From an uncultured archaeon (lineage in GTDB: Archaea; Thermoproteota; Nitrososphaeria_A; Caldarchaeales; Calditenuaceae): a stretch of DNA of 64,000 bases. Made by a program: the position numbers and the translations under genes. A model generated the notes under the pieces. It was given only the letters and a program-made list of their open reading frames with translations, was not told the DNA's origin and did not search any database. The DNA lies in assembly GCA_937921685.1 (NCBI GenBank), contig CAKZUF010000007.1, positions 55,384 through 119,383 on the forward strand, given 5' to 3'. This document shows, piece after piece, positions 1 to 64,000 of this stretch (positions are counted from its first letter, which is position 1; each line of letters opens with the position of its first letter).

Positions 1-615
1 ATCAATTATGGATAATCTTATCCTGCTCCGCTCCAAGATTGATAAGCCGACATTATCTATAAGTCTGTACTCCCCCGCTAGCTGTGGGCTTCCCTCCATT
101 ATCTTTCTGAGCTCTCTGTAGCTTAGCCGGGGTATTATGCGGGCATCGCTGTGAATCCTAGGGTCTTTGTCGTAGATGCCCTCAACGTTTGAGGCGACGA
201 CTAGTCTCTCAGCACTTATCGTCTCGGCGCAATAGGTCGCTACTGCAAAGGTGGATTGTCCGGGCCAAAACCCGCCAGCAACAGCAATGCCCCTGCCCAC
301 CAGTGCGGCCCTCAGGTCATCTACATTCTTAACAACAAGGGGATATGCCTTCTCGCCCAAAGCTTGGATAAACAGGGCTGCATGTATCCTCGTGACCTCA
401 ATAGCGATCTCGTCACACCTTGTCTCATCGGCTCCCAATCTCTTGGCCGCCTCTATGAAGGCGCGCGCCCCTACCCCACCCCCAACCACAACCACCCACT
501 TATCATTCTCAGAATGAGTCTCCCTCAAAATGTCTGCAGCCTGCTCTATCCAGTCTACAGAGACGCCATTCTTTGTCGAGAAGAGATGCCCGCCAATCTT
601 AAGTACCAGCCGCAA
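1..615 (-). CDS. pyrH: UMP (uridylate) kinase, archaeal type; the ORF is open at the window edge so the C-terminus lies outside
   Basis: Reverse-strand translation gives ...KIGGHLFS...VVVGGGVGARAFIEAAKRLGADE...AGGFWPGQSTFAVATYCAETISAERLVVASNVEGIYDKDP..., matching the amino-acid-kinase-fold motifs of archaeal PyrH. An in-frame TTG at 615 is preceded by TAA. The ORF track omits it because the ORF is open-ended. Confidence 0.75.
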   Translation of the reverse strand, partial: MRLVLKIGGHLFSTKNGVSVDWIEQAADILRETHSENDKWVVVVGGGVGARAFIEAAKRLGADETRCDEIAIEVTRIHAALFIQALGEKAYPLVVKNVDDLRAALVGRGIAVAGGFWPGQSTFAVATYCAETISAERLVVASNVEGIYDKDPRIHSDARIIPRLSYRELRKIMEGSPQLAGEYRLIDNVGLSILERSRIRLSIID

Positions 616-746
616 ATCGTAGAGAAATTACCTCTATCCCCTAATTAAAATATCCTCTAAGGTGTTACTACTGTTCACTAATAGTTAAATTCAGCCCAGA
701 AGCATATAGAATCGGGACTGAGAATGGAATAGCAAAATGGGGTAGC

Positions 747-1976
747 TTGGATCGATACAAGTTCAGGCGTTTCGTGGAGTTTTTAGAGTCTCGGCAGGGA
801 CGCGGAACAGAGCTGGTTACGCTCTATATTCCGCCCGGGAAGAGGATAGATGAGGTTATAGGATACCTGCGGCAGGAGCTTTCTACAGCCTCTAACATCA
901 AGTCTAAGGGGACTAGAAAGGCGGTTATGGACGCCATAGAGAGTGCCATACAGCGGCTCAAGCTCTTCAACGACAGCGGCCCTAACGGGCTCATCATATT
1001 TAGCGGGGCTATACCGCAGAATGGTGAGGGTACAGAGAAGATAGAGGTATATCACCTCCACCCGCCACAGCCTATCAACTTCTTCCTCTACCGCTGCGAC
1101 TCGAAATTCTACCTCGACCCCCTGAAGGACCTGTTAAAAGAGAAAGAGACATACGGTATAATCGCGATGGATAATGAGGATGCGGCAATAGCCGTTCTGC
1201 GCGGAAAGATGATCGTTGAACTAAGAACATATACGAGTGGCATCCCGGGTAAACATAGAGCGGGCGGTCAGTCTTCAAGGAGGTTCGAGCGGCTGAGAGA
1301 GCAGGCCCTCCAAGAATACTATTCTCGGCTTGCGGAGCACGCGAATGAAATCTTTCTAAACTATCCCGATCTCAAGGCGGTAATAATAGCTGGTCCAGGC
1401 CCAACTAAGGAAGTTTTTGCGAAGGAGGGGAAACTCCACTACTCTCTGCGTGACAAAATACACGTGATTGATACATCTTATGCCGGTGAAGAGGGTGTAA
1501 GGGAGGCAATAGACAGGGCAGCCGACATTCTGTCTAACCTCAGACTAGTGAAGGAGAGGAGATTGGTTGAGGATTTGATGAGGCGGGTCACGACACAGAA
1601 CACGGTGATCTATGGTTTAGACTCTGTCAGACTGGCTCTGCAGGGCAGGCAGCTAGAGCTACTTCTCATAAGCGAGGAGCTAGACCTCGTCGAAGTCACT
1701 TACAGCTGCTCAAACTGCGGCTACGCGGTTACCGAAACCCTCGCTGAAAGTGATCTCGTCTCCCTGCTGCCGGAAAAGCTGTCCCAAAAATGTCCAAAAT
1801 GTGGGGTTCAGGCCTTCAAACTAAACCAGCAGGAGAAGCTAGTTGACATACTCATAAGGCAGGCCGAGGATACAAATACGAAGGTTGAGCTTATCTCAGC
1901 AACACATGAGTCTGGAGAAATCTTTCTGAAGACGTTCGGAGGTGTAGCGGGACTGTTAAAGGGCTCTAGCAGGTAA
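747..1976 (+). CDS. prf1: peptide chain release factor aRF1 (eRF1 homolog)
   Basis: TTG start. Contains the NIKS-like (TASNIKS) and GGQ (HRAGGQSS) motifs. N-terminus is RGTELVTLYIPPG. Confidence 0.9.
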   Translation: MDRYKFRRFVEFLESRQGRGTELVTLYIPPGKRIDEVIGYLRQELSTASNIKSKGTRKAVMDAIESAIQRLKLFNDSGPNGLIIFSGAIPQNGEGTEKIEVYHLHPPQPINFFLYRCDSKFYLDPLKDLLKEKETYGIIAMDNEDAAIAVLRGKMIVELRTYTSGIPGKHRAGGQSSRRFERLREQALQEYYSRLAEHANEIFLNYPDLKAVIIAGPGPTKEVFAKEGKLHYSLRDKIHVIDTSYAGEEGVREAIDRAADILSNLRLVKERRLVEDLMRRVTTQNTVIYGLDSVRLALQGRQLELLLISEELDLVEVTYSCSNCGYAVTETLAESDLVSLLPEKLSQKCPKCGVQAFKLNQQEKLVDILIRQAEDTNTKVELISATHESGEIFLKTFGGVAGLLKGSSR

Positions 1977-2023
1977 AACAAGAACTAACTTTTAAAAAGA
2001 GCCAGACAGTTTGAGAAAATGGT

Positions 2024-2941
2024 TTGAAACACTTTCTCCAGGTTTTTGACGCCTCTAGGAGCGAGCTCTTAAGCATCATCGAGCTCGCCCTGAGGTTTAG
2101 ACGGGATGGCTATACCGGCTATCCTTTGCGTGGCAAGGTCATCGCCCTGCTCTTCGAAAAACCCTCCACGCGGACTAGGGTCTCGTTCAGCTCCGCCGTT
2201 TTAAGGCTTGGAGGCGAGGTAATCTACCTCCCCGCATCTGAGCTCCAGCTAGCGCGCGGTGAGCCATTAAAAGATACTGCTCGAGTTCTCAACAGATACG
2301 TAGACGCAATAGTTGCGCGGCTCGCATCCCACTCCTCGTTAGAGGAGATCGCAAAATACTCTGAGAAGCCTGTAATAAACGCGCTCACAAACCTCCACCA
2401 CCCGTGCCAGGCCCTTGCGGATGTGGCTACGATGTATGAGGATGCAGGGGGCTGGGGGTTTAAGGTTTCATATATTGGAGACTGCGGAAATGTCTGCAGA
2501 TCCCTAGTACAGATATGTGCTTTACTGGGTATCCCAATCTCCGTAGCGTCTCCTCGAAAATATTGGCTCCCACCAGACGAGATCCAAATGTACAAGGAGG
2601 TGGCCTCTTCGGTAGGGGGTACAGTGGAATTCACCGAGGATCCCGAGGCAGCGGTGACGGATTCCGACTTCATCTACACAGATGTCTTCGTCTCTATGGG
2701 AATGGAGCGCGAGTATGAGACAAGGCTTCGAGACTTCCTCCCCCGCTTCCGCGTAAGCATGAGGCTATTTGAGAAGGCGAAGCCGGGCACCAAGTTCATG
2801 CACTGTATGCCTATTAGGAGGGGGGAGGAAGTGGAAGAGGAGGTTGTCGAGTCGGCCCGCTCGATAATCTTCCTACAGGCTGAGTACAGGATGCATAGCT
2901 CGGCCGCTCTGCTAGTTTCCCTACTGGGGGGAACTAGCTAG
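2024..2941 (+). CDS. argF: ornithine carbamoyltransferase (less likely another transcarbamylase)
   Basis: FEKPSTRTRVSFS carbamoyl-phosphate-binding motif and the HCMP motif (HCLP in OTC versus HPLP in ATCase). TTG start. Confidence 0.75.
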   Translation: MKHFLQVFDASRSELLSIIELALRFRRDGYTGYPLRGKVIALLFEKPSTRTRVSFSSAVLRLGGEVIYLPASELQLARGEPLKDTARVLNRYVDAIVARLASHSSLEEIAKYSEKPVINALTNLHHPCQALADVATMYEDAGGWGFKVSYIGDCGNVCRSLVQICALLGIPISVASPRKYWLPPDEIQMYKEVASSVGGTVEFTEDPEAAVTDSDFIYTDVFVSMGMEREYETRLRDFLPRFRVSMRLFEKAKPGTKFMHCMPIRRGEEVEEEVVESARSIIFLQAEYRMHSSAALLVSLLGGTS

Positions 2942-3455
2942 CGGTGTGGGACTCCTGAATCTTCGCTTCCAGCTGCTCGACTACGATGCCGTAGGATTTG
3001 GGCAGCTTAGAGGCGGCTACTTTCATTGCCTGTTTTGCTAGCTCGATATCTTTTCCATAGACATATAGTTCGAGAACATCCTCACCTGCATCTACCTGAG
3101 CAGCCCTGCCCACAGGCCGGCCGAAAGCCCTGCTCATCCCTTCTTGTAGCCTATCTGCATGGGCCCCAAAAATCATTTTGTTCTCTCTTAGTACGTGGTG
3201 CGGGTGGGCTTTTACTGTAAGGTAGAAGTTCATGCCTATTTTCTGGGAGAGCATCTTGCCCGCCGCGACCCTGGCCGACTCGAGCGCCACGTCTCTTATC
3301 TGGACAGGCTCCCTAGCAACCAGTCTTAACCTGTATTCGTAGTTGTCTTGCCATGTCCCGTAGTCGTATTTAGCTAGCCTTGCTTGGGGGGCGCCGTGGA
3401 TATAGTCAACCCTAGTAAATGGCCTCTCCATCGACCGGTAATTCTTTGCCTTCAT
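2934..3455 (-). CDS. rpl10e: 50S ribosomal protein L10e (uL16)
   Basis: MKAKNYRSMERPFTRVDYIHGAPQARL... is a typical archaeal L10e N-terminus. Confidence 0.85.
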   Translation of the reverse strand: MKAKNYRSMERPFTRVDYIHGAPQARLAKYDYGTWQDNYEYRLRLVAREPVQIRDVALESARVAAGKMLSQKIGMNFYLTVKAHPHHVLRENKMIFGAHADRLQEGMSRAFGRPVGRAAQVDAGEDVLELYVYGKDIELAKQAMKVAASKLPKSYGIVVEQLEAKIQESHTAS

Positions 3456-3514
3456 TTCTACGTATTTGTACGGAGGGCACGCTAAAAACCTATTTTCGAG
3501 GGAGTTGTCACGAT

Positions 3515-4264
3515 ATGATTGACGTGGGGGAAGTGGGTAACCAGGAGAGGATAGTAAGTGCTGAGGATATTGAGGCTGTGAAGGTTAGGATTGCGGGGGA
3601 GATTGCGATATCTAAGTCGCCTGGAGTGGCCATGAAGAAGTGGAGGCAGCTTTTTGGCGAGAAGCAGCGTGAGGTTGCGGCGCGTATGGGCGTCTCCCCC
3701 TCAGTCCTCAGCGACTATGAGCAGGGTAAGAGGTCTCCCGGTATCAAGTTTGTGGGCCGGTATGTTGAGAGTTTGATAGCTTTAGACCTTGAGAAGGGTG
3801 GGGCCAATATTAGGCACTTTTCAGACCCCTCCCGCTCGCGCCACAAAGCCATCTTAGATTTGCGTGAATTCTCCACTCCGGTCACGCTTGACAGGATAGT
3901 TGACGCTATGGAGGGTGAGTATCTGTGGAGGAGTAGGGGGCGTGAGCCTGAGGTCTATGGGTACACAGTTGTTGACAGCATAGCCGCGATACGTTACATG
4001 GACTCAACAGAGTTCATCCAAATCTTTGGCTTGACCTCTATGAGGGTGCTAGTCTTCACAAATGTCACCACAGGTAGATCACCACTGGTGGCTGTCAGGG
4101 TCTATCCCCTAAAACCCATCGCAGTCGCATTGCACGGCCCACCCTCCCCTGAACAGGTTGATAAACTGGCCGTCGAGCTTGCAGAACTCTCTAGAGTCCC
4201 ACTAATACTGAGCAGGTCCAGGTCGGTGAAAGACATGATCGACGCTTTGAGGAGGCTGGGGTGA
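3515..4264 (+). CDS. XRE-family HTH transcriptional regulator with a conserved archaeal C-terminal domain
   Basis: HTH_3-like segment WRQLFGEKQREVAARMGVSPSVLSDYEQGKRSP. An internal ATG at 3515 avoids the overlap with rpl10e. Confidence 0.5.
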   Translation: MIDVGEVGNQERIVSAEDIEAVKVRIAGEIAISKSPGVAMKKWRQLFGEKQREVAARMGVSPSVLSDYEQGKRSPGIKFVGRYVESLIALDLEKGGANIRHFSDPSRSRHKAILDLREFSTPVTLDRIVDAMEGEYLWRSRGREPEVYGYTVVDSIAAIRYMDSTEFIQIFGLTSMRVLVFTNVTTGRSPLVAVRVYPLKPIAVALHGPPSPEQVDKLAVELAELSRVPLILSRSRSVKDMIDALRRLG

Positions 4265-4267
4265 GGA

Positions 4268-4996
4268 TTGAAGATACTGGTAGGGTGTTGTGGATTTACA
4301 AAATCTATGAAAGATTATATGAGGGAGTATAAGCTTGTCGAGCTCCAGACAACCTTTTACAGGGTTGTGAGACTCGAAACAGTTAGGAAATGGCGAAGCC
4401 AAGCCCCCAGCGACTTCTTCTTCACCGTCAAGGCTTTCCAAGGGATAACCCATCCCCCCACAAGCCCCACTTGGCGGCGTGCAAATATCAAGCCAACAAA
4501 AAACCACGGCGGACTACAGCCCACCAGAGAGGTCTACGAGTCTTGGAATATTACTAAGACTATTTGTGCCGAGTTGAGGTCACCCTTTTGCCTCATTCAG
4601 ACCCCCAGCTCATTCAGGGATACTCCGGAGAATATGCGGAATGCTGAGACCTTTTTCTCTAATGCGGAGCGGGGGGCGTTTGATATCGGGTTTGAGGCGA
4701 GGGGGTGGTCGCTCGAATCTATAGCTAAGCTATGTGAAAAGGCTAGGCTAGTACATGTGACGGACCCATTTCTCCAAGACCCAGTCACCTTAGGTAAACA
4801 TAGGACAGTATATCTGAGGCTGCATGGCAGCCCACCTGGGAAAAGTATGTACAACTACTCCTACACCGATGATGACCTAGCAGCCCTCTACAGAAAGATT
4901 AAGGGTTATGATGGGGACGTGGTCTACGTCTTATTTAACAACCTTAGCATGGAGAGGGATTCTAAACGCTTCATGAGACTTATCCTCAGCTCTTAA
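4268..4996 (+). CDS. DUF72 (YecE-like) family protein
   Basis: N-terminal ILVGCCGF...VELQTTFY pattern typical of DUF72 TIM-barrel proteins. Family assignment is by memory only. Confidence 0.45.
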   Translation: MKILVGCCGFTKSMKDYMREYKLVELQTTFYRVVRLETVRKWRSQAPSDFFFTVKAFQGITHPPTSPTWRRANIKPTKNHGGLQPTREVYESWNITKTICAELRSPFCLIQTPSSFRDTPENMRNAETFFSNAERGAFDIGFEARGWSLESIAKLCEKARLVHVTDPFLQDPVTLGKHRTVYLRLHGSPPGKSMYNYSYTDDDLAALYRKIKGYDGDVVYVLFNNLSMERDSKRFMRLILSS

Positions 4997-5765
4997 GCTC
5001 TTCAGAGTGCTCCCAGAGCATGTTGAAGTAGAGCTGTGCGATACCCGTCAAGGAGAGGTGGGCTGAGTAAATCGCTACTTGAGGACGGTTCTCCCCGCTT
5101 GCAAGTAGCAACAGCACAGCCTCCGACACATCGTTAATCACCCCGCCCGCAAATGAGATCTCCCTCACCCTGACCTCCGCCAAGGAGGATAGCGTCTTCA
5201 CAACCTTCCCTACCGCCTGAGGCCCTACCAGCACCCTCACCACTCCCCGTCTCTCCTTTATCAGGGAAGCGGTTGAGATCAAGAGTTGCTGAATCTCGGC
5301 AGGTATTATGGGTAAGACAACCGAGAGCTGCTTGTTTGCTCTCCCCATAACATCTTTTACGCTCCTCCAGAGAGAGGCCTCCCCCCTGATTATCCAAAGG
5401 TCAGGACGCTCAGGCCCCGCACCCTCATATATTTGGGTCAGGGCGGAGACGAAGACCTCTAGGTCTGATTTGAGGTTATTCTCTATTGACGCCCTAATAG
5501 CCTCTGAGGCAACCTGCGGATGCTCTGGAATATATCTCATGGGGCGCCCCCGCTCAACCTTCACAAGGCCCTTCCTCTCTAGAGACTTGAGAGTCTCGTA
5601 GATCTTTGAGACCGGTATTTGAGCCGCAGCGCTAACCTCGCTCGCTGACCCACTACGCCGCTTAAGGAGTGCGATGTACGCCTTGACCTCATATTCGGAA
5701 AGCCCCAGCCTCTTTATGGCGGCCCACGTCCTCTCGTCGAGCGCTGCGTAGGTCCTATCGCTCAA
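4986..5765 (-). CDS. TrmB-family transcriptional regulator
   Basis: N-terminal winged helix LGLSEYEVKAYIALLKRRSGSASEVSAAAQIPVSKIYETLKSLERKGLV plus a C-terminal TrmB-like domain. Confidence 0.75.
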   Translation of the reverse strand: MSDRTYAALDERTWAAIKRLGLSEYEVKAYIALLKRRSGSASEVSAAAQIPVSKIYETLKSLERKGLVKVERGRPMRYIPEHPQVASEAIRASIENNLKSDLEVFVSALTQIYEGAGPERPDLWIIRGEASLWRSVKDVMGRANKQLSVVLPIIPAEIQQLLISTASLIKERRGVVRVLVGPQAVGKVVKTLSSLAEVRVREISFAGGVINDVSEAVLLLLASGENRPQVAIYSAHLSLTGIAQLYFNMLWEHSEELKS

Positions 5766-5869
5766 CCTTCATAGAGCATGTGCAGTTGGGCTATTAAGGA
5801 TGTTGTAGGCCCTAGTTGCGTGGATTAGGCGGGTTTGGAAGAGCTTTTTAGAACCGTGAGGAATAGGGA

Positions 5870-6709
5870 CTATGTCAAGATAGTCCAGCCATCACCAAGC
5901 ATCGATACGACCTCCTCGAACATGATCTGATCCCTCCCGATGATGATTCCGTAGCGCGACCGACTATCCAGCCTCTCATCAAGTAAAGATTTTGGATATG
6001 AGGCGCTCCTACAGCCCATACCCATGGCAAAGTATAACGCCGGCACAACATCCATCATCCTTAGCTCAGGTGTCAGGCAAAGATAGCCGTCGACGCGCCC
6101 CACCGAGGCATGGCACATCTCAAGAAGCGCAGAGCCCATCACCCTGAAAAATCGCAGCCGTTCAGTTATCCGGATCGAGATCTCCCTCGACTTAGTGTCC
6201 CTTTTAAAGGATGCGTGATGGAAGAAGACAGCAGCTCTGCCTTTACCCCTTTGAGAAGCTATTGAAAGGTCTGAGGATGTCTTGTGAGATACATACTCCT
6301 CTTCCCTTATGAAGATCTCTCCCGTGACATGGTCTATCACGCCTGACGAGACGACATCCTTAGCAGAGGGGCTACGGGCTAGTGCAATCCCAGAGGAGTA
6401 AAAGCTTATTCCCCTAGACATGTTTGCGCTTCCATCGACAGGGTCAATCAGGGCCCAGTACTCCGGCTCACCTTCTCCTTCCCAAGAAAGGCCCATCTCC
6501 TCGGAGACTATGGCTACTCTGTCCAGATGAGACCTTAACACCTCGACAATAGCCCTCTCGCAGACCAAATCACCCCTATAGGAGATGTCGCCATAGTATC
6601 CGCGCCCCATCGGCTCGCCTACAACTCCCCTCCCAACTGTATCTAGTAGCGCGTCCCTCGCAGCCCGCAGCGCCTCGCTTATCACAGCTCTCAGCAAACC
6701 TCCCAGCAA
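5870..6709 (-). CDS. inositol monophosphatase / FBPase-family phosphatase
   Basis: DPVDGSAN (the DPIDGT-type metal-binding motif) and a WALIDPVDG context. Confidence 0.7.
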   Translation of the reverse strand: MLGGLLRAVISEALRAARDALLDTVGRGVVGEPMGRGYYGDISYRGDLVCERAIVEVLRSHLDRVAIVSEEMGLSWEGEGEPEYWALIDPVDGSANMSRGISFYSSGIALARSPSAKDVVSSGVIDHVTGEIFIREEEYVSHKTSSDLSIASQRGKGRAAVFFHHASFKRDTKSREISIRITERLRFFRVMGSALLEMCHASVGRVDGYLCLTPELRMMDVVPALYFAMGMGCRSASYPKSLLDERLDSRSRYGIIIGRDQIMFEEVVSMLGDGWTILT

Positions 6710-6738
6710 CTCAACCTAAGGCAGCAGCTATTATACCC

Positions 6739-7017
6739 TTAACCACCGGTCTCAGAAATTCTAAGGGACCTCCTACCCGCACTCACAAGCTCAGGATAAC
6801 GCCTGGCCAGCTCAGACTCAACAATCCTTGCCACCTCGTCGCTAATGCTAAACCTAGGAGTCACGTTCTTCAAATAGTTAAGAACAAGAGAGCTCAGAGG
6901 CGAATAAAAAGTAATCCTCGGCTGACGCTTCGCAGCTTGCCTCGCCAAAACAAGCGCCTTCTTATCCACCACTATCTTCCGCTTCAGACCAGTTCGACCC
7001 TTCCCCATCCTCACCAC
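6739..7017 (-). CDS. small basic hypothetical protein, possibly RHH-like DNA-binding
   Basis: 92 aa, Lys/Arg-rich N-terminus (RKIVVDKKALVLARQAAKRQ). No recognisable family. Confidence 0.3.
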   Translation of the reverse strand: MVRMGKGRTGLKRKIVVDKKALVLARQAAKRQPRITFYSPLSSLVLNYLKNVTPRFSISDEVARIVESELARRYPELVSAGRRSLRISETGG

Positions 7018-7046
7018 CAGCTATCAAACATAACACGCTTTGTTAA

Positions 7047-7064
7047 AAGGTTTACCTTACAAGG
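7047..7064. repeat. copy 1 of the near-palindromic 12-mer AAGGTTTACCTT (followed by ACAAGG) in the AT-rich intergenic region
   Basis: Exact 12-mer is shared with 7316..7327. The 12-mer is an AAGGT-N2-ACCTT dyad. Confidence 0.6.
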
Positions 7065-7315
7065 TACAACATAATCAAAAAATTCTGATATACTATTCCA
7101 CGTACATATTCCACCACCGATCCGTATAGCGGCTACTTGCTCGTTAGCGAAATAAGCCCAGATAGCTGGTTTTTCCAGACTCCATGTATTGTAAATCAAA
7201 TAGTTTTGAGATGCTGAGGGTTGACTGGTATATATGGGTGTGGAAGGTTGAATGTTTTTCAATATTTTCTGAATTATTTGGGAGCCCGATTTTCTGAATA
7301 AGTTGTGTTTTGTGT

Positions 7316-7333
7316 AAGGTTTACCTTGTAAGA
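7316..7333. repeat. copy 2 of AAGGTTTACCTT (followed by GTAAGA)
   Basis: Exact 12-mer match to 7047..7058. The 3' flank is the approximate reverse complement of the copy-1 flank. Confidence 0.6.
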
Positions 7334-7513
7334 TTTACGTTTTAACATGCCCGCAACTTATGGCCAATTCCCATGGAGCACCTTCGCCCCTTTGGTGGTG
7401 GGAGTGAAAACCGTATTTTTTAGGTGATTAACGTCTTTTTTTGAAAAAAATCGCCTACGTATGCTAGTACCTTGGTGGGAGGATTGCCTTTCGGGATACA
7501 TGGATTCAACAAC

Positions 7514-7524
7514 TTTATCAATAT
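7514..7524 (+). promoter_or_regulatory. TATA-like box for speH
   Basis: TTTATCAATAT lies about 24-34 nt upstream of the speH ATG, the typical archaeal promoter spacing. Confidence 0.4.
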
Positions 7525-7547
7525 GTTTTACAGCGAATCCTTGAGAA

Positions 7548-7946
7548 ATGCAGGTTGAGCAAAAATCGGAAGTGGGAGTGGTCGGGAAGCATGTCTACGG
7601 TAATTTATATGACTGCGACCCAGACATACTCAGTGACCTTAAGCTGTTGAAGAAGCTGGTTTCCGAGGCCTCCAAGATCGCTAAAATGACTCTGGTTGAG
7701 TTAAGGGGATGGAGGTTTGGTGGTGAGAAGGGAGGAGTCTCCGTGATTGCCCTAGTAGTTGAGAGCCACTTAGCCCTCCATACTTGGCCGGGTTACAGAT
7801 ATGCGACGCTAGATATATTCACGTGTGGAGATAAGAGTGATCCCTTCAAGGCTTTTGATTACCTTTGTGAGGCTCTTAGGCCTGGAAGTATCTCCAAGCA
7901 TTATGCTGACCGGTCTTCAGAAAGGCGGCAAGTGGTAGGGCCTTAA
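7548..7946 (+). CDS. speH: pyruvoyl-dependent S-adenosylmethionine decarboxylase proenzyme (or the ArgDC paralog found in Crenarchaeota)
   Basis: VGKHVYGNLYDCD...VVESHLALHTWPG matches the SpeH cleavage and pyruvoyl Ser region. Confidence 0.85.
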   Translation: MQVEQKSEVGVVGKHVYGNLYDCDPDILSDLKLLKKLVSEASKIAKMTLVELRGWRFGGEKGGVSVIALVVESHLALHTWPGYRYATLDIFTCGDKSDPFKAFDYLCEALRPGSISKHYADRSSERRQVVGP

Positions 7947-8010
7947 ATGGCTGCATAGGTCGTCGAATGGAGGCTTAGGGTTAATTTAGGAGCAATGTAT
8001 TTGGTCTTCC

Positions 8011-8547
8011 ATGATCCTCTCCGACTTTGATCTCTGGAATTATATACGTAGTGGGAGACTAAGGGTGGAGCCGCTCAGCGAAGACATCGTGAGAGAGAAT
8101 GGGCTTGACTTACGTATTGGTTATGAGATTGGGAGGCTAAAGAAGACCCAAAAGGTCTTAGACCCCCAAGAAAATAGCCCTGACGACTTCTACATAATCG
8201 AGAGGGGTGATGCTTTCCTGATAAACCCCCACGAACACGTTCTGTTACACACGATTGAATATCTTTCCCTCCCCAAGGACATAATGGGTTTTGTAAACCT
8301 TAGAAGCAGTTATGCCCGTCTAGGACTATCACTCCCCCCCACAATTGTTGATGCTAATTTTGAGGGGCAGTTGACTATCGAGATGATTGGGAGTGAATTC
8401 CCGGTGAAGCTAAGAGCTGGGGAGAGGTTCATCCACCTTGTATTCGCCAAGCTCACCTCAGAGGTGGAGAAGCCATATAGAGGTAAATATCAGGGGCAGC
8501 GGGGTGTAAGGCTGCCTCAATTTGACAGGCTTGCGCCGCCTAGATAA
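8011..8547 (+). CDS. dcd: dCTP deaminase
   Basis: [13 protein letters not shown]-terminus and dUTPase-fold motifs. Confidence 0.85.
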
Positions 8548-9322
8548 GTACCTCGATGCAATCCCTCGCTATTATTACTCTACATCTGTAACTCTGCTCC
8601 AGCGTTTTTACTATCCTATGCTCCTCTCCCTCCCAGATAGGGTATAGGTGTGTCACAACTACGGTCTTGGGCTTCACATGAGCCACTATTTGCGCAAGCT
8701 CCACCTCTGACACGTGCTGCCCTACCAGCCTTTCGTGTGGGAATGAACACTCATGAACAAGCACATCCACCCCCTCAGCAAGTTTAACTAGATTCTCGCT
8801 GAATCTTGTGTCTCCTGAATAGACCAGCGAAGCCCCATGAGATTCAAGCCTATAGGCCACCCCGCCATCATGCGTGACTGGCGCGGAGGTTAAGCGAACC
8901 CCTTCAAACTCAAAAACTCTCCATGGCTCAACTTCTTCCAGACTAATGTACGACTCATACCTCATTAGCGTTTTCAGATACGAGAAGAACTCGTTATTGT
9001 CGATAAGCGTCTCTAAAAACCTTTTAAGCCCCTTCGGCCCTAAAATTTTTAACTTCTCAGGCGATTTGTTTGGGAGCCCTTCGGGGGTGAATGCGCGCAA
9101 CTTCAGCAGTGGGAAGATGTCGGATACGTGGTCGATGTGAAAGTGTGTGAGAAGGATGGCCGTCAGCTTAAATGGGGATAATGACAGGTTCCTCATCTTC
9201 TCGAGGACCCCTGGCCCACAATCAAGTAGGAGCTTGCTTTCTCCAGCCTCGACATAGTGTCCGGAGCCAAATCGGTAGGGGGTTGGCACTATAGAGCCTG
9301 CCCCCAATACGATGAGCCTCAA
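8540..9322 (-). CDS. MBL-fold metallo-hydrolase, possibly RNase Z
   Basis: HFHIDH (HxHxDH) motif and VLVHECSF near the C-terminus. Confidence 0.6.
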
Positions 9323-9768
9323 TCCTTACCTCCACCCTTTATTTTTGAGACGACTCTTATAGCCTCAATAAAAGTGTTTGGATACTGTCCGTTCTCATCC
9401 TTTTCATATTGTTTAACCGCGTCCCAAATGTTTAGTAAGGCTGTTGCCACTGCGGTAAGGGCCTCCATCTCCACCCCCGTTTTCTCATGAGTCTTCACTC
9501 TGGCCCGGACACCGATGCGCTGAGACTCCTTCTCTACCCAAGCATCTAGCTCAACTACCTCTATCCGGATATTGTGGCAGAGAGGGAGGAGCTGTGGTGT
9601 GTTTTTCGCACCAATAACCCCGGCGAGCCTAGCTATGGTTAGCGGGTCGCCCTTCTCAACCTCGCCTGAGAGTATCTTCTCAATCGTCTCTCTCCGCAGC
9701 CTGATATAACCCTCTGCTATCGCCTCACGATAAGCGACCGGCTTATCACCTACATAAATCTGTCTCAA
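9319..9768 (-). CDS. moaC: cyclic pyranopterin monophosphate synthase accessory protein MoaC
   Basis: LPLCHNIRI and GVEMEALTAVATALLNIWD are MoaC signatures. Confidence 0.85.
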   Translation of the reverse strand: MRQIYVGDKPVAYREAIAEGYIRLRRETIEKILSGEVEKGDPLTIARLAGVIGAKNTPQLLPLCHNIRIEVVELDAWVEKESQRIGVRARVKTHEKTGVEMEALTAVATALLNIWDAVKQYEKDENGQYPNTFIEAIRVVSKIKGGGKD

Positions 9769-9814
9769 GACCAGTGACTAAACCCCAACTCCCTACTTAA
9801 AGACTTTCTGAAAC

Positions 9815-10528
9815 TCAGCCCTTCAAAGCAGACCGTCTCAAAAGCTGTATAGCAAGAGCAGGGTCAACTCCTTTGGGACATACTGCGCTGCAAGAGCCAG
9901 CGAAGTGGCATCTCCAAACTCCTTCAAACCTGTCCACAAGTCGTACCCTCTCCTCACCACCCTCGTCCCTGCTGTCGGCATAATACCTGTATGCTTTCAT
10001 GAGTGGTTGCGGCCCGTAGAAATCGGGAAACGTGGAGACGACGGGGCAGGCTGAGTAGCAGAGTCCACATTGGATACAGTATGTGAATTGGAGGTATCTC
10101 TCCAGTTCCTCCTCACTCTGGAGATATTGTTTCGTCGGATTTTCTTGCTCTACGTTATCCTGTCTGATAAGCCAAGTCATTAATGCCTTCTGCTTTCTGA
10201 ATAGAGGTGTCATGTCAGTTACAAGGTCTTTTACAAGGGGATAGTTGCGCATGGGCTCAACCCTTATCACTCTTCGCTTGAGCTCTAGAACCTGTGTATG
10301 ACAAGCTAGCGTCTCCAAACTGTTGACTCTAACGCCGCACGAACCGCATATCGCCATCCTGCAAGAATATCTTACAGAAAGCGTTGGATCTATGTTCTCC
10401 TTTATATAGATAAGACCGTCAAGGATCGTCATACCTTTCTTGACAGGGACCTCATACTCCTTGTAAAAGCCCTTTCCCCCATCCTCGGGCCGATATCTAA
10501 ACACCTTAAACTTGACCTTCTCCACCAA
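9815..10528 (-). CDS. sdhB: succinate dehydrogenase / fumarate reductase iron-sulfur subunit
   Basis: CRMAICGSCG 2Fe-2S motif and C-terminal 4Fe/3Fe cysteine clusters (CIQCGLCYSACP, CHFAGSCSAVCPKGV). Confidence 0.85.
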   Translation of the reverse strand: MVEKVKFKVFRYRPEDGGKGFYKEYEVPVKKGMTILDGLIYIKENIDPTLSVRYSCRMAICGSCGVRVNSLETLACHTQVLELKRRVIRVEPMRNYPLVKDLVTDMTPLFRKQKALMTWLIRQDNVEQENPTKQYLQSEEELERYLQFTYCIQCGLCYSACPVVSTFPDFYGPQPLMKAYRYYADSRDEGGEERVRLVDRFEGVWRCHFAGSCSAVCPKGVDPALAIQLLRRSALKG

Positions 10529-10532
10529 CCCC

Positions 10533-10898
10533 TCACACCAGCGAATGCGCTATCAGGATCGTTCTCGTGCCATACACCAGTAAGAAAACACCCACCGCGA
10601 ACAATAAGGCCTCCACCCACCTCTTCCTAGCGCCGACCAGCTCGGTGATGATTGATCTGAGACCATTCATTGCGTGGACTGTCGTGCAGAGCAGGAGGCC
10701 AAATAGTGAGGCCGCCAGTAAGGCATTCCTATACACTGGCAATACTGCATAGGGGATCGAGTCAAACCTGAGGGTAGTCTCCCAGATAGTGTCTTGGAAA
10801 GGATACGTGAAGAAGATCGTAGCAACATGTATTGAGCCGAAGACAAGTATTCCTATTCCAGTGATGTAGTGGAGAAGCATCAGGTCACGCTCTCTCAT
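10533..10898 (-). CDS. sdhD: succinate dehydrogenase membrane anchor subunit (SdhD-like)
   Basis: A small three-TM hydrophobic protein lying between sdhC and sdhB. Confidence 0.5.
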   Translation of the reverse strand: MRERDLMLLHYITGIGILVFGSIHVATIFFTYPFQDTIWETTLRFDSIPYAVLPVYRNALLAASLFGLLLCTTVHAMNGLRSIITELVGARKRWVEALLFAVGVFLLVYGTRTILIAHSLV

Positions 10899-11386
10899 GG
10901 CCTAAACACCTTCATAAGGGAGTCCAGCGTGTATAATAGGGCGAAGACGGCCAGCGATATGCTCAGCCAGAAAAGCGCTCTCTGCTTGGAGCTAAATGAG
11001 GGAGGAGGCGAGAAGGGCTCCGGCCTCCTCGGGCGACCTAAAGAAAAACCAAAGTGGGCCAGCACTAGTCGGATGCCATTTATTGTGTGGAGGGCCACTA
11101 AAAATCCTACCACGGCAAGTCCTGCGTCAAATATGGGGTTTTTCAGTAGTTTGACAGTCTCTTCATAAGCCCTCTCAGCAAAACTATAATCGGGGACGCT
11201 CCAAACTGTAATTCCGCCGACAAAATTCCCTGTCTCTAACACGTGTGCAATGAAATATAGAGAGACCACCACCCCGCTAACTCTTTGCAAAACATAGCTC
11301 CACCGCTCAAGACCGTATCTTCCAGGGATCAGCATTACCTTCAGTGATTGGATAACTGAAGATCTACTCACACCCCGAGCCAACAT
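10895..11386 (-). CDS. sdhC: succinate dehydrogenase cytochrome b subunit (SdhC-like)
   Basis: Hydrophobic 163 aa overlapping the sdhD start; sits in the SDH operon context. Confidence 0.55.
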   Translation of the reverse strand: MLARGVSRSSVIQSLKVMLIPGRYGLERWSYVLQRVSGVVVSLYFIAHVLETGNFVGGITVWSVPDYSFAERAYEETVKLLKNPIFDAGLAVVGFLVALHTINGIRLVLAHFGFSLGRPRRPEPFSPPPSFSSKQRALFWLSISLAVFALLYTLDSLMKVFRP

Positions 11387-11476
11387 TTCTAGTGCTTAGC
11401 TAAGGCTTCAAAAATATTTTTCCGATACGCAGCGCTGAATAGCTAATATAATACTACCTCACTCTTTTAGTCGGGG

Positions 11477-12316
11477 TTGGAGCCTTCTTTAAAGACTACC
11501 AGGCTAGTTATGACTGTTGTGGAGATTAGGGACGAGACAGACGTGTGCAAAACCTATAGGTTTGTGAGCGCTCTGAACCAAGACATCTTCCCATACCTGC
11601 CAGGCCAAGATGTAAAACTCTACTTTGACACCCCTCTCAAGAAAAATGACTTTAGACTTTACTCGATAGCCACTCCACCCACCAGGAAAGGGTACATGGA
11701 GCTGACAATTAAGAGCGAACAAGGACAGTTTGCACCCTACTTTCTCTCCCAAGCAAAGGTCGGCGACCAATATGTTATTGAGGGGCCCTATGGGCGTTTT
11801 TTAAGCAAACCCCTAAAAATGATCGAGAACAAAGAGCTTGACACGCTAGTATTTCTAGCATCCTCGAGCGGCATAGTGCCCTTCCGCTGCTTCATAGAAT
11901 ACGCAATTGATACTGGACTAGACGTAGATATCTGGCTATTCTACGTAAACCGTACACGTAAAGACTTGATCTACCGCCAGCTATTACCAGCTCTATTGGA
12001 GGAGTATCCCAAGCTAAGGCTGCTCCTAAACTTCACTAGAGAGCACGAGATAGCTAAGACAGAGCTCTACGAATCGGTCTGTAACGTAAAGGACGAGCTA
12101 AAGGATAGGGTTGATTTCCTGCTAGGCAGGCGGCTAGAGTTTAGCGATATCGCATCGCGAGTTGAGAAGTGGAAGGATGCCTGGTATGGCATATGTGGAG
12201 GGGCAAAGTTTATTGCGGGTGACAGGCAGCTGGGACAGGACGGAATGATGCAGAAGATCGAGAAAGGCGGTGTAGGGAGGAGTAGGATAGAGATCGACTC
12301 CTACGGAACCAACTAG
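11477..12316 (+). CDS. FAD/NAD(P)-binding oxidoreductase of the ferredoxin-NADP reductase family
   Basis: RLYSIAT (RxYS FAD-binding motif) and a GPYG motif. No C-terminal Fe-S cysteine cluster. Confidence 0.55.
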   Translation: MEPSLKTTRLVMTVVEIRDETDVCKTYRFVSALNQDIFPYLPGQDVKLYFDTPLKKNDFRLYSIATPPTRKGYMELTIKSEQGQFAPYFLSQAKVGDQYVIEGPYGRFLSKPLKMIENKELDTLVFLASSSGIVPFRCFIEYAIDTGLDVDIWLFYVNRTRKDLIYRQLLPALLEEYPKLRLLLNFTREHEIAKTELYESVCNVKDELKDRVDFLLGRRLEFSDIASRVEKWKDAWYGICGGAKFIAGDRQLGQDGMMQKIEKGGVGRSRIEIDSYGTN

Positions 12317-12336
12317 AACGATATAGAGAATATTAC

Positions 12337-13227
12337 TTAGGTGGCGGGTCTTCCGTAAAGTGATTTTATTCCAAGCCAAGTTGAAAGTATTTCCCCAAAT
12401 AGATATGTTGCTGCGGCAGTCCCCAGTGTTAGTGCTATGTTCGTTATGATTTCCTTACCTGACTCTACATCCCTTACAACAGCTCCATAGTATGTAAAGC
12501 CAGCTATTAGCGTGATTGAAACTGCTATAGAGGCTGTAAATGCTGTGAAAATATCGGATGTCAGGAAGAATGGCAGTGCTTGGAGGATTACTGTTGAGAT
12601 GTAGGTTATCCCAGTTAGTAGTGCCGCCCTAAAAGGAACTATCGCTGGCGCTTGTTTTGCTTGAAGGTATACCGCTACCGCCATTGATATTGAAGCTGCA
12701 AAGCCGACGACTAGACCGGCCATGCCTGCCAGAATGGTCACATTGGTGGCGCCCAAGAAGCCTGCATGAACTCCGCTGATCTCGATTATAGCGTCTGCAA
12801 GCCCCAAAACCACGTAGCCCAAGTATTTGATAATGTTCTCCTCAATCTGCCCGATGAGCATTTTTTCATGTTCTTCCTCCTCCCTCATTATGTGAAAGAG
12901 TGTCTCCCTCTCCTTAGGAGGGAGGGCATCGCTGAGCTCTCGATACCACCTAACCACTGATCTCTCATGCCTCTCCAAGAGCCTAGCTATGAAGACCAGG
13001 CCCAGCAGTCTTCTAAGCAATACTATTAGCCCGATCCTAAGCCTTGAAGGGGGCTTAGGCTGATGATTCGTGAGTTGAAGCCAGAAGATATAGTGTTCGT
13101 ACTCTTTTTGGGATAGGTTTGAAAGTATCTCTCTACGTGAAGCATCCCTCTCCACATCTGCGAGTGACTTATAGATGACGTAGTCGTTAAATTCATCTAC
13201 AACGTACTTCCTTAGCTCTGACTTCAA
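12337..13227 (-). CDS. ferritin-like/rubrerythrin-like domain fused to a VIT1/CCC1 iron-manganese transporter (MbfA-like)
   Basis: N-terminal E-x-x-H ferritin-like helices (EYEHYIFW, EEEHEKM) followed by five TM helices of the VIT1 type. Confidence 0.7.
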   Translation of the reverse strand: MKSELRKYVVDEFNDYVIYKSLADVERDASRREILSNLSQKEYEHYIFWLQLTNHQPKPPSRLRIGLIVLLRRLLGLVFIARLLERHERSVVRWYRELSDALPPKERETLFHIMREEEEHEKMLIGQIEENIIKYLGYVVLGLADAIIEISGVHAGFLGATNVTILAGMAGLVVGFAASISMAVAVYLQAKQAPAIVPFRAALLTGITYISTVILQALPFFLTSDIFTAFTASIAVSITLIAGFTYYGAVVRDVESGKEIITNIALTLGTAAATYLFGEILSTWLGIKSLYGRPAT

Positions 13228-13290
13228 CTATTTTTGAAAGAATGCGAGGTATAATTTTTATATTGCTTCAACAAATGAAGTGCCCAGAAG

Positions 13291-13749
13291 ATGCCAGAAT
13301 GGGAATATTCTGTGAAAGGGCTGGACCCTGCCACCTCAGTTAAAGCCTCCCTCAGGGAGGTTGATCTATCTCCGAAGTGGAGCAGGGAGGTATGTGCAGC
13401 AATAAGAGGGATGAGGCTTCAAGATGCTAGGAGGCTTCTTGAGGATGTGGTGAAGAGAAAAAGGATGATACCATACCGGCGATACAGGAAGTTGAGGGCA
13501 CACCACTCGCAGACAAAGGGGCCTGGAGGATACCCTGTTAAGGTTGCGAAACATCTACTCAAACTTTTAGACTCTCTAGAGGCTAACGCAGAGTTTAAGG
13601 GCCTAGACACGGACCGGTTAGTGTTGGTGCATGCTCAGGCACATAAGGGGAGGGTAGTGAAGAAGTTTTTCCCCAGAGCTTTTGGTAGAGCAACACCACA
13701 TAATAGAACACTTGTACACATAGAGATAGCTGCGGTCCAAGCTCCTTGA
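13291..13749 (+). CDS. rpl22: 50S ribosomal protein L22 (uL22)
   Basis: Sequence and position at the head of the L22-S3-L29 block. Confidence 0.85.
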   Translation: MPEWEYSVKGLDPATSVKASLREVDLSPKWSREVCAAIRGMRLQDARRLLEDVVKRKRMIPYRRYRKLRAHHSQTKGPGGYPVKVAKHLLKLLDSLEANAEFKGLDTDRLVLVHAQAHKGRVVKKFFPRAFGRATPHNRTLVHIEIAAVQAP

Positions 13750-13804
13750 ACCTCTTCTGACGGATCAATCCTTAAATAGAGTGAGAAGTGCTCAATGAGG
13801 TAGA

Positions 13805-14428
13805 TTGGTCACTACGACGGCTAAAATGCTTCAGAAGAACATCAAGCGTGGTGAGGTAATAGAATTCATCAAGAACCGTCTGAAGGACGCCCTTATTGGT
13901 GACGTGTCAATAACCACCTCGCCAATCGGGACAAATATCATAATCTACTGCATGAAGCCGGGGCTTGTTATAGGGACGCGTGGTAAAACGATAAAATCTC
14001 TCCAAGAGGAGGTGGAGAGGAGGTTTGGACTTGAGAATGTACAAATATCTGTCTCCGAGATTGAGGTCCCTGAGCTCAACCCTGAGGTTATGGCTCAGCG
14101 GATAGCCCAAGCCATCGCGAGCGGAGTTAGATGGCGAAGGGTTGCCTTCTGGGCTTTAAGAAGGATAATGGACGCCGGAGCGATTGGCGCAGAGACGATA
14201 ATATCTGGAAAACTAACCTCGGCTCGTTCAAGGTCAGAGAAATTCACTGCAGGGTTAATGCCCAAGTCTGGCGAGTTCACAAAGTACGTCCGGGTAGGGA
14301 TAGCCCACGTCCAGCTTGCTACGGGGATATACGGTGTGAAGGTTAAGATATATCCGCCTGATGCCCCATTGCCTGAGCAAGTCTCTGTATCCGTGAAAAA
14401 GGAAGTAGAGGAAGCTGGTGGTGGGTGA
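13805..14428 (+). CDS. rps3: 30S ribosomal protein S3 (uS3)
   Basis: KH-like N-terminus and GVKVKI motif. Confidence 0.9.
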   Translation: MVTTTAKMLQKNIKRGEVIEFIKNRLKDALIGDVSITTSPIGTNIIIYCMKPGLVIGTRGKTIKSLQEEVERRFGLENVQISVSEIEVPELNPEVMAQRIAQAIASGVRWRRVAFWALRRIMDAGAIGAETIISGKLTSARSRSEKFTAGLMPKSGEFTKYVRVGIAHVQLATGIYGVKVKIYPPDAPLPEQVSVSVKKEVEEAGGG

Positions 14429-14637
14429 GTATGGTGAGAGAGGTCAGAGAGCTGAGGGAGAAGAGTGTCGAAGAGCTGAGGGAGGAGCTTGAGGCTGCGC
14501 GTACAGAGCTCCGCAACCTTAGAGTCAAACTATCGATGGCGGGTCAAGGCGAAAACACTTCAAACATCCGAAATCTCAGGAGGAGAATAGCGAGGATACT
14601 GACAATACTTAATGAAAAACAGCTTGAGAAGAAATAA
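14425..14637 (+). CDS. rpl29: 50S ribosomal protein L29 (uL29)
   Basis: REVRELREKSVEELREELEAARTELRNLR. Confidence 0.9.
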   Translation: MSMVREVRELREKSVEELREELEAARTELRNLRVKLSMAGQGENTSNIRNLRRRIARILTILNEKQLEKK

Positions 14638-14917
14638 AAGAATCGTTTCACTCATCGGATACCGCTGTACTGCGACCAAAAAGTCCAACGGCACTCGTTT
14701 CGAGGGCTTGATAATAGGGGAGACCGCCAACACGGTTCTAATACAGACTCGGAAGGGAACGAGGCGCATCTCAAAGAAGGAGCATCTCTTCGAGATTGAG
14801 GTTGAGGGGGTGAGGTTAATCGCTAATGGGGAAGAGCTAGTGGGGATGCCTGCACAGAACCTTAAACGGATTCGACATAATTGGCTTAAACGTCCCTCGA
14901 GGGGGTTGGAGACCTAG
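14612..14917 (+). CDS. rnp1: RNase P protein component 1 (Rpp29/Pop4 homolog)
   Basis: LIGYRCTATKKSNGTRFEGLIIGETANTVLIQTRKG; conserved position between L29 and S17. Confidence 0.8.
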   Translation: MKNSLRRNKRIVSLIGYRCTATKKSNGTRFEGLIIGETANTVLIQTRKGTRRISKKEHLFEIEVEGVRLIANGEELVGMPAQNLKRIRHNWLKRPSRGLET

Positions 14918-14975
14918 TGTTTATCCTTATTAAAACGGATATTGCTCTGATTTGTAAAAGGCTGGCTGAGCAGGG

Positions 14976-15329
14976 ATGTCTGGGAGACAGGCTGCGAACA
15001 TAGGCATCGAGGTTAAGCCACCACAGGCCGAGTGTGATGACGAGAACTGCCCGTTTCACGGCTCACTAAGGGTGAGGGGTATTATTCTCACGGGGAGGGT
15101 TCATAAAAAGCTTATGCAGAGGGCTATAGTTGTGGAGAGGGTTACGACCATTTACGTCAAGAAGTATAAGAGGTATATGAGGAGGCGGTCGAGGATCTCG
15201 GCACATCTACCACCATGCATTAATGTGGAATTGGGCGATGTTGTAAAGATTGCGGAGACTAGGCCTATTTCGAAGACCATTAGTTTTGTAGTTATTGAAA
15301 ACCTAGGGAGGGGTGGGGTAAGTGTCTAA
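14976..15329 (+). CDS. rps17: 30S ribosomal protein S17 (uS17)
   Basis: CDDENCPFHGSLRVRG N-terminus. Confidence 0.9.
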   Translation: MSGRQAANIGIEVKPPQAECDDENCPFHGSLRVRGIILTGRVHKKLMQRAIVVERVTTIYVKKYKRYMRRRSRISAHLPPCINVELGDVVKIAETRPISKTISFVVIENLGRGGVSV

Positions 15330-15756
15330 GAGATCAAGGGCGGTTGCTGAGGTAGGCGTTCTGCTTCGGAGACCAAACATCCCTAGGACCATTAATAAAG
15401 GAGCATACGTGCTTTGTGCAGATAACACGGGTGCGCAGGTTCTCAAAGTCATTCAGGTGATTGGTCTTAAGCAGAGGCTTCGAAGGCAGCCGGCTGCTGG
15501 GGTAGGCGACCTAGTGGCAGTAACTGTGAAGAAAGGTCCCATCGACTTGAGGAAGAAGGTAATGCACGCCGTCATCATTAGGCAGAAGAAGCCCTATAGG
15601 CGCCCAGATGGGACTTGGATTGTCTTCGAGGACACCGCAGCCGTCCTTGTGACGCCCGAGGGTGATGTAAAGGGCTCTGAGATTAAGGGACCGGTTGCAC
15701 GAGAGGCGGCTGAGAGATGGTCGAAGATAGCAAATATCGCGTCAATAATAGTGTGA
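15322..15756 (+). CDS. rpl14: 50S ribosomal protein L14 (uL14)
   Basis: LCADNTGAQVLKVIQV. Confidence 0.9.
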   Translation: MSKRSRAVAEVGVLLRRPNIPRTINKGAYVLCADNTGAQVLKVIQVIGLKQRLRRQPAAGVGDLVAVTVKKGPIDLRKKVMHAVIIRQKKPYRRPDGTWIVFEDTAAVLVTPEGDVKGSEIKGPVAREAAERWSKIANIASIIV

Positions 15757-15763
15757 TGGTGAG

Positions 15764-16132
15764 GTGATGAATCAGGTGTCGCGGACAAAGGATCCTTCTA
15801 AGCAGAGGCTCATGATACGTAATGCTCCGAAGCATATCCTCCCCAAGCTAATGTCGGCTCACCTCGCTCCAGAACTGAGGGCAAAGTATGGGAGGAGGTC
15901 TCTCCCAGTCAGGGTTGGGGATACTGTGAAAGTGATGCGGGGCGAATATGATGGTGTCCAAGGAAAGGTTAAAAGAGTCAATAGAGAGAGGCAATTAGTG
16001 TATATTGAGGGTCTTACGAGGAAGCGTGCCGATGGAAGGGTTGTAGACATACCTGTCCACGCATCAAATCTAATGATTATAGCTCTGAATCTCGACGACA
16101 GGTTTAGGAAAGAGAAGTTGGGTGAGGGATAG
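15764..16132 (+). CDS. rpl24: 50S ribosomal protein L24 (uL24)
   Basis: KOW motif VRVGDTVKVMRGEYDGVQGKV. Confidence 0.9.
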   Translation: MMNQVSRTKDPSKQRLMIRNAPKHILPKLMSAHLAPELRAKYGRRSLPVRVGDTVKVMRGEYDGVQGKVKRVNRERQLVYIEGLTRKRADGRVVDIPVHASNLMIIALNLDDRFRKEKLGEG

Positions 16133-16137
16133 GGGTT

Positions 16138-16854
16138 ATGCATCTGAAGAGGCTTGCCGCACCAAGTGTTTACAAAATCCCTAGAAAGGGATACAAGTTC
16201 GCCCCGAGGCCAAAACCTGGCAGACACCCACTAGAGGCGTCCATACCGCTCGCAGTTATAGTCAGGGATTATCTGGGCTTTGCCGCAACTTATGCGGAGG
16301 CGAAGAAAATCATCCACTTAGGCAAGGTCCTAGTTGATGGAGAGGTTATAACTGAGCCGAGGTTTGGTGTTGGGCTTATGGATGTAATCACAGTTCCCTC
16401 AGTGGGGAAAACATATCGCGTGCTGCCCCGCTTCAAACGGGGCTACGAACTCCTAGAGATCGCTGAGGATGAGGCAAATATTAAGCCTTGCCAAGTGAAG
16501 CGTAAACAGCACGTAAATGGTGGCAACATCCAGTTCACTCTACACGATGGTAGGAATCTACAGTTTCCTCCTAACAGCCCCGAGACCAGCTCAATCAGGA
16601 CTGGAGATACATTTGTGATAGAGTTGCCAAGTCAGACAGTAAAAGCAGTTATCAAGAGAGTTGAGGGGGTATACTGTCTGATCACCTCGGGCTCTAGAAT
16701 GGGGCTTCACGGGAGGCTTGTCTCGATGGATGCCGAGAGGAGATACCCCGCTAAGAGGCACGCTGTAATAGAGTCCAGCATGGGTCGGATAACTACTATA
16801 CTCGACTACTTCATGCCTGTTGGTGAGGATAAGCCATGGATAGCGCTATTCTAG
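16138..16854 (+). CDS. rps4e: 30S ribosomal protein S4e (eS4)
   Basis: MHLKRLAAPSVYKIPRKGYKFAPRPKPGRH. Confidence 0.9.
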   Translation: MHLKRLAAPSVYKIPRKGYKFAPRPKPGRHPLEASIPLAVIVRDYLGFAATYAEAKKIIHLGKVLVDGEVITEPRFGVGLMDVITVPSVGKTYRVLPRFKRGYELLEIAEDEANIKPCQVKRKQHVNGGNIQFTLHDGRNLQFPPNSPETSSIRTGDTFVIELPSQTVKAVIKRVEGVYCLITSGSRMGLHGRLVSMDAERRYPAKRHAVIESSMGRITTILDYFMPVGEDKPWIALF

Positions 16855-17360
16855 AGAATCCTATGCGTAGAATCAGGGTAAGCAAGGTGGTTGTCAACTC
16901 TTCCATCGGAGAGGGGGGAGTAAAGCTAGAGCGGGCGGTAAAGATACTCGAGATGCTGACCGGTCAGAAGCCGTCAGTCAGAAAGGCGAAGAAGACTATC
17001 CGCGGATTTGGGATAAGGAAGGGGGAGCCGATTGCCGCGGTAGTTACATTGCGGGGTATGAGGGCGGTGGAGTTTCTCCGAAAGGCCTTAGCGGCTGTAG
17101 GTAATAGACTGTCCCGCGACAATTTTGATGAGTACGGAAATTTTGCTTTTGGCATAAAAGAGCATCTCGAGTTTCCGGGTACGAGGTACGATCCCGAACT
17201 AGGGATAATCGGAATGGACATTATAGTGCACCTAGCTAGGCCTGGACTAAGGGTCTCAACGCGACGGATTAAACGGTCGCGGATTGGCAAATCCCACCGG
17301 CTTACCCGCGAGGAAGGGATAGAGTTCGTCAGAAACGAGTTTGGGGCCCAGATAGATTAA
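16836..17360 (+). CDS. rpl5: 50S ribosomal protein L5 (uL5)
   Basis: NPMRRIRVSKVVVNSSIGEGG... typical uL5. Confidence 0.9.
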   Translation: MDSAILENPMRRIRVSKVVVNSSIGEGGVKLERAVKILEMLTGQKPSVRKAKKTIRGFGIRKGEPIAAVVTLRGMRAVEFLRKALAAVGNRLSRDNFDEYGNFAFGIKEHLEFPGTRYDPELGIIGMDIIVHLARPGLRVSTRRIKRSRIGKSHRLTREEGIEFVRNEFGAQID

Positions 17361-17426
17361 GATTCTAACACTCAAGGGTCTAAGGAGAGTCAATTCTAGT
17401 AGTCTCGTACCCGGACTCTTTGCCAA

Positions 17427-20060
17427 ATGATATATACGGCGATGCACCGTGGCCTAGGCAGTCAGATGGGATACTGGGGCGCCGGCACTCTGATAGTCCT
17501 TCTTCTATACACCATAATATGGGCAGGGCTGTCCTTCCCCAACATTGAGACCTACCGAATCCAGTACGACGGGGTTGGCGACAGCGCACTGCAAGGATTC
17601 GAGTTATCTATTGAGGAGAGCATCGAGATTATTGGGGGTTGGAGCAAGTCTACCCTAACAGTCCTCATTGTACCAAGCGTAGACGAACGTCTAACGAGTT
17701 GGGCCGGCAGGGCTGTCGACTGGTGGAGGAGAGCTAAAGAGACCTTCACGGCACTTTACGGCTACGAATATTTAAACAGGCTCGAGTTTGTGAAGCTTGT
17801 CCGAGGCATAAACGGCACGTCGGGTGACATCGTCGTAGAATATGTGGAAAGCCTAGGAGAGCGGATATGCGGGCAAACCTATATCATCGCACAAAATGGA
17901 GAGATTAGATACGCATCAGTTCAACTATCGCTAGAATGTATCAGAGGCCGGGAAGAGTATGCACTGGTAGTTGCAATGCATGAGCTTGGCCATGCGCTGG
18001 GGATAGGGCATACTACCAACTCTAGAGACTTGATGTATGCATACCTGGTCCCTGGCTCCAGGCCCTCCACGCTAAATCTCTACGCCTTAGCAGTGATCTA
18101 CGCATGGCTTGATCGGGGAATTTTCAAAAGCCCCCCAAACACGGTGACCCTGCCGTCGGGCATGGATTATATCCAGATTCTGGACGTGAACGGAGAGCCC
18201 GTCAAATTCAGGATAAGAATTTACCTGCTACTTAGAGATAAAGAACTCCTCTACAGGACAATATTCGTACCTGCCGGCCAGAGCTTCACCATAAACGTCA
18301 ACACGATGATCCAAGACGCGGACGACGCCTGGGCGAGGTACGTCTTCACCGGTTGGAGGATTAGAGGGTCAGATCAAACACTATATACAAGCACTTCTAT
18401 AACTCTCAAGCCAACCGGTCACGCAGACTATATCGCCGTCTATGATGTAGAATACAGGCTTGTCGTTGAATATCCCAACGGAACCATTCTCGACGACTGG
18501 ATAAGAAGGGGTAGTAGGGTATCAGTTAACGCAACAGAATTGATCTATCTATCTGTTGATGAGAGGCTGGTCTTTGTCGGGTGGAGTGGCGCGATAAACA
18601 GCACCAGCATTAGGCTTGAGCTTATCGTGGAGTCGCCTATTTACCTGTACGCGGTTTATAGAAGGGAATTCCTGGTCGAGGTTGCATCCGACTTTGGAGA
18701 GCCCTCAGTCTCAGGCTGGTGGCCGGAGGGAACGCTCCTCAACATAACCATCAACCCCAGCATCGTATACCTCTCCGAAGATGCTAGAATTGTGCTCAAT
18801 GGATTCAACGGCTCCCATTCAGCTTCAACACCTTACCTGTTGATCAACCTGACAGAGCCCGTACACCTCTCTGCGGTCTGGAAAGCGCAGTATCTTGTGA
18901 CGATCAGGAGCCTGGGAGGGGAGCTACACGAACACATATGGGCTGACAACGCGTCCAGAATAACAGTCACCGTGCCCAGAGAGATCCTCTGGGATAATAG
19001 GTCAAAGGCTGTCTTCACGCGATGGCTAAACCCAGATCTGTCCTCAGAGCCCACGCAGAGTCTGACAGTTACCGGTCCTAGATTCTTAGCCCCGTTGTAT
19101 GAGAGGTATTATTTCGTAGAAGTTGTTTCCACTGTGAAGGTCGACGCGCCGACTAACTGGTATAGGCGTGGGGAGGTCTTTGAGCTAGTGGTCCCCAGCT
19201 CGGTTGAGCTGGATGAAGGGTTGAGGGCCGTATTACTCGGAACCTCCGAAGGGGCTGAGGATACACTAAGGTTTGTAGTCCAGTTGCCAAAGACCATAAT
19301 ACTGTATTGGAGAGAGGAGGCGCGGATAACGATTAAGAATCCGACGATAGGGGTGGATAAAATAATCTGGGCCCCAATAAACCAAGTCATCTATCTGGAC
19401 ACACCTTCCATAATACATGTTAGCTCGGGGGAGGCGTATGAGTTCGTCAAATGGGCCGGCGGGGTCGAGTCCAGAGAAAGGACAATTTCGATCACGGTTA
19501 ATGGAAGCATCGAGCTCAGACCCGAGTATAGGAGAGTATATCGCGTCGCGTTTAACACCATACCTTCACTCAATGTCGAGTTATTGCTTCAAGAGACGTC
19601 GGGCAGGCTCTACAGGGTGCGGAGTGGTGAGTCGGCCTGGCTGCCGGAGGGGCGCTTAGTAATTCTGGGGGTGTACTGGGAGGGGCTCGAGGTTAAGAAT
19701 GCTTCCAAAGTATATGTAAACGGATCGGGCGCCTACCAAGTTAAACTAGCCGTGAGAAGCTTAGACGTTGAGGTCCTAGACATGCTCGGATTACCCGCAC
19801 CCTTCTACGAAGTCCAAGCCCTCCGCTCGGATGCCGTTATAGAATCCCGCGCCATTTCAGATTCTGCTGGACTGGCTAGGCTAAGTGCCGTCAGCTCATC
19901 GATAAGCGAGGTAGGGGCTAGATGGATGGTTTTTGAGACCTTCGCGAAGCCGGAGCCGCAGAGAGTACAGGTCAGGGTTCCAGTAAGCTTCTATACCCTT
20001 CTCCTAGCATCCACAATATTGATCGCCACATCTGCGATACAGGCTTATAGGCGGTTCTAG
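17427..20060 (+). CDS. membrane-anchored matrixin-like (metzincin) zinc metalloprotease with repeated beta-rich domains
   Basis: N-terminal TM/signal-like segment. [11 protein letters not shown](x7)LMY is an HExxHxxGxxH zinc site plus Met-turn. At least five repeats with an F-x-GW...Y-x-x-x-Y-R pattern. C-terminal TM helix ([17 protein letters not shown]) followed by a short basic tail. Confidence 0.6.
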
Positions 20061-20485
20061 CGCCTCGGTTTCTTAGCCTTACCCAGCACAAGCAGCTTTA
20101 GAGGAACGCCGTTGACGGTGACGACCTCGTACCTAACCCCTGGCAGGTCGCCGTAGCTCTTGCCCAAAGTCCCTCCTATCCCCTGAATAATCACCTCATC
20201 ATGCTCGTCAACCACGTTCAGGGCTCCGTCGCCGGGCAGGAAGGCGGTTACAACCTTCCCATTCTTCGTCAGCTGCACCCTGACACACTTCCTAACAGCG
20301 CTGTTCGGCTGCCGCGACTCTATTCCTTTCTTCTCGATCACGATTCCCTTCGCCATGGGTGCGCCCTCTAAGGGGTCGAACTTCTCCTTGAGGTTGAGCA
20401 TCCTAATCTTGTATCGTCGCTGACTCCACCTAAACCTCTTCCTAACCTTAATCAGCTGCCTCGCCGCGAACTCCCCATTCCCCAT
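20057..20485 (-). CDS. rps12: 30S ribosomal protein S12 (uS12)
   Basis: [28 protein letters not shown] is canonical S12. Confidence 0.9.
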
Positions 20486-20588
20486 TTCTGCTATAGAGTA
20501 TTGAGAGTCGAATTATTTAACCCCCAACTCTCCGCGTCGCATAGCCCAGCCTACAACTAGGATAGATCCCTGGTTATAGGGGGGCATG

Positions 20589-20709
20589 TCCCGGCGGCAG
20601 GATTTGAACCTGCGGCCCTCCGGTTTCTGTTAGCCCGGTAGGCTGGCAAAGGCGCGGCTGGATGCCGGCCTCTACAGCCGGATGCTCTACCAGGCTGAGC
20701 TACGCCGGG
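20589..20709 (-). tRNA. tRNA-Tyr (anticodon GTA) with an intron of about 47 nt after position 37
   Basis: Hand-folded on the minus strand. Acceptor CCCGGCG/CGCCGGG gives the C1:G72 archaeal tRNA-Tyr identity pair. D arm GCTC/GAGC. Anticodon stem TCCGG/CCGGA with loop CTGTAG^A. T arm GCAGG-TTCAAAT-CCTGC. Discriminator A. CCA is not encoded. Confidence 0.75.
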
Positions 20710-20766
20710 TTCTCATTAAATCTCTCGGAGCCCCCATATTAAAGCCTAATCCTCTCTGGATAACAT

Positions 20767-21345
20767 CTACCCGAGGGCCTCTCTAGCGCCGGATAAGATA
20801 TACTCGATTGCGATGGCGGCCAATATAATGGCCATTACGCGTGCAACGACATCGGCGCCTACCTTTCCCAAAATCCGGTGGAGAGTCTCTATGCTTCTGA
20901 GAGTGATCCAGCTTAAGAGCATCACTATTAACACAGAAGTGATTGCCACGAGCTGTCCTGACGTGTTTATGGTTATCATGGTCGTGGTTATTGCTCCTGG
21001 TCCTACGAGCAGTGGGAAGCCTATGGGAAAAACACCCACATCTCCGGTCTTTGCTAGAAGCTTCTCACCTCCATAGACTAGGATTTGAAGGGATAGAAAG
21101 AGGAAAAGGATCCCACCAGCAATCTTAAAGCTGTGAAGGGAGACGTTAAAGAGTGAGAGGATCTGGTGTCCCGCAAAGGCGAAGAGGAGTAGAAGCGCAG
21201 ACCCAACCATTGTAGCGAGATTGAAAACTCTTTTACGATTATCCGAGCTGAGACCACGGGTAAGCTCGATGAGTATCGGAATATTCCCAACAGGGTCCAC
21301 AACCACAAAAAGGACGATGGTGCTCTTCAGAACCTCCTCTATCAC
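20767..21345 (-). CDS. MarC/UPF0056 family integral membrane protein
   Basis: Six-TM profile with the conserved DPVGNIPI motif near the N-terminus. Confidence 0.7.
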   Translation of the reverse strand: MIEEVLKSTIVLFVVVDPVGNIPILIELTRGLSSDNRKRVFNLATMVGSALLLLFAFAGHQILSLFNVSLHSFKIAGGILFLFLSLQILVYGGEKLLAKTGDVGVFPIGFPLLVGPGAITTTMITINTSGQLVAITSVLIVMLLSWITLRSIETLHRILGKVGADVVARVMAIILAAIAIEYILSGAREALG

Positions 21346-21422
21346 GACATAGCAGGTACTGAGATTACTATGTAACCCTTAATTTGATGGCTAAATAGAG
21401 GAGTATCAGGGTATCAAGTGCT

Positions 21423-21496
21423 GCCCCGGTAGCTCAGCCAGGTAGAGCGGCCGCCTTGTAAGCGGCAGGTCGCGGGTTCAAACCCCGCCCGGGGCT
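21423..21496 (+). tRNA. tRNA-Thr (anticodon TGT), no intron
   Basis: GCCCCGG-TA-GCTC-AGCCAGGTA-GAGC-G-GCCGC-CTTGTAA-GCGGC-AGGTC-GCGGG-TTCAAAC-CCCGC-CCGGGGC-T folds as a canonical cloverleaf. Confidence 0.8.
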
Positions 21497-21597
21497 TATT
21501 TCCACGAGTTTTCCCCCGAAGCCATACTGCTGGACCGCTCTGTCTTCCACGGTACTGTTTAAATCCTCTCGAATGTGCTTGATAGTATGAGGGCTCG

Positions 21598-22563
21598 ATG
21601 CCAATACTTGTTACTGGTGCGTGTGGCTTCATCGGTGCGTGGACTGTGAGGCGGCTGTTAGAGCTGGGCGAGAAGGTGGTTCTGACCGATGTTTCAGGCG
21701 ACTTAACCAGGCTTAGATATGTTGTTGACGGGGCTGACAGGCTTCCATTCGTTAGGGGCGATATTGTTGAGGAGGGCTTCATAGAGAACATAGTTAAGAG
21801 CTACGGTATTGACGCTATAATCCATCTAGCCGCCTTTCAGATCCCCCAATGTAGGGCAGATCCTGTGAGGGGGGCGCTCGTGAACGTGATAGGCACTTTA
21901 AGGGTCTTCGAGGCGGCTAAAAAGAATCGCGACACTGTTAGACGTGTCGTCTATGCGAGCTCGGCCGCCGTTTTCGGGCCCCCGGAGCTTTACGGTAAAG
22001 GCCCAGTACCGGTTAACGCACCTCTAAAACCTACAACCCATTATGGCGCCTACAAGGTATGCAACGAGCTGACAGCAAACGCCTATTGGCATGAATCTGG
22101 CATTCCAAGTGTCGGTCTTAGACCACAGGTAGTCTACGGTTATGGGCGTGATGTCGGTGTGACTTCTGACGCCTCCCGAGCTATAAAGGCAGCTATAGCC
22201 CGTAGGCCCTACAGGATAAGGTTTGGCGGTTTGATAGATATGCAGTATGTGGAGGATGTGGCGCACCTGTTTGCCGTCTCTGCAATTAAGGACCTAGATG
22301 GGGCCCGAGTTTATAACGTCCGGGGAGACGTGATAAGCGTCGCACAGCTTGTGAAGCTTATAGAGGAGGCCACGGGCGTAAGCGGGCTCATAACGTTTGA
22401 GGATAAACCCCTACCCATTCCCGCCTACTTGGACGACTCTGAGACAGAGAGGGATCTAGGCCCCCTCAAGAAGACTCCTGCACGGGAAGGAGTAGCGAAG
22501 ACTGCGGAGTTTTTCCTCGGGCTCCTGAAGCGCGGCGAGCTGGATCTCAGCGACCTTACCTGA
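21598..22563 (+). CDS. NAD-dependent epimerase/dehydratase (extended SDR family)
   Basis: VTGACGFIGAW Rossmann motif and the YGAYK catalytic YxxxK. Confidence 0.75.
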   Translation: MPILVTGACGFIGAWTVRRLLELGEKVVLTDVSGDLTRLRYVVDGADRLPFVRGDIVEEGFIENIVKSYGIDAIIHLAAFQIPQCRADPVRGALVNVIGTLRVFEAAKKNRDTVRRVVYASSAAVFGPPELYGKGPVPVNAPLKPTTHYGAYKVCNELTANAYWHESGIPSVGLRPQVVYGYGRDVGVTSDASRAIKAAIARRPYRIRFGGLIDMQYVEDVAHLFAVSAIKDLDGARVYNVRGDVISVAQLVKLIEEATGVSGLITFEDKPLPIPAYLDDSETERDLGPLKKTPAREGVAKTAEFFLGLLKRGELDLSDLT

Positions 22564-22600
22564 TTGAAGCGAGATTTTTATCATAATATTTGGACAATAT

Positions 22601-23809
22601 GTGGTGATGAGCCAGTACTGGTCTGAAGATCCTGTATTAATGATTCCAGGGCCATCTGAGCTGCATCCACGGGTTAGGCAGGTCTTGACAGGTAGGTTCT
22701 ACCCGCATTACGGCTCCGAGTGGGGTGAGATATACTGGGAAGTCGAGGAGGCTGTTAGGAAGATCTTCAGGACAAGAAACGAGGTTATAGTGATGCCTGG
22801 GCCCGGATGTCTCGGCCTGGAGCTGGGGGTTGTCAACGTGGCTAACCGTGGAGATAAGGTAGTCGCCCTGACCAATGGATTCTTCGGTGATAGGTTTGCA
22901 GAGATAGCCAGCTACTGTGCAGCGGAGGTTGTGACGCTCAGCTCTCCCCCCGGATACATCGTCTCCACAGAGGCGCTCAAAGAGTGTCTGGACAAAAACC
23001 CCGACGCGGTCGCGCTGATAGTCGTGCAGAACGAGTCGGCCACCGGTGTACTGAACCCAATCCCCCAGTATGTTGAGATAGCGAAGAAGCGCGGGCTATT
23101 TACCGTTGTCGACTCTATCTCGGCTTTTGGGGGAGCCGAGCTTGATGTTGATGGCTGGGGTATAGATGTCTGTGTCGGGTATCCTAACAAGTGTTTGAGC
23201 GGGATTCCTGGAGCTCTGCCAGTCTCGATAAGCGGTGAGGTGTGGGAGAGGGTGGAGCGGGGACTTGTGCATCCTGCCAGCTGGATGACGAACCTGCGGG
23301 TCTGGAGGTGGTATAGGAGGAACTGGGCCAGCCATGGCCACCCATACCCTACGACGATCAACACGTATGCCTATTTGGCCTTGAAGGTGGCGGCGGAGGT
23401 GGCGATAGAGGAGGGTTTGGAGAAAAGGTACGAGCGGCACCGTAGGATGGCCGCGGCCTTCAGGGCTGCGGCCAAGGCCATGGGGCTGGGACTGGTAAGC
23501 AGAAACGAGGAATACGCCTCTCCTACAATAACCGCGATAGAGCTACCTCCCGAACTCCGGGGAAAGATTGAGCACATAGTTGGAAAGATGCTCCGCGACT
23601 ATAGAATCATGATTAGCAGGGGGATAGCTGCGACCGAAGAGACAGCGATAAGGATTGGACATATGGGCTACACGGCCAGCCCCCGATTCCTCATCCCAAC
23701 ACTTGCCGCACTATCAGAAACTCTAAGCTCACAAGGATATCAGAGATGCTCAACGGGAGATGCTATAGACGCCTTTTACAAGGCCTTGGGGAAAACGCGG
23801 AGTGGGTAA
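22601..23809 (+). CDS. class V (AGXT-type) PLP-dependent aminotransferase
   Basis: Class-V fold pattern with a PLP-lysine region YPNKCLSG. Typical serine-pyruvate / alanine-glyoxylate aminotransferase layout. Confidence 0.7.
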   Translation: MVMSQYWSEDPVLMIPGPSELHPRVRQVLTGRFYPHYGSEWGEIYWEVEEAVRKIFRTRNEVIVMPGPGCLGLELGVVNVANRGDKVVALTNGFFGDRFAEIASYCAAEVVTLSSPPGYIVSTEALKECLDKNPDAVALIVVQNESATGVLNPIPQYVEIAKKRGLFTVVDSISAFGGAELDVDGWGIDVCVGYPNKCLSGIPGALPVSISGEVWERVERGLVHPASWMTNLRVWRWYRRNWASHGHPYPTTINTYAYLALKVAAEVAIEEGLEKRYERHRRMAAAFRAAAKAMGLGLVSRNEEYASPTITAIELPPELRGKIEHIVGKMLRDYRIMISRGIAATEETAIRIGHMGYTASPRFLIPTLAALSETLSSQGYQRCSTGDAIDAFYKALGKTRSG

Positions 23810-24983
23810 AAAATATAGCCACCACGCCCCTCAATGTTTTGTGGCCACCCTTTTCGGTGAGCGGCTCAACAGGGACAGACTTGAGAGGTATGTTGGCGAT
23901 GTATCACAGGTAGGTGGGCTAACTCTTTTCAAGTTAATAGATGGGCCGGAGGGCGGTGTCAGATGCATCAATCTCAGGACTGGACTGTTAAACGCGACCA
24001 TAGTGGTCGACCGAGCACTCGACATCGCTAACCTAGAGTACAAGGGAATACCACTGGCATGGATAAGCCCGACCGGCATACAGTCACCCGCATTCTACGA
24101 ACCTGAGGGCCTAAACTGGCTGAGAGGGTTTTTCGGAGGGGCTCTCACAACTTGTGGTCTAACATACTTCGGCAGACCTACTGTTGATGAGGGAGAACAA
24201 CTGGGGCTACATGGACGGGTATCATATATTCCAGCGAGGCTGAAGGTCTGTAGGGGCAGGTGGGAAGGAGACGACTACATTCTTGAGATTGAAGGGGAGG
24301 TAAGAGAGGTAAAGGTCTTTGAACCCAACATCTCCCTCCACCGAAGAATAGAGGCACGACTCGGAGAGAGCCGGATCCTGATAAGGGATACAGTCGTCAA
24401 CAATGGATGGTATTCACAGCCCTTCATGATACTATACCACTTCAACTTCGGATACCCCCTCCTAAGCAGGGACTCGAGACTAGTATCAACCTCGCGCCTC
24501 GTCGTCCCTAGAGATGCCGACGCCGCTGAAGGAGCGGAATACTTTGACAGCTTCGAAGACCCCCAACAAGGATATAGGGAGAGAGTCTACTTCCACGACT
24601 TGGCCACCGACCCTGACGGATACGCATACGCAGCCCTCGTAAATAAGAGGCTCTACAACGGCTTGGCCGCAGTCCTCCGATTCAGAAAGTCGAGCCTAAA
24701 CCGACTAATAGAGTGGAAGATGATGGGTGAGGGGACATATGTGCTAGGAATCGAGCCGGCGAACGCTCTCGTATTAGGGAGAGACGTAGAGAGGCGTTTC
24801 GGAACACTCCAGTTCCTCGCGCCGCGCGAGAGTAGAGTAATCGAGATTGAGCTGAGCGTGTTGGAGGGGGTTGAAGCGATAAGTGCTCTTGAGGAGAAGA
24901 TATTATCTATACGTGGCCGTGAAAGGCCTAGGATTCTGCGGACTGTTGAGGAATTCATTACTCTGACGAGTGGAACTATCTGA
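23802..24983 (+). CDS. aldose 1-epimerase-like (DUF4432-type) protein
   Basis: Mutarotase-like beta-sandwich signatures (LGLHGR, LYHFNFGYP). Its start overlaps the aminotransferase stop. Assignment is by memory only. Confidence 0.4.
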   Translation: MGKKYSHHAPQCFVATLFGERLNRDRLERYVGDVSQVGGLTLFKLIDGPEGGVRCINLRTGLLNATIVVDRALDIANLEYKGIPLAWISPTGIQSPAFYEPEGLNWLRGFFGGALTTCGLTYFGRPTVDEGEQLGLHGRVSYIPARLKVCRGRWEGDDYILEIEGEVREVKVFEPNISLHRRIEARLGESRILIRDTVVNNGWYSQPFMILYHFNFGYPLLSRDSRLVSTSRLVVPRDADAAEGAEYFDSFEDPQQGYRERVYFHDLATDPDGYAYAALVNKRLYNGLAAVLRFRKSSLNRLIEWKMMGEGTYVLGIEPANALVLGRDVERRFGTLQFLAPRESRVIEIELSVLEGVEAISALEEKILSIRGRERPRILRTVEEFITLTSGTI

Positions 24984-25308
24984 AGAGCTGGACATGTTTA
25001 ATTCCGCCGACCTCGATGCAGGCTGACTCGCAAACCAGCCCGTCAGATATAGCCTTTGCAACCACGTCATTCCCCAACAAATTTATGATTGTCGCCCCCT
25101 CTATGGCTCTTTTAACCCCCTCCCAATCAACCATCCTACCCATGTAAAAATCGGGGCTGACAGATACCTCGTATCCATCACGAACCTTTAACCTCAATCC
25201 TAACAGCTCGGAGTCACAAACAGCGACAACTACCTCGCCCGTCAACGACCTATGCATCTTCATCCAGTAAGACATCAGAGTCTCCGAATGATACATCCAT
25301 GCACCCAA
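24976..25308 (-). CDS. small hypothetical protein (110 aa)
   Basis: Overlaps the DUF4432 stop. No confident family; a swivel-type small domain is possible. Confidence 0.3.
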   Translation of the reverse strand: MGAWMYHSETLMSYWMKMHRSLTGEVVVAVCDSELLGLRLKVRDGYEVSVSPDFYMGRMVDWEGVKRAIEGATIINLLGNDVVAKAISDGLVCESACIEVGGIKHVQLFR

Positions 25309-25348
25309 ATAAATTTTTTACACAGGGCGATAGAGGATAATAGTTGGT

Positions 25349-26029
25349 TTAAAGGAGGACCGGAACCCCGCTTATAGGTAGTGCTAAGAGTGTTATGAAC
25401 GAGACGAGGGGAACAGTGATGTTATCGTCAACCCATCTGAATTCGAGTTTCTCTATGATCGAGGCGGCAGCTCCTGCCACAGCGCCCGAAACCCCTAGCG
25501 AAAGGAAGCCTGCGGGGATGCAGAAGAGGGCCATTGCTAAGTTCCCCCACCACGACTTTGTTCGCCGTTGATAGATCATATTTCTCACGATCCCAGTGAT
25601 ACCGTCGCCGATGCTCATGAAGAGGATGGGCAACACGCCGATAGTTAAGTTGCCTAAGAAAAATCCTAAGCCCATCATCAAACCCCACATCAATATGAAG
25701 TGGACCTCATACATGTTTTCCTTAACCTGGTACCAATACCATATCTTTCCACTCCGGTGAGGAAGGTAGTTTCCGACCGCAAGGACTGCGACTAGTATAG
25801 CGATTAATATGAAACTCTTAAACAGGAACGGAACAAGGACGGAGACCAGCCCCCCAGCCAAGATGTGGATTATCTTCCTATTGTAGTAAACGACTACATT
25901 GTGCTCATACCCTCTCCTTAAGAGTGTATTGTAAATCTTCTTGCAGACATAGTGGCTTACAAACAGCACCCAAGCAAATAAGGCGGTCACGTAGATAAAC
26001 TCCGCCGGAGCGGGTGGTGCAAGCAGCAT
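25349..26029 (-). CDS. polytopic membrane protein, possibly a polyprenol/dolichol kinase-like CTP-dependent enzyme
   Basis: Six or seven TM helices, with SIGDGITGIVRN resembling the GDxxAxxxG motif of dolichol/phytol kinases. Speculative. Confidence 0.3.
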   Translation of the reverse strand: MLLAPPAPAEFIYVTALFAWVLFVSHYVCKKIYNTLLRRGYEHNVVVYYNRKIIHILAGGLVSVLVPFLFKSFILIAILVAVLAVGNYLPHRSGKIWYWYQVKENMYEVHFILMWGLMMGLGFFLGNLTIGVLPILFMSIGDGITGIVRNMIYQRRTKSWWGNLAMALFCIPAGFLSLGVSGAVAGAAASIIEKLEFRWVDDNITVPLVSFITLLALPISGVPVLL

Positions 26030-26255
26030 TATCCGAGTACTGGAAATTGTGTAAAATAAGGTTTATGGTCTAAGAAGTGGCGCGGGGGGAGGGTGAAGTA
26101 ATCGAGGGAGAGGTCTAGATTCTCCTCAGCTCACCAACCGATATCCCAGACCAATAATGGCCACTAGCAAGCAGAATAAACTCGCAAAAAGGACTGGAAG
26201 TAGTGGGAGACGCCAAACGAGCCGCTTCGTAGACCTGAGCCTATAATCCCGACTC

Positions 26256-26456
26256 CTATGATAAGTGGTTTGAGGCCAACGACAAGGGAGAAGAGCTGCG
26301 ATAGCCATCCTTCTTCCGCGGCATGATCGAGGCGGCTACACAATACAGTGCGATCGTCGGGATGGGGGCCAAAAAGACGAAAACAATGCCCACCAGCCTC
26401 ATAATTTGGGGGTCGACTATAAAGTATTCGCCCAGTCCGCCGAAAACCCCAGCCAA
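26256..26456 (-). CDS. PspC-domain small membrane protein
   Basis: MAGVFGGLGEYFIVDPQIMRLVGIVFVFL matches the PspC domain consensus (GVCAGLAEYFGIDPTLVRL...). Confidence 0.45.
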   Translation of the reverse strand: MAGVFGGLGEYFIVDPQIMRLVGIVFVFLAPIPTIALYCVAASIMPRKKDGYRSSSPLSLASNHLS

Positions 26457-26589
26457 GACTCTGTCCCTAGTCGACCGTTATAAGTCTTTAGACGTACCTA
26501 GACTCGCGACGGTCGAATGTCTTCTGCGTTGTTAAAGTTTCGGAGAGGGGGGCGGTTTATCCATCTTTAAATCGCAGGCTGCGCATATA

Positions 26590-26928
26590 ATGACCGTGGG
26601 GAAAAGGAAGATAATCGCTGAGCCCAAGGAGTTGGAGAATATGCCTGAGCCTGGGCCAGACGACGTATACGGAGTGATATCGAAGATGGTTGGGTATGAC
26701 AAGGTAATCGTAGACTGCTCGGATGGTAAGCAGAGGCTCTGTAGGATTCGAGGTCAGCTAAAGAGGAAGATATGGGTGAAGGAGGGCGACCTCGTCCTTG
26801 TCAGCCCCTGGGACTTCCAGAGGGACACGCGAGGCGACATATGGTGGAGGTTTACGAAGAATCAGGCCCTCAGCCTAGCGCAGAAAGGTGTTCTACCGGA
26901 GTTTCTTAGGGCTCGGATAGAAAAATAG
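26590..26928 (+). CDS. eif1a: translation initiation factor 1A (aIF-1A)
   Basis: VIVDCSDGKQRLCRIRGQLKRKIWVKEGDLVLVSPWDF is the canonical aIF1A OB-fold. Confidence 0.85.
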   Translation: MTVGKRKIIAEPKELENMPEPGPDDVYGVISKMVGYDKVIVDCSDGKQRLCRIRGQLKRKIWVKEGDLVLVSPWDFQRDTRGDIWWRFTKNQALSLAQKGVLPEFLRARIEK

Positions 26929-26987
26929 CCTAGAGTGATTAATTGTTCTTAACTTAAATAGGGCTGGGCGAAAAATTATCCTGGAAC

Positions 26988-28373
26988 ATGTCTAAGGATG
27001 GTGAATCAAAGGAGTCTCAGATGCTACTTGAAAGCCTGAGGGTCAGGGGGCTTAAAAGCTATAAGAGCCTCGAATATGTCACCAACCCTCTTTACGTCAA
27101 ACACCATGAGAAGCTGTCAATAGATGATGAGTGGATAAGATCCATAGGGGGTTCGAGGGATGATAGACTTCCCGAGCGTTTTACACCACTGTTAGAGAAG
27201 CATGACGAACCGGTTGCAATCCACCTAACAGGAAAAACTGTTACAGTAAATATTCCAGATAAGCTGGCTGAGAAAGGTGTTGTGGTGGAAACTCTCTGGG
27301 ATGCCCTAAGACGTAGGCCCGAGCTTGTTAAGAAGATGCTGACAGAGTATTGCATCAGGCCGGAGGAGGATAAGCTGGTGGGCTTAATCTACAGCGCGAT
27401 AAACTCAGGCATGGTAGTCTATATTCCCGATAAGCTGGGTGAAGACGTGAAGGTAAGGCTCATCTGGCTAACTGGAGAAGATAAGGGATTAACCTCCGCC
27501 GTCACGCTAGTTTATGCTGGGGCCGACTCACGAGTATCGGTGTTGGAGGAGCACTACTCATCTGGGGTGGGTGAGAAGTCCTTTGTGGGACACATCATTG
27601 CAGTTTTCGGGGGGGAGAACTCATCAGTAAAGCATGCCCTCTTCAACAACCTTTCAAGCAATACAGAGGTGGCGATATATAGACGCTCATATATAATGAA
27701 CTATGCCTCCCAGACATGGATTGGTGCAAACCTAGGAGGAGGGGTCACCAAATCCCATGTCGACAACGTATTGTTAGGTAACGGAGCTCGTGCCGATACT
27801 TTAGAGGTAACAATGGCCTCTGGGTCTCAGAGGTTCGACGTGACAGCAAACTTGATTCATAAAGGTGAGGGAACGACGGGCAGGGTGATGGTGAAGGGCT
27901 TGGGGCTTGACACTTCGCGAATAATTTTTAAGGGTATCATTAAGATTGAGAGGAGTGCAAAGAACACCAGTGCTTATTTGGCGGAGCATGCTATGCTTCT
28001 CAGCCCGAGCGCTAGGGCAGATGCAATACCAGGCCTTGAGATAGAGAGTGACAATGTTAAGGCAACGCACTCGGCAAGCGTGAGTCAGGTAGACCCAGAC
28101 CACGTTTGGTATCTGATGACTAGGGGTTTAAGCCAAGAGGAGGCGGTTAGGCTGATTGCTATGGGTTTCTTTGAGCCGGTCATAAGCCAGATTGACGTCT
28201 CCGAGGTCCGGTGGAGCATGAGGCATATGCTCGAGAACAAGTGGCAGAGGCGGGGAGAGAAAGAGATAGACTTGGAAACACTGATGGACATCTACGTGGA
28301 GCCTGAGGATGTCGGAAAGAGGATTGAGGACATCTTCGGGACGCACTACAAGTACGTGTATGGTAGAGGCTAG
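26988..28373 (+). CDS. SufB/SufD-family Fe-S cluster assembly protein
   Basis: C-terminal beta-helix region conserved in SufBD. No adjacent sufC. Confidence 0.7.
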   Translation: MSKDGESKESQMLLESLRVRGLKSYKSLEYVTNPLYVKHHEKLSIDDEWIRSIGGSRDDRLPERFTPLLEKHDEPVAIHLTGKTVTVNIPDKLAEKGVVVETLWDALRRRPELVKKMLTEYCIRPEEDKLVGLIYSAINSGMVVYIPDKLGEDVKVRLIWLTGEDKGLTSAVTLVYAGADSRVSVLEEHYSSGVGEKSFVGHIIAVFGGENSSVKHALFNNLSSNTEVAIYRRSYIMNYASQTWIGANLGGGVTKSHVDNVLLGNGARADTLEVTMASGSQRFDVTANLIHKGEGTTGRVMVKGLGLDTSRIIFKGIIKIERSAKNTSAYLAEHAMLLSPSARADAIPGLEIESDNVKATHSASVSQVDPDHVWYLMTRGLSQEEAVRLIAMGFFEPVISQIDVSEVRWSMRHMLENKWQRRGEKEIDLETLMDIYVEPEDVGKRIEDIFGTHYKYVYGRG

Positions 28374-28420
28374 ACCAGCTTCAAGCGACCGATAATATTC
28401 TTTCCGCGGATTTGAGTAAT

Positions 28421-28431
28421 GTCTATATAAA
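28421..28431 (+). promoter_or_regulatory. TATA-like box for the smc-scpAB operon
   Basis: GTCTATATAAA lies about 30-40 nt upstream of the smc start. Confidence 0.4.
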
Positions 28432-28461
28432 CCCGCATCATTCAATAACGAAAAACGGATA

Positions 28462-31400
28462 ATGGTTTACATCAAGCGAATCACGATTCAGGGTTTTAAG
28501 TCCTTTGGTCCTAAGAGAGTCGTTATAAAGCCTGAGAGGGGTTTCGTAGTCATTACAGGACCTAATGGCGGCGGTAAAAGCAATGTCTTGGACGCCATAA
28601 AGTTTAGCCTCGGGGAGCTGAGCAATAACGCGCTGAGGGTTGGTAAGCTTTCTGACCTTATACACGAGAATAATGGCCGGCGTCTAGGCCAAGCAACAGT
28701 GACCCTGGCGCTGGACAACACGGACAGGGCCCTCCCCCTAGATACTGATGAGGTGACAATATCCAGAACGATTCTGACCAGTGGTGAAAGCGTCTACAGA
28801 GTTAATGGAAAGACGGTCTCTAGGAATGAGCTCCTAGCCATCTTAGCTTCGGCAAACATTAGGCCGAGCGGGTTCAACATCATAACCCAGGGTGCAGTCC
28901 TGAGCATCGCTGAAAAAAGCCCGGAAGAGCTGCGGAAAATTATAGACGAGGTTGCAGGGGTTTCCGAGTTTGATCGCCGCAAGGCAGAGGCTATGAAGGA
29001 GCTTGAGGTTGCTGAGAAGAATGTAGCCATTGCACGTGCGGGCCTCAGTGAGCTACGAGGCAGGGTAAAGCAGCTAGAGCTGGAGATGAGCAGGCTATCT
29101 AGAAACCAGCTCGTCTCACGGTATCTCTCACAGCTGAAGAGGCAAAAGCTTTTGGAAGAACTCAAAGAACTGGATGCTAAAGTCTTATCCCTCGAGAATG
29201 AGGAGCACTCACTCGAGGCGGAGAGGGCAAAGGTCTCTCGTGACGTGGAAAACCTCCTAAAGGAGAGGCTAGAAAAGCTCTCGAGGGCTAGGAGCGTAGA
29301 GGCGGAGCTAGCCGAGATTCAAAAGAGGATAAGTGGCATGAGGTTAATGAGCCAGGGCCAAGGAGCATCTCTCGAGCCACTTAAATCATCCATCAGGAAT
29401 GAGGGTATCAGATATTCGAAGCTGAAACAAGAGATACTCGAGTCCTCGAAAAGTATCCAAGCAATGAGGATGGAAATCACTATGCTTGAAGAGGAATATG
29501 CAGAAGTTGAAAAAAGCTACCGGCAACACCTAAGTGAGCTTGAAGAACTGGAACATCACCTGAGTGATCTTAAAGACCGGAGATCAGGGCTACTAAACTC
29601 ATTGAAGAAGTGGAGGGATGAGATTGCCTCAGTTGAAGCCCAGCGATCTAACTTGATGAAAGAGTTAAGCCAGATAGAGGCTAAAATAGCTTTGACTGAA
29701 CAGAGAGTAGGCGAAATCTCGCAGAGGATCACAGAAGATGAAGAGGCTCTTGAGAGGATTAGGTCTGATAGAAGCATTGTTGAGGCCGAGCTTGACCGTA
29801 GTCATGTAGCGCTTGAGGACCTAGGCACTCATTTAACCAAGTTAAACAGCGATCTACAAGCGCTCTCCACAAGGATAGGTGTCTACAAGGCCTTGGACGG
29901 GGAGGTCAAGGGGCTTGTCGAGGATTTGTTGAAGTTGAGGGCGGAGGTTGAGGGTGCTTCAGCGGCTGTAGGCGGAGGTGAAGTTTCAGGCTACAAGTCT
30001 AACAATAGTCCATCTCCAAGCCACTTCAAACTCTTTAGGCTGAGGGACTATATCCAGAGTCTCAACCCTCAACATCCAGAGCTCTCAACATACATTCTAG
30101 ACTATCTTGACGCGTTAATCGTCGAGGAGGATAGACTCGCCTTGGCCCTCGCTAAGGTTGCAGCCGCTAGGGGGGCTAAGCTGTCGGTGATAAGCCTCGG
30201 GGGGAAGGATGAAAGGGGCTGCAGCAGCCCCAAATGCTTAGCCTGCACCCTTGCGGGGAAAAACACAAAACTAAGAGGCATACTCCACTCCATCTTTCCA
30301 AGGCATGTGCTAAGTGGTGATGGCTTTCCTGAGCGGGAACAGCCCACCATAACTCAGGACGGCATACACTATAATGGATATGGAGTATTCATGACCCTCG
30401 CACAGGTGGGTTTGAAGAAGAGGTTGGATAGGCTCCGGGCCGAGGTAGAGGCGACCTTCAAGGCTGTTGAGGAGGTTGGAGCGGGATGTGCAGCCACCCT
30501 CAGCAGGTTGAGGGAAGAGTATAGACTGGTCGAGGAGGAGATCATGAACATCACTGCTCAGAGACGTGAGGTTGAGGCGCGTATAAGAAGCCTGTCCCAG
30601 AGGCTGGAAGAGCTACGAGAGGAGGAGAAGAAGGTGACAGAGAGAATCAAACGCCTAAGAAGAGAGCTGACAAACCTCGAAGGCCTTCGTAACCACCTAA
30701 TTGAGAATCTTGAGAAGGTTAGGAAGAGGGTTGACGAGATTAAAGAGCCTGAAGCTATGGAGGCCGGGACGCTCCAGAACCAGCTAGAAGACCTAAACTC
30801 CAAGATTAACGCCTTCGAGCGTAGAGTTGGGGAAGTGAGCACTACTGTAAGGTCTCTCAGAGACCGGCTAAGCCAGATTGAGAATAGACGTAACCAACTG
30901 GTCATTAGAATAGGGCAAGCTGAAAGGGATGTTGAGAGGCTATGGCGGGAGGCTGAGGAGTCTAAGAAAAGGTTAATCCATTATGCGAGGCTCTACCTAG
31001 AGTCTTGGAAAAAATCTTCAGAAAAGAGTGACGAGTTAAGTGAATTGTCGAGGAGGGTTTCTGAGCTGCTTAAAGTTAGGGGAGCCCTGAGCGAGGAGTT
31101 GGTGGTCCTCGAGAACAGGATTGAGGAGGGGCGGGCAGAGCTGCTATCGATCGAGTCGCGGGCTCGAAACTTAGCAGTGGCACGTGTAGAGCTGAGCATG
31201 AGGAGGAGCTCTATTTTTGAGCGGCTATCCTCGATGACTGAACCTCCCCTAGAAGATTTGTCGCTACTCCCCCGCGAGCTTAAGGAAAACATCGAGAAGG
31301 AGCTAGAGGTCGAGTTGAGCGAAATTGGAATGGTGAACCAACTCGCGTCTATGCAGTATTCGGAGCAAATAGTAGAGTATAGGGGTCGTTCCGGGAATGT

Positions 31401-31923
31401 TGCTCTGCTTGAGGAGGAGAGGAGGAAGATACTTGAGATATTGGAGATGCTTGATGCGAAAAAGTTAGAGGTCTTTATGAAGACTTTCAACAGGGTCTCT
31501 GAGGGGTTTGGGAGATATTTCACGGCTCTAACTGGTGGCTCGGCGTGGCTCGAGTTCTCAGACCCGGAAAATCCCTTGCAATCAGGGGTTGAGATGGTTG
31601 TCGCTTTTCCCGGTAAGTCCCCGAGGCCTTCGAGGAGTATTAGCGGGGGCGAAAAGTCGGTCGCTGCGGTGGCCCTTTTAATGGCCTTCCAGGGTCTAAC
31701 CCCAGCCGACTTCTTAATAATGGATGAGGTGGACGCCCACATGGATGCGAACTACAGCAAGAATTTGGCGGCCCTCTTGAAGGAGTTCTCCAAGAGGGCA
31801 CAGGTCATCGCTGTCAGTCTGAAGGATGTTATCGCTGAGAAGGGTGACCAGCTTATAGGAGTCTATAATCAGGATGGTGAGTCTAGGGTTGTTGTCACGA
31901 GGCTCGAGGAAAGTCAAGCCTGA
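28462..31923 (+). CDS. smc: chromosome segregation protein SMC
   Basis: Walker A GPNGGGKSN; long coiled coils flanking a hinge; C-terminal signature motif LSGGEKSVAAVALLMAF and Walker B FLIMDEVDAHMD. Confidence 0.9.
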   Translation: MVYIKRITIQGFKSFGPKRVVIKPERGFVVITGPNGGGKSNVLDAIKFSLGELSNNALRVGKLSDLIHENNGRRLGQATVTLALDNTDRALPLDTDEVTISRTILTSGESVYRVNGKTVSRNELLAILASANIRPSGFNIITQGAVLSIAEKSPEELRKIIDEVAGVSEFDRRKAEAMKELEVAEKNVAIARAGLSELRGRVKQLELEMSRLSRNQLVSRYLSQLKRQKLLEELKELDAKVLSLENEEHSLEAERAKVSRDVENLLKERLEKLSRARSVEAELAEIQKRISGMRLMSQGQGASLEPLKSSIRNEGIRYSKLKQEILESSKSIQAMRMEITMLEEEYAEVEKSYRQHLSELEELEHHLSDLKDRRSGLLNSLKKWRDEIASVEAQRSNLMKELSQIEAKIALTEQRVGEISQRITEDEEALERIRSDRSIVEAELDRSHVALEDLGTHLTKLNSDLQALSTRIGVYKALDGEVKGLVEDLLKLRAEVEGASAAVGGGEVSGYKSNNSPSPSHFKLFRLRDYIQSLNPQHPELSTYILDYLDALIVEEDRLALALAKVAAARGAKLSVISLGGKDERGCSSPKCLACTLAGKNTKLRGILHSIFPRHVLSGDGFPEREQPTITQDGIHYNGYGVFMTLAQVGLKKRLDRLRAEVEATFKAVEEVGAGCAATLSRLREEYRLVEEEIMNITAQRREVEARIRSLSQRLEELREEEKKVTERIKRLRRELTNLEGLRNHLIENLEKVRKRVDEIKEPEAMEAGTLQNQLEDLNSKINAFERRVGEVSTTVRSLRDRLSQIENRRNQLVIRIGQAERDVERLWREAEESKKRLIHYARLYLESWKKSSEKSDELSELSRRVSELLKVRGALSEELVVLENRIEEGRAELLSIESRARNLAVARVELSMRRSSIFERLSSMTEPPLEDLSLLPRELKENIEKELEVELSEIGMVNQLASMQYSEQIVEYRGRSGNVALLEEERRKILEILEMLDAKKLEVFMKTFNRVSEGFGRYFTALTGGSAWLEFSDPENPLQSGVEMVVAFPGKSPRPSRSISGGEKSVAAVALLMAFQGLTPADFLIMDEVDAHMDANYSKNLAALLKEFSKRAQVIAVSLKDVIAEKGDQLIGVYNQDGESRVVVTRLEESQA

Positions 31924-32554
31924 GGATATTGACTGGCACATACTTTTAGCAGTTCATCTGCTCAGTAAGCCCATCATACTTCGGCTAAACCTCCTATCAC
32001 TCCTCTCGCAGTTCAGAGAGGTGGTTTCCTCCGAGCAGCTTACACTCCCGCAGGAGGGTGTAGCCCTTTGGGGGGCCTCATATATCCACCGCCTGAGGTC
32101 GGAGCACCTTTTCCAGCCCGCGAGGGAGTCTGAGGAGAGGCCGAAGCCCAACCTGATTGTACCTCCATTAATAGACATACCAGTTAAACCCGGGATGCTC
32201 TCCACAACCATCCTAGAGATAGTTAGCGCGTTGAGAGCCGTCATGGAGTCTGCAACACCCACACCTACGACAACTAACATGCTGCAAACCAACATAAACT
32301 TGGACAGATATCTAGTCAAGATTGAGGAGGAGGTTGAAGACTTCATAAAATTCCTCGAAAGCCTCCTCTCCGAAGCAGACACCCTCCCACTAGCTGAGCT
32401 CTTCCGAGGGGTGAATAGGCTTGAAGCCGCTAGGAGATTTATCTTCCTACTCATCGTCGCTGGTAGGGGTATGGTAGAGCTATACGAGGACGAGAAGACA
32501 GGCCGTATACTCTTGAGGTGGAGGGGGACTAATGTCCAAGAAGGCCAAGCGTGA
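31874..32554 (+). CDS. scpA: segregation and condensation protein A (ScpA kleisin)
   Basis: C-terminal winged helix LAELFRGVNRLEAARRFIFLLIVAGRGMVEL. The start overlaps the smc 3' end; the exact start is uncertain. Confidence 0.6.
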   Translation: MVSLGLLSRGSRKVKPEDIDWHILLAVHLLSKPIILRLNLLSLLSQFREVVSSEQLTLPQEGVALWGASYIHRLRSEHLFQPARESEERPKPNLIVPPLIDIPVKPGMLSTTILEIVSALRAVMESATPTPTTTNMLQTNINLDRYLVKIEEEVEDFIKFLESLLSEADTLPLAELFRGVNRLEAARRFIFLLIVAGRGMVELYEDEKTGRILLRWRGTNVQEGQA

Positions 32555-33131
32555 GGTCGAGGGGCGTAGCGAGGCGCTCGCCAAGCCCATAATAGAGGCA
32601 GCGCTCTTCTTGAGCGACAGGCCACTAACACTGGAGAGGCTCCGATTGATCTCTGGTTTGAAGAGTAGGAAAAGCGTGGAGATAGTCCTTGAAGAGTTGA
32701 GAAGGGAGTATGAGGAGTCTGGAAGGGCTTTCACAATCTCCAAGTTTAGGGGGGAGAGATTCATGATGCATGTTAGGCCTGAATGGCTTGCACTGGTAAA
32801 AAGACATGTGGGTAAGACGGTCCTAGGTGTGGGGGTTCTCAGAACGCTCTCATTTATTGCCTACCACCAGCCCGTTGACAAATCTACGGTGGCGGCAGTT
32901 AGAGGGGGCCGGGCCTATTCCCAGATAAGAGAGCTGGTTGAGCGCGGGTTAGTCGAGATGGAGAAGAAAGGTCGCACTTCCTTGCTGAAGACTACAAAGC
33001 TCTTTGCAGAGCTTTTGGGCGTTGAGGATAACCCCGTCGCCATAAGGCGGAAAATACAAGAGGCCATGCCGCACCCAGTAGAACGGTCGACAGCCGAGGA
33101 AGGGAAGGAATCTCTAGAGGCTGGAGAATAA
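32532..33131 (+). CDS. scpB: segregation and condensation protein B (ScpB)
   Basis: IIEAALFLSDRPLTLERL, the ScpB N-terminal wHTH. Confidence 0.75.
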   Translation: MSKKAKREVEGRSEALAKPIIEAALFLSDRPLTLERLRLISGLKSRKSVEIVLEELRREYEESGRAFTISKFRGERFMMHVRPEWLALVKRHVGKTVLGVGVLRTLSFIAYHQPVDKSTVAAVRGGRAYSQIRELVERGLVEMEKKGRTSLLKTTKLFAELLGVEDNPVAIRRKIQEAMPHPVERSTAEEGKESLEAGE

Positions 33132-33177
33132 ATCTATCAGGCACCGAATACACGGATTCAACGTGGCGGGATAGAGG

Positions 33178-33744
33178 TTGTCGAGCCCCCAGACTCGGTT
33201 CATATCGCGTATACCCTTGGAGAGGGTTGCAGTGCTGGTAGGAACTGGAGGGAGCGTCAAGAAAGAGATTGAGGAAAGGCTAGGCGTGTCGCTGAAAATA
33301 GACTCGAAGGAGGGGATCGTGGAGATAACTCCGAAGCCAGAAGACGCTAAAAACTGGGACCCGGTAAACCTCTTCAAGGCGAGGGACATAGTAGAGGCAA
33401 TAGGATTCGGTTTCAGCCCAGACAGGGCTATGACTCTAGCACAAGACGATATGACCTTAGCAGTTATTGACCTGACAAACTATACCGGTAAAGACAAGGA
33501 GGACATTACGAGGATTAAGGCGCGGATAATTGGCTCGGGAGGGAAGACTCGGAGAATAATTGAGGAGACGGCCCACGTCTATGTCTCGATTGGTCAAGAC
33601 ACTGTAGCCATAATCGGGCATATAAGGGACGTAGAGGCCGCCAGAGAAGCGGTCGAGATGCTAATTAACGGAGCCCCGCACAGTTCTGTATACAAGTTCC
33701 TAGACGGCTACGCCCAGAAGAGGAAGTTCACGCGCTTTTACTGA
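33178..33744 (+). CDS. KH-domain RNA-binding protein (aDim2/Pno1-like)
   Basis: Two KH-like modules (VLVGTGGSVKKEIEERLGV, IIGSGGKTRRIIEETAHV). Confidence 0.65.
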   Translation: MSSPQTRFISRIPLERVAVLVGTGGSVKKEIEERLGVSLKIDSKEGIVEITPKPEDAKNWDPVNLFKARDIVEAIGFGFSPDRAMTLAQDDMTLAVIDLTNYTGKDKEDITRIKARIIGSGGKTRRIIEETAHVYVSIGQDTVAIIGHIRDVEAAREAVEMLINGAPHSSVYKFLDGYAQKRKFTRFY

Positions 33745-33851
33745 GCGGCCCATGCCCCGCCAAAAGGCTGAGACCACCTATAATACTAGGGATGATCTCC
33801 GCTCCTCTAATGGGCATGAGTCTATTAGGAGGTCGGAGAAAATAATGATAG

Positions 33852-35438
33852 ATGGTTGAAGTAAAGTTCGAGCAGATCTCGCCTGCCGACTTCTTCTACC
33901 GTAACCGAGATATCGCGGGATTCAGCAGTCCTGCAAGATCTCTATACATGAGTATCAGGGAGCTTGTTGAAAACTCTCTCGACGCATGCGAGGTGGGGAA
34001 AATACTTCCCGAGATCTCGATCGAGCTAACGGCTGAGGGGGGCGAGGGTGAGAGTGGAAACGAGATATACCGTCTGATTGTCAGGGATAATGGCATAGGT
34101 GTGGACGGTGAAAACATTCCCAAGGCCTTTGGAACAATCCTCTACGGAAGTAAATATGGCTTCAAGCAGTCTAGGGGGACCTTCGGGGTTGGAGGGACAA
34201 TGGCTCTACTATACGGGCAGATAACTACTAACAGGCCCTTCAGGATAGTATCTAGCCGCGGGAAGGGGAAAATATACGAGTACCAGTTAATGATTGACAT
34301 CGTTTCTAACGAGCCTCGGATAATCAATAAAAAAGTGATCGAAAACAAGGATGGCTGGCGTGGAACAATCGTAGACTTCGCACTGGAGGCAGACTATAGT
34401 ACGAGTAAGCCCAAGATAGTAGAATATCTCAAGATGACGTCTCTCATCAATCCTCACTCGAACATCTCTTTCATAGACCCTAAAGGCCGCTTCTACTTCT
34501 TTAAGCGTGTAACTGAACAGGTCCCCGAGCCACCCAGAGAGGCCAAGCCACACCCACAGGGAGTGGATGCTGAGACGGTAGGCAGGATTGCGGCAGACAC
34601 CAAGGCTAGGAGCGTGTTAAGAATGCTTATCGAGGAGTTCCAGAGGGTTGGTGAGAAAACCGCGATGGATGTGCTGAAGCTCGCGGGTATAGACCCCCAT
34701 ACGAGGCCTCGGGATCTGACGCATGAGCAGGTTGCCCAACTCGTTAATGTGATGAAGAACTACCAAGGCTTCAGGGCCCCAGACACCTCCTCCCTCTCGC
34801 CAGTGGGAGTCTCTTTCCTCGAGGCTGGTGTAAAAGCCCTTTTCAAGCCCGAGTTCTATCATATTGTCCAGAGACCCCCTTCAAGCTATTCAGGGATACC
34901 TTTTATCGTGGAGGTTGCTGTGGCGTGGGGCGGCACAATACCGCTCACGGAAGATATACACCTGTACCGCTTCGCAAATAAGATACCATTGCTCTACGAT
35001 GAGAGGGCGGATGTTTCGTGGAAGGTGATATCTGAGAAGATCGACTGGGCTGCATACAAGGTGCCGAGACAGGCCCCCCTAGCGGTTATAACGAGTATTT
35101 GCTCACCCAAAATCCCTTACAAGACGGTGGGGAAGGAGGCAATAGCTGACAGGCCTGAGATTGAGAGAGAGCTGACACTTGCGGTAAGAGAGTGCGCCAG
35201 ATTCCTTAGAGGCTATCTAAGCAGACTTGAGAAGAGGGAGGCTGTGAAGAAGAGGCTGAACATATACGCCCGATACCTCCCAAAGATAGCGAAATTCTCA
35301 GCCGAGCTCGCCGATAGAGAGCCTCCCCAGATAAAGAACCTCTTGAAGAAGATTGGGGTGACTGACGAAATGTTGAAGGAGGCCGAAAGGATCGAGGCTG
35401 AGGAGGCGGAGCAGCTTTACGAGTCAACACCGAGCTAA
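33852..35438 (+). CDS. top6B: DNA topoisomerase VI subunit B
   Basis: Bergerat/GHKL motifs ELVENSLDA and DNGIGV; size and layout of Top6B. Confidence 0.9.
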   Translation: MVEVKFEQISPADFFYRNRDIAGFSSPARSLYMSIRELVENSLDACEVGKILPEISIELTAEGGEGESGNEIYRLIVRDNGIGVDGENIPKAFGTILYGSKYGFKQSRGTFGVGGTMALLYGQITTNRPFRIVSSRGKGKIYEYQLMIDIVSNEPRIINKKVIENKDGWRGTIVDFALEADYSTSKPKIVEYLKMTSLINPHSNISFIDPKGRFYFFKRVTEQVPEPPREAKPHPQGVDAETVGRIAADTKARSVLRMLIEEFQRVGEKTAMDVLKLAGIDPHTRPRDLTHEQVAQLVNVMKNYQGFRAPDTSSLSPVGVSFLEAGVKALFKPEFYHIVQRPPSSYSGIPFIVEVAVAWGGTIPLTEDIHLYRFANKIPLLYDERADVSWKVISEKIDWAAYKVPRQAPLAVITSICSPKIPYKTVGKEAIADRPEIERELTLAVRECARFLRGYLSRLEKREAVKKRLNIYARYLPKIAKFSAELADREPPQIKNLLKKIGVTDEMLKEAERIEAEEAEQLYESTPS

Positions 35439-35461
35439 GCAGGACGCTGGAAGGTGGTGGC

Positions 35462-35989
35462 TTGGGGCAGGATATGGTCCCCAGTGTTGGACTAATCTTA
35501 GTGGGGCATGGCGAGCCGCCGAGAGATCTCCCTCGACACATTATTAGGGAGTATTTTGAGCTCTTAGAGAAGAGACGGACGGAGGCTGAAGATGAGCGTT
35601 TCCGACTACTGGAGGAGGAGATCGTATCTAGGCCTAGGACGCCTGAGAACGACCCGTACTTCTACGGCCTCTTGGCGATAGCAGAGGAGTTGAAAAGGAC
35701 GCGAAGATTCAAACAAGTGTGGTTTGCCTTCAACGAATTCTGCAGACCTACACTGCTGGAGGCCCTCAGAGATGCCTGTGCATCAGATGTTGACGTGATA
35801 GTCGTGGCTACTGTCATGTTGACGCGAGGAGGACACCACTCTGAGGAAGAAATACCCTCCGCCATTGAGCATGCGAAGACATCCTGTAGGAAGCCCATCA
35901 TATATGTCTGGCCTATCGACCCGGTAGACTTAGCGCAATTTCTGCTGAGCCAGGTTGAGAAGGCTTTGGCGAGAAAAATGTCGATTTAG
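35462..35989 (+). CDS. cbiX: sirohydrochlorin chelatase, short CbiX(S) type
   Basis: ILVGHGEP motif and a single-domain class II chelatase size. Confidence 0.65.
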   Translation: MGQDMVPSVGLILVGHGEPPRDLPRHIIREYFELLEKRRTEAEDERFRLLEEEIVSRPRTPENDPYFYGLLAIAEELKRTRRFKQVWFAFNEFCRPTLLEALRDACASDVDVIVVATVMLTRGGHHSEEEIPSAIEHAKTSCRKPIIYVWPIDPVDLAQFLLSQVEKALARKMSI

Positions 35990-36654
35990 AGGGTGTCCAA
36001 GTGAACGTGCGCGTGTCTTTCGTGCAGCTCTATGAGGGCGCAGTATCCCTCTTTCGCAGGGCCCGCGTTCACGACAGGTGTTTCACCCAACTGTGATATA
36101 CCTCTCGCCTCGTGGACGTGGCCGCAGCATACAACAATAGGCTTATAACGCTCAATAAACCTTCTAATGGAGACGCTCCCCAAGTCCACACCTGAGCCGG
36201 CCCTAGAGACCTCAACTCCTGTGGGAGGGTTGTGCGAGACGAGAACCCAGTCCACCAAGCCCCCGCCCACTATGCCTGTCAATATCTCCTCAAGCTCCTC
36301 CTCGCTAAACTCAATCCAGGTGCCTCTGTGAGGTGTAGTTTTACTTCCACCAACCCCGACGAATGTATATTCTGAAATCTGGGTCTTCTTGGCATGTATG
36401 TTGACGAGGTTTTGGGATCTGGGGCTATAGCTGAGCAGCTGTGGGGGGTCGCAGTTGCCGGGCACGAAGAGGACAGGTACACGTGCCCCCTCCACGATCG
36501 CTGATAAGATCTTTTCAGCCTCTTCTAGGGAGCCGAAGTTGGTGATGTCGCCGACCGTAAGTACGACGTCAGCACCTACCTCTTTTGCCCTCCTTCCAAC
36601 CATTACCGCGCTTCTACTTGACCCGTGAATATCGCTGACCTGCAGTATCTTCAT
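35986..36654 (-). CDS. metallophosphoesterase (calcineurin-like phosphoesterase, YfcE/MJ0936-like)
   Basis: SDIHGS, GDITNFG, GNCD and CGHVHE motifs. Confidence 0.75.
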   Translation of the reverse strand: MKILQVSDIHGSSRSAVMVGRRAKEVGADVVLTVGDITNFGSLEEAEKILSAIVEGARVPVLFVPGNCDPPQLLSYSPRSQNLVNIHAKKTQISEYTFVGVGGSKTTPHRGTWIEFSEEELEEILTGIVGGGLVDWVLVSHNPPTGVEVSRAGSGVDLGSVSIRRFIERYKPIVVCCGHVHEARGISQLGETPVVNAGPAKEGYCALIELHERHAHVHLDTL

Positions 36655-36676
36655 GACAATGTGAAATTATCGGGCT

Positions 36677-37330
36677 TCAGTATATTAATGATGCTTTGCC
36701 GCGCTCACGGATAGCCTCGTACTGGAGCAGCGCCTCCAGTGCCAGTTTCTTGAGGGCGGCCTTCAAGTATCTGTACACGGTAGATTTTGAGAGGCCGAGC
36801 TCGGCTGCGACTTCTGAGAGGGTACACTCCCTCGGGGTGTTGAAGTACCCCATCTTCATGGCTGTGACAAGTACTAGATACTGCTTCTGCGTAATTACCC
36901 TTGGAAGTGTGAGGTTCGACTCCTCCACCACCTCAACATCTTTCCCTGCCGCAGACAGCCTCTCCACAATCCTCTTAGAAACCCTTGGGCTTGGAGTTAT
37001 CAGATTAAAGATTATTCCGGTCCTAGGTATGTAGATGGCCTGCCTCGGTATGCATGGCGACCTAGAGATTACTTTACAGGCTGAGCAGCTGGGCGACTCG
37101 ATAAGCAAGAGTCCACCTGAGAGGCGATATACCGAGGAGCCCGGGGCCTTTAAATTCCGTCTCTTCACACCTCTATCACTCCGGGTTAGCTGGATAAGAT
37201 GGGTGGAGGAGGTCTCTCCGCATTTCAGTTGCTTAAAAACACCCTCAATCAAACCCATCTCGAGAAGGCGGCAAACCTTACAGTCGGTATTACGAACGAG
37301 GATTAGGGTGCGAAAGGGGTAGCTGGTCAT
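36677..37330 (-). CDS. Cys-rich sensor domain plus HTH_10 (bacterio-opsin activator type) transcriptional regulator, NarO-like
   Basis: N-terminal cysteines CKVCRLL, KCGE and SPSCSACKVISRSPC. C-terminal LTLPRVITQKQYLVLVTAMKMGYFNTPRECTLSEVAAELGLSKSTVYRYLKAALKKL is a classic HTH_10. Confidence 0.55.
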   Translation of the reverse strand: MTSYPFRTLILVRNTDCKVCRLLEMGLIEGVFKQLKCGETSSTHLIQLTRSDRGVKRRNLKAPGSSVYRLSGGLLLIESPSCSACKVISRSPCIPRQAIYIPRTGIIFNLITPSPRVSKRIVERLSAAGKDVEVVEESNLTLPRVITQKQYLVLVTAMKMGYFNTPRECTLSEVAAELGLSKSTVYRYLKAALKKLALEALLQYEAIRERGKASLIY

Positions 37331-37505
37331 CTGGACCCCTTATAAGGAGTGAGGTATTTAATCCTCCCCCCATCGACAAGTTTTTGAGGTAGACCGCTCT
37401 ATAAAGTTCTACGCAAATGCATGTAAAAATATGCAAAAAACTCGGCGAAAGAGGAATCAGTGTTGCATATTGCGGTTAATGCTTTCTCAGCTATATTATT
37501 ATGCG

Positions 37506-38990
37506 ATGGAAGGTTCTTGGACTAGATTCTGCAGCGTCTGCACCGTCCTATTACTCAGCTTAGCTATTCTAGCAGCGGCAGCCTATGCTCAGCAGCAAAT
37601 TGTTTACGCTGACGTTCCAGGGAATCCGCCGCCTGGTGCCACTCCTAATAAGCGATTCCTCCTAATCACGTCGGAGAATGACGTCCTTATAGATGATGGC
37701 GTTGTCTTCAGGGCTTGGACCTTTAACGGCACTGTTCCGGGCCCTCTCATCTTGGTGGAGGAGGGTGATGTGGTTGAGATAGAGATCAAGAATGAGGGCA
37801 AGTACACGCATGGCGCCTCCATACATGCTGCAAACACGCAGACATCCCTCTTCGTCGGCAGCATCCCGCCAGGAGAGTCGCGAAAGCTTGTCTTCAAGGC
37901 CGACTTCCCAGGCGTCTACATGTATCACTGCGCGCCGGGAGGCCATGGAATCCTAACCCACACACTTGCCGGGATGTATGGGATGATAGTTGTTGAGCCA
38001 AAGACGGTAAAGTATAGGCTGGAGGAAAGGCTTGGAAAAGAGCCGGACATAAAGGTCTTCCTAGTTCAACACGAGGTCTACGCTAATGGAAAAGACTTCA
38101 CAGATGGTAAGCCTATCTATGTACTGTTCAATGGAAGGGTGTTCCGATATTTGACTGAGCCGATCAAGGCACGTCCAGGAGACTACGTCAGGTTCTATTT
38201 CCTAAACGTGGGTCCGAATCTGGTGGCCAGCTTCCACGCAGTGGGCGGGATATGGGAATACGTGTACCACGGCGGCAACCCAAACAACGTTGAGGAGGGG
38301 CTGCAGACAGTTACTGTGGGGCCGACAGACTCTTATGTCGTAGAGTGGCGGGTGCCCTCCGAGGGGAACTTCCTACTGGTGACCCACGCCTTCGGGACCC
38401 AAACACTCAAGGGCGCCGCAGGCTATCTCTCAGCCAAGGTCGACAACGTGCGGGATAGCCTTATCCTGCCGCAAGGGCCGCAACCGCCCTCGCAAATCCA
38501 AGGAGCCAAGAGGGTTGTAGCCCCCTTCGAGCCGACCGGCGAGGACTTAGGGACACCAGTGATATTCTATCCCGGACAGACGATCGTGGTGAGGATTGTG
38601 GGCAACAGCTTCTACCCCAAGGTTGCACGGGTACCAGTCGGCTCGGAGGTTGTCTGGGTGAATGAAGACGTCCTGAGCATTGGGTCGGGTGAGGTCACGG
38701 GCCAGCACAACGTGGCCACAGTCTCCGGGCCTGAGACCTTCGCATCAGACTTGCTGAAAAACGCTGACAGATTCACATATACGTTCAGTAAGGAGGGAGA
38801 GTATAACTACATATGCGGCATACACCCATACATGAAGGGCTCAATAGTTGTGTACAAGGCCGCGGCAATCGCTGGCGCCGGACCTACTGTAGATCTGACA
38901 GCATTACTGGCTTTCCTCATAGGTCTGGGGGTCGTCGTATCAGTTCTCAGCCTTGGACGAGGGGGACGAGCACAATTAAGAGTTAAATGA
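37506..38990 (+). CDS. NirK-type two-domain copper oxidoreductase fused to a C-terminal cupredoxin domain and TM anchor
   Basis: Signal-like N-terminus. TFNGTVPGP. H-x4-H-A-A (THGASIHAA) and YHCAPGGHGILTHTLAGMYGMIVV, which resemble the NirK HNIDFHAA and YHCAP...H...M type-1/type-2 Cu ligand blocks. A C-terminal YICGIHPYMKGS small blue copper site. Terminal hydrophobic helix. The ORF track's upstream extension to 37431 is probably not translated. Confidence 0.55.
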   Translation: MEGSWTRFCSVCTVLLLSLAILAAAAYAQQQIVYADVPGNPPPGATPNKRFLLITSENDVLIDDGVVFRAWTFNGTVPGPLILVEEGDVVEIEIKNEGKYTHGASIHAANTQTSLFVGSIPPGESRKLVFKADFPGVYMYHCAPGGHGILTHTLAGMYGMIVVEPKTVKYRLEERLGKEPDIKVFLVQHEVYANGKDFTDGKPIYVLFNGRVFRYLTEPIKARPGDYVRFYFLNVGPNLVASFHAVGGIWEYVYHGGNPNNVEEGLQTVTVGPTDSYVVEWRVPSEGNFLLVTHAFGTQTLKGAAGYLSAKVDNVRDSLILPQGPQPPSQIQGAKRVVAPFEPTGEDLGTPVIFYPGQTIVVRIVGNSFYPKVARVPVGSEVVWVNEDVLSIGSGEVTGQHNVATVSGPETFASDLLKNADRFTYTFSKEGEYNYICGIHPYMKGSIVVYKAAAIAGAGPTVDLTALLAFLIGLGVVVSVLSLGRGGRAQLRVK

Positions 38991-39598
38991 ATATGACGCG
39001 CCTTTTTGCAGCAGTGATACTCTCGATGTTCGCAATCACTATTTTGTTTATCGCACTGTCAACAAAGCCTATTGAAGAGCCGCACAGTGGGGTTATGGTC
39101 AGTGGCAGACCCCTCCCCGACTTCACACTCATAAACCAAGATAATGAGATCTTTAGTCTAGGCAAGGTCGCTGGCAGACCTGTCATACTATTCTTCGGAT
39201 ATACAGGCTGCCCTGACGTCTGCCCCTTGGCCATGAGGAAAATCTCCGAGTCTCTGAGAAGCATGGGCCCCCTGTCGGAAGAATTCGCGGTAATCTTCAT
39301 ATCGGTTGACCCTTTGAGGGATACGCCTGACAGGCTCTCAAGGTGGGTCTCACAGTATTATCCAAGGGCTATAGCACTCACCGGTGATCTTGATGAATTG
39401 GGGAGGGTGTGGAGGGCCTATGGTGCCGCGAGGCTTGAGGACTACGAGTCGGCCGTAAGGAGCGGTGACACATACTACGTCAGTCACAGCGCGGTTATCT
39501 ATGTGGCGGACCGTAACCACGTACTCCGACACATCTTGACTCCCGAAATGGATACGGAGGCTTTCAGACAGGTCCTAGAAGAGGTCTATAGGTCCTAG
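38987..39598 (+). CDS. SCO1/SenC copper chaperone (thioredoxin fold)
   Basis: N-terminal TM, then FGYTGCPDVCP (CxxxCP) copper-binding motif. Confidence 0.8.
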   Translation: MNMTRLFAAVILSMFAITILFIALSTKPIEEPHSGVMVSGRPLPDFTLINQDNEIFSLGKVAGRPVILFFGYTGCPDVCPLAMRKISESLRSMGPLSEEFAVIFISVDPLRDTPDRLSRWVSQYYPRAIALTGDLDELGRVWRAYGAARLEDYESAVRSGDTYYVSHSAVIYVADRNHVLRHILTPEMDTEAFRQVLEEVYRS

Positions 39599-39655
39599 CA
39601 ACGACTAGATGGAATCGGATAAGCGGGTTAAAATACTGACACTTAGTGGTCTCTA

Positions 39656-41557
39656 ATGATGCTTGAGGCGTGGCTAATCTGGTTGCTACCGATTACCGCC
39701 GCCTTCCTCATTCCCGGCCTTGTTAAGATATCGAGGAGGGCGGGGGAGGCTTTCTCAGTGCTGGTAGTGGCCACCTCAGCGGCTCTAACTATCTCATTAT
39801 TGCCGAAAGTCTGGGGAGGAAAGAGTGTGCAGACAGATATTGCATGGATAGGCCTACCAGGGGGCGGCTCCGTCCGCCTTGGGATGCTCCTAGACCCGCT
39901 CTCAGTCATCATGACCCTCATTGCCACGGGAATAGGAACCCTCATAATGCTATACTCGATAGGCTACATGCACCATGAGGAAGGGGTCGGCCGATACTAT
40001 TTCTTCATGACACTCTTCATAGGCGGCATGGTGCTTCTAGTCACCTCGTCAAACCTGCTCTGCCTATACATTGGATGGGAGATTGTCGGAATTTGTAGCT
40101 ACGCCCTTATCGGATACTATGTTCACAGGAAGGAGGCTAGGGAGGCGGCTATCAAAGCCTTCGTAACAACTAGGATCGGCGATGTACTGCTTTTCGCCTC
40201 CATTCTCATCACATTTGCCGTTTTTAACACATTAGAATTCACTGAACTCAGACTAGCTATTGAGGAGAGGGCTGCGGCCGGACATCTTGACATGGGGTTC
40301 TTAATGCTAATCCTCCTACTAGCCTTCGGGGGAGCCATAGGAAAGTCTGCACAGTTCCCACTCCACGTCTGGCTCCCAGACGCTATGGAAGGGCCCACAC
40401 CCGTCTCCGCGCTAATACATGCAGCCACTATGGTGAAGGCGGGTGTCTACCTAGTTGCGAGATACAGCTTTACAATAGTTCCTTTCGAGCATTTCACCCC
40501 GGCACAGCTCTCAGACTGGTATACCATGATAGCGACGATAGGCGGTTTCACGGCCCTCTTCGCGGCGAGCATGGGGCTCGTCTCCAACGATATTAAGCGC
40601 GTTATAGCCTACTCGACGATCAGCCAGCTGGCCCTTATGTTTGCTGCACTTGGGGTTGGGACGGCTGCGGGGTGGTTCGGGGGTGTTTTCCACATAGTCA
40701 GCCACTCCATCTTCAAGGCTCTCCTCTTCCTCGCATCCGGAGTCGTAATACACTATCTGGGGACAAACAATATCGATGAAATGGGTGGGCTGAGAAGGGT
40801 TATGCCCATTACATTCTACACCTCTACAATTGGCGTGTTAGCTCTCTCAGGCATCCCGCCTTTCAACGGCTTCTTCAGCAAGGATATCATACTCGGGGCA
40901 CTTCTGGAGAGGGGGGCTTGGATTCCACTCCTGCTTGTGGCCTCGGCTTCAATCCTAACTGTGATCTATAGCTTTAGGTGGCTGAGCAAGGTCTTCCTAG
41001 GGGAGATGAAGCACCATGGAGGGCAACACGGCCACGCCGAGTCATTTAGGACTATGACAACCCCACTGATAATTCTAGCGGCACTCACCCTAACGGGTCT
41101 ACCACCATTTGAGGAAGCCCTACACCACTTTATTGGAATCCACGAGGAAATCAAAATACCCCCAGCAACCTACGCAATCTCAGCAGGAGTGATTGCAACA
41201 GGTCTCACCATTGCTTACCTATTCTACATAAGACGCGCTTGGAGTCCAGAGGCTGTACGCCAAGCCCCCCTATTGTCTGCAATACACTCAGTCCTAGTAA
41301 ATAGATACTACATAGACGTGGCGTACAAGATAATCTTCGTGGACGGGTTTACAAGGCTTGCAGCACTGATAAGAAGGGGGTTAGAGGAAAAGGTGATAGA
41401 CGGTATAAACTATGCAGCAGCAAGGGGCTTCCAGAAGATAGTGGATGTGATCAGATACATCCAGACGGGAAGCAGCAACCTCAACATTAGTGGTGTAGCT
41501 ATAGGTTTAGTAATTCTGCTGTTTGTTCTCTTAGTGAGGCTTGCCGGCATCCTCTAA
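39656..41557 (+). CDS. proton-conducting membrane transporter, NuoL/MrpA (complex I subunit 5) family, stand-alone
   Basis: Sixteen or more TM helices with the conserved WLPDAMEGPTPVSALIHAATMVKAGVY and ISQLALMF blocks. Confidence 0.8.
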   Translation: MMLEAWLIWLLPITAAFLIPGLVKISRRAGEAFSVLVVATSAALTISLLPKVWGGKSVQTDIAWIGLPGGGSVRLGMLLDPLSVIMTLIATGIGTLIMLYSIGYMHHEEGVGRYYFFMTLFIGGMVLLVTSSNLLCLYIGWEIVGICSYALIGYYVHRKEAREAAIKAFVTTRIGDVLLFASILITFAVFNTLEFTELRLAIEERAAAGHLDMGFLMLILLLAFGGAIGKSAQFPLHVWLPDAMEGPTPVSALIHAATMVKAGVYLVARYSFTIVPFEHFTPAQLSDWYTMIATIGGFTALFAASMGLVSNDIKRVIAYSTISQLALMFAALGVGTAAGWFGGVFHIVSHSIFKALLFLASGVVIHYLGTNNIDEMGGLRRVMPITFYTSTIGVLALSGIPPFNGFFSKDIILGALLERGAWIPLLLVASASILTVIYSFRWLSKVFLGEMKHHGGQHGHAESFRTMTTPLIILAALTLTGLPPFEEALHHFIGIHEEIKIPPATYAISAGVIATGLTIAYLFYIRRAWSPEAVRQAPLLSAIHSVLVNRYYIDVAYKIIFVDGFTRLAALIRRGLEEKVIDGINYAAARGFQKIVDVIRYIQTGSSNLNISGVAIGLVILLFVLLVRLAGIL

Positions 41558-41601
41558 GCGCGTCTAAACATATATAGGCGGACTGGGCTGATAAGGGTTA
41601 G

Positions 41602-41775
41602 ATGGGGGTTAAGGAGTTCGCCAGATCAGTCATTACGGTGTTTAGGGTCGCTCAAAAGCCCACCAAAGAGACGTACCTTACTTTTGCGAGAATAACCCTG
41701 ATCGGGGTGCTATTACTTGGCGTCATATCTTTTCTCGTCAGGTTCCTAATGATAGCCCTCCAAGGTGGAGTGTGA
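41602..41775 (+). CDS. secE: preprotein translocase subunit SecE/Sec61-gamma
   Basis: 57-aa ORF MGVKEFARSVITVFRVAQKPTKETYLTFARITLIGVLLLGVISFLVRFLMIAL with a single TM. Conserved position upstream of spt5. Absent from the ORF track because it is under 60 aa. Confidence 0.65.
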   Translation: MGVKEFARSVITVFRVAQKPTKETYLTFARITLIGVLLLGVISFLVRFLMIALQGGV

Positions 41776-42248
41776 TGAGCCAGGCTGAGAAGAAGTTTCA
41801 GATCTTTGCAATAAGAACCACCGTGGGGCAGGAAAAGAACGTGGCAAGGCTACTCTCAAACAGGATTGACATCGAGGCAGGGGATATAGCTTCGATATTC
41901 ATTCTGCCAATGCTAAAGGGTTACGTGTTTATAGAGGGGGTGGATAAGGACCGAATAGCACTCCTCACCCAAGGGATGATGCATGTCAAATCGAGGCCGA
42001 TCACAGCCGTCTCTATAGAAGAGTTAAAGCAACATATTGTCGAGAGGCCCGTGATTGAGACTATTAACGAGGGAGAGATGGTCGAAGTTATTGCTGGACC
42101 ACTTAGAGGTGTGACTGGCAAGGTGCTTCGCATCGACAGGCAGAAAAACTCAGTCACGATAGAGTTAACCGAGAGTATCTATCCGCTCCCAATCTCTGTC
42201 CCGGCTCGACAACTCAGGCCGATTCGGCAGCAGCAGGAGACCCGCTAA
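41772..42248 (+). CDS. spt5: transcription elongation factor Spt5 (NusG)
   Basis: NGN domain (IFAIRTTVGQE) and KOW motif (GEMVEVIAGPLRGVTGKV). Confidence 0.85.
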   Translation: MMSQAEKKFQIFAIRTTVGQEKNVARLLSNRIDIEAGDIASIFILPMLKGYVFIEGVDKDRIALLTQGMMHVKSRPITAVSIEELKQHIVERPVIETINEGEMVEVIAGPLRGVTGKVLRIDRQKNSVTIELTESIYPLPISVPARQLRPIRQQQETR

Positions 42249-42278
42249 CCCTCCCTCGAGATTTTTCAAGTATTTATT

Positions 42279-42806
42279 GTGGATTCTGAATGGGGATTAA
42301 GCGTGGCTGAAAGGACGTATAAGTTCGTAGTAGAGGGCGGTAAAGCGACTGCAGGCCCTCCTATAGGGCCTACACTCACGCCACTCGGAATTAATGTACT
42401 ACAGCTTATTGAGGAGATAAATCGAAAGACCGCGGAGTTCAAAGGCATGCACGTCACCGTGATCGTGAAAGTAGACTCCGATACTAAGTCTTTCAGCGTT
42501 GAGGTAGGCGTACCAACCACCATAGCCCTCATCGCCAAGGAGGCGGGCATTGAGAAAGGGTCGAGCACAGCCCATAAACAGCCTGTAGGAGACCTCTCAG
42601 TGGAGGGTCTAATTAAGATCGCGAGGCTGAAGATGGAGCAGCTAAGGGCTACTTCCCTAAAGGCGGCAGTGCTCTCCGTGGCCGGAACATGTGTAAGCAT
42701 GGGAGTAACAATTGATGGAAAGGATCCAAAGGAGTTTATAGAGGAGGTCAGGATGGGTAAATATGATGAATTGCTCTCCGCTGCTACCTCTTCTTCTCAG
42801 GCTTAA
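42279..42806 (+). CDS. rpl11: 50S ribosomal protein L11 (uL11)
   Basis: GGKATAGPPIGPTLTPLGINV. The true start is probably slightly downstream of 42279. Confidence 0.85.
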   Translation: MDSEWGLSVAERTYKFVVEGGKATAGPPIGPTLTPLGINVLQLIEEINRKTAEFKGMHVTVIVKVDSDTKSFSVEVGVPTTIALIAKEAGIEKGSSTAHKQPVGDLSVEGLIKIARLKMEQLRATSLKAAVLSVAGTCVSMGVTIDGKDPKEFIEEVRMGKYDELLSAATSSSQA

Positions 42807-43449
42807 TCTTAATCGGCGGGCTCATGCTTAACTTCAAGACGATAGACTTGACGTTAGCCCACCCGTTTTCAAGTCTTGAAACAACCCTCTCGATCACAGC
42901 CCTAGCATTATCCAATAACTGATCTACACTCATATCCTCTGTACCCACAATGCACATTACCTGCGGAACCTTACGCACCCTAGCTACAACGGTCCTCCTA
43001 TACCTCGCAGCAAACTCGTCAATATCCACGTTGGCCGGTATTGGTATAGGTGTCTTCCCCACGCCTCCGAGTGCTGCACCGAGTGCGCGCGCAGCCACGG
43101 GGACAAGCTGAGGCTCTATTAGGAAGTAGTCGAACTCTCTTACAAGCCTCTTTGCTGCCTTCTTATTCCCCACCAACCCTTCTATTTCCTGTCTTTCAAA
43201 GACCCTGTCAACGTTTTGAGACCTAGACGCCCTGAGAGCAAGTTCACCAGTGGCTATAACAGCTATACGCTTGGAGGCAGAGCCAAGCCCGTGGGGCAGC
43301 TCTATCATTTCGCTGAAACGCTTCTCGGGCTTACTCACATCAACATCCTTCAAGTTTATCACAAGCTCTACCGCTTGAGTGAAGTTCCGCTTCACCCTCT
43401 TCTCCAGCACCTCACGAACTCCTCTTTCCAAGTCTATGACAGTAGACAT
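42784..43449 (-). CDS. rpl1: 50S ribosomal protein L1 (uL1)
   Basis: RNFTQAVELVINLKDVDVSKPEKRF...LPHG. On the opposite strand to L11 and L10. Confidence 0.85.
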   Translation of the reverse strand: MSTVIDLERGVREVLEKRVKRNFTQAVELVINLKDVDVSKPEKRFSEMIELPHGLGSASKRIAVIATGELALRASRSQNVDRVFERQEIEGLVGNKKAAKRLVREFDYFLIEPQLVPVAARALGAALGGVGKTPIPIPANVDIDEFAARYRRTVVARVRKVPQVMCIVGTEDMSVDQLLDNARAVIERVVSRLENGWANVKSIVLKLSMSPPIKIKPEKKR

Positions 43450-43505
43450 CCTTAGTAAACGACCTAATTGCTGTCTAATAGGTTTATAATCGAGTGGCGG
43501 AACCC

Positions 43506-44264
43506 CTATATCTCCAGCAGCAACTCAGGATCCTTTAGTGTCTTGATCTTGTCCTCCTCGCCCTCAATTAGCCAGCTCATCCAGCAGAGCTCCGTGGGCC
43601 GGAAACCGATCTTCTCACAAATCTCGGTGACGCCCTTGATGAACTCCATATCCTTCTCAAATGGTTTAAGGCCTGAACCCGCTAGTAGCCTGTTTACCAC
43701 CCTCTTCACCACCCTATCAGGCATCAAAGTGTCGACCCCGCCCATCATCCTGAGATACTGGTACGTAACGAGCCCAACCCCGTTTATGGAGCCTATAGGG
43801 TCGCGCCTCCAATTATGAAGGCTTGATTGGGATGCCCAGATTCTCAGGGCCTCTCTATCACCCCGTCCATATCTGGTCAGAGCCGCGGCGATGTCCTTGG
43901 CGGCTTGCCAGGACCGCGTATTCCTCCAAAGATATCTAACCCTCCTAATGTCTAGGCGAGCGAGATCTCGTAGATGTTTAACTTCTCCCTTTTCCACGAA
44001 TCTCTTCGAAAAGAACTTCACTCGCGGAACCACTACATCGAAGTAGCTTAGACCACTTGAGGTCAAGGCGGCGTCAACGACCATGAGGACAACGCTCCCA
44101 CCCCATCGCTCTGTCCTAAGACACCTATCACACACTTGTTTAAGATTTGGGAGGCTGGATGTGATCCTCAAAATCTTCTCTCTCAGCAGGTCTAGGCTGC
44201 CCAATCCATACCTTGACGGGGGCTGGATGGAATTTAAATAGTTGGCTAAATTAGCATTATTCAA
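43506..44264 (-). CDS. hypothetical protein with an HhH-GPD-like segment, possibly an archaeal DNA N-glycosylase (AGOG-like)
   Basis: INGVGLVTYQYLRMMGGVDTLMPDRVVKRV resembles the helix-hairpin-helix/GPD pattern L..GVG..TA......G.......D.HV.RV. Its size (252 aa) is similar to Pa-AGOG. Weak. Confidence 0.35.
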   Translation of the reverse strand: MNNANLANYLNSIQPPSRYGLGSLDLLREKILRITSSLPNLKQVCDRCLRTERWGGSVVLMVVDAALTSSGLSYFDVVVPRVKFFSKRFVEKGEVKHLRDLARLDIRRVRYLWRNTRSWQAAKDIAAALTRYGRGDREALRIWASQSSLHNWRRDPIGSINGVGLVTYQYLRMMGGVDTLMPDRVVKRVVNRLLAGSGLKPFEKDMEFIKGVTEICEKIGFRPTELCWMSWLIEGEEDKIKTLKDPELLLEI

Positions 44265-44269
44265 AAGTC

Positions 44270-45142
44270 ATGGTCAGGGCTGCTCTGTTGCTGAGGCCGA
44301 GGGAGTACAAGGCCAAGCGTGTAGAAGAGTTGAAGAACATGTTCAAGACCTACCGCGTGATAGGTTTTATAGACCTTTTCAGGTCTTCAGCAGATCTTAT
44401 CCACCTCTTCCGGAGCAAGTTTAGGGGACAGGCCGTCATCAAGGCGGCTAGAAAGACGCTGGTGATAAGGGCGGCTAAGGAGGCTGGGAGAGAAAAAATA
44501 GCGGAATATATAGAGAAGGAGAAAAGACCCTTCGCGCTCATCTTCACCAACATCAACCCCTTCATCCTGAAACTCGAGCTCGATAAAGGTAAAGTTCTCA
44601 CACCACCCAGGCCTGGTGAGACAGCGGATATAGACGTAGTTGTCCCGCCAATCAACACAGGTCTGCAGCCTGGCCCCATACTTTCAGAGTTCGGGAAACT
44701 CAAGATACCCACAAGAATAGAGGGTGGGACTATATGGATTGCCAGGGAAACTACCGTTGCCAGAAAGGGTGACGTGATCCAGCCAACCCTGGCATCACTC
44801 CTCGCAAAGCTAGAGATAGGCGCTGTTTATCGAAGCATAAACCTCCTTGTAGCTTTTGACGGTGACTTGATCATTCCTTCCGAGCTTTTAACCATTGATG
44901 TTGAAGGAACTAGAAGGATGCTCTCTGAGGCCCACTCCACGTCCCTAGCTCTTGCAATAGAGGTTGGATACGCGGCGCCAGAGACAATTGTTCCGATGAT
45001 AGTGAGGGCATACCGCTCAGCCATTAGCGTCTCTCTTGCAGCGGGCTACACAACCAAGGAAACTATAGAGATCCTGCTCGCAAAGGCCGTCTCAGAGGCA
45101 GCTACGCTTCAGAGGGTTGTAGATTCTCGATCAGTCTCTTGA
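44270..45142 (+). CDS. rpl10: 50S ribosomal protein L10 (uL10, acidic P0)
   Basis: KAKRVEELKNMFKTYRVIGFIDL N-terminus. The C-terminus lacks a long acidic tail. Confidence 0.8.
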   Translation: MVRAALLLRPREYKAKRVEELKNMFKTYRVIGFIDLFRSSADLIHLFRSKFRGQAVIKAARKTLVIRAAKEAGREKIAEYIEKEKRPFALIFTNINPFILKLELDKGKVLTPPRPGETADIDVVVPPINTGLQPGPILSEFGKLKIPTRIEGGTIWIARETTVARKGDVIQPTLASLLAKLEIGAVYRSINLLVAFDGDLIIPSELLTIDVEGTRRMLSEAHSTSLALAIEVGYAAPETIVPMIVRAYRSAISVSLAAGYTTKETIEILLAKAVSEAATLQRVVDSRSVS

Positions 45143-47897
45143 AATCGTTGTAGATTGTTCTGACATCTTTTTCCGCCACCTCGAAGACCACCACCTCGTC
45201 GTCGATATATCGTATCTTCCCGGCGCCGAGCCTTTCGGCTACGCTCCTCGGCGATAGGCCGTGTCTGGAGAGCTGGCGGTTAACTCCAGCAGCTATCAGC
45301 ATGCCTGTCTTTAGCCTACCGCTTATAAGCCCTGCGGCCGGCGAGTTATGCTTAACAGCCTCCCGAGCCATAGACGCGAAGTATGTAACATTTGTAACTG
45401 GTCTGAAGTCGAATATTAGCCTCGTACTCCCGAGTAACTCCTCTTTTTGGTAGCTTTTAGAGTAGAACCAGATCCTTGCTGCTAGGTCGGCTACTACGCG
45501 CTCAATTCTCTCGAGCTGTTGGGGTGAGGTAGAGGCTTGCTCAAATTCCTTCAATACAGTTTCCTGGTAGTATTCGATGAGCCTGCCGTATCCGAGTTTT
45601 AGCTGTCTAATCTCTTCCTCAACAGTCTCTAACCTGCTCTCCAGCTCTATAGTCGATTCACTCACGTAACGGTGGGCTGCTGGACCGGCAGCGTAGACCA
45701 GCCGAACCACGCCGTCTTGTATTCTCTCAACCTTCAGAATCTTTACGAATCCCACTTCTGCAGTGTTAGCGCAGTGCGTACCACCACAAGCCTCGGCATC
45801 CCACCCCTCTATCTCTACGACGCGTACCTGCCCGAGGGGAGCCTCACCGCCTTGGTAGAGAGTGAAGCCGTATCTGTCTTCAGCCACGCTTCTGGGCAGC
45901 CAAGATATCTTGACCGGCCTCCTCTCAGAGACAACTTCATTTGCAAGTCTCTCAATCTTTAAGATCTCATCTCTCGACAGTGGTGCGTGGTGGCTAATAT
46001 CGAGTCTGGCTGACTCAGCCTCCTTCTTCGCACCCATCTGCCAGGCATGCCTGCCCAACACCCTTCTCGCAGCGCCGATAAGGATGTGAGTAGCAGTGTG
46101 GTGTCTCATGACGCTTAGGCGGCGCCCATAGTCTATCTCCCCCCAAACCACCTCTCCCACAGGGGGCTGATCCCCCTCGATGAAATGGACAATCACACCA
46201 TCCACGATCTGGGTATCTGTGACCCGTGCTTCAAGACCACGCCACCTCAATACTCCGGTATCTCCTACTTGGCCACCACCCTCGGGATAGAATAGTGTCC
46301 GGTCAAGGACGACGATCTTGGGAGTGGATGCTAGGACTGTTGCGGTGAACTTAGCGGCGTATGGGTCGGAGTAGTATAGCTTTTCGGTTTTAGGGAGGTC
46401 TTTCGTAAGCTGTGCGGCCTCGACTAGTCGCTCATCCTCCTTCTCCTTTGCGGGAGATTCTATGTGTCTACTAATCATCCGCTCCTCAACCTCCTCCATG
46501 GCTGGAGCCTTGATTCCCAACTTCTTGGCGGTAGATACTACTAGGTCAGGTGTCAAACCCCTTTCCTCATATATTCTAGCGACGTATTCGGCATCTATTT
46601 CCCGCCCACTTTTGCTGACGGCTGCCAGCTCTCTCTCCAGTTGTGCAAGTCCGCGTACAATAGACTCGTTGAACTTTTTGACCTCATAGGTGATGAGCTC
46701 GAGTATTTCATCCCTCATCTCCAAGAGTCTTGGAAAGTCTCTTCCCCAATAGTCGATCTGAAGGGCCGCAAGCTCCGGAAGCATATCCTTCCTCCCAAGC
46801 AGTTCTAAGATTCTCTGAGTCTTCCTCACCAAGAGTCTGGCTAGGTATCCAACCTTCGAGTTGGAGGGCACAACTCCGTCTGCAAGTATAAATACTATCG
46901 ACTTGGTGTGGTCCAGTATCTTGTAAAACTGTTCTAGCCTCTCTAAGACTGGTTGAAGCCGCTCCAGATCCACCCCTGCTAAGGCGGCCGCCTTACGCCT
47001 CGCATCTGCTAGGCTTAGACTTGATGTGGGCTGAATCCAGGCCGAATATCTGGCATACCTTATGAAGAGCTCCTCATCAGGGTTCGGTATGTCGATCAGT
47101 TCAGAAACTCTGTCGAGTATCCCCGAGTAAATTACCTGGAAGGCGGATGGTGTTCCCTGCGCGAGCCAGGTAAACCGCTCTATTCCATATCCGGTATCGA
47201 CCGTCCTCACTGGGAGCTCCTCCAGCACACCATTTAGAGTCCTATAGTTCATGAAGACCAGCGTGGCAATCTCTAAGCCGCTGTGTATTACCTCGTAGCA
47301 GGGGCCTGCGTTCCCACCCCCCGCCCACACACCCTCCTTAAACACAGTATCCTCCTCCCTCAGTCCGAGACCCCCCATAAACTCTACACAAAGCTCCACC
47401 GTCCTGTCCTTCCAATACACCTCTCTATCGGGGAAGTTGAAGGCGTGGGCTCCACCCATCTCGAAGATCGTCAGGTGCCTCCCCAGCGTCGCCCCTACCT
47501 TATCTATATCAACCATCCTAATGCAGGGCTGGCTGACTACTAGAGGGTTTGCGGGCGGCTCGACTGAGCCGGAAGTCACGTGGGGTTGGAAGTCAACTAT
47601 GCTTGCCGAGACTAGGTAGAGGTCCTTCCTCCACCTCGGTACAACCGGGTAGGGGGCGATGACCTTATGACCCTTACTCTCAAAAAATCCTAGGAAAGCC
47701 CTCCTCATCTCTTGGAGGCTGTAGGGCCTGCTTACCGGAGGCGACCCTATGAAAGTGTAGGGCTCACAGGGGGCCTCTCCGCAGGTCTCCCTCTCAACGA
47801 TTGTCCAGAAGTATTTGCCGCATGATTTGCAGCGGCGCCTCCTATACCCCCTATTCGCGAAATAATCTATCGCGTAGTGCTCTACGCCGAACTCCAA
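45102..47897 (-). CDS. alaS: alanine--tRNA ligase
   Basis: 931 aa with an archaeal AlaRS N-terminus, HTATHIL editing-domain motif and C-terminal DHHA1-like domain. Confidence 0.9.
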   Translation of the reverse strand: MEFGVEHYAIDYFANRGYRRRRCKSCGKYFWTIVERETCGEAPCEPYTFIGSPPVSRPYSLQEMRRAFLGFFESKGHKVIAPYPVVPRWRKDLYLVSASIVDFQPHVTSGSVEPPANPLVVSQPCIRMVDIDKVGATLGRHLTIFEMGGAHAFNFPDREVYWKDRTVELCVEFMGGLGLREEDTVFKEGVWAGGGNAGPCYEVIHSGLEIATLVFMNYRTLNGVLEELPVRTVDTGYGIERFTWLAQGTPSAFQVIYSGILDRVSELIDIPNPDEELFIRYARYSAWIQPTSSLSLADARRKAAALAGVDLERLQPVLERLEQFYKILDHTKSIVFILADGVVPSNSKVGYLARLLVRKTQRILELLGRKDMLPELAALQIDYWGRDFPRLLEMRDEILELITYEVKKFNESIVRGLAQLERELAAVSKSGREIDAEYVARIYEERGLTPDLVVSTAKKLGIKAPAMEEVEERMISRHIESPAKEKEDERLVEAAQLTKDLPKTEKLYYSDPYAAKFTATVLASTPKIVVLDRTLFYPEGGGQVGDTGVLRWRGLEARVTDTQIVDGVIVHFIEGDQPPVGEVVWGEIDYGRRLSVMRHHTATHILIGAARRVLGRHAWQMGAKKEAESARLDISHHAPLSRDEILKIERLANEVVSERRPVKISWLPRSVAEDRYGFTLYQGGEAPLGQVRVVEIEGWDAEACGGTHCANTAEVGFVKILKVERIQDGVVRLVYAAGPAAHRYVSESTIELESRLETVEEEIRQLKLGYGRLIEYYQETVLKEFEQASTSPQQLERIERVVADLAARIWFYSKSYQKEELLGSTRLIFDFRPVTNVTYFASMAREAVKHNSPAAGLISGRLKTGMLIAAGVNRQLSRHGLSPRSVAERLGAGKIRYIDDEVVVFEVAEKDVRTIYNDFKRLIENLQPSEA

Positions 47898-47951
47898 CCC
47901 CTACCCGAGAAATTACTCTCTCAGCCTGCCCTATATAGTCATCAGTAGCTT

Positions 47952-48266
47952 TCAGCCGAACAGCGCGCTGAGCCCTGCAAGCGCCTCTTCTTCCTTCTTC
48001 TCCTCAGCCTCCTCCTTCTTAGCCTCTGCGGTAGGCTTTTGCTGCGGCGTCTCAGCCGCGGGCTGAGAGGTGGTTGCGACGGGGGATGCGTAGCTGGCAG
48101 ACCTAATAGCCTCGTCTATATTGACGCCCTGGAGCGCGGCGACAAGCGACTTAACCCTAACCTCGTCTACAGTGCCTCCCGCAGCCTTTATGACGCTTGC
48201 TATGTTCTCCTCGTTAATCTCCTTCCCAAGCCTGTGAAGCAGGAGTGCCGCATAGATGTACTCCAT
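47952..48266 (-). CDS. rpl12: 50S ribosomal protein L12 (P1 stalk protein)
   Basis: [22 protein letters not shown]...GVNIDEAI..., an Ala/Glu/Lys-rich linker and a C-terminal GLSALFG. Confidence 0.85.
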
Positions 48267-48373
48267 GAATCACTCAGAGAGAGAAATCGGGTCCAAATAT
48301 TAAACTTGTCTTCTCAGCCCGACTGCCAATACCCTCCAACCCTCTTAAGGGTTATATCAGGGGTGGACGTAAG

Positions 48374-48706
48374 GTGTTGGAGATGGAGAGGGTGGAGGAC
48401 GTGCTGAAGATTGTTGAAGAGTTTGAGGAGGGGTTAAGATCGATCGAGGAGAAGGTGGCGAAAGCGAGGACAGAGCTAGTTAGAGAGGTCGAAGTATACC
48501 TAGAGGAGGCGAGGACACTTTTCTCAAAAATCGTCGAAGAGGGTAGGAAGAGCATGCTAGAGGATGCGGCCAAAGCTGCACAGGAGGAGGGGGCTAGAAT
48601 CCGAGAAGAATACAGGAAGAAAGCGGAACAAGTTATGACCCAGCTGAACGCCAAGAAGGAGGAGCTGGTCAGATTCGTACTCCAAAGCCTCCTACCGACT
48701 GGGTGA
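48374..48706 (+). CDS. coiled-coil protein, probably an A-type ATP synthase peripheral-stalk subunit (H/G-like)
   Basis: 110 aa, entirely Glu/Lys/Arg-rich helix. Lies immediately upstream of the subunit C-like gene. Confidence 0.4.
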   Translation: MLEMERVEDVLKIVEEFEEGLRSIEEKVAKARTELVREVEVYLEEARTLFSKIVEEGRKSMLEDAAKAAQEEGARIREEYRKKAEQVMTQLNAKKEELVRFVLQSLLPTG

Positions 48707-48715
48707 AACTCTCCC

Positions 48716-49753
48716 TTGCAGCCATACCTACTCGCAAAGGCCTATGCATGGAAAGGAATGCTGCTGCCGAGATCCTTTATTCAGGAATTGGCCGCTTCGC
48801 GAACCCTCTCGGAGTTCATCGACGCCATCAAAGCTACACCATACTCTCAGGAGGCGCAGCATATCACACCCCCCTACTCGGCGTTGAAGGTCGAGCACGC
48901 TCTCAGAAGACGGCTAATAAAGATCCACCACACTCTGATGACTCTTAGTAGGAAGAATTACGTGCTTAGCGCACTCTATACCCGCCATACCGCCCGAAAC
49001 TTCAAAACCATAATCCGCGCGCTCCATGTAGGTATCAAGGGTGAGGAGCTTAACAAGTTAATTGACCCCTACGCTGAGGAGTTGATAGGGGCTAGGGACG
49101 TAATAGCGAGGGTGCTGGGCGCCGAGAGTATTGAGGAGGCTTTGACCGTGATCAGGCACTACATGGCTGACGAGATCTTAGTGCCCATATTTGAGAAGGT
49201 TTTGGACCCCGTGGCAATTGAGGTTGAGATAGATAGGTGGCATGTGAATAGGCTGATGCAGGCTTTGAAAAAGACTCCTAGGAGGTGGAGGAGTAGCCTA
49301 TCCTATCTAGTAACTCCGATCTATCTTAGATTCATACTCACTGCAATTCTACGGGGTAAGGTTTGGGGGCTGGAGCCTAAGGAAATAGGAGGCATGGTTG
49401 AGAGTGTCTTAGACAAGCCCCTCTGGCCTATAGTGTCGGTCGTGATCGAGTCTTCCACGGTTGAAGAGGTGAAAAAAGCATTTTCAGTCATGCCAAGGGG
49501 ATCCGTACCACCTATCGGTGAGGCTGACACTTTTACAGGTATAATCCAAACACTTGAGAGGGGCTACAGGGGCATGCTCTTCGCACGGGCGCAGAGATGC
49601 TTTCTCAGACCATTTGACGAGCCATCACTCGCCCTAGCCACCGTCCTCCTCATCGAGGAGGAGGTGGCCCAGCTGGTTGCTCTGGCCGCTGGGATAGAGC
49701 AGGGTGTTGGTCCTGAGATGCTCTTAGACACCTTGGCATCCATAACAACTTAG
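48716..49753 (+). CDS. atpC: A/V-type ATP synthase subunit C (d-subunit family)
   Basis: 345 aa all-helical protein whose size and pattern fit the vATP-synt_AC39 family. Assignment is by memory only. Confidence 0.5.
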   Translation: MQPYLLAKAYAWKGMLLPRSFIQELAASRTLSEFIDAIKATPYSQEAQHITPPYSALKVEHALRRRLIKIHHTLMTLSRKNYVLSALYTRHTARNFKTIIRALHVGIKGEELNKLIDPYAEELIGARDVIARVLGAESIEEALTVIRHYMADEILVPIFEKVLDPVAIEVEIDRWHVNRLMQALKKTPRRWRSSLSYLVTPIYLRFILTAILRGKVWGLEPKEIGGMVESVLDKPLWPIVSVVIESSTVEEVKKAFSVMPRGSVPPIGEADTFTGIIQTLERGYRGMLFARAQRCFLRPFDEPSLALATVLLIEEEVAQLVALAAGIEQGVGPEMLLDTLASITT

Positions 49754-49761
49754 CATCACGG

Positions 49762-50040
49762 TTAGTAGGTAATCTTGAAGTCCCGATACTCCCCCTTATA
49801 CTCCTCACGAATCACCTCGATCTTCTCGACACGCGCCAGCGGAGGCCCCCTCTTCATCCACTTAATCATTTCAGCAACCTTCTCCTCCGGGCCCTCAATC
49901 ACCGCCTCAACTCTGCCGTCGCTGAGATTCCTAACCCAGCCACGTAGACACAGTGAGTCAGCCACCCTTTTAGCATTCTGCCTAAAAAAGACGCCCTGAA
50001 CAAGTCCTGAGACAAAAACATGGACCCTGACATTAGTCAT
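49762..50040 (-). CDS. acyP: acylphosphatase
   Basis: VSGLVQGVFFRQ and GWVRNLSDGRVE signatures. Confidence 0.85.
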   Translation of the reverse strand: MTNVRVHVFVSGLVQGVFFRQNAKRVADSLCLRGWVRNLSDGRVEAVIEGPEEKVAEMIKWMKRGPPLARVEKIEVIREEYKGEYRDFKITY

Positions 50041-50076
50041 GCCGATCTTGTCTCAGGGGGTATGACTATATAATAG

Positions 50077-50805
50077 TTGAATCCATATTATAATAGCGTG
50101 GGCGTTTCAGGGGGCGGCGGTGAAGGGCTATACACAGAGGTTATCTATGACGAGGAGCGGTGGAGTATTCTTTGGGAGAAGAGGGCTGCAGCTCTAAGGA
50201 TCATGGAGGCCCTCTTGAGGGCTGGGATCGACTCGATAGTTTACGGCAGCGTGGCTCGGGGAGACGTACACAGGTTAAGTGATGTTGAGGTCTACATACC
50301 GAGACCTGTCAGCCCTGTCCTCGCCGAGACTATTATTGAACGTGAGTTTGGAGGGTGGATTAAGCGCGAAGTTGTCCAAGCAACCCCTAGCTACGTGCCT
50401 AAAGGCTACATCTACATAGACGAGCTATCGATAGTCTCTTTTCCGCTGGCTGAGACGTTGAAGAGTGAGGCGGTTTTCTATGATATAGCGGGGAAGCTCA
50501 ACCTCGATGGTGTAAGGAGGAGGGATAGGGTTGCGGGCATGAATAAGGCGCTAAAAGTAGTAATCCCCACCAGCTATGGCCACTCAGAATTCCCCGCGGA
50601 GAAGGACCCGGAGCTCGCCGCAAATCTGATTGGTGTCGACCCCCTCGACCTCAGAAAGAGGATTAACGTATTGGTGCGGAGGAGGGAGCATGGCAAGACA
50701 GGGGTCTATAGTAAAATCGTTTTAGAAGAGGGGGAAAGCTTCTCCAGCGTCCTCAACCAGCTCTTGGACAGGAACCCTCGCATTAGGAGGCGGATACATA
50801 GTTGA
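50077..50805 (+). CDS. Pol-beta-superfamily nucleotidyltransferase domain protein (KNTase-like size)
   Basis: YGSVARGDVHRLSDVEV matches the GS-x(9-13)-D-x-[DE] NTase motif. 242 aa with a helical C-terminal domain. Its stop overlaps the pelota start. Confidence 0.55.
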   Translation: MNPYYNSVGVSGGGGEGLYTEVIYDEERWSILWEKRAAALRIMEALLRAGIDSIVYGSVARGDVHRLSDVEVYIPRPVSPVLAETIIEREFGGWIKREVVQATPSYVPKGYIYIDELSIVSFPLAETLKSEAVFYDIAGKLNLDGVRRRDRVAGMNKALKVVIPTSYGHSEFPAEKDPELAANLIGVDPLDLRKRINVLVRRREHGKTGVYSKIVLEEGESFSSVLNQLLDRNPRIRRRIHS

Positions 50806-51863
50806 AGCTTCTAGCGGTGGATAAGCTGAGAGGCTGGGCTAGGCTCGCCATCACAAACAATATGGACCTCGTGAACCTTTATCGCCTCGTAAGGCCCGGC
50901 GACGTCGTCTACCAAGAGACAAGCAGGGAGGTCAAGAAGGAGAGGGCGTCAGGAGAGGTTGACAGCCAACGCGTCAGCCTCAAGGTCGGTATAGCTGTTG
51001 AGAAGAAGTCGGCAGACCCCTTGATGAAAAGGATAAGGTTTCAGGGAAAGATAGTCTTTACAGACAGGGACCTAGATATTCTGAAGAAATATCATACAAT
51101 TCAGGTCGGTAGAGGGGATGTTATTGAGATTGAAAGTCGTGAGAGGCTCCCCTATCTTCTAAGGCTTGGGGAGGAGGGGGAGGGGAGGGTGGAGGAGCTG
51201 GTCGCTATCTCTGGCGATGACGAGGAGTTGGCAGTAGTGAAGATAGATGTTGATGGTATTAAAGTGTTGAAGACTTGGAAAGTCGATGGGGGGTCGAAGC
51301 GTCTCGGCTATGATGTGGAGGCGCATCGCGAGAGTGTGTACGATGAGCTGGTGCAGCAGCTCAAGGAACTGACCTCGAAATCCAAGCCGAAGCTAGTGCT
51401 CATGGGGACTGCTATCCATGCCGACATAATAGCGTCTGAAATAAAGAACCGAGATGTCAGGATTTCCAACTTAATTGCTAGAAAGATACCGGTAAACATT
51501 GGAGGGGTTGACGGAATCCGGGAAGCTCTTAGGCGTGGCGTCTTAGGGGAGGAGCTGAAGCCTTTAGCCGACGCTATTCAGGTCGAGAAGGCGATGAGAG
51601 CGATACTAAAGCATCCTGAACACATTCATTTAGGTTTAGAAGAGGTTGCAAGGGCTTGTAGGACTTCGCGCGGAGCCCTTGTCCTCGCGACCGAGGACTT
51701 CGTCTGGGAGAACTTGGATAATGCTCTTTTGGATGAGATTCTATCTAGGGCTGAAAGAGGGGTAATCAAGTTTAGGGCCGTACTCTCGGATACTGAGGCG
51801 TCGGACAAGATAAATTCTCTGGGTGGCATAATATGTATTGAAAAGAAAATACTGGAAGTGTGA
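50802..51863 (+). CDS. pelA: Pelota/Dom34 mRNA surveillance factor (aPelota)
   Basis: MKLLAVDKLRGWARLAITNNMDLVNLYRLVRPGDVV matches the archaeal Pelota N-terminus, with an eRF1-like central and C-terminal domain. Confidence 0.85.
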   Translation: MKLLAVDKLRGWARLAITNNMDLVNLYRLVRPGDVVYQETSREVKKERASGEVDSQRVSLKVGIAVEKKSADPLMKRIRFQGKIVFTDRDLDILKKYHTIQVGRGDVIEIESRERLPYLLRLGEEGEGRVEELVAISGDDEELAVVKIDVDGIKVLKTWKVDGGSKRLGYDVEAHRESVYDELVQQLKELTSKSKPKLVLMGTAIHADIIASEIKNRDVRISNLIARKIPVNIGGVDGIREALRRGVLGEELKPLADAIQVEKAMRAILKHPEHIHLGLEEVARACRTSRGALVLATEDFVWENLDNALLDEILSRAERGVIKFRAVLSDTEASDKINSLGGIICIEKKILEV

Positions 51864-51876
51864 CTGGAGTGTTAAA

Positions 51877-53043
51877 TTAATGGTGTTTCAGCTTCTCCAT
51901 TGTTAGCACCTTGACTCCTGGTTTGAACGACAAATTTTCTCCTAGCCTCGCCCCGATCAAGTAGACCTCTCCACCAGTCGAGGATGCAATATCGATGAGT
52001 CTCTGAGTGACGACCCCGTCGAATAGGACGTATTTATAGTCCCTCGATTCTGAAAGCTGCTGGGCCAACTCGCTAACAGGCTTACGCCATAGCTCGTTGA
52101 ATCCGTTGTCGAAGGCAACTGACATTAATGTCCCCTCAATCTCCCCGATATACCGAGCCAGCTTGTCTGAGAACTCTGCAGGGATGGGCTCAGCCGCCTG
52201 CACAGGCTCCGCCCTAATTCTCCTTAACGCCTCTCCTAGGGGTTGTGCATCCCTCAGTGCGTCTTCAACCTCCTTTGCGTTGAGTTCTTCAACTTCTTTC
52301 CCATAAGGGGCTCGAGCCACCAAGTCTATCTTTATTGACTGTGCCAGCTCTCTCAGCACCATATCTCCTCCCCTGTCTCCGTCGAGGAAAGCTATGACCC
52401 GCTTCTTCTTTGCTAGGAGGTCTTGTAGGGTCGGGGGTATCTTGACACCCCCAACCGCGATAACATTTCTGTAGCCGTAGCGCATGAGGTTGATTATATC
52501 AGCCCGCCCCTCCACCACTATAACCTCTTCAGAGCTCAACGCCTCGGGGCCCGCCTCAATCTTTTCCGGCCCAATTTCAACAACCTTGGCCTTCAGCACC
52601 GACTCTTCCAACTCCCTCAATATCTCGTCGTCCTCTGGAATCTTTTTCCGCTCCCACTCGTAGAGAATCGCCCTCGCACGTTCCACTATTTTCTTTCTCT
52701 TCTCTGAGCGGAGGTCTTCTATCTTCTCAATAGTGACCTTGGCAGGGTATGGTCCAACCCTGTCCAGAGACTCTATCATTGCTGCTATGAGTGCTGTGTA
52801 GAACCTGTCTAGGCCGCTGGGTATGGTGATCTTACCGATGGTCTTACCTCCCTGAACCTGTAGTGAGACATCGATACGTCCTATCCGCCCGGCCCTCTGT
52901 AACTCTCTCAAGTCTAATTCTGAGCTGAATATCCCCTCAGTCTGCCCAAATGTTGCGCCAATTACGTCGTTACGGTCGACGATCCCGTCAACCTCAATCT
53001 TAACCTCAATCACATATTTAGTAGCAACGGCTGGAGTAGCCAT
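51877..53043 (-). CDS. dnaG: archaeal DnaG-type primase (TOPRIM)
   Basis: MATPAVATKYVIEVKIEVDGIVDRNDVIGATFGQTEGIF N-terminus and the TOPRIM VVEGRADIINL...FLDGDRGGD. An internal ATG at 53043 was chosen over the track's longer ORF. Confidence 0.8.
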   Translation of the reverse strand: MATPAVATKYVIEVKIEVDGIVDRNDVIGATFGQTEGIFSSELDLRELQRAGRIGRIDVSLQVQGGKTIGKITIPSGLDRFYTALIAAMIESLDRVGPYPAKVTIEKIEDLRSEKRKKIVERARAILYEWERKKIPEDDEILRELEESVLKAKVVEIGPEKIEAGPEALSSEEVIVVEGRADIINLMRYGYRNVIAVGGVKIPPTLQDLLAKKKRVIAFLDGDRGGDMVLRELAQSIKIDLVARAPYGKEVEELNAKEVEDALRDAQPLGEALRRIRAEPVQAAEPIPAEFSDKLARYIGEIEGTLMSVAFDNGFNELWRKPVSELAQQLSESRDYKYVLFDGVVTQRLIDIASSTGGEVYLIGARLGENLSFKPGVKVLTMEKLKHH

Positions 53044-53155
53044 GTTAATACACCCGTCTTTCTCTCTCCATCTATGTTTGGGGGGTTGGTATTTAAATGA
53101 TACCGAGTCTACAGGGTCATCATTATCTACTCGAGGGCATGGAAGGAGGTGGTGT

Positions 53156-54025
53156 ATGACGCCTCCGATTGATGAGACGAGTGCAGAGTGGGTTGCGACA
53201 GTCATTCCGCCAAGACGGTCAGGCTCGCGGAAAGGAGAGAACGGCGTAGTCATTGTTGTGGGTGGAAGTCGGCTGTATCATGGTGCGCCATTCTTGACGG
53301 CCATGGCCGCGATGAGGTCGGGTGTCGACCTAGTCTATCTCTTTGTGCCGGAGAAGATTTCGGTTTCTATAAGAGCACTGTCGCCAAGCCTAATCGTAAA
53401 CCCGCTCACAGACGTTAAACTGACTGCGCGGATCAGCGAGCAAATAGTAAAGAACTCTCCGCAAGCCCACGCAGCGGCGATAGGACCGGGCCTGTCTGTG
53501 GCTAGGGAGTCTGCACTGACTAAACTGCTGAACGGGCTCTTGGAGAAAGGAATAAAGCTCGTTCTGGACGCCTCGGCGCTCCAACCTTACGTCCTCAACA
53601 CAATAGGTGGCCGAGATGTCGTTCTCACCCCTCATGCCGGAGAGTTTGTGAGGCTCTTTGGGACGCCGCCAGGAAACTCTTTAGAGGATAGGTGCAGGAC
53701 CGCAAAGGAGATGGCCAAGAGGCATGGGGTAGTAATCCTGCTGAAGGGGGAGGTTGACGTCATAACAGACGGCGATAGGGTGATGGCGAATAGGACGGGA
53801 ACCTGTGCAATGACTGTGGGGGGAACAGGGGACGTATTGACTGGGCTTGTCGCGGGCCTTGTTGCCAAGGGTGTTGCTGGTTTTGAGGCTGCATCGGCTG
53901 CAGCATACATCAATGGGTTGTGCGGGGAGATGGCTGCGGCGGAGCTCGGGCTTCACATTCTACCCACAGACCTCATAGAAAAGATTCCACAAGTGATGAA
54001 GAAATTCGACAAAATCGTCAGCTAA
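53156..54025 (+). CDS. nnrD: ADP-dependent NAD(P)H-hydrate dehydratase (YjeF C-terminal domain)
   Basis: [31 protein letters not shown]...[11 protein letters not shown] at 53156 is preceded by a GGAGG-like sequence. Confidence 0.8.
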
Positions 54026-56057
54026 GCGTCTGCCTCATATTCTTCTTCAGCTCCTCGAGACTTTCTGTGGGTAGGAGGCATTTAAAGCCCCTGCAGAAAT
54101 AATAGGTGGCGCCTCCTCCCGCTGCCTCTTTCCCGACCCAGAGACTTTTTAACGCCTCCGACCTAGACGGAGAGACGACTACGTAGGGCTCAAAGATCTT
54201 TGAGGCGAGTTGGCAGAGATGTTGCCAAGGATCGCCGGTTGTGGCGACTACGAGCTGTCCTCCCAAGTCTAAAACGAATGGGATGGCTGAGATGATCGAG
54301 ATATGGCTCAGGGGGTCGTCCTGAAGCCTCTGCCAAGCCGCCTTCACCGCTCTTCGCGCAGGCTCAAAAAACCTCTCCTCGCCTGTTAGAAGGTAGAGCT
54401 GGGCGAGAAGCTGGACCGCTGCCGCGTATCCGCTTGGATATGCGTGGTCCTCTATAGACATTGGTCTGATGGGCGTGTCTGGGTCTGGGGGTGTGTCATG
54501 GAGCCCTCCAGACTGGGAGTCAAACTTTTCCAGAATATCATCTGCTAGGCTCAAGGCGGCGTCGAGATACTTGCCCCCTCCGGTCCACTGGTAAAGGTCT
54601 AGAAGGCCGCACCCCAGCAGAGCATAGTCTTCGAGAAGCCCGCGCGCCTCGGCGGGACCTTCTCTCCAATACCTTCTCAGCTCTCCATCAAGGTAGAGCT
54701 CCTTCAGGATAAACTCTACAGCGTCTCTCGCCGCGTTAGATAGGACTGTGTCAGCCGTGACTGCCGCGGCGTATGATAGCCCGCTCAAGAGTATGCCGTT
54801 CCATGACGCTATGATCTTGTCGTCCACCGCCGGTTTTTGCTTCTTCCTCCTATGCTCTCCAAGCTTCTTGCTGATGTAGTCTAAAGCACTGAAGAGGTCC
54901 ATGCCTAGGGCTTCTGAGATTTTTTCGGGTTTGGGGGGGAGCCTTATGACATTCAGGCCGTTCCCAAAGTTTCCAACAGGGGTGCAGCCAAGCATCCTGG
55001 CTACCTCATCTCCAAGAGCCCCGGCCACCTCGTCCCAACTATACAGGTAATATCCACCCTCAACGCCTCGACTCTCAGCGCTGAGAGCGGAGTAGAAGCC
55101 GCCACCAGCCGACTTGAGCTCTGAGAGGAGCCAGCGTGAAGTATCCCTGACAACGTAGAGATATAGGGGGTTTTTGGTAGCGGCCCAAGCCTCAGCATAG
55201 AGTTTGAGGAGCATTCCGTTGTCGTAGAGCATCTTTTCGAAGTGGGGTACTGTCCAAGCCCTGTCTACAGCGTATCTGTGGAACCCTCCCCCCACGTGGT
55301 CGTATATTCCGCCGAGGAAAATCGCGTTAAGTGTCTTCTCCACCATCCTAAGAGCCATGGGCTCGCCTTTCAGCCTCCAGTAGCGGAGTAGGAATAGCTG
55401 GCTGGTGGGCATCGGGAATTTTGGAGCACCCCTTATTCCGCCAAACTCGTCGTCGAAGAGGAGGACTAGTTGGTCATAAGCCATGTCTATGGCATCAATC
55501 TTGACCTCCGCCTCGCCTTCAACACGGAGGGTGAGAGACTTGGAGACCAGTTCGAACAGGTTGCTACCGCTGTTCAGAATCTCCGACCTCCTCTTTTCCC
55601 AGGCCTCCTTGACAGCTAAAAGCACATCCTTGAGGCTTGGAAGGTTATATCGCGGCTCGGGTGGGAAGTAGGTGCCGCCGAAGAAGGGCTTCAGGTCCGG
55701 AGTAAGAAAGACGGTGAGCGGCCAGCCTCCCTGACCCGTCAACAATAATACAGCCCTCATGTAGATGGCGTCGATATCCGGCCTCTCCTCCCTATCCACC
55801 TTGACAGGCACGAAATACTTGTTCAGTATATTGCTTATGGTGTGGTTCTTAAACGACTCCCTCTGCATTACATGGCACCAGTGGCAGGAGAGGTATCCTA
55901 TGCTTAGGAAGATGGGTTTATCCTCCTCCCTCGCCTTCCTAAAGGCCTCCTCTCCCCATGTATACCAGTCAACAGGGTCGTCGGCGTGAAGCTGTAGGTA
56001 GGGGCTCCTACTATCGGCCAGCCTGTTGAGCCTACGGCGAACGGCATCTCCAGACAA
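54018..56057 (-). CDS. thioredoxin-domain protein of the DUF255/YyaL family, with a six-hairpin glycosidase-like domain
   Basis: [22 protein letters not shown]...[18 protein letters not shown] is the canonical DUF255 N-terminus. Confidence 0.8.
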
Positions 56058-56124
56058 TCTACCGCAGTATCCCCGCCATAACTTATTAAACTCTCCAGAA
56101 CTAAATACTCTCAGGTAGTCTCGA

Positions 56125-56673
56125 TTGCTGGAGATAAACGGCTACGTTTCAGGGATAAGGCCGAAGAGGGCGGGGAAAACAATCGTAGTCGAGGTCTCCG
56201 TATCCACTCTCTCTGGTGAGAGTTATGAGGCGGTGCTCCACAACCCTCCCGACTGGCTGGAGATAGGATCTAAAATTGCTTGTAAGATTGAGCAGATACC
56301 CGGAAGACAAGGCGTAACCCAGGTGGTCCTAGAGCTGAGACCCTCCCCAACACTACCAGACATAGCCCAGGTCGAGCTCTCTATAGAATCTGTCAAAGGG
56401 ACGCCTGACGGCAGCCTGATGGTGGAGGGGAGAAAAGAGGGTGGTGGCCTCTTCAGTTACTTGTTGAAGCCTGAAAACGCCGCCATCGACGAGGCAAGCC
56501 TCCCGTGCAGAGCCGTTGCTCTCAAGACTCAACAGATGGGGGCTGACAAGGTGATAGCTATTATACCGGTCAAAAACCTCCAGATCATGAGGAGGGCCAA
56601 GGAGCTTATGATGCAGCTTAAAAAGGAGGAAGAGTATAGGCCAGAGCTGGAGTTCCTTCCAGGACCCCTTTAA
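56125..56673 (+). CDS. hypothetical protein (182 aa)
   Basis: No recognisable motif. The N-terminal region is beta-rich and the C-terminal 40 aa are helical ([23 protein letters not shown]). Confidence 0.3.
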
Positions 56674-56708
56674 CAGAACCTTGAAGAAGTGATAAATTTT
56701 AGTAATAC

Positions 56709-57053
56709 TTGAGGGGGCTAATCTCTCGAGTGTTGTTGCGGGTCTGCAGCTTGAAAGAGGTCCCTGAGGACGGGATGATCAGGGTTGACCTGAAGGGTAA
56801 AGAGCTCTTAGTAGCTAGGGTGAGGGAGAGGGTCTACGTGAGTGATGTCTGGTGCACGCATGAGGAGGGCGACCTTAGCCTAGGCCTGCTAGAGGGCGAT
56901 ATTGTTAAGTGTCCACTCCATGGGGCCAGGTTCAGGCTTGCCGACGGCTCAGTGGTTGAAGGGCCAGAGGGTGAGTCGCCAGAAGCGATACCCAGGCTCA
57001 AAACCTACAAAGTTCAGGTTCAAGAAGGTGAAATCTATATTGAAGAGCCGTAA
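56709..57053 (+). CDS. small Rieske [2Fe-2S] ferredoxin-like protein (NirD-like)
   Basis: CTHEEGDLSLG...CPLHGARF gives the CxH-x(15-17)-CxxH Rieske ligand pattern. Confidence 0.65.
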   Translation: MRGLISRVLLRVCSLKEVPEDGMIRVDLKGKELLVARVRERVYVSDVWCTHEEGDLSLGLLEGDIVKCPLHGARFRLADGSVVEGPEGESPEAIPRLKTYKVQVQEGEIYIEEP

Positions 57054-57129
57054 GGCGCGTAACTCTCTCCAAATATAAAACAGACATGGCCAAGGAAAAG
57101 CTATAATAACAGCAAACTCTATTTTCAAT

Positions 57130-58752
57130 GTGCCGAAATACATCTTCGTCACGGGGGGCGTCATATCCTCCGTCGGGAAGGGAACGGTCGCAGCTTCTAT
57201 CGGGAAAATACTCCAGTCCCGTGGGTACAGTGTTGATTTTCTGAAGATAGACCCTTACGTTAATGTAGACGCTGGGACGCTGAACCCCTACAGCCACGGC
57301 GAAGTATTCGTTACAGATGATGGCGGCGAGACGGACCTAGACCTTGGATGGTATGAGAGGTTTCTTGACGTTCCCATGAGTAGATTAAACAACCTCACCA
57401 CTGGGCAGGTCTTTCAAGAGGTGATTCGTAGGGAACGTGCCGGTGAGTACCTCGGCCAGTGTGTACAAATCGTTACTCATGTAACTGATGAGATTAAGCG
57501 GAGAATAAGACTGGTCGCTGAGAGGAGGGGGGCAGATATAATAATTGTGGAGATTGGAGGGACAGTTGGGGACATTGAGGCTCAGCCGTTCTACGAAGCC
57601 GCTAGGCAGATGAAATTGGAGGAAGAGACACTCTTCGTTCATGTCTCACTTGTCATATACCTCAAGACCACCGGTGAGTTTAAGACCAAGGCACTCCAAC
57701 ACAGTGTAAACGAGCTTAGGAGGACTGGAATACAGCCCGACATAATAGTGGCTAGAAGCGAGAGAATCATCGACGAGCCCACTAGGAGGAAAATCGCACT
57801 CTTCGGCACGCTCCCCAAGGAGGCGGTATTCTGCTCATACGACACCGATGTAATTTATGAGGTCCCCCTCATATTAGACCAGCAAGGGCTGGGAGATTAT
57901 ATTGCGAAGCACCTATCTCTGAGGAATGTCCAGTCCGATTTGGCTGAGTGGCGCAGAATAGTTGAGACCTTCAAGTCGAACGGCCCGTTAGTGAAGATAG
58001 CCGTATGCGGCAAATACACGGCCCTGACCGACTCGTACATCAGCATCAAGGAGGCCCTCAAACACGCATCTGCTTACCAGAATGCGAGGCTGGAGATCCT
58101 TTGGGTTGATGCTGAGAAGGTTGAGCGCGACAGTATCGAGGAGTTCTCCAAGCTCGAAGAGGCGCATGGAATACTTGTGCCCGGAGGCTTCGGCAGGCGC
58201 GGGTCTGAGGGCAAGATAATTGCTATAAACCTAGCCAGGACTCAGGATAAGCCGTTCCTAGGTATTTGTTTTGGCCTACAGATGGCCGTTGTCGAGTTCT
58301 CTAGAAATGTTTTAGGCCTGAAGGGCGCCAACTCGACGGAACATGATCAAGATACACCGCACCCAGTGATTGATCTTATGCCCGAGCAGCGCCAAACGGA
58401 GCAGAAGGGCGGGACTATGCGCCTCGGCTCACTTCCAGTGGTTATAAGGAAGGGGACGCTGGCATACAAGCTATACGAGTCGGAGCTAATACATCAGAGG
58501 CACCGGCACAGATACGAGGTAAATCCCGCATATCACCAGAAATTAACAGGTGCTGGGCTCGTATTCTCAGGCCTCTCCCCAGATGGTAGGAGGGTTGAGA
58601 TAATAGAGCTCCCCAGTAAGAAATACTTCATAGCGACGCAATACCATCCAGAGTTTAAGTCGCGGCCAGGGAAACCGGAGCCTGTTTTTCGTGGGCTGAT
58701 TGCCGCGGCGCTCGCTGAGGTTAAAATTAAGGACGTGCAAGTTAAGGTTTAA
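57130..58752 (+). CDS. pyrG: CTP synthase
   Basis: [24 protein letters not shown]-terminus and the GATase domain GICFGLQ. Confidence 0.9.
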
Positions 58753-59483
58753 TGAGTGAGGTAGTGCTCGTCGATGCACACTGCCATGTCCACGAGTATA
58801 GTGATGAGGAGATCAAAAGCTTCGGGAATATTAGGATAGCAGGGGTGGCAATGGATTACGAGTCGTCTGGAGCTACCCTCGAGTTAGCGAAAAGGTTTAG
58901 AAATATAGACCCTTTCGTGGGGCTGCATCCTTGGAACCTTCACAAGAACTTGGATGAGCTCGAAAACATAAAGAGGCTTGCGGTTTCATGCGGGGCTTCA
59001 GGCCTAGGTGAAGTGGGCGTCGACTTAAGGTTCGCCAGAGCACCTTTCAAGGAGCAGTTAAAGGTTTTCAGCGAAATATGCGAGTTAGCCGTTGAGAATG
59101 GCCTCCCATTAAACGTCCACGCCCTCGGAGGCTGGGATTCAGTTGTTAAGACTTGCATAAAGCTTGGCGTGAAGTCTCTTCTCCTACACTGGTACACCGG
59201 GCCGCTCGAGCTCCTTAAAGAGATTAGGGATGCGAGCTACTTTATCTCGATCAACCCAGCCGTGACGATTCAGCAGAAGCACATGCATATTCTCAGAGAA
59301 GCCGATATGGACATCATCCTGACTGAGAGCGACGGCCCCTACAACTATAGAGGGGTGGAGCTGACTCCTAAGAGCTTGCCTGGGCTCCTCAACACGATTG
59401 CATCCGTCAAGAGACTAACTGTGGCGGAAGCGTCCCGCCTAATTTATGAGAACTATCTCCGATTCCTAGGCGCCTCCAGATGA
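58752..59483 (+). CDS. tatD: TatD-family metal-dependent hydrolase/DNase
   Basis: VDAHCHV N-terminal motif and TIM-barrel hydrolase pattern. Confidence 0.8.
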   Translation: MSEVVLVDAHCHVHEYSDEEIKSFGNIRIAGVAMDYESSGATLELAKRFRNIDPFVGLHPWNLHKNLDELENIKRLAVSCGASGLGEVGVDLRFARAPFKEQLKVFSEICELAVENGLPLNVHALGGWDSVVKTCIKLGVKSLLLHWYTGPLELLKEIRDASYFISINPAVTIQQKHMHILREADMDIILTESDGPYNYRGVELTPKSLPGLLNTIASVKRLTVAEASRLIYENYLRFLGASR

Positions 59484-60374
59484 CCTCGAGACAGTATGCC
59501 TTGCCAGGTCCTCCAACACTTTGACAACTGCTTGTGTCCCCAGCGCTCCCTCACCCCTAGCTGCCAGTGATTTGAAGAGCTGGTGGATAAGGGCTGTGCC
59601 CGGGAGGGGGAGGTTGAGCTCCTGCCCTATCTCGAGGGCTATGCGGAGGTCTTTCATCAGATGCTCTGCCTTAAAACCTGGTCTAAAATCTCTATTAACA
59701 ATTGCAGGTCCAAGGTTGGCGAGCTGCCAAGAGGACCCCGCCCCAGACGATATGACCTCTATCACCTTATCAAGGTCTAGGCCCGCTTTTGAGGCAAGCA
59801 ATAGGGCTTCACAGGCTCCGAATAGGGAGAGTGCTACTGATATCTGGTTGCATATCTTAGTCATCTGCCCTGAGCCGCTTGGACCCATGTAGACAATCCT
59901 CTGGCCGAGGACTCTTAATATCGGCTCGGCCTCTTTGAAGACCTCGTAGTCACCTCCGACCATAATAGCGAGTGTTCCCTGCTCCGCGCCTATTGTCCCT
60001 CCTGTTACAGGTGCGTCAAGATAACCTACCCCTCTCTGCTTTAAGGACTTGTATATTTCCCTCTCAACCGCTGGGGAGATAGTTGACATGTCTATTACGA
60101 TCGAGCCGGGCTTTGCGCCGTAAATAACTCCTTTCTCACCCAGCACCACTCCTTGCACGTCCTTAGAGTCTGGGAGCATCAAGATTGTGTAGTCGGACTT
60201 ATCTGCAGCCTCGCCGGGGGAGCCCGCCGCTTCAGCTCCGTGCCTGACAAGCTCCTCGACCGGTGCCTTACTCCTGTTAAACACCTTCAGCTCATGCCCC
60301 GCCGCTAGCAGCCTCTTGGCCATCGGCCTCCCCATCAAGCCGAGGCCGATGAAACCTATTCTGGCCACATGCAT
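59466..60374 (-). CDS. NAD(P)-dependent 3-hydroxyisobutyrate dehydrogenase-family oxidoreductase
   Basis: IGFIGLGLMGRPMA Rossmann motif and HIBADH-family layout. Confidence 0.8.
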   Translation of the reverse strand: MHVARIGFIGLGLMGRPMAKRLLAAGHELKVFNRSKAPVEELVRHGAEAAGSPGEAADKSDYTILMLPDSKDVQGVVLGEKGVIYGAKPGSIVIDMSTISPAVEREIYKSLKQRGVGYLDAPVTGGTIGAEQGTLAIMVGGDYEVFKEAEPILRVLGQRIVYMGPSGSGQMTKICNQISVALSLFGACEALLLASKAGLDLDKVIEVISSGAGSSWQLANLGPAIVNRDFRPGFKAEHLMKDLRIALEIGQELNLPLPGTALIHQLFKSLAARGEGALGTQAVVKVLEDLARHTVSRSSGGA

Positions 60375-60432
60375 CGAGGTGTGGCCAAGACTATTAATAT
60401 ATCGTCGGCTAGAATGTTTCCGTGTCTAGGTT

Positions 60433-60939
60433 GTGAAGACGTTTGTGCGCTCAATTAGGTCATGGCTTGGCCGTGTAGAGGTCGCGGCTAGTGAGGATCA
60501 TCTGCTCTTTGTCGGTGTAGGTGGTGGGGAGGCGGTGGGGTTTTTGAGGGCTTGGGGGCTACCGTCCCCAGCGGGTGTGGGTGGCGGATTGATCGACGAG
60601 GTTGAGGCGCAGATTATTGAATATTTTGAGGGTAGGCGAAGGTCTTTCAGTCTGCCCGTCAGTTTCTTCGGAACCGATTTCCAACTGAGGGTTTGGGAGA
60701 AGACTATGGAGATCCCTTTCGGATCTACGCGGAGCTACTCCTGGGTTGCGAGGGAGATTGGCTGTCCCTCTCCTAGGCCGGTTGGGAGAGCCCTGTCGGC
60801 GAACCACCTCTTGCTTGTTGTACCCTGTCACAGGGTTGTGGAGGCTCACGGTGGCCTCGGGGGGTTCTCAGCGGGTCTAGCCTTGAAGAAGAAGCTCTTA
60901 CAGCATGAGGCGAGGCATGTTGGGAAAGAGCTGCGATAA
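60433..60939 (+). CDS. ogt: methylated-DNA--protein-cysteine methyltransferase
   Basis: PCHRVV active-site motif and IPFGSTRSYSWVA. Confidence 0.8.
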   Translation: MKTFVRSIRSWLGRVEVAASEDHLLFVGVGGGEAVGFLRAWGLPSPAGVGGGLIDEVEAQIIEYFEGRRRSFSLPVSFFGTDFQLRVWEKTMEIPFGSTRSYSWVAREIGCPSPRPVGRALSANHLLLVVPCHRVVEAHGGLGGFSAGLALKKKLLQHEARHVGKELR

Positions 60940-60972
60940 AACTAAATCGGCCTCGATACACTGAAAGTTAGA

Positions 60973-62547
60973 GTGTCGAGACGCATTAAGCTCCCGCCCA
61001 ACGAAGGAGAGCACATCGAGTTTAAGGAGAGGCTCATCCCGCTCGTTCATTTGAAGCCTGAGAGGAGGCAGCAGCTAAGCACTCAGCTAAAATCTCATCT
61101 ACTGGAAGGGGGTGGGGTAGCGGTCTATCTATTGGGAGTAAACGACGACGGTGTGGTCGTAGGGCTTAGTGAATATGATTTGGAGATGAGCCTCTCGGTT
61201 CTTTCAGCAGTGGTGGCGGAGAGCGGCGCTAGGGTTAGGAGGGTTGAGAGGTTTGAGACGGAGAAGGGCTTGATAGCTAGGGTCGTGATAGAGTCCCTCC
61301 CCACCGCTGCTAAGCCGCACATCACGGTGGCCGTGGCGGGGCATGTCAACCACGGTAAGTCGACACTTATCGCCTGCCTCCTCACAAATCAGCCAGACGA
61401 TGGTAAGAAGTGGCTATACCTCGACACACTCCCCCATGAGGTTGAGAGAAACCTCTCCGCCGATATTCACCTCGCAGTCCTAGGCTTCAAGGAAGGAAGG
61501 CCGCTAACCATGAGTAACCCCTTAGACAAGATGGAGCGAGTAAGGATAGTGGAAGAGGGTGAGAAGCTCATCAGCTTCGTGGATACTGTGGGGCATGAGC
61601 CTTGGCTGAGGACGACAATTAGGGGCCTAGTTGGGCAGGAGGTGGACTACGGAGTACTCGTCGTGGCAGCAGATGACGGAGTCACACACCTCACACGCGA
61701 GCACTTAGGGATCATGCTAGGCCTAGGCATTCCAGTGATAGTGTGTATCACGAAGAAGGATAAGGTGTCACAGGGCAGGGTGGCGGAGGTTAGGGAAGGG
61801 GTTGCCCAGCTTCTGAAGAGGGTGGGCCGAATACCATTCCTCATACGGGAGCCATCAGACATAGACATAGTATACGACAAGACAGGGCTTGTAGTGCCAA
61901 TACTAGAGGTCTCTGCGAAGACTCTGGAGGGGTTCGAGAACCTGTATAGACTTTTGGCCCTATTGCCGCAGCGAGAGAAGCCGCTTGACAAGCCATTCCT
62001 CCTCTACATCGATAGAATCTACGATATTGAGGGGGTGGGGAGCGTGGTCTCCGGCACCGTCAGGCAGGGGAGGCTGAGAGCAGGCGCTGAACTCCTACTC
62101 GGCCCCTACCCAGACGGCGGGTTCAAGAGAGTCAAGGCGCGGAGCATAGAGATCCACAACACTCGAGTAGAGGAGGCAGTCGCAGGCTATGTCGTCGGAG
62201 TCGCGATCAGGGGAGTCTCTCACGATGAAATTCGCAGGGGGATGGTACTTTGCGATGAGGAGCTCTCACCCCACGCGGTCTGGAGCTTTTCCGCCGAGGT
62301 CCTAGTCCTTAACAATCCTAGCAGGTTCGCCCCGGGCTATGAGCCAGTCATGCAGTGCCACACCATCTCACAGAGCGTGAGAATCGTGGAGCTGGATAGG
62401 GAGTATGTGAGGCCAGGGGAGCAGGGGAACGCCGTTCTCGAGTTCAAATACAGTCCCATGCTTGTCTATCCGCAGGACAGGTTTGTCCTGAGGGAGGGAC
62501 GGACTAAGGGAATAGGAGTAATCAAGAGAATACTCAGATATGCTTAA
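60973..62547 (+). CDS. EF-Tu-superfamily GTPase (GTPBP1-like) with an extra N-terminal domain of about 100 aa
   Basis: G1 motif AGHVNHGKST, DTVGHE, ITKKD, and beta-barrel domains II/III. Confidence 0.75.
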   Translation: MSRRIKLPPNEGEHIEFKERLIPLVHLKPERRQQLSTQLKSHLLEGGGVAVYLLGVNDDGVVVGLSEYDLEMSLSVLSAVVAESGARVRRVERFETEKGLIARVVIESLPTAAKPHITVAVAGHVNHGKSTLIACLLTNQPDDGKKWLYLDTLPHEVERNLSADIHLAVLGFKEGRPLTMSNPLDKMERVRIVEEGEKLISFVDTVGHEPWLRTTIRGLVGQEVDYGVLVVAADDGVTHLTREHLGIMLGLGIPVIVCITKKDKVSQGRVAEVREGVAQLLKRVGRIPFLIREPSDIDIVYDKTGLVVPILEVSAKTLEGFENLYRLLALLPQREKPLDKPFLLYIDRIYDIEGVGSVVSGTVRQGRLRAGAELLLGPYPDGGFKRVKARSIEIHNTRVEEAVAGYVVGVAIRGVSHDEIRRGMVLCDEELSPHAVWSFSAEVLVLNNPSRFAPGYEPVMQCHTISQSVRIVELDREYVRPGEQGNAVLEFKYSPMLVYPQDRFVLREGRTKGIGVIKRILRYA

Positions 62548-63598
62548 CAACAGGAAGGTAAAGGGGCTGGGGGTCTCGGTTCCAACGATTTATGCCGAGA
62601 AGGTGAGAGAGATTTTGAAGAATAGATCCGCGATAGAGCCCTCACTCAAACCTCTGAGGATGGGTGACAAAGTAGTCTTCCCTCTCAAGCAAAATACACC
62701 TCTTTTGGAGGGGGTTGTTCCACCCGAGCTGGGGTGTGAGTTGGTGTGGGAAGAGTTTCAGGAGAGGCGTACTACGCCACGAAGCATTAGGGAGGCGCTT
62801 TCAGGCATCATAAGTGGCGAACTTCTCGAAAAGCTCCCCTCATCCTACGATGTTGTAGGCGACATAGCGGTAGTGCATATACCCGAGGGCCTTGAGTCAT
62901 TTGGTAGGCAGATAGGCGAGGCGATAATTCGTGTCAACCCATCAGTAAAAGTTGTCCTCGGAGAGGCAGGCCCCGTAGCAGGAGTCTATAGGACGCGGAG
63001 ACTCGTGCATCTGGCCGGAGAGGCGCGAACATTTACGATTCACAAGGAGCATGGATGTGTCTTCCAAGTGGATCTGGAGAAGGTCTATTTCAACCCGCGG
63101 CTGGCCGGTGAGAGGATGAGAATCGCAGGATTGACGAGGAGTGATGAGGTTGTCGCGGACATGTTCGCCGGTGTTGGGCCCTTTGCGGTCGCGATAGCTA
63201 GACATGCAGGAGCTAGGGTTTTTGCCTCGGAGATAAATCCCGACGCCTATGACTTGCTGGTGAAAAACATACAGATCAACAAGCTAGCAGGCCGCGTGGT
63301 GCCACTATTCGGCGACTGCAGAGCTACATTCTCTAACAATCAGATAAGCGCTGACAGGGTGGTCATGAACTATCCCTCAGACCCTCTCAGCTTCCTCGAC
63401 ACAGCCTTCAAAATACTTCGCGGAAGAGGAGTGATCCACCTATACGGCTTCGCAGAAGACACTGAAGAGTGGCGCTCAAAAATAGTGGAGAGGGTCAGAG
63501 AGCTTGGGGCCTCCTGCGACTTAGTGGTAAAAAGGCTCAAACCTGTCTCGCCGAGTAGAAACCTCGTAGTAGCTGATATCGGGGTCCGTTTCTCCTAG
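62540..63598 (+). CDS. tRNA (guanine37-N1)-methyltransferase Trm5 / Taw2-type (Met-10+ like)
   Basis: Class I SAM MTase segment VVADMFAGVGPFAVAIA and Trm5/TYW2 architecture. Confidence 0.7.
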   Translation: MLNNRKVKGLGVSVPTIYAEKVREILKNRSAIEPSLKPLRMGDKVVFPLKQNTPLLEGVVPPELGCELVWEEFQERRTTPRSIREALSGIISGELLEKLPSSYDVVGDIAVVHIPEGLESFGRQIGEAIIRVNPSVKVVLGEAGPVAGVYRTRRLVHLAGEARTFTIHKEHGCVFQVDLEKVYFNPRLAGERMRIAGLTRSDEVVADMFAGVGPFAVAIARHAGARVFASEINPDAYDLLVKNIQINKLAGRVVPLFGDCRATFSNNQISADRVVMNYPSDPLSFLDTAFKILRGRGVIHLYGFAEDTEEWRSKIVERVRELGASCDLVVKRLKPVSPSRNLVVADIGVRFS

Positions 63599-63674
63599 CC
63601 TGTGCAGGCCGGTTATTCCAGCAGATGGGGAAAGGTTTATCCATCTAGAAGGACCGCTAATACCTAGAAGCGGC

Positions 63675-64000
63675 TTGGGCGTAAAGCTTGGAGACCTGAT
63701 ACCGCAGGAGGCCGTCCAGACAATCCAGCTTAGCGATTTATCTGGGAAAGTAATAGCCATTGACGGTTACAATATCCTATACCAGTTTCTCTCGATAATA
63801 AGGGGGCCTGACGGAAGGCCACTCCAGGACAGGAAGGGGCGCGTAACCAGCCACCTCAGCGGCCTCTTCTTCAGGACAGCGAACTTCATTAAAAACGGCA
63901 TAAAAGTCGTCTATGTCTTTGACGGCCAGCCACCACAGCTCAAGAGGGAGACCATAAGGAAGAGGATTGAGCTGAGAGAGAAGGCTAAAAAGATGTATGA
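63675..64000 (+). CDS. fen: flap endonuclease 1 (5' part; continues beyond the window)
   Basis: TTG start. LGVKLGDLIPQEAVQTIQLSDLSGKVIAIDGYNILYQFLSIIR...VYVFDGQPPQLK is the canonical FEN-1 N-domain. Confidence 0.8.
   Translation, partial: MGVKLGDLIPQEAVQTIQLSDLSGKVIAIDGYNILYQFLSIIRGPDGRPLQDRKGRVTSHLSGLFFRTANFIKNGIKVVYVFDGQPPQLKRETIRKRIELREKAKKMY

Follow-up and report, generated by a model that had tools for sequence, protein, structure and literature searches.

The two copies of the 12-mer AAGGTTTACCTT in the intergenic gap between a small minus-strand gene and speH are, to judge from comparative sequence analysis, most likely operator or segS-like sites of the SegB-like protein encoded beside them, and not parts of a replication origin or a small RNA gene. 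We give a probability of roughly 0.6 to the reading in which the 12-mers are the cores of half-site arrays, here termed box L and box R, that are candidate sites for the neighbouring ribbon-helix-helix (RHH) protein (6739-7008). The boxes are likely docking sites of this protein because they are conserved repeats located upstream of its gene. The features of the region are listed below, with coordinates of the window, the whole 64-kb stretch of DNA that was analysed.

6739..7008, minus strand: gene for an 89-aa SegB-superfamily RHH protein (profile and fold searches)
7041..7067, no strand: box L, including the first 12-mer, with half-sites AAGGT at 7047, ACCTT at 7054 and AAGGT at 7061
7041..7080, no strand: left arm of an inverted repeat, 78% complementary and equalled in 0 of 300 shuffles
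7095..7124, no strand: module ATTCCA...CCACCACCGATCCG with core CCAACCGATYCG; ATTCCA and ACCGAT unchanged across 10 species
7229..7235, no strand: TATATAT, TATA-box-like, at the centre of the gap; a conserved alignment block, also present between the boxes in locus L042
7264..7305, no strand: two TTCTGAA elements (TTCnGAA dyad) 25 bp apart, forming the ATTTTCTGAAT repeat; the first copy is conserved
7308..7347, no strand: right arm of the inverted repeat, which contains box R and the second 12-mer, with half-sites AAGGT at 7316, ACCTT at 7323, AAGAT at 7330 and ACGTT at 7337
7360..7407, plus strand: ATGGCCAA (7360-7367), invariant in 10 species, which opens a 15-codon mini-ORF
7410..7453, plus strand: conserved T-run block with CCGTATTTTTT (T6 at 7416-7421) and CGTCTTTTTTT-G-AAAAAAA (7432-7450)
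7514..7521, plus strand: TTTATCAA, probable speH TATA box, 34 nt 5' of the ATG at 7548; TTTAT is invariant across species
7548..7946, plus strand: gene for a speH-type pyruvoyl decarboxylase (AdoMet_dc; Pfam PF02675, E=1.9e-34)

The gap between the small gene and the speH start codon (ATG 7548) measures 530-539 bp. In a crude gene call it is the longest and most AT-rich non-coding stretch of the window, with a G+C content of 39% compared to 51% for the window. Gaps in the same crude call have a median size of 23 bp, and the runners-up measure 293, 281 and 252 bp; two of these three contain tRNAs. The 12-mer occurs exactly twice in the 64 kb when both strands are counted, at 7047-7058 and 7316-7327 on the plus strand, with 269 bp from start to start. 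The first-pass annotation had singled out this pair and the unusual length and AT-richness of the spacer, and its description of both is accurate. It had also seen roughly reverse-complementary flanks around the 12-mers, an understatement of the actual arrangement. Both 12-mers are enclosed by a 40-nt inverted repeat (7041-7080 and 7308-7347) with 31 of 40 positions matching. A direct repeat and a T7-G-A7 tract that it listed are likewise found, the former at 7264-7280 and 7289-7305 (88%) and the latter at 7436-7450.

These repeats are unlikely to have arisen by chance. The best 40-nt inverted repeat in dinucleotide-shuffled versions of the gap has 26 of 40 matches, and none of 300 shuffles attains 31. 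An exact 12-nt direct repeat appears in 5 of 300 such shuffles. Conservation between species is the strongest argument against a chance origin of the boxes: within box L, TTAAAAGGTTTACCTT is near-invariant across ten aligned species (unchanged in nine of them), compared to 43-73% identity for the rest of the intergenic DNA. Box R is less conserved than box L, and its TTTAC, AAG and TA positions are retained in all ten species.

Box L is composed of three AAGGT/ACCTT half-sites and box R of four, at a spacing of exactly 7 bp. Distances between half-sites show sharp peaks at 7, 14, 21 and 28 bp, with 66 observed at 7 bp versus 9 expected. Arrays of alternating half-sites in a 7-bp register are typical of RHH operators rather than of BRE/TATA elements. 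A TATA-like TTTTAACA extends across the end of box L on the minus strand (7048 to 7041, or -40 to -33 from the ATG at 7008), where it abuts and overlaps the half-site array. The right arm that holds box R terminates in an outward-facing copy of the same element (7340-7347). The half-sites here, of mixed orientation, phased at ~7 bp and in box L overlapping a putative promoter, show the features of RHH heptad-repeat operators of the omega/ParG type. The TTAAAA of box L is swapped for TATATA or TTTATTTAA at the same place in the lineages of loci L019/L023 and L021, and the proximal box of Ca. Caldarchaeum is located between TTAAAA (-29 to -24) and the ATG. Promoter assignments in the gap are positional guesses; TTTATCAA, for example, is called the probable speH TATA box because of its position.

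Upstream of the segB-like gene, loci across the Caldarchaeales are enriched ~75- to 240-fold in the AAGGT-N2-ACCTT dyad. When one mismatch is allowed, 23 dyads are found in 15 upstream gaps (7.9 kb) versus 2 in 163 kb of flanking DNA. An independent set of metagenomic sequences gives 1.65 dyads per kb upstream versus 0.022 per kb elsewhere. There, 44 of 57 loci carry an upstream dyad, and 13 have none at one mismatch or fewer. The most enriched 8-mer, TTTACCTT, is present in 43 of 49 upstream regions compared to 3 of 49 elsewhere. Dyad positions are bimodal, with proximal sites at -150 to 0 and distal sites at -500 to -350 relative to the segB-like gene, and the distal box lies ~300-400 bp further upstream than the proximal one. 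At the level of sequence, the loci thus share with SegAB systems repeated or palindromic sites in front of the gene for the SegB-like protein.

Loci with a divergent speH on the other flank, with a tandem speH whose 3' end lies there, or with an Mrp/NUBPL ATPase gene all keep this two-box layout. The first-pass suggestion that the dyads are operators for the divergent genes comes closest to the evidence, in a narrower form. The boxes track the small gene and not speH, being present when speH is divergent, tandem or absent. Only 22 of 49 metagenomic loci have speH beside the segB-like gene, in two orientations, and speH is a neighbour that stands outside the box system. On the other side of the segB-like gene, the downstream gene in the window encodes an inositol monophosphatase.

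The 89-aa protein most likely starts at ATG 7008, with a GTG at 7017 as the alternative, and several species have GGTGA-type Shine-Dalgarno strings in front of the start. Neither Pfam nor NCBIfam has a family for it, and databases label it 'hypothetical'. A profile of its orthologues, which are 73-90% identical, matches SegB in the PDB (7dv2/7duv) across the RHH domain with E=2.8e-4. The clade family profile pulls out 269 representative clusters, which form the basis of a superfamily alignment, and the wider superfamily profile matches PDB SegB over nearly its full length with E=1.3e-16. An AF2 model built from a 15-sequence alignment has a pLDDT of 84; a single-sequence model (pLDDT 52) was discarded as too poor. 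Helices in the retained model span residues 16-28, 37-49, 55-70 and 72-87, and an RITFYS segment lies between the first two, which reproduces the α1-β1-α2-α3-α4 order of the SegB RHH domain. The best PDB matches of this model in Foldseek are SegB and the SegB-DNA complex, the top two being 7duv_C and 7dv2_A (probability 1.00 and 0.99, TM 0.54-0.66). SegB uses K52, W56 and K75 to contact bases (PMC8682754), and the first two of these align with the invariant R31 and Y35 of the 89-aa protein.

The N-termini differ from those of other superfamily members. A (K/R)xLGKGLDALIP motif found there in the superfamily alignment is missing from the Caldarchaeales clade, whose members have only Lys/Arg-rich tails (MGKGRTGLKRK in the window). 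The conserved first 10-12 residues of SegB are described in the literature as its SegA-interacting N-terminus. On the strength of the profile matches and the model, we propose that the product of 6739-7008 belongs to the SegB family as a divergent member that lacks a SegA partner.

From the association between the dyads and the gene, we infer that this protein is the one that binds them. Protein dimers would insert paired β-strands into successive major grooves and occupy each array cooperatively. Occupancy of box L, which abuts and overlaps the BRE/TATA region in the putative promoter of the segB-like gene, would then repress transcription of that gene, and the overlap of box L with this promoter implies autoregulation. 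The inverted box R, ~270 bp away, overlaps the outward TATA-like element in front of ATGGCCAA and may control or insulate a short rightward transcript. Bridging between proteins on the two boxes, of the kind known for SegB at its sites in Sulfolobus, may also loop out the AT-rich core. Scans of the 64-kb window for dyads beyond the gap, using a PWM and 8-mers, return only chance-level matches (9042, 26056, 44586 and 62555). A single local set of sites in 64 kb fits a local autoregulator; it is uninformative with respect to a genome-wide organiser.

Several conserved elements of the gap are not accounted for by a SegB-like binder and count against this model: CCAACCGATYCG, TATATAT, the two TTCTGAA copies, ATGGCCAA and the T-runs. 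The CCAACCGATYCG module is invariably flanked by the two boxes, and other lineages have it in reversed order and orientation. The strings AACCGATT and CAACCGAT are present in 20-22 of 49 metagenomic upstream regions versus 6 elsewhere. Positions 7244-7301 align to Ca. Caldarchaeum locus L025 with 73% identity over 60 nt (E=2e-5). The mini-ORF that follows ATGGCCAA encodes MA[N/K]... and ranges from 11 to at least 24 codons in relatives. Unlike ATGGCCAA itself, the ~40 nt on its 3' side and the encoded peptide vary between species, and ATGGCCAA is a possible start of a short rightward transcript. Transcription termination in archaea uses oligo-T tracts, and the T-run block, T-rich on both strands, looks like a terminator of this kind.

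Homology to SegB also invites a bolder reading, which we regard as tentative. The two boxes could be a segS-like centromere that works with a distant ParA/SegA-type ATPase or with SMC, autoregulation being secondary. SegB bridges separate, distant sites, and the segS sites upstream of its operon are centromere-like. The two-array architecture and an orientation-independent core are conserved across an order, and an SMC-like gene is located 21 kb away in the window. However, a segA/ParA gene adjoins the segB-like gene in none of >60 loci, despite the strict segA-segB synteny reported for known SegAB systems. The SegA-interacting N-terminal motif is missing, and the 64 kb contain no further sites. 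No ORF in the window has a deviant Walker A motif. KGGxGK[ST] proteins were considered as ParA candidates and rejected; the sole match in 49 metagenomic loci is a divergent Mrp/NUBPL Fe-S ATPase (PF10609 and PF01883).

In a related and similarly speculative proposal, the gap would be a self-contained, orientation-independent cassette of the chromosome, conserved within the order, that acts as its partition or organising centre or even as an origin-linked anchor, with the protein as a ParA-independent centromere binder. The layout concerned is one in which two heptad arrays 300-400 bp apart, occupied by a SegB derivative without SegA, bracket an AT-rich core containing the further invariant modules CCAACCGATYCG and TATATAT. 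If this proposal were true, the Caldarchaeales, a lineage without described segregation machinery, would gain a centromere-binding protein of a new, ParA-independent archaeal type.

It is rather doubtful that some other factor (TrmB, HTH_3, or TFB/TBP acting at an unusual core promoter) binds the dyads and that the SegB-like gene is only its target. A TATA-like element does abut box L, and genes for TrmB and HTH_3 proteins lie within 4 kb in the window. However, Ca. Caldarchaeum and the Mrp-type contexts keep both boxes without TrmB or HTH_3, and the distal box (~-400) is outside the core-promoter position of the gene. The alternating 7-bp arrays, as noted above, also suit RHH operators better than BRE/TATA elements.

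The first-pass annotation had raised the prospect of an origin-like element. A replication origin or origin-proximal element, in which initiator-bound inverted boxes surround an AT-rich unwinding region, is improbable and is not supported by what was found. The 40-nt inverted repeats do flank 227 bp of 39% G+C DNA, and the long gap is a conserved feature whose core functions in both orientations with respect to the flanking genes. Furthermore, oriC1 adjoins segAB in one Sulfolobales genome, and cumulative GC skew has a local minimum at about 11-12 kb in the window, a few kb from the gap. However, the skew signal over 64 kb follows gene orientation and is non-diagnostic. ORB and mini-ORB sequences (TTCCAGTGGAAAC-like) are absent from the gap even at three mismatches, in agreement with the earlier failure to match the ORB consensus; elsewhere in the window, 8 matches are found at the same threshold versus a chance mean of 14.9. 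No Orc1/Cdc6 or WhiP initiator gene is detected among ten window ORFs of 305-461 aa searched with Pfam, or within ±4-5 kb of the locus in the precomputed Pfam lists of any genomic context. The heptad phasing, moreover, fits RHH proteins. A literature search on Caldiarchaeum replication origins provided nothing usable.

An unannotated noncoding RNA gene, also suggested at first pass, or a speH leader or riboswitch is a very improbable explanation of the conservation. Conserved blocks, the central TATATAT, the mini-ORF and the succession of ATGGCCAA and oligo-T runs upstream of speH would all suit such an RNA. However, a scan of the region with Rfam covariance models gives no match at gathering or E<=10 thresholds (a SCARNA7 fragment was dismissed as meaningless). 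For 10 species, RNAalifold gives an SCI of about 0 on either strand in each of the 100-column windows, and fold z-scores are ordinary, from -1.2 to +1.6. A hairpin formed by AAGGT-TT-ACCTT would have a loop of only 2 nt, the order and orientation of the modules differ between lineages, and the G+C content of the gap is just 39% even though the related MAGs presumably derive from hot springs. A short RNA from 7360-7442 is possible and compatible with binding of the SegB-like protein to the boxes. A scan of the region for promoters and terminators of bacterial type, with models unsuited to archaea, detected nothing.

Three narrower candidates were also set aside. A hidden protein gene, the 83-aa minus-strand ORF at 7011-7262, has no Pfam match and is frameshifted in relatives. 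The CUGA-containing repeats, inspected by eye for a C/D-box or H/ACA sRNA, include no proper C box. Attenuation through a speH uORF, like that of eukaryotic AdoMetDC, finds little support: ATGGCCAA is invariant, but the peptide and its length vary and RNA structure is lacking. Finally, a MITE relic or an active invertible DNA switch might be imagined from terminal inverted repeats of 40 nt, about 300 bp apart, and from a central segment inverted between deep lineages. Either is hardly credible given arms that are only 78% identical, the same position in all relatives, an orientation shared by at least 10 species of the clade to which the window belongs and by another sample of its own species, no further copy in the window, plasmids or phages, and no recombinase gene nearby.

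SegB has been described from Sulfolobaceae and a few Euryarchaeota, always together with segA, and text searches of the SegB surveys consulted find no mention of Caldarchaeales ('Aigarchaeota'). The present analysis adds a large unannotated clade found throughout the Caldarchaeales, whose short SegB relatives form 168 clusters at 90% identity, every one labelled 'hypothetical' and without a Pfam family. None of the loci examined has an adjacent segA, and the proteins lack a SegA-binding tail. The clade's putative recognition sequence is sharply defined, deeply conserved and arranged as two arrays upstream of its own gene. Without SegA, a SegB-type protein might serve only to regulate its own gene, might organise local chromatin or might act in a centromere served by another motor. 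These results allow the segB-like gene to be given a name in annotations, where the gap should be taken for neither an origin nor an sRNA locus.

Comparison with known systems brings out both likenesses and departures. Like archaeal oriC regions with ORB elements, the locus has inverted repeats around AT-rich DNA in a long conserved intergenic region. Unlike them, it has a 7-bp-phased pentamer array in place of a 22-35-bp ORB, and it lacks the ORB consensus and an adjacent orc1/cdc6.

The protein resembles Sulfolobus/Saccharolobus SegB in being homologous and in its RHH fold, preceding helix and basic N-terminal tail. As with segS (S1/S2), each locus carries more than one dyad or repeat site in a 7-bp register, immediately 5' of the gene for the protein itself. 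Sulfolobus SegB sites in this register are TCTAGA-S-TCTAGA and [AGNGTNN]x3. In contrast, the sites here are AAGGT-N2-ACCTT; the gap contains no TCTAGA-S-TCTAGA (core AGA-S-TCT) at three mismatches or fewer, and its count in the window is at chance. The distance between sites is 270-400 bp here compared to about 59 bp for segS. A segA gene immediately upstream of and overlapping segB is the hallmark of SegAB, whereas Caldarchaeales loci have no segA overlapping in the operon or nearby. Because no segA/ParA is adjacent, the analogy with SegAB is only partial. Without segA or the SegA-binding N-terminal motif, and with a different DNA motif, the system is not a canonical SegAB.

ParG, omega and ParR have been named as structural relatives of SegB (PMC8682754). 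The present system is unlike plasmid ParG and omega in being chromosomal and archaeal and in having no partner ATPase gene, and its sequence kinship was compared with SegB only. ParG (TP228) and omega (pSM19035) are small RHH proteins with flexible basic N-terminal tails. They bind arrays of direct and inverted short repeats, which overlap the promoters of the proteins' own genes and also serve as centromeres, and omega of pSM19035 uses 7-bp heptads. The Caldarchaeales system shares with them a small RHH protein with a basic N-terminal tail and arrays of short repeats, of which box L overlaps the protein's own putative promoter.

The longest non-coding stretch of the 64-kb window separates a small segB-like gene from speH. 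For the small gene the likeliest start is ATG 7008, the one given in the database entry, with GTG 7017 as the alternative; speH starts at ATG 7548. The gap measures 530-539 bp and has 39% G+C, compared with 51% for the window. By a crude gene call the median gap is 23 bp, and two of the three next-largest gaps (293, 281 and 252 bp) contain tRNAs. The long AT-rich spacer described by the first-pass annotation is thus borne out, as are the two 12-mer copies, the shorter direct repeat and the T7-G-A7 tract reported within it.

Features of the gap and its flanking genes
6739-7008, minus strand: segB-like gene, 89 aa
7041-7067: box L, half-sites AAGGT(7047)-TT-ACCTT(7054)-AC-AAGGT(7061)
7047-7058 and 7316-7327: exact copies of the 12-mer AAGGTTTACCTT
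7113-7124, within conserved 7095-7124: CCAACCGATYCG module
7229-7235: central TATATAT
7264 and 7289: direct repeat ATTTTCTGAAT
7267 and 7292: paired TTCTGAA dyads, alignable to Ca. Caldarchaeum
within 7308-7347: box R, half-sites AAGGT(7316)-TT-ACCTT(7323)-GT-AAGAT(7330)-TT-ACGTT(7337)
7360-7407: ATGGCCAA and a non-conserved mini-ORF
7436-7450: T7-G-A7 tract
7514: TATA-like element of speH
7548-7946, plus strand: speH

The 12-mer has no further copy on either strand of the window. Each of its two copies is the core of one arm of a 40-nt inverted repeat (7041-7080 and 7308-7347) with 31 of 40 positions complementary, while the best such repeat in 300 dinucleotide shuffles reaches at most 26/40. 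An exact 12-nt direct repeat arises in five of the 300 shuffles. The arrangement is confirmed as highly non-random.

Syntenic loci, reached through relatives of the speH protein, come from uncultured Caldarchaeales filed as 'Nitrososphaerota', 'Calditenuaceae', 'Caldarchaeales' and similar names. In all of them 520-600 bp separate the same two genes. In an alignment of ten distinct species, overall gap identity is 43-73%, with near-invariant islands at box L (TTAAAAGGTTTACCTT), ATTCCA...ACCGAT, the central TATATAT, a TTTTCTGAATT block, ATGGCCAA, a CCGTATTTTT...CGT.TTTTTTTGA block and the TATA-like TTTAT of speH; box R is looser. The window, plasmids and phages contain no further copy of the gap. 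The gap is therefore a conserved functional region and no mobile-element scar, and its conservation rules out an insertion or chance.

The boxes follow the segB-like gene. With one mismatch allowed, there are 23 copies of AAGGT-N2-ACCTT in the 7.9 kb of 15 upstream gaps, compared with two in 163 kb of flanks. An independent metagenome scan with a protein profile yielded 77 loci (41-87% identity), 57 of them distinct and with enough upstream DNA; the dyad lies upstream in 44 of these, at 1.65/kb versus 0.022/kb elsewhere. The most enriched 8-mer, TTTACCTT/AAGGTAAA, is present in 43/49 upstream regions but only 3/49 elsewhere, and its positions are bimodal (proximal, -150 to 0; distal, -500 to -350), with almost none between. 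The two-box layout is kept in three gene neighbourhoods. In 11 loci speH is divergent, which is the window's arrangement. In another 11, from Ca. Caldarchaeum, speH is in tandem and the distal box follows 8 nt past the speH stop codon. The remaining 27 lack speH, and many of these have an Mrp/NUBPL Fe-S ATPase gene that runs divergently. TrmB and HTH_3 regulators, found near the segB-like gene in the window, are missing from the tandem and speH-less contexts. The earlier proposal that the 12-mers are operators of the divergent genes was essentially right about operators, but the boxes belong with the small gene and not with speH, since the layout persists without speH. Adjacency of speH is frequent, not obligatory (22/49 metagenomic loci in two orientations, for example the related loci L025-L027 and L055-L065 and similar).

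The 89-aa product matches no Pfam or NCBIfam family and is 'hypothetical' wherever named. Its assignment to the SegB superfamily rests on four findings. First, when seven orthologues are combined into a profile, only one meaningful PDB protein is matched, Sulfolobus solfataricus SegB (7dv2/7duv, E=2.8e-4), and the match spans the ribbon-helix-helix domain. Used in an exhaustive HMMER search, the clade profile gathers 269 representative clusters, and an alignment of 40 of them matches SegB over nearly its full length at E=1.3e-16. In a Foldseek search of the PDB, the two best matches to an AlphaFold2 model (15 sequences, pLDDT 84) are SegB and the SegB-DNA complex (probability 1.00 and 0.99). 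Finally, the base-reading residues of SegB are K52, W56 and K75 (PMC8682754). In the alignment K52 and W56 are replaced like for like by R31 and Y35, both invariant in the clade, while K75 becomes S54, a change of residue type. This pattern fits a binding mode that is conserved and a specificity that has changed. With its 269 clusters at 50% identity, the superfamily is apparently larger than one would gather from the BLAST-based surveys that SegB papers report.

The boxes are laid out like a ribbon-helix-helix operator. Across 14 upstream gaps (at most one mismatch), half-site pairs 7 bp apart number 66 against 9 expected, and further peaks fall at 14, 21 and 28 bp. The dyads are very probably selected protein-binding sites, and we give a probability of roughly 0.6 that the adjacent segB-like protein, judged from sequence, is their binder.

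The position of box L suggests how such a protein might act. On the minus strand the box reads ...GTAAGGTAAACC-TTTTAACA-(32 nt)-ATG, which puts a TATA-like octamer at -40 to -33; several species carry a GGTGA-type Shine-Dalgarno string just before the start. Two lineages, that of the related loci L019/L023 and that of L021, have TATATA or TTTATTTAA in place of TTTTAA at the same position, as would be expected if this were a TATA box. The heptad array thus abuts and overlaps the BRE/TATA region. The proximal box of Ca. Caldarchaeum is flanked by TTAAAA (-29 to -24) and the ATG. Protein bound at either proximal box would hinder assembly of the pre-initiation complex, from which we infer autorepression of the segB-like gene. 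Box R ends in an outward-facing TTTTAACA, with the invariant ATGGCCAA 12 nt on, and may govern a short rightward transcript ending at two conserved oligo-T runs (7416-7421 and 7436-7442). These follow the mini-ORF (within 7360-7453) about 100 nt upstream of speH, whose TATA-like element lies beyond both. The mini-ORF opened by ATGGCCAA has 15 codons in the window and 11 to at least 24 in relatives, with a peptide conserved only as MA(N/K); it superficially resembles the uORF of eukaryotic AdoMetDC, but nothing supports such control here. By analogy with SegB-mediated bridging, protein joining the two boxes could plausibly loop out the core.

Between the boxes, the CCAACCGATYCG module occurs in about 40% of all segB-like loci, always in this interval; it is also seen at 2690-2705 of related locus L042 and in the upstream gaps of L028 and L025. 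Seen from the gene, the central modules of the window's clade are reversed in order and orientation compared with those in the other two contexts; the boxes keep their places at the ends. This reversal suggests that the DNA between the inverted repeats was inverted long ago and that the core works in either orientation. The site that the segB-like gene occupies in the other clades, immediately outside the box at the TATATA end, holds ATGGCCAA in the window's clade. This apparent orientation-independence keeps alive a reading of the gap as a centromere, organiser or origin, to which we assign a low probability. As a side observation, 7220-7238, around the central TATATAT, matches the reverse complement of 55955-55973 (18/19, E=0.026), inside a 679-aa ORF (54018-56057), probably by chance.

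The origin-like element and the small RNA suggested at first pass are not supported. Even with three mismatches allowed, the gap holds no ORB consensus, in agreement with the earlier failure to match it, and Orc1/Cdc6 is found neither among ten scanned window ORFs of 305-461 aa nor in the Pfam lists within 4-5 kb of any related locus. An Rfam covariance-model scan of the gap gives no match even at E<=10. RNAalifold in 100-column sliding windows of the ten-species alignment returns a structure conservation index near 0 on both strands, except at box L with its trivial 5-bp dyad. Folding of the stretch that runs from ATGGCCAA to the T-runs does not surpass that of shuffled sequence (z -1.2 to +1.6), and no ORF in the gap survives between-species frameshifts. 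Elsewhere in the window, Rfam marks a 121-nt tRNA (20589-20709, minus strand, 57.5 bits) missed by ARAGORN, presumably an intron-containing archaeal tRNA.

The system departs from canonical SegAB in several respects. Strict segA-segB synteny and conserved SegB termini are described in the literature. Here an inositol monophosphatase gene lies downstream of the segB-like gene. The 64-kb window holds no deviant Walker-A ATPase, and the sole ParA-superfamily neighbour in any locus is the Mrp/NUBPL protein with its FeS_assembly_P domain. The window's only G..G.GK[ST] Walker A match (GPNGGGKS) is N-terminal in a 1153-aa putative SMC ORF (28462-31923, plus strand), 21 kb from the SegB-like locus; a GTPase-type P-loop occurs at 61339. 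Many superfamily members beyond Caldarchaeales (alignment A6, proteins P0148-P0242, outside the window) begin (K/R)xLGKGLDALIP, which resembles the ParA-interacting N-terminal peptide of bacterial ParB/Spo0J. The Caldarchaeales clade lacks this (K/R)xLGKGLDAL start. The Sulfolobus SegB motif is not in the gap and, within the window, the new motif is confined to it. A weak PWM match at 26056-26075 (ATAAGGTTTATGGTCTAAGA, 11.9 bits) lies 27 nt upstream of a minus-strand gene starting at 26029, in a 293-bp divergent gap before Suf genes; such matches total the chance level. The window-wide pattern fits a local autoregulator, and scattered sites at the density of Sulfolobus SegB sites, about one per 65 kb, remain compatible. 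A role in chromosome segregation seems unlikely. What the sequences point to is an orphan SegB-type ribbon-helix-helix protein with a two-array recognition region of its own, order-wide and so far unannotated. Its boxes share their 7-bp register with the Sulfolobus SegB sites, TCTAGA-S-TCTAGA in S. solfataricus and three [AGNGTNN] repeats in S. acidocaldarius. The SegB structural relatives ParG and omega likewise use short phased repeats.

Follow-up and report, generated by a model that had tools for sequence, protein, structure and literature searches.

A matrixin-like, putatively stalk-borne metalloprotease encoded beside the ribosomal protein gene rpl5 in a Caldarchaeales archaeon

In a hot-spring archaeon of the order Caldarchaeales, a long open reading frame with the zinc signature of a metzincin stands at the point where a cluster of ribosomal protein genes breaks off. 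What kind of protein does it encode, and does the protein have anything to do with the ribosomal genes on either side of it? We approached both questions in the stretch of 64,000 nucleotides of DNA that contains the gene (hereafter 'the window'), using the homologues of the protein, structural models and the genomic surroundings of its relatives. The features discussed below are collected in Table 1.

Table 1. Features of the protease gene, its product and its neighbours. Coordinates are positions in the window; amino acids are numbered as in the long reading frame.
Feature	Position	Strand	Remarks
rpl5 (uL5)	16836..17360	+	Last gene of a truncated L22...L5 cluster; orthologues: Pfam Ribosomal_L5, L5_C
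Protease ORF as first read	17427..20060	+	877 aa, stop codon included
Putative archaeal TATA box	17430..17437	+	Conserved ATATATAC, ~33 nt before the conserved start
Likeliest CDS	17466..20060	+	864 aa; begins at Met14 of the long ORF
N-terminal hydrophobic segment	17466..17546	+	aa 14-40; read as Sec-type signal peptide or signal anchor
Variable linker, probably disordered	17547..17612	+	aa 41-62; no cysteine
Catalytic domain, minimal MMP-like metzincin fold	17613..18131	+	aa 63-235
Zinc motif and Met-turn	17979..18038	+	H185-E-L-G-H189-A-L-G-I-G-H195-T, D201-L-M203-Y204
Six homologous repeats, ~73 aa	18198..19532	+	Divergent InlB B-repeat (Flg_new_2)/MucBP-like stalk domains
Seventh all-beta domain	19533..19757	+	aa 703-777; no detectable homology to R1-R6
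Membrane-proximal beta-sandwich	19758..19976	+	aa 778-850; probably transthyretin-like/CarboxypepD_reg-like
C-terminal TM helix, basic tail and stop	19983..20060	+	TM aa 853-871; predicted cytoplasmic tail QAYRRF
rps12 (uS12)	20057..20485	-	Pfam PF00164, E 3.5e-44

The reading frame was confirmed in the window and, as the original prediction stated, it opens 66 bp after the end of rpl5. Translation probably begins further in, at the ATG at 17466, which widens this gap to 105 bp. In an intergenic alignment with related loci, the ATG at 17427 is unconserved (CTG, CTG, TTG and no start codon in L010-L013), and the ATG at 17466 is kept in L010-L012 and L014. A database protein identical to the product (P0001, 100%, 864 aa) also begins at 17466, as do all close homologues. 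When L010-L014 and L004 are aligned over the intergenic region, the flanks diverge around a conserved 8-mer (ATATATAC, TTATATAC or ATTTATAC), which may be the promoter of the protease gene. This TATA-like 8-mer suggests a gene that has its own promoter, with a leader that is very short or absent. A scan for bacterial-type promoters and terminators, bearing on possible co-transcription with rpl5, was uninformative: its counts were at the level of shuffled sequence.

The N-terminal part of the product carries HExxHxxGxxH at residues 185-195 and LMY at residues 202-204, with M203 eight residues past H195. In 20 homologues, down to 29% identity, eight positions of this region do not vary (H185, E186, H189, G192, H195, D201, M203 and Y204), and the zinc-motif residues H185, E186, H189, G192 and H195 are also invariant in seven shorter relatives. 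The motif region aligns without a gap to HELGHSLGLSHSTDIGALMY of MMP-1 (...HSTDIGALMY). In Pfam, the Peptidase_M10 profile (PF00413, Matrixin) matches with 29.6 bits (cut-off 24; E 7.6e-7), over residues 178-208 only, a stretch of 31 residues around the motif. The same profile is above its gathering score in 20 of 20 family members, and proteins of the same catalytic subfamily align to nearly all of it, such as P0103, which covers profile positions 2-158 of 159. As far as sequence can tell, this zinc site is far beyond a chance HExxH, and the matrixin-like zinc site and Met-turn of the original prediction, for which a search with M10 profiles had been suggested as a check, are borne out by the invariant residues and by the Pfam match. 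The hallmarks of metzincins are found together here: the extended zinc motif, the Met-turn and, in the model, a catalytic-domain fold of a twisted beta-sheet with an active-site helix and a C-terminal helix. The family and its shorter relatives further share a signature helix of 10 residues in this domain. Our structural statements, here and below, are based on AlphaFold models for which 15-20 sequences were the input.

How close is this domain to known enzymes? The spacing of HExxHxxGxxH and Met-turn is that of the MMPs (MEROPS M10A) and of karilysin from Tannerella forsythia, and we take the SGDIVVEY strand to be a counterpart resembling the G-x-ADIMI strand of MMPs. The differences from MMPs begin upstream of the domain, where the PRCGxPD prodomain is absent. 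The pre-domain linker consists of 22 variable residues, with a mean pairwise identity of 0.21, and the AF2 model has pLDDT <50 for residues 31-62. The only cysteines of the protein, C148 and C171, are both invariant and both lie inside the catalytic domain; with a linker devoid of cysteine there is no Cys-switch prodomain, so any control of latency must differ from that of MMPs. The S-loop that holds structural Zn and Ca in MMPs also appears to be absent, because the model connects strands 135-140 and 149-156 by just 8 residues and because the 20 homologues and seven shorter relatives have no invariant histidine besides the catalytic three. C148 and C171 probably form a disulfide, which would stabilise a domain that has no such loop. 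There is no hemopexin domain either, and the residue after the third histidine is mostly Thr instead of Ser: Thr196 is present in at least 90% of members, with Ser in P0028 and P0030. Fragilysin likewise has Thr at this place.

Other metzincins are more distant. Snapalysin (M7), the small neutral protease of Streptomyces, is a minimal metzincin whose third ligand is Asp (HExxHxxGxxD). This enzyme is small and secreted and consists of one domain, whereas the window protein is multidomain, and no Pfam match to the snapalysin family was obtained at E <= 10. The archaemetzincins (M54) are small and cytosolic and have an extra Cys4 zinc site, unlike the window protein; the NCBIfam archmetzin model scores only 14.1 against a cut-off of 145. 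Among the proteases that hyperthermophilic archaea bind to their envelope, pyrolysin and the STABLE protease of the Staphylothermus tetrabrachion stalk are subtilisin-type serine proteases, not metzincins.

Downstream of the head, the profile aligned with itself off the diagonal when shifted by about 78, 151, 225, 298 and 368 residues (E 5e-46 to 6e-6), and pairwise hhalign delimited the units R1 (258-339), R2 (340-411), R3 (412-485), R4 (486-559), R5 (560-629) and R6 (630-702). The check for internal repeats that had been suggested is therefore positive. Of the earlier description, at least five repeats of ~90 aa reminiscent of surface beta-sandwich domains, the repeats themselves are real and of a stalk type; they number six, hhalign puts their period at ~73 aa, and their fold is nearer to the beta-grasp-like InlB B-repeat/MucBP domains than to a generic beta-sandwich.

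This classification was reached by a detour. Pfam and NCBIfam scans of each window repeat and of the two domains that follow gave nothing significant; the repeats had no match in Pfam, PF18998 included, at E <= 10, and TIGR02543 reached only E 0.28. Since these direct scans were empty, the link to Flg_new_2 runs through orthologues, a bridging protein and a fold comparison. PF18998 matches 5 of 20 orthologues, the best being P0028 (27.5 bits, cut-off 23.6). P0034 aligns to the repeats at E 4e-14, and its PF18998 domain (residues 33-105) aligns to R1. By fold, the repeats are similar to the solved B-repeat 2y5p and to related MucBP domains, and resemble the wider class of InlB B-repeat, MucBP, SHIRT and SraP domains. 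The InlB B-repeat/Flg_new_2 (PF18998), MucBP and SHIRT domains of Gram-positive surface proteins are likewise tandem, beta-rich modules of ~70 aa. Neither of the next two domains is detectably homologous to R1-R6. The seventh reaches an hhalign probability of at most 18% against them, is all-beta in the model (pLDDT ~84-90) and has no Pfam match; the membrane-proximal one is probably similar to transthyretin-like/CarboxypepD_reg (PF13620) domains.

Both ends of the protein are hydrophobic, as had been noticed at the outset. Kyte-Doolittle hydropathy peaks at 2.0-2.15 over residues 17-40, and the AF2 model has a helix at residues 16-32. At the other end, hydropathy delimits a transmembrane helix followed by YRRF, and the modelled helix covers residues 855-876. 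Equivalents of the N-terminal segment, and of the transmembrane helix with an Arg/Lys-rich tail, occur in 20 of 20 members. If translation begins at Met14, the n-region is without Lys or Arg in this sub-clade. Of the 12 N-X-S/T sequons in the window protein, two are conserved in 19-20 of the 20 members. A signal-like segment, a large ectodomain, a single transmembrane helix and a positive tail point to a type I (bitopic) surface protein, with an ectodomain that is probably N-glycosylated.

We consider it likely that the gene, under its own promoter, specifies a type I membrane-anchored and probably N-glycosylated extracellular zinc endopeptidase; the role that we favour for it is nutritional proteolysis at the cell surface. 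Transcription would start from the TATA-like promoter, outside the adjoining ribosomal operon. The protein would undergo Sec-dependent export, after which the C-terminal helix (residues 853-871) would retain it in the membrane with the basic tail inside. A stalk of eight all-beta domains (six InlB-B-repeat-like, one beta, one transthyretin-like) would hold the N-terminal head off the membrane, by a distance that we put at some tens of nanometres as a rough estimate rather than a computed value, so that the head would stand at or beyond the cell envelope. There, H185, H189 and H195 would bind the catalytic Zn, E186 would be the general base that polarises the water, and M203 would form the Met-turn beneath the metal site. 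Cleavage of extracellular proteins at the surface could then supply the cell with peptides, a role shared by other proteases that thermophilic archaea carry on stalks or in the envelope. No linked peptide transporter was found at the loci examined, and the nutritional role goes without that backing.

Could the same molecule serve the envelope instead of feeding the cell? It might be a tethered processing protease or sheddase for the S-layer, pili or other surface proteins, with the stalk of fixed length as a spacer that sets the height of the active site, as in membrane-type MMPs and ADAMs. We see this as a possibility to be kept in mind, less probable than the nutritional role. Full-length orthologues of the same architecture were found only in Caldarchaeales, and across this order, down to 29% identity, the number of domains is constant and their lengths nearly so (proteins of 853-915 aa); in adhesins and nutritional proteases the count of repeats is usually variable. 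Conservation of the catalytic domain is strong, with an identity of 0.51 between deep clades, and the position of the gene is stable within each lineage, as expected under vertical inheritance. However, no substrate or partner gene is linked to it in any of at least five contexts, a nutritional protease that has to reach past the S-layer would need a constant stalk length just as much, and the occurrence of the gene within the order was traced by a genome scan with two peptide patterns. Order-wide, apparently vertical conservation and a fixed architecture fit a housekeeping envelope function equally well. As for the animal proteins just named, membrane-type MMPs and ADAM sheddases have hemopexin, disintegrin and Cys-rich spacers, whereas the archaeal protein has InlB-B-repeat-like spacers and no prodomain; the architectural likeness is presumably a convergent one, an analogy.

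The anchor itself may be read in another way. A tripartite arrangement of motif, transmembrane helix and basic tail is also that of sortase, exosortase and archaeosortase signals, and here a conserved juxtamembrane motif V-R-x-P-x-S-x-Y (at least 90% of members have R850 and Y856) precedes a helix and an Arg/Lys-rich tail that all members have. The C-terminal segment could thus be an archaeosortase-like sorting signal that is removed, leaving the protease attached to lipid or envelope, or released. We think this improbable: the last 42 residues match none of the NCBIfam CTERM sorting models (PGF-, PEF- and VPXXXP-CTERM included) at E <= 10, the motif occurs on no other ORF of the 64-kb window, whereas a real signal should recur on several proteins, and no archaeosortase candidate was seen within the window.

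Stalk domains of the InlB B-repeat, MucBP, SHIRT and SraP types are typical of bacterial fibrillar adhesins, and one may ask whether the head is not a catalytically dead, metzincin-like binding module at the tip of such an adhesin. This is very unlikely, as the catalytic set (three His, Glu, turn Gly and Met) is invariant both in the family and in shorter relatives made of the catalytic domain only, and the head is the most conserved domain of the protein.

Returning to the endopeptidase, we found that its catalytic domain has a large family. The statement in the original prediction that matrixin-like domains are rare in archaea proved overstated: a profile search with the catalytic domain returned, at E <= 1e-10, 458 clusters (representatives at 50% identity), the signature peptides matched only archaeal loci in the genome scan (Caldarchaeales, Bathyarchaeia and Nitrososphaerales), and at NCBI the name 'matrixin family metalloprotease' is already in use for the relatives. 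It took the exhaustive profile search to reveal this family size, as a word-index search with the catalytic domain alone gave just 7 matches. In the literature on Aigarchaeota metalloproteases and on archaeal MMPs and karilysin we found no paper on this family; an Aigarchaeota genomics paper mentions just the Rpn11 metalloprotease (PMC6053391). The window protein is an uncharacterised and fairly ordinary member of a family that public databases have already labelled.

The Thermoproteota archaea thus have a sizeable clade of MMP-like domains of their own, which is of interest for the debate on whether recent transfer from eukaryotes accounts for all MMP-like enzymes of prokaryotes. A bolder and rather doubtful proposal is that the window protein represents an archaeal 'membrane-type MMP', inherited vertically throughout the order and acting as a housekeeping sheddase or maturation protease, with its eight-domain stalk of fixed length as a molecular ruler that sets the prodomain-less head at a defined layer of the cell envelope, and that, together with hundreds of short signature-bearing relatives in Thermoproteota, it makes up an archaeal MMP branch independent of transfer from animals. 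Such a branch, if real, would have a bearing on the origin of the matrixin fold. On a more practical level, the Caldarchaeales ('Aigarchaeota') are largely uncultivated, and the protein offers a definite candidate for proteolysis at their surface. Should it prove active, it would be thermostable and a minimal protease of MMP type, with neither structural-metal loop nor prodomain, hence a simple model of the core of metzincins and perhaps an enzyme of use.

Is the ribosomal neighbourhood of any significance? The rps12 gene runs towards the protease gene and stands alone, with no S7 gene after it; at its 3' end there is a 4-nt overlap with the stop of the protease gene. The cluster of ribosomal genes ends at L5 here, as had been claimed, and on inspection of the ORF list S14-S8-L6 was not obvious anywhere in the window. 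One Caldarchaeum retains L5-S8-L6...SecY; in other lineages of the order the break after L5 recurs. All relatives with at least 43% identity, and none with 34% or less, have the protease gene flanked by rpl5 and by a convergent, solitary rps12. When the neighbours at 11 distant loci were compared all against all, the different contexts had no gene in common, and no inhibitor, chaperone or transporter partner emerged. A functional tie to the cluster, by co-transcription with rpl5 or by action on ribosomal proteins or translation factors, is close to refuted, the same-strand position 66-105 bp 3' of rpl5, converging on rps12 and kept in these nearer relatives, being outweighed by orthologues of 30-34% identity in at least four unrelated contexts, most of them non-ribosomal, by the conserved TATA-like box before a conserved start, by export and anchor signals and glycosylation sequons, and by the breaks of the L5-S14 junction elsewhere with hisD or PolB adjoining. 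Conservation of the gene at another, non-ribosomal locus had been named beforehand as evidence against the original prediction; the 30-34% relatives partly show this, though it tells against the linkage only. Since relatives lie elsewhere and the L5 break occurs with other neighbours, the adjacency is a lineage-specific rearrangement junction and not a functional link; judged from gene order, the ribosomal neighbourhood is a rearrangement scar. Of minor interest, these cases document the L5-S14 junction as a recurrent breakpoint in the order.

The original prediction started the protease at ATG 17427, the first codon of a long, uninterrupted open reading frame whose numbering we keep here. This start is not borne out. 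A database protein identical to ours (P0001) and all close homologues have 864 amino acids, with Met14 of the long frame as their first residue. When the spacer between rpl5 and the protease is aligned with six related loci, ATG 17427 gives way to CTG, CTG, TTG or no start codon, and one locus (L010) carries a frameshift between it and ATG 17466, which is kept. An 8-mer overlapping the rejected start codon is retained as ATATATAC, TTATATAC or ATTTATAC even in loci with diverged flanks. It lies about 33 nucleotides upstream of ATG 17466, where the TATA box of an archaeal transcript with a very short leader is expected. Together, the conserved ATG and the TATA-like 8-mer argue for a gene that most likely spans 17466-20060 under a putative promoter of its own. 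The frame overlaps the 3' end of rps12 by 4 nucleotides; its G+C content (0.50-0.51) equals that of its surroundings, so nothing indicates a recent foreign origin.

Positions of the features discussed (window nucleotides, unless a related locus or amino acids, aa, are specified)
Feature	Position	Strand	Remark
VIT1-family gene	12337-13227	-	
Ribosomal cluster, L22 to L5	13291-17360	+	L22 begins at 13291
rpl5	16836-17360	+	product uL5; 66 bp to long ORF
Long protease ORF	17427-20060	+	877 aa
8-mer	17430-17437		ATATATAC; putative TATA box
Protease gene, most likely extent	17466-20060	+	
Juxtamembrane motif	19968-19997		aa 848-857
rps12	20057-20485	-	convergent; PF00164, E 3.5e-44
MarC-family gene	20767-21345	-	
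125-aa ORF	21414-21791	-	probably spurious
tRNA-Thr(TGT)	21423-21496	+	
519-aa ORF	37431-38990	+	
Spt5(NusG)-L11-L1-L10 cluster	41772-45142		
L1	42784-43449	-	
252-aa ORF	43506-44264	-	unannotated
Repeat R1	aa 258-339		
Repeat R2	aa 340-411		
Repeat R3	aa 412-485		
Repeat R4	aa 486-559		
Repeat R5	aa 560-629		
Repeat R6	aa 630-702		
Two extra genes	L009 11293-12600		JGI Ga0074074_11932
Archaemetzincin (Peptidase_M54)	L008 14713-15225		170 aa

The zinc-binding motif, of the HExxHxxGxxH type, occupies residues 185-195 and is followed by LMY at 202-204. Among the Pfam profiles, Peptidase_M10 (Matrixin, PF00413) passed its gathering cut-off of 24 bits with a score of 29.6, aligning to residues 178-208 only, while reprolysin, astacin and M66 gave sub-threshold matches; NCBIfam yielded weak matches to fragilysin and archaemetzincin. 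The best match among PDB sequences is MMP-1 (E 6e-5), with a 20-residue stretch at the motif aligned without gaps to HELGHSLGLSHSTDIGALMY. In an AlphaFold2 model of the full chain, mean pLDDT is 84, rising to about 90 for residues 63-235, and Foldseek searches of the PDB with this model retrieved the catalytic domains of MMP-3, -7, -8, -1 and -2 and of bacterial karilysin (probability 1.0, target-normalised TM 0.55-0.65). Relatives in its catalytic subfamily, brought up by an exhaustive profile search, cover nearly all of the 159-position PF00413 profile (for example P0103, positions 2-158, and P0045, 2-139) and thus bridge the short match to full-domain homology. H185, E186, H189, G192, H195, D201, M203 and Y204 are invariant in 20 aligned family members, at identities down to 29%. 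Motif, profile, fold and bridging evidence thus support the proposed assignment to matrixin-type metzincins.

The protein departs from true matrixins in lacking their cysteine-switch prodomain: there is no cysteine outside the catalytic domain, and the 22 residues between signal segment and catalytic domain are variable and modelled with low confidence. Its sole cysteines, C148 and C171, are invariant in the 20 members; in the model, one lies at the start of a strand and the other just past the end of its hairpin partner, so that a stabilising disulfide is plausible. After the third histidine most members have Thr, a few Ser, and beyond the Met-turn comes a 10-residue family signature.

When the profile of residues 245-850 is compared with itself, strong off-diagonal alignments appear, displaced by about 78, 151, 225, 298 and 368 residues. 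With borders placed where the model has long strands between domains, pairwise comparison of sub-profiles resolves six homologous units (R1-R6), R2-R6 being interrelated at E 1e-10 to 5e-20 and R1 more divergent. The expected five or more repeats are thus present, with a period of about 73 residues instead of 90; the F-x-GW pattern forms the core of the units and Y-x-x-x-Y-R-(L/V)-x-V-E the strand joining domains. Two further units (703-777 and 778-850) show no detectable homology to R1-R6 in the same comparison. The repeats have no direct Pfam or NCBIfam match, but 5 of the 20 orthologues match Flg_new_2 (PF18998, 'divergent InlB B-repeat'), P0028 above threshold, and an unrelated repeat protein (P0034) aligns to R1 through its PF18998 domain and to the whole array at E 4e-14. 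These matches link R1-R6 to the PF18998-type family, a correction to the surface beta-sandwich type first suggested. In Gram-positive surface proteins, InlB B-repeat-type modules are a classical building block of stalks.

The full-length relatives fall into about 30 clusters of 853-915 residues, all from Nitrososphaerota/'Aigarchaeota' MAGs. Scanning one genome per GTDB species, we found full-length matches in Caldarchaeales only (Calditenuaceae, Calditenuis, Caldarchaeum and 'archaeon HR02') and catalytic-domain-only matches in Bathyarchaeia and Nitrososphaerales. The original prediction called matrixin-like domains rare in archaea. The exhaustive search with the catalytic domain returned 458 clusters at E <= 1e-10, of which 77 reach E <= 1e-30, so domains of this type are not rare in Thermoproteota. 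These relatives mostly have 210-350 residues, some 600-1260, and the short ones also bear hydrophobic segments at both ends. Within the full-length family, the catalytic head is the most conserved part (mean pairwise identity 0.58; 0.51 between our protein and the deep clade), stalk domains reach 0.33-0.44, and the number and individual lengths of domains are essentially constant.

As predicted, the protein has a hydrophobic start (residues 17-40) and a C-terminal membrane segment (853-871, followed by YRRF). Hydropathy gives an N-terminal segment and a C-terminal helix with an Arg/Lys-rich tail in 20 of 20 members and no internal TM-like segment in any. Such a layout is the hallmark of type I membrane proteins and puts the entire 810-residue body outside the cell, with the head at the membrane-distal end. 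Among 12 N-X-S/T sequons, N129 is kept in 19 of 20 members and N524 in all. The protein would be exported, anchored by its C-terminal helix and probably glycosylated, holding an active zinc endopeptidase head tens of nanometres from the membrane. Just one other ORF of the window, 519 amino acids long, ends in a TM helix and a basic tail (...LLAFLIGLGVVVSVLSLGRGGRAQLRVK). It may encode another anchored surface protein; its C-terminus has no motif in common with that of the protease.

What might such a protease do? By analogy with the envelope-borne proteases of other thermophilic archaea, we favour extracellular proteolysis for peptide acquisition. A housekeeping role, in envelope processing or as a sheddase, is nearly as likely, and would agree with the unvarying build of the stalk and with conservation throughout the order. 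An archaeosortase-type signal at the C-terminus is improbable: none of the known CTERM sorting models fits the motif V-R-x-P-x-S-x-Y, which immediately precedes the C-terminal helix and in which at least 90% of members have R850 and Y856. Nor is the protein likely to be an adhesin with a dead protease domain, its metzincin active site being invariant. That site lies in an MMP-like predicted fold, borne on an eight-domain beta stalk. This kind of protease is known, several full-length relatives being already auto-annotated as 'matrixin family metalloprotease'; the architecture and the minimal core are new. The family would gain in interest if it turned out to be an ancient branch of the MMP lineage within archaea, or a defined envelope-maturation protease.

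The protease is also unlikely to be functionally tied to the ribosomal operon. The order L22-S3-L29-Rpp29-S17-L14-L24-S4e-L5, protease, convergent S12, MarC is kept wherever protease identity is at least 43% and found in none of the loci at or below 34%. Distant orthologues occupy at least four other contexts with no neighbour in common, one with a TrmI-like methyltransferase upstream and chorismate synthase downstream, another with diphthamide synthase upstream and, downstream, convergent S2. The protease is thus independent of ribosomal genes. The original prediction was right about a break in the spc operon after L5, but not about its meaning. Among three genomes probed with L5, a Caldarchaeum keeps the canonical L5-(S14)-S8-L6-L32e-L19e-L18-S5-L30-L15-SecY, a second aigarchaeote has histidinol dehydrogenase after L5, and the third a family-B DNA polymerase on the reverse strand, its S14 lying isolated at a distance of 4 kb. 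Breaks thus recur in the order at the L5|S14 junction, which the protease merely adjoins in one lineage. Across loci, identities are 92-100% for S12, 70-98% for L5 and 43-84% for the protease, a faster pace expected of a surface-exposed protein.

On both sides, the ribosomal cluster is cut short. L3-L4-L23-L2-S19 are missing upstream of L22, where the VIT1-family gene and succinate dehydrogenase-like genes are found; all related loci also start at L22, including the Caldarchaeum that retains L5-S8-L6 through SecY. The rps12 gene is solitary, without S7/EF-2 downstream or NusA/RpoA upstream, between the marC gene and the protease 3' end. One related locus (L009) has two extra genes between rps12 and marC, absent from the window and other loci, one encoding a LAGLIDADG_3 homing-endonuclease-like protein of 244 residues. 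In a Calditenuis-type locus (L008), a separate archaemetzincin is encoded at a distance of about 4 kb from the MMP-like protease with its stalk; such genomes therefore hold both metzincin types. The window's only tRNA gene, tRNA-Thr(TGT), is overlapped by a minus-strand ORF. In the Spt5(NusG) cluster, a 252-residue ORF with no Pfam match at E <= 1e-5 lies beside L1, which looks locally inverted between plus-strand L11 and L10/P0.

Follow-up and report, generated by a model that had tools for sequence, protein, structure and literature searches.

The window analysed here, a 64-kb stretch of DNA, belongs to the genome of a hot-spring archaeon of the Ca. Calditenuaceae (Aigarchaeota) and hosts a trio of genes for an extended SDR, an aminotransferase and a DUF4432 protein. 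ORF calling returned three longest ORFs running in the same direction (21598-22563, 22601-23809 and 23802-24983). The upstream boundary of the locus is a tRNA-Thr gene with the anticodon TGT on the plus strand (21423..21496), detected by ARAGORN and Rfam (RF00005, 70.4 bits); in the orthologous locus L170, the 3' end of the same tRNA lies directly 5' of the SDR gene. Downstream, the locus is bounded by a convergent DUF424 gene on the minus strand (24976..25308; PF04242, 70 bits), the 3' end of which overlaps the DUF4432 stop by 8 bp. This gene is a conserved synteny anchor, as it occupies the same position in L170, L081, L085 and L173 irrespective of what fills the third slot, the place held here by the DUF4432 gene. 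The layout described in the first-pass annotation, three co-directional ORFs between tRNA-Thr and a convergent gene, was thus confirmed.

That annotation had also described tight packing, with a 37-bp gap followed by an 8-bp overlap. The spacers are indeed short and all genes lie on the same strand, but both figures changed after correction of the start codons. The longest ORF of the aminotransferase begins at GTG 22601. Because a database protein that is 100% identical to it (P0241) has 400 aa, translation most likely starts at ATG 22607, and therefore the first spacer is 43 bp long rather than 37. For the DUF4432 protein, all 12 aligned homologs start at the residue matching the in-frame GTG 23841, most database orthologs have 377-380 aa compared with 393 aa for the longest ORF, and the AlphaFold model shows disorder over the first 13 residues (1-13) of the long form. 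The 8-bp overlap is probably a spurious result of choosing the longest ORF, and a start at GTG 23841 leaves a spacer of 31 bp. In orthologous loci this spacer measures 41, 88 and 93 bp, so the two genes are not translationally coupled.

The first gene (21598..22563, plus strand) encodes a protein of 321 aa that belongs to the NAD-dependent epimerase/dehydratase family (PF01370; 6.9e-35, 121 bits compared with a cut-off of 20.9). The motifs TGACGFIG and YGAYK, pointed out in the first-pass annotation, are present, in keeping with an NAD-type Rossmann fold and an S-Y-K triad. S121/S122, Y149 and K153 are invariant among 15 homologs and aligned with S124/Y149/K153 of GalE; D31, an acidic residue after strand 2, is likewise invariant among homologs. 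None of the NCBIfam equivalog cut-offs was attained. The GalE model (TIGR01179) covered residues 3-175 only and scored 96.9 bits compared with a cut-off of 262.3. Also rejected were dTDP-glucose 4,6-dehydratase (TIGR01181; 74.5 compared with 365.1), CDP-type 4,6-dehydratase (45 compared with 278), LegB (85.8 compared with 475), PseB (26.5 compared with 408) and D-erythronate dehydrogenase DenD (NF043036; 76.9 bits compared with 325, N-terminal Rossmann half only). When the SDR was aligned with E. coli GalE, N179 of GalE fell on R175, the N199/L200 segment had no counterpart, R231 fell on I, V or T, and the positions of R292 and D295 lay within a 5-residue deletion. These residues are the UDP-binding ones of GalE. 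The same pattern at the UDP-binding positions was obtained with 7YS8.

SDR orthologs with 52-59% identity are found, in independent lineages, in two kinds of sugar-acid oxidation cluster. One comprises an MR_MLE gene (gluconate/galactonate-dehydratase-like), the SDR gene and an MFS gene; the other has the order DHDPS-type aldolase, PfkB (KDG kinase, 390 bits), SDR, 2,5-dioxovalerate dehydrogenase and FAH. Taken together with its sequence, the SDR is probably a dehydrogenase whose sugar or sugar-acid substrate carries no nucleotide. Having lost the nucleotide-binding residues of GalE, this NAD-dependent extended SDR would most likely oxidise a free sugar, a uronate or a sugar acid in an oxidative route of the Entner-Doudoroff/Weimberg type. 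Free-sugar dehydrogenases have been described among the epimerase-like SDRs, namely the L-arabinose dehydrogenase of Haloferax volcanii, HvG6PDH and the uronate dehydrogenase of Agrobacterium (PMC8506132), and Caldarchaeales carry genes of the branched or non-phosphorylative Entner-Doudoroff pathway (PMC10547907). Like the described enzymes, the window SDR combines a PF01370-type fold with an NAD-type Rossmann motif and S-Y-K, and has no nucleotide-sugar site. The likeness is one of fold and motif, however, as the Azf model reached only 29.9 bits, and the window SDR adjoins no sugar-acid enzyme.

The first-pass annotation had raised the option of a clear L-threonine 3-dehydrogenase (TDH) ortholog. 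In that case, the locus would belong to threonine/glycine metabolism, and the AGXT enzyme would act on glycine and glyoxylate. SDR-type TDH structures were indeed detectable with the SDR family profile (75-94 bits; 3a1n 94, 5z75 91), in 15 loci of soil bacteria a threonine-aldolase-like gene is located about 2 kb away from the SDR ortholog, and the locus adjoins tRNA-Thr, probably by coincidence. However, GalE-like (124 bits) and dehydratase-like (118 bits) structures outscored every TDH, so the SDR is no clear TDH ortholog. The closest SDR orthologs lie within the sugar-acid clusters described above, the soil-bacterial synteny probably represents a single lineage, and a 2-amino-3-ketobutyrate CoA ligase gene was adjacent in none of the loci examined. 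We regard a role as TDH as highly improbable.

The second gene (22607..23809, plus strand; 400 aa) encodes a PLP-dependent enzyme of the Aminotran_5 family (PF00266; 3.2e-18, 66.3 bits compared with a cut-off of 21.5). Its best relatives in the PDB are 2dr1, 2z9u and other AGXT/SPT enzymes (E about 1e-45 to 1e-38), and full-length similarity extends to Pyrococcus PH1308 (2DR1), the Sulfolobus SPT (3ZRP) and pyridoxamine-pyruvate aminotransferase (2Z9U), with E between 1e-45 and 1e-27. Asp169, Lys195 and Arg349 are invariant among 14 homologs; by analogy with human AGT, they are presumably the cofactor Asp, the PLP-binding Lys and the C-terminal Arg, respectively. Unlike the characterized serine-pyruvate/alanine-glyoxylate aminotransferases, the window protein stays under all NCBIfam equivalog cut-offs. 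The best score was that for pyridoxamine-pyruvate transaminase (NF046070; 221 bits compared with 600); PhnW (116-129 compared with cut-offs of 296-401) and BhcA (151 compared with 650) were rejected as well. The DegT/DnrJ/EryC1 profile (PF01041) matched residues 42-177, the N-terminal third, with 19.8 bits, exactly its cut-off, in agreement with the earlier view that the enzyme is of the AGXT/class V rather than the DegT type. Judged by its sequence, the protein is an ordinary AGXT-family enzyme that keeps the PLP lysine of the family and the invariant arginine. It would interconvert small alpha-amino and 2-oxo acids, such as Ser, Ala or Gly with pyruvate, glyoxylate or hydroxypyruvate. A near-identical protein is already named serine-pyruvate aminotransferase in public records.

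The third gene (23841..24983, plus strand; 380 aa from the corrected GTG) encodes a member of the DUF4432 family (PF14486; 1.7e-100, 336 bits compared with a cut-off of 32.5, profile positions 3-304 of 304). With this, all three family assignments made earlier from the raw sequence (Epimerase, Aminotran_5 and DUF4432) proved correct in Pfam. The AlphaFold model of the DUF4432 protein (pLDDT 82, pTM 0.84) resembles the DUF4432 structure of KPN_04629 (3TY1) with 24% identity and a TM of 0.75 (2.7e-29 by sequence, 9.5e-25 by Foldseek). Genuine GalM enzymes were retrieved at 2e-14 to 4e-9, and the Foldseek probability was 1.00 for 3TY1 as well as for B. subtilis, L. lactis and human GalM. According to the model, the protein has the galactose-mutarotase-like beta-sandwich fold common to these GalM enzymes, as anticipated by the previously noted resemblance to an aldose-1-epimerase. 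Unlike GalM, it has no match to Aldose_epim (PF01263) in Pfam, and its profile shows no similarity to that of E. coli GalM (hhalign probability 0.1). The invariant residues H137, H213 and E318 lie in the motifs LHGR, YHFNFG and IEPAN, which resemble in sequence LHGG (H104), NHVYFNL (H175) and LESE (E309) of GalM. In the literature searched, no function has been published for any DUF4432 member. The neighbours of bacterial orthologs are FGGY kinase (12 loci), GFO/IDH/MocA (10), class II aldolase (7) and fucose-isomerase-like genes (6), in addition to PfkB and glycosidase-like genes. The window protein would have a carbohydrate as its substrate and would probably interconvert its anomers or catalyse a related sugar isomerisation.

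An oxidoreductase followed by a PLP aminotransferase had suggested a carbohydrate amination pathway. Acting on a sugar, a nucleotide sugar or inositol, the SDR would oxidise one ring hydroxyl to a keto group, and the aminotransferase would then convert the product to an amino sugar or aminocyclitol with the DUF4432 protein as helper. There is general precedent for this logic in NDP-sugar 4,6-dehydratases or oxidoreductases combined with DegT/DnrJ/EryC1 enzymes and in inosose aminotransferases. Moreover, the window trio is co-directional and tightly spaced, and a sister lineage has a divergently oriented IPCT/DIPPS-like inositol-phosphate gene upstream. Unlike in the known modules, the aminotransferase is AGXT-type, the SDR has no GalE-like UDP-binding residues and scores under the cut-off of every NDP-sugar enzyme, and neither a glycosyltransferase nor a nucleotidyltransferase was found near the trio in the window. 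The inositol-phosphate gene is missing from the window lineage, and the arrangement is limited to one family. Amination of a keto-sugar is thus a most unlikely function of the locus, although the carbohydrate connection itself was supported for the first and third genes.

TATA-like boxes were read from the sequence 32-40 nt 5' of all three genes. The box of the SDR gene, TTTAAAT (21558..21564, plus strand), is a putative promoter element 40 nt 5' of the start codon, and GAGGG is found 4-8 nt 5' of the ATG. It is identical in L001, whereas L093/L170 have ATATTTAT and L081/L085/L173 have TATAAATA instead, at a similar distance. A second box, TTTTTATCATAA (22575..22586, plus strand), begins 32 nt 5' of ATG 22607 and is a candidate internal promoter for a leaderless aminotransferase mRNA; it is kept in L001 and corresponds to GATTTATCAC in L093/L170 and GGTTTATTAC in L081/L085/L173. 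The third box, AAAAATATAG (23809..23818, plus strand), begins 32 nt 5' of GTG 23841 and is a candidate promoter for a leaderless DUF4432 mRNA; it is identical in L001 and reads AGTTATATC in L093/L170 at the same distance. The boxes are conserved across orthologous loci, whereas the spacers around them diverge. In the window, such boxes were detected upstream of 15 of the 68 genes, compared with 2.9% at random positions. Probably, each gene of the trio has a TATA-box promoter of its own and an mRNA with no leader or a short one, and the three genes would be transcribed independently. No terminator was identified, and with co-directional genes and spacers of 43 and 31 bp, co-transcription by read-through is possible.

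The neighbourhood was followed in orthologs of each gene. Among 80 species-level DUF4432 loci (41-79% identity), SDR and aminotransferase homologs were found beside DUF4432 in one, L001, which is from the same family; the cluster is absent from the other 79, two of which have distant, weak SDR/aminotransferase matches only. In the SDR set (86 loci, 62 of them with at least 1.3 kb downstream), the aminotransferase adjoins the SDR in only five, all from Aigarchaeota (L081, L082, L085, L086 and L093), and DUF4432 does so in L093 only. Aminotransferase orthologs with 45-52% identity from other Aigarchaeota, Caldarchaeum and Thaumarchaeota are stand-alone genes that follow L16/RNase H or have unrelated neighbours, and the SDR was not found beside them. 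In the sister lineage (55-60% identity), the SDR-aminotransferase pair and the downstream DUF424/eIF-1A/SufBD genes are kept, and Peptidase_M19 and RraA-like genes replace DUF4432. The trio-bearing loci also keep unrelated flanks (Peptidase_M10-like, S12, MarC, tRNA-Thr, DUF424, eIF-1A, SufBD and SMC); therefore, adjacency of the trio is no better conserved than background synteny. Genes of an operon are expected to share a strand with short spacers, as these do, and to keep their order beyond background synteny and across distant lineages, which these do not. The first-pass annotation had proposed neighbourhood conservation as a check on its dedicated oxidise-then-transaminate operon. Viewed from all three genes, the homologs are conserved separately, and this result, the replaced third slot, the stand-alone aminotransferase orthologs and the promoter-like box of each gene argue against that operon.

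The trio is embedded in a block of housekeeping genes whose synteny is conserved in Ca. Calditenuaceae. Considering the observed family memberships, fold, conservation pattern and promoter-like boxes, we believe, with slightly more belief than doubt, that three metabolic genes with separate functions lie side by side in a single family and do not form the operon of a dedicated three-step pathway.

A real functional link could nevertheless exist between the first two genes, since the pair persists in two Aigarchaeota sub-lineages that differ in the upstream and third-slot genes. The SDR would oxidise a 2-hydroxy acid (D-glycerate, a tetronate or an aldonate) to the 2-oxo acid, and the aminotransferase would convert this to the alpha-amino acid (serine from hydroxypyruvate, for instance); the reactions could also run in the opposite direction, and variable accessory genes would fill the third slot. 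The two genes are adjacent, with spacers of 36-53 bp, in every Aigarchaeota locus with this SDR (the window, L001, L093, L170, L081/82, L085/86 and L173). Hydroxypyruvate, glyoxylate and pyruvate are used by AGXT-family enzymes, going by the names of the PDB relatives, and DenD, the weak N-terminal match of the SDR, is an extended SDR for a 2-hydroxy acid. Bacterial SDR orthologs occur near TIM-barrel genes that resemble isomerases of hydroxypyruvate or 2-oxo-tetronate, and near D-2-hydroxyacid-dehydrogenase-like genes. On the other hand, the DenD score is far under its cut-off, the pair is confined to a narrow Aigarchaeota group (5 of the 62 SDR loci with sufficient downstream sequence), the unrelated flanking genes are equally kept where the pair is kept, the aminotransferase has its own conserved box, and its orthologs occur elsewhere without this SDR. 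We regard a two-enzyme unit as unlikely.

Both third-slot alternatives can be read as carbohydrate-related, either as a mutarotase fold or as an amidohydrolase-fold M19 protein with an RraA-type 4-hydroxy-2-oxoacid aldolase, which would fit a variable sugar-oxidation module around the SDR. In a three-gene version for sugars or amino sugars, DUF4432 would equilibrate anomers, the SDR would oxidise C1 to a lactone or acid, and the aminotransferase would deaminate a 2-amino-aldonate or aminate C2/C3 cleavage products; in the sister lineage, this route would make use of the M19 protein, as a lactonase- or deacylase-like amidohydrolase, and of the aldolase. The sugar-acid clusters of SDR orthologs and the fold and sugar-catabolic neighbours of DUF4432 are consistent with this, as is L174, where an SDR ortholog is accompanied by another PLP enzyme (D-ser_dehydrat family), a KDG-type aldolase and a kinase. 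The M19 protein matches Amidohydro_2 weakly, but its match to the dipeptidase family is strong (269 bits), and a lactonase precedent was not found. The 64-kb window contains no second aminotransferase and no further sugar-pathway gene; sugar-acid dehydratase, lactonase, transporter and kinase are all absent. DUF4432 and this SDR are neighbours in one family only, and each gene has a promoter-like box, making the three-gene version a rather doubtful one. Cooperation of the SDR and DUF4432 within the favoured juxtaposition is possible but unproven, for example with the mutarotase delivering the anomer that a sugar 1-dehydrogenase requires.

A more specific form would be an undescribed oxidative amino-sugar route, which we consider a long shot. 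DUF4432 would bring the anomers of a 2-amino-2-deoxy aldose to equilibrium, and the SDR would oxidise C1 to a 2-amino-aldonate, chemically an alpha-amino acid. The aminotransferase would remove the amino group, leaving a 2-keto-aldonate that enters an Entner-Doudoroff-type pathway, and the M19 amidohydrolase and RraA-type aldolase of the sister lineage would act in the same route. If true, this would give DUF4432 its first function and AGXT enzymes a new substrate class.

In the window, a tRNA-Thr(TGT) gene (21423-21496) is followed by genes for an SDR (21598-22563, +; Pfam Epimerase PF01370, 6.9e-35), a class V aminotransferase (AT; open reading frame 22601-23809, +; Aminotran_5 PF00266, 3.2e-18) and a DUF4432 protein (longest open reading frame 23802-24983, +; DUF4432 PF14486, 1.7e-100), with a convergent DUF424 gene (24976-25308) beyond them. 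The first-pass annotation had assigned all three families correctly and rightly described three co-directional genes, but the 8-bp overlap it reported between the last two is probably an artefact of taking the longest reading frame. All 12 aligned DUF4432 homologs begin at the residue matching an in-frame GTG at 23841, orthologs are mostly 377-380 aa long, and the AlphaFold model shows disorder in the 13 residues that only the long form has. The AT most likely starts at ATG 22607, where a 100% identical database protein of 400 aa begins (its record is a 2.4-kb contig with no further gene context). Correcting the starts to 22607 and 23841 leaves spacers of 43 and 31 bp; at orthologous loci, the AT-DUF4432 spacer is 41, 88 and 93 bp. 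Public records of Ca. Calditenuaceae archaeon HR02 contain near-identical proteins, annotated as UDP-glucose 4-epimerase, serine-pyruvate aminotransferase and hypothetical protein, respectively. With a GC content of 0.52-0.59, the three genes do not differ conspicuously from those around them, so composition gives no hint of recent transfer.

At the orthologous loci, an A/T-rich TATA-like box starts 32-40 nt upstream of the start codon of each gene, and these boxes are conserved while the remaining spacer diverges. The SDR box reads TTTAAAT in the window and in locus L001 of a Calditenuaceae MAG, ATATTTAT in two other Aigarchaeota loci bearing all three genes (L093 and L170), and TATAAATA in three loci of a sister lineage (L081, L085 and L173). 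The corresponding AT boxes are TTTTTATCATAA, GATTTATCAC and GGTTTATTAC; those of DUF4432 are AAAAATATAG (window and L001) and AGTTATATC (L093 and L170), the gene being absent from L081, L085 and L173. As the host is archaeal, promoters were surveyed with a simple TATA-hexamer search rather than a sigma-70 scanner, and a hexamer was found at -38 to -24 in 15 of 68 window genes compared with 2.9% of random positions. The box geometry looks like the usual promoter signature of this genome, with leaderless or short-leader mRNAs. Each of the three genes probably has a promoter of its own, and read-through transcription may also occur.

Taken as the operon first proposed, the three genes would have pointed to a new pathway of amination and would have placed DUF4432 in a functional context for the first time. 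Their homologs are conserved separately. A scan with a DUF4432 alignment as query, using one genome per species, yielded 80 loci (41-79% identity) from Bathyarchaeia, Thermoproteota, Brockarchaeota, Nitrososphaeria and many bacterial phyla; phmmer with the window's SDR and AT found both genes adjoining DUF4432 only in L001. SDR homologs of at least 70% identity are exclusive to Aigarchaeota/Nitrososphaerota, and those at 50-60% include many Armatimonadota/Fervidibacteria, other bacteria and Nitrososphaerota. An AT homolog lies within 5 kb of the SDR ortholog in only five of 86 loci (L081, L082, L085, L086 and L093, all Aigarchaeota), and a DUF4432 homolog is nearby in L093 only. AT homologs of at least 65% identity are on the same contigs as SDR and DUF4432 genes. 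L170 keeps, along with the three genes, unrelated flanks (ribosomal proteins, an M10-motif protein, S12, MarC, tRNA-Thr, DUF424, eIF-1A, SufBD and SMC), so that the trio is conserved no better than one family's background synteny. This is the outcome that the first-pass annotation had named as refuting its proposal, and the three-gene operon is not supported. Confined to one lineage and no more stable than the housekeeping synteny around it, the adjacency is unsuitable for guilt-by-association annotation. A three-gene module for sugar or amino-sugar oxidation is distinctly improbable. With moderate confidence, we favour a Calditenuaceae-specific juxtaposition, in which the SDR would be a sugar or sugar-acid dehydrogenase mis-annotated as UDP-glucose 4-epimerase, the AT a general AGXT-type aminotransferase, and the DUF4432 protein a mutarotase-fold carbohydrate enzyme.

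In the sister lineage (L081/82, L085/86 and L173; AT identity 55-58%), the gene order is IPCT/DIPPS-like (-), SDR, AT, Peptidase_M19, RraA-like, DUF424 (-), eIF-1A and SufBD. Both the SDR-AT pair and the housekeeping genes downstream persist here, and the third slot holds Peptidase_M19 (269 bits) and the RraA-like gene (117 bits) instead of DUF4432. The retained pair could point to a genuine SDR-AT couple acting on hydroxy and oxo acids; at 45-52% identity, in another Aigarchaeota MAG, Caldarchaeum and Thaumarchaeota, the AT stands alone, none of the three loci has an SDR beside it, and we consider such a couple unlikely. In two of these three loci the AT is preceded by an L21e-Rpb4-DUF655-L16-RNase H block. 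Unlike in Thaumarchaeota and the other Aigarchaeota MAG, neither RNase H nor AT follows the window's ribosomal protein L16/L10e gene (2937-3584, -), a pattern consistent with, though no proof of, a move of the AT to the SDR position in this lineage. The gene divergently upstream of the sister-lineage SDR (L081 5995-7875, L085 4959-6836, L173 292-2187; all -) encodes an NTP_transferase and CDP-OH_P_transf fusion of about 625 aa. IPCT/DIPPS, the enzyme that produces di-myo-inositol phosphate, has this architecture; in the window lineage the position is empty of such a gene.

The SDR carries a GxxGxxG motif, an invariant S-Y-K triad and an invariant Asp31 after strand 2, a position where Asp is typical of NAD preference. 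It reached no NCBIfam equivalog cut-off (GalE 97 of 262 bits, dTDP-glucose dehydratase 75 of 365, DenD 77 of 325). The best solved relatives of the family profile were GalE-like 7YS8 (124 bits), for which no literature was found, and a dehydratase-like protein (118 bits). Threonine dehydrogenases of the SDR type scored only 75-94 bits, below both, and a threonine dehydrogenase reading is very unlikely. Compared with E. coli GalE, at the positions that we take to bind UDP, N179 is replaced by Arg and R231 by Ile/Val/Thr, the N199/L200 segment is missing, and R292/D295 fall inside a 5-residue deletion. Without these positions, a nucleotide-sugar substrate is unlikely. Taken with the AGXT type of the AT and the background synteny, this loss also leaves the keto-sugar amination suggested at first unsupported, and we give that model hardly any credence. 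Oxidation of free sugars or sugar phosphates is known for epimerase-like SDRs, among them Haloferax L-arabinose dehydrogenase and G6PDH, as well as uronate dehydrogenase (PMC8506132). Kinship to the 'atypical L-threonate 3-dehydrogenase' (PMC12994016) was rejected, that enzyme being a classical and not an extended SDR.

The closest SDR orthologs outside Aigarchaeota are found among sugar-acid genes. Armatimonadota loci (56-58%) contain MOSC, MR_MLE, SDR and an MFS transporter, with a hydroxypyruvate or 2-oxo-tetronate isomerase-like TIM barrel on the opposite strand; the MR_MLE protein is most similar to gluconate/galactonate dehydratase (213 bits). L175 (54%) comprises Lactamase_B, adh_short, AP_endonuc_2, MR_MLE and SDR. 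L090/L091 (52-53%) and L174 of a Nitrososphaerota archaeon (59%) combine an HpcH aldolase, a DHDPS-family aldolase, a KDG/KDGal kinase (390 bits, cut-off 400) and SDR, which overlaps the kinase gene by 4 bp in L174 and is followed in L091 by 2,5-dioxovalerate dehydrogenase (625 bits) and a FAH-family protein. This is the gene set of branched Entner-Doudoroff/Weimberg-type oxidative sugar pathways; a sugar or sugar-acid dehydrogenase and a dehydratase are the steps unfilled in these clusters. Routinely annotated as UDP-glucose 4-epimerase, the subfamily lacks the UDP-binding residues and occurs in sugar-acid oxidation clusters of several phyla, and is therefore a good candidate for a sugar or sugar-acid dehydrogenase missing from the oxidative pathways of archaea and bacteria. 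The L174 cluster also contains a PLP enzyme of the Ala_racemase_N and D-ser_dehydrat type (602-1684, +), a hint that clusters of this kind may also process amino-substituted sugar acids or hydroxy-amino acids. In soil bacteria, judged by eye, a GNAT-like acetyltransferase gene directly follows the SDR ortholog, with overlapping or abutting stops, at 11 loci (L094, L100, L101, L106, L111, L114, L123, L124, L126, L141 and L156); the database protein P0236 fuses the two in 506 aa. At 27 loci, the SDR ortholog has a D-2-hydroxyacid-dehydrogenase-like gene divergently upstream.

The AT is a typical AGXT-family enzyme with invariant Asp169, Lys195 and Arg349 and no real DegT-type signal in Pfam. Its best relatives (E 1e-45 to 1e-38) are Pyrococcus PH1308, M. 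loti pyridoxamine-pyruvate aminotransferase and alanine-glyoxylate/serine-pyruvate aminotransferases. Pyridoxamine-pyruvate transaminase was the best NCBIfam name; a role in vitamin B6 salvage or degradation (transaminase, hemiacetal dehydrogenase and lactonase) was unsupported, as the model scored no better than generic AGXT relatives.

Profile-profile comparison detected no similarity between DUF4432 and E. coli GalM, and the fold was therefore tested by structure prediction. The AlphaFold model (pLDDT 82, pTM 0.84) has the galactose-mutarotase fold and matches both 3TY1 (9.5e-25) and genuine GalM enzymes (2e-14 to 4e-9). The invariant motifs LHGR, YHFNFG and IEPAN appear similar to the catalytic His/His/Glu motifs of GalM. 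Literature searches returned only incidental mentions of DUF4432 and, for 3TY1, unrelated trypanosome and Plasmodium gene identifiers. Genes that recur beside DUF4432 in bacteria encode FGGY kinase (12 loci), GFO/IDH/MocA oxidoreductase (10, mostly directly downstream), class II fructose-bisphosphate-type aldolase (7) and fucose-isomerase-like proteins (6); PfkB kinase, xylose-isomerase-like TIM barrels and glycosidase-like proteins also recur. The mutarotase fold of the DUF4432 family and its consistent bacterial links with genes for FGGY kinase, GFO/IDH/MocA and class II aldolase leave fewer places to look for its function. The locus holds nothing categorically new; its value lies in annotation correction and this smaller search space.

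The 64 kb contain no homologs of MR_MLE, DHDPS, PfkB, ALDH, FAH, HpcH, M19, RraA, FGGY, GFO or class II aldolase, and no second SDR or AT of these subfamilies. Caldarchaeales are reported to have branched or non-phosphorylative Entner-Doudoroff genes and to use sugars and peptides (PMC10547907), which agrees with the individual assignments and gives no link among the three genes.

Other features lie nearby. Ahead of eIF-1A, a gap (26030-26589) of about 560 bp has no ORF of at least 80 aa and no Rfam match, and the adjacent 226-aa multi-pass membrane protein (25349-26029, -) matched neither Pfam nor NCBIfam. Upstream, the sole Pfam signal of an 877-aa protein (17427-20060, +) with a hydrophobic segment at its end is a 31-residue match to the Peptidase_M10 (matrixin) zinc site; L170 has an 883-aa protein at the same position. 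Rfam detected a 121-nt tRNA (20589-20709, -; 57.5 bits), missed by ARAGORN in bacterial/linear mode. About 50 nt are inserted in its anticodon-loop region, and it is presumably an archaeal tRNA that contains an intron.
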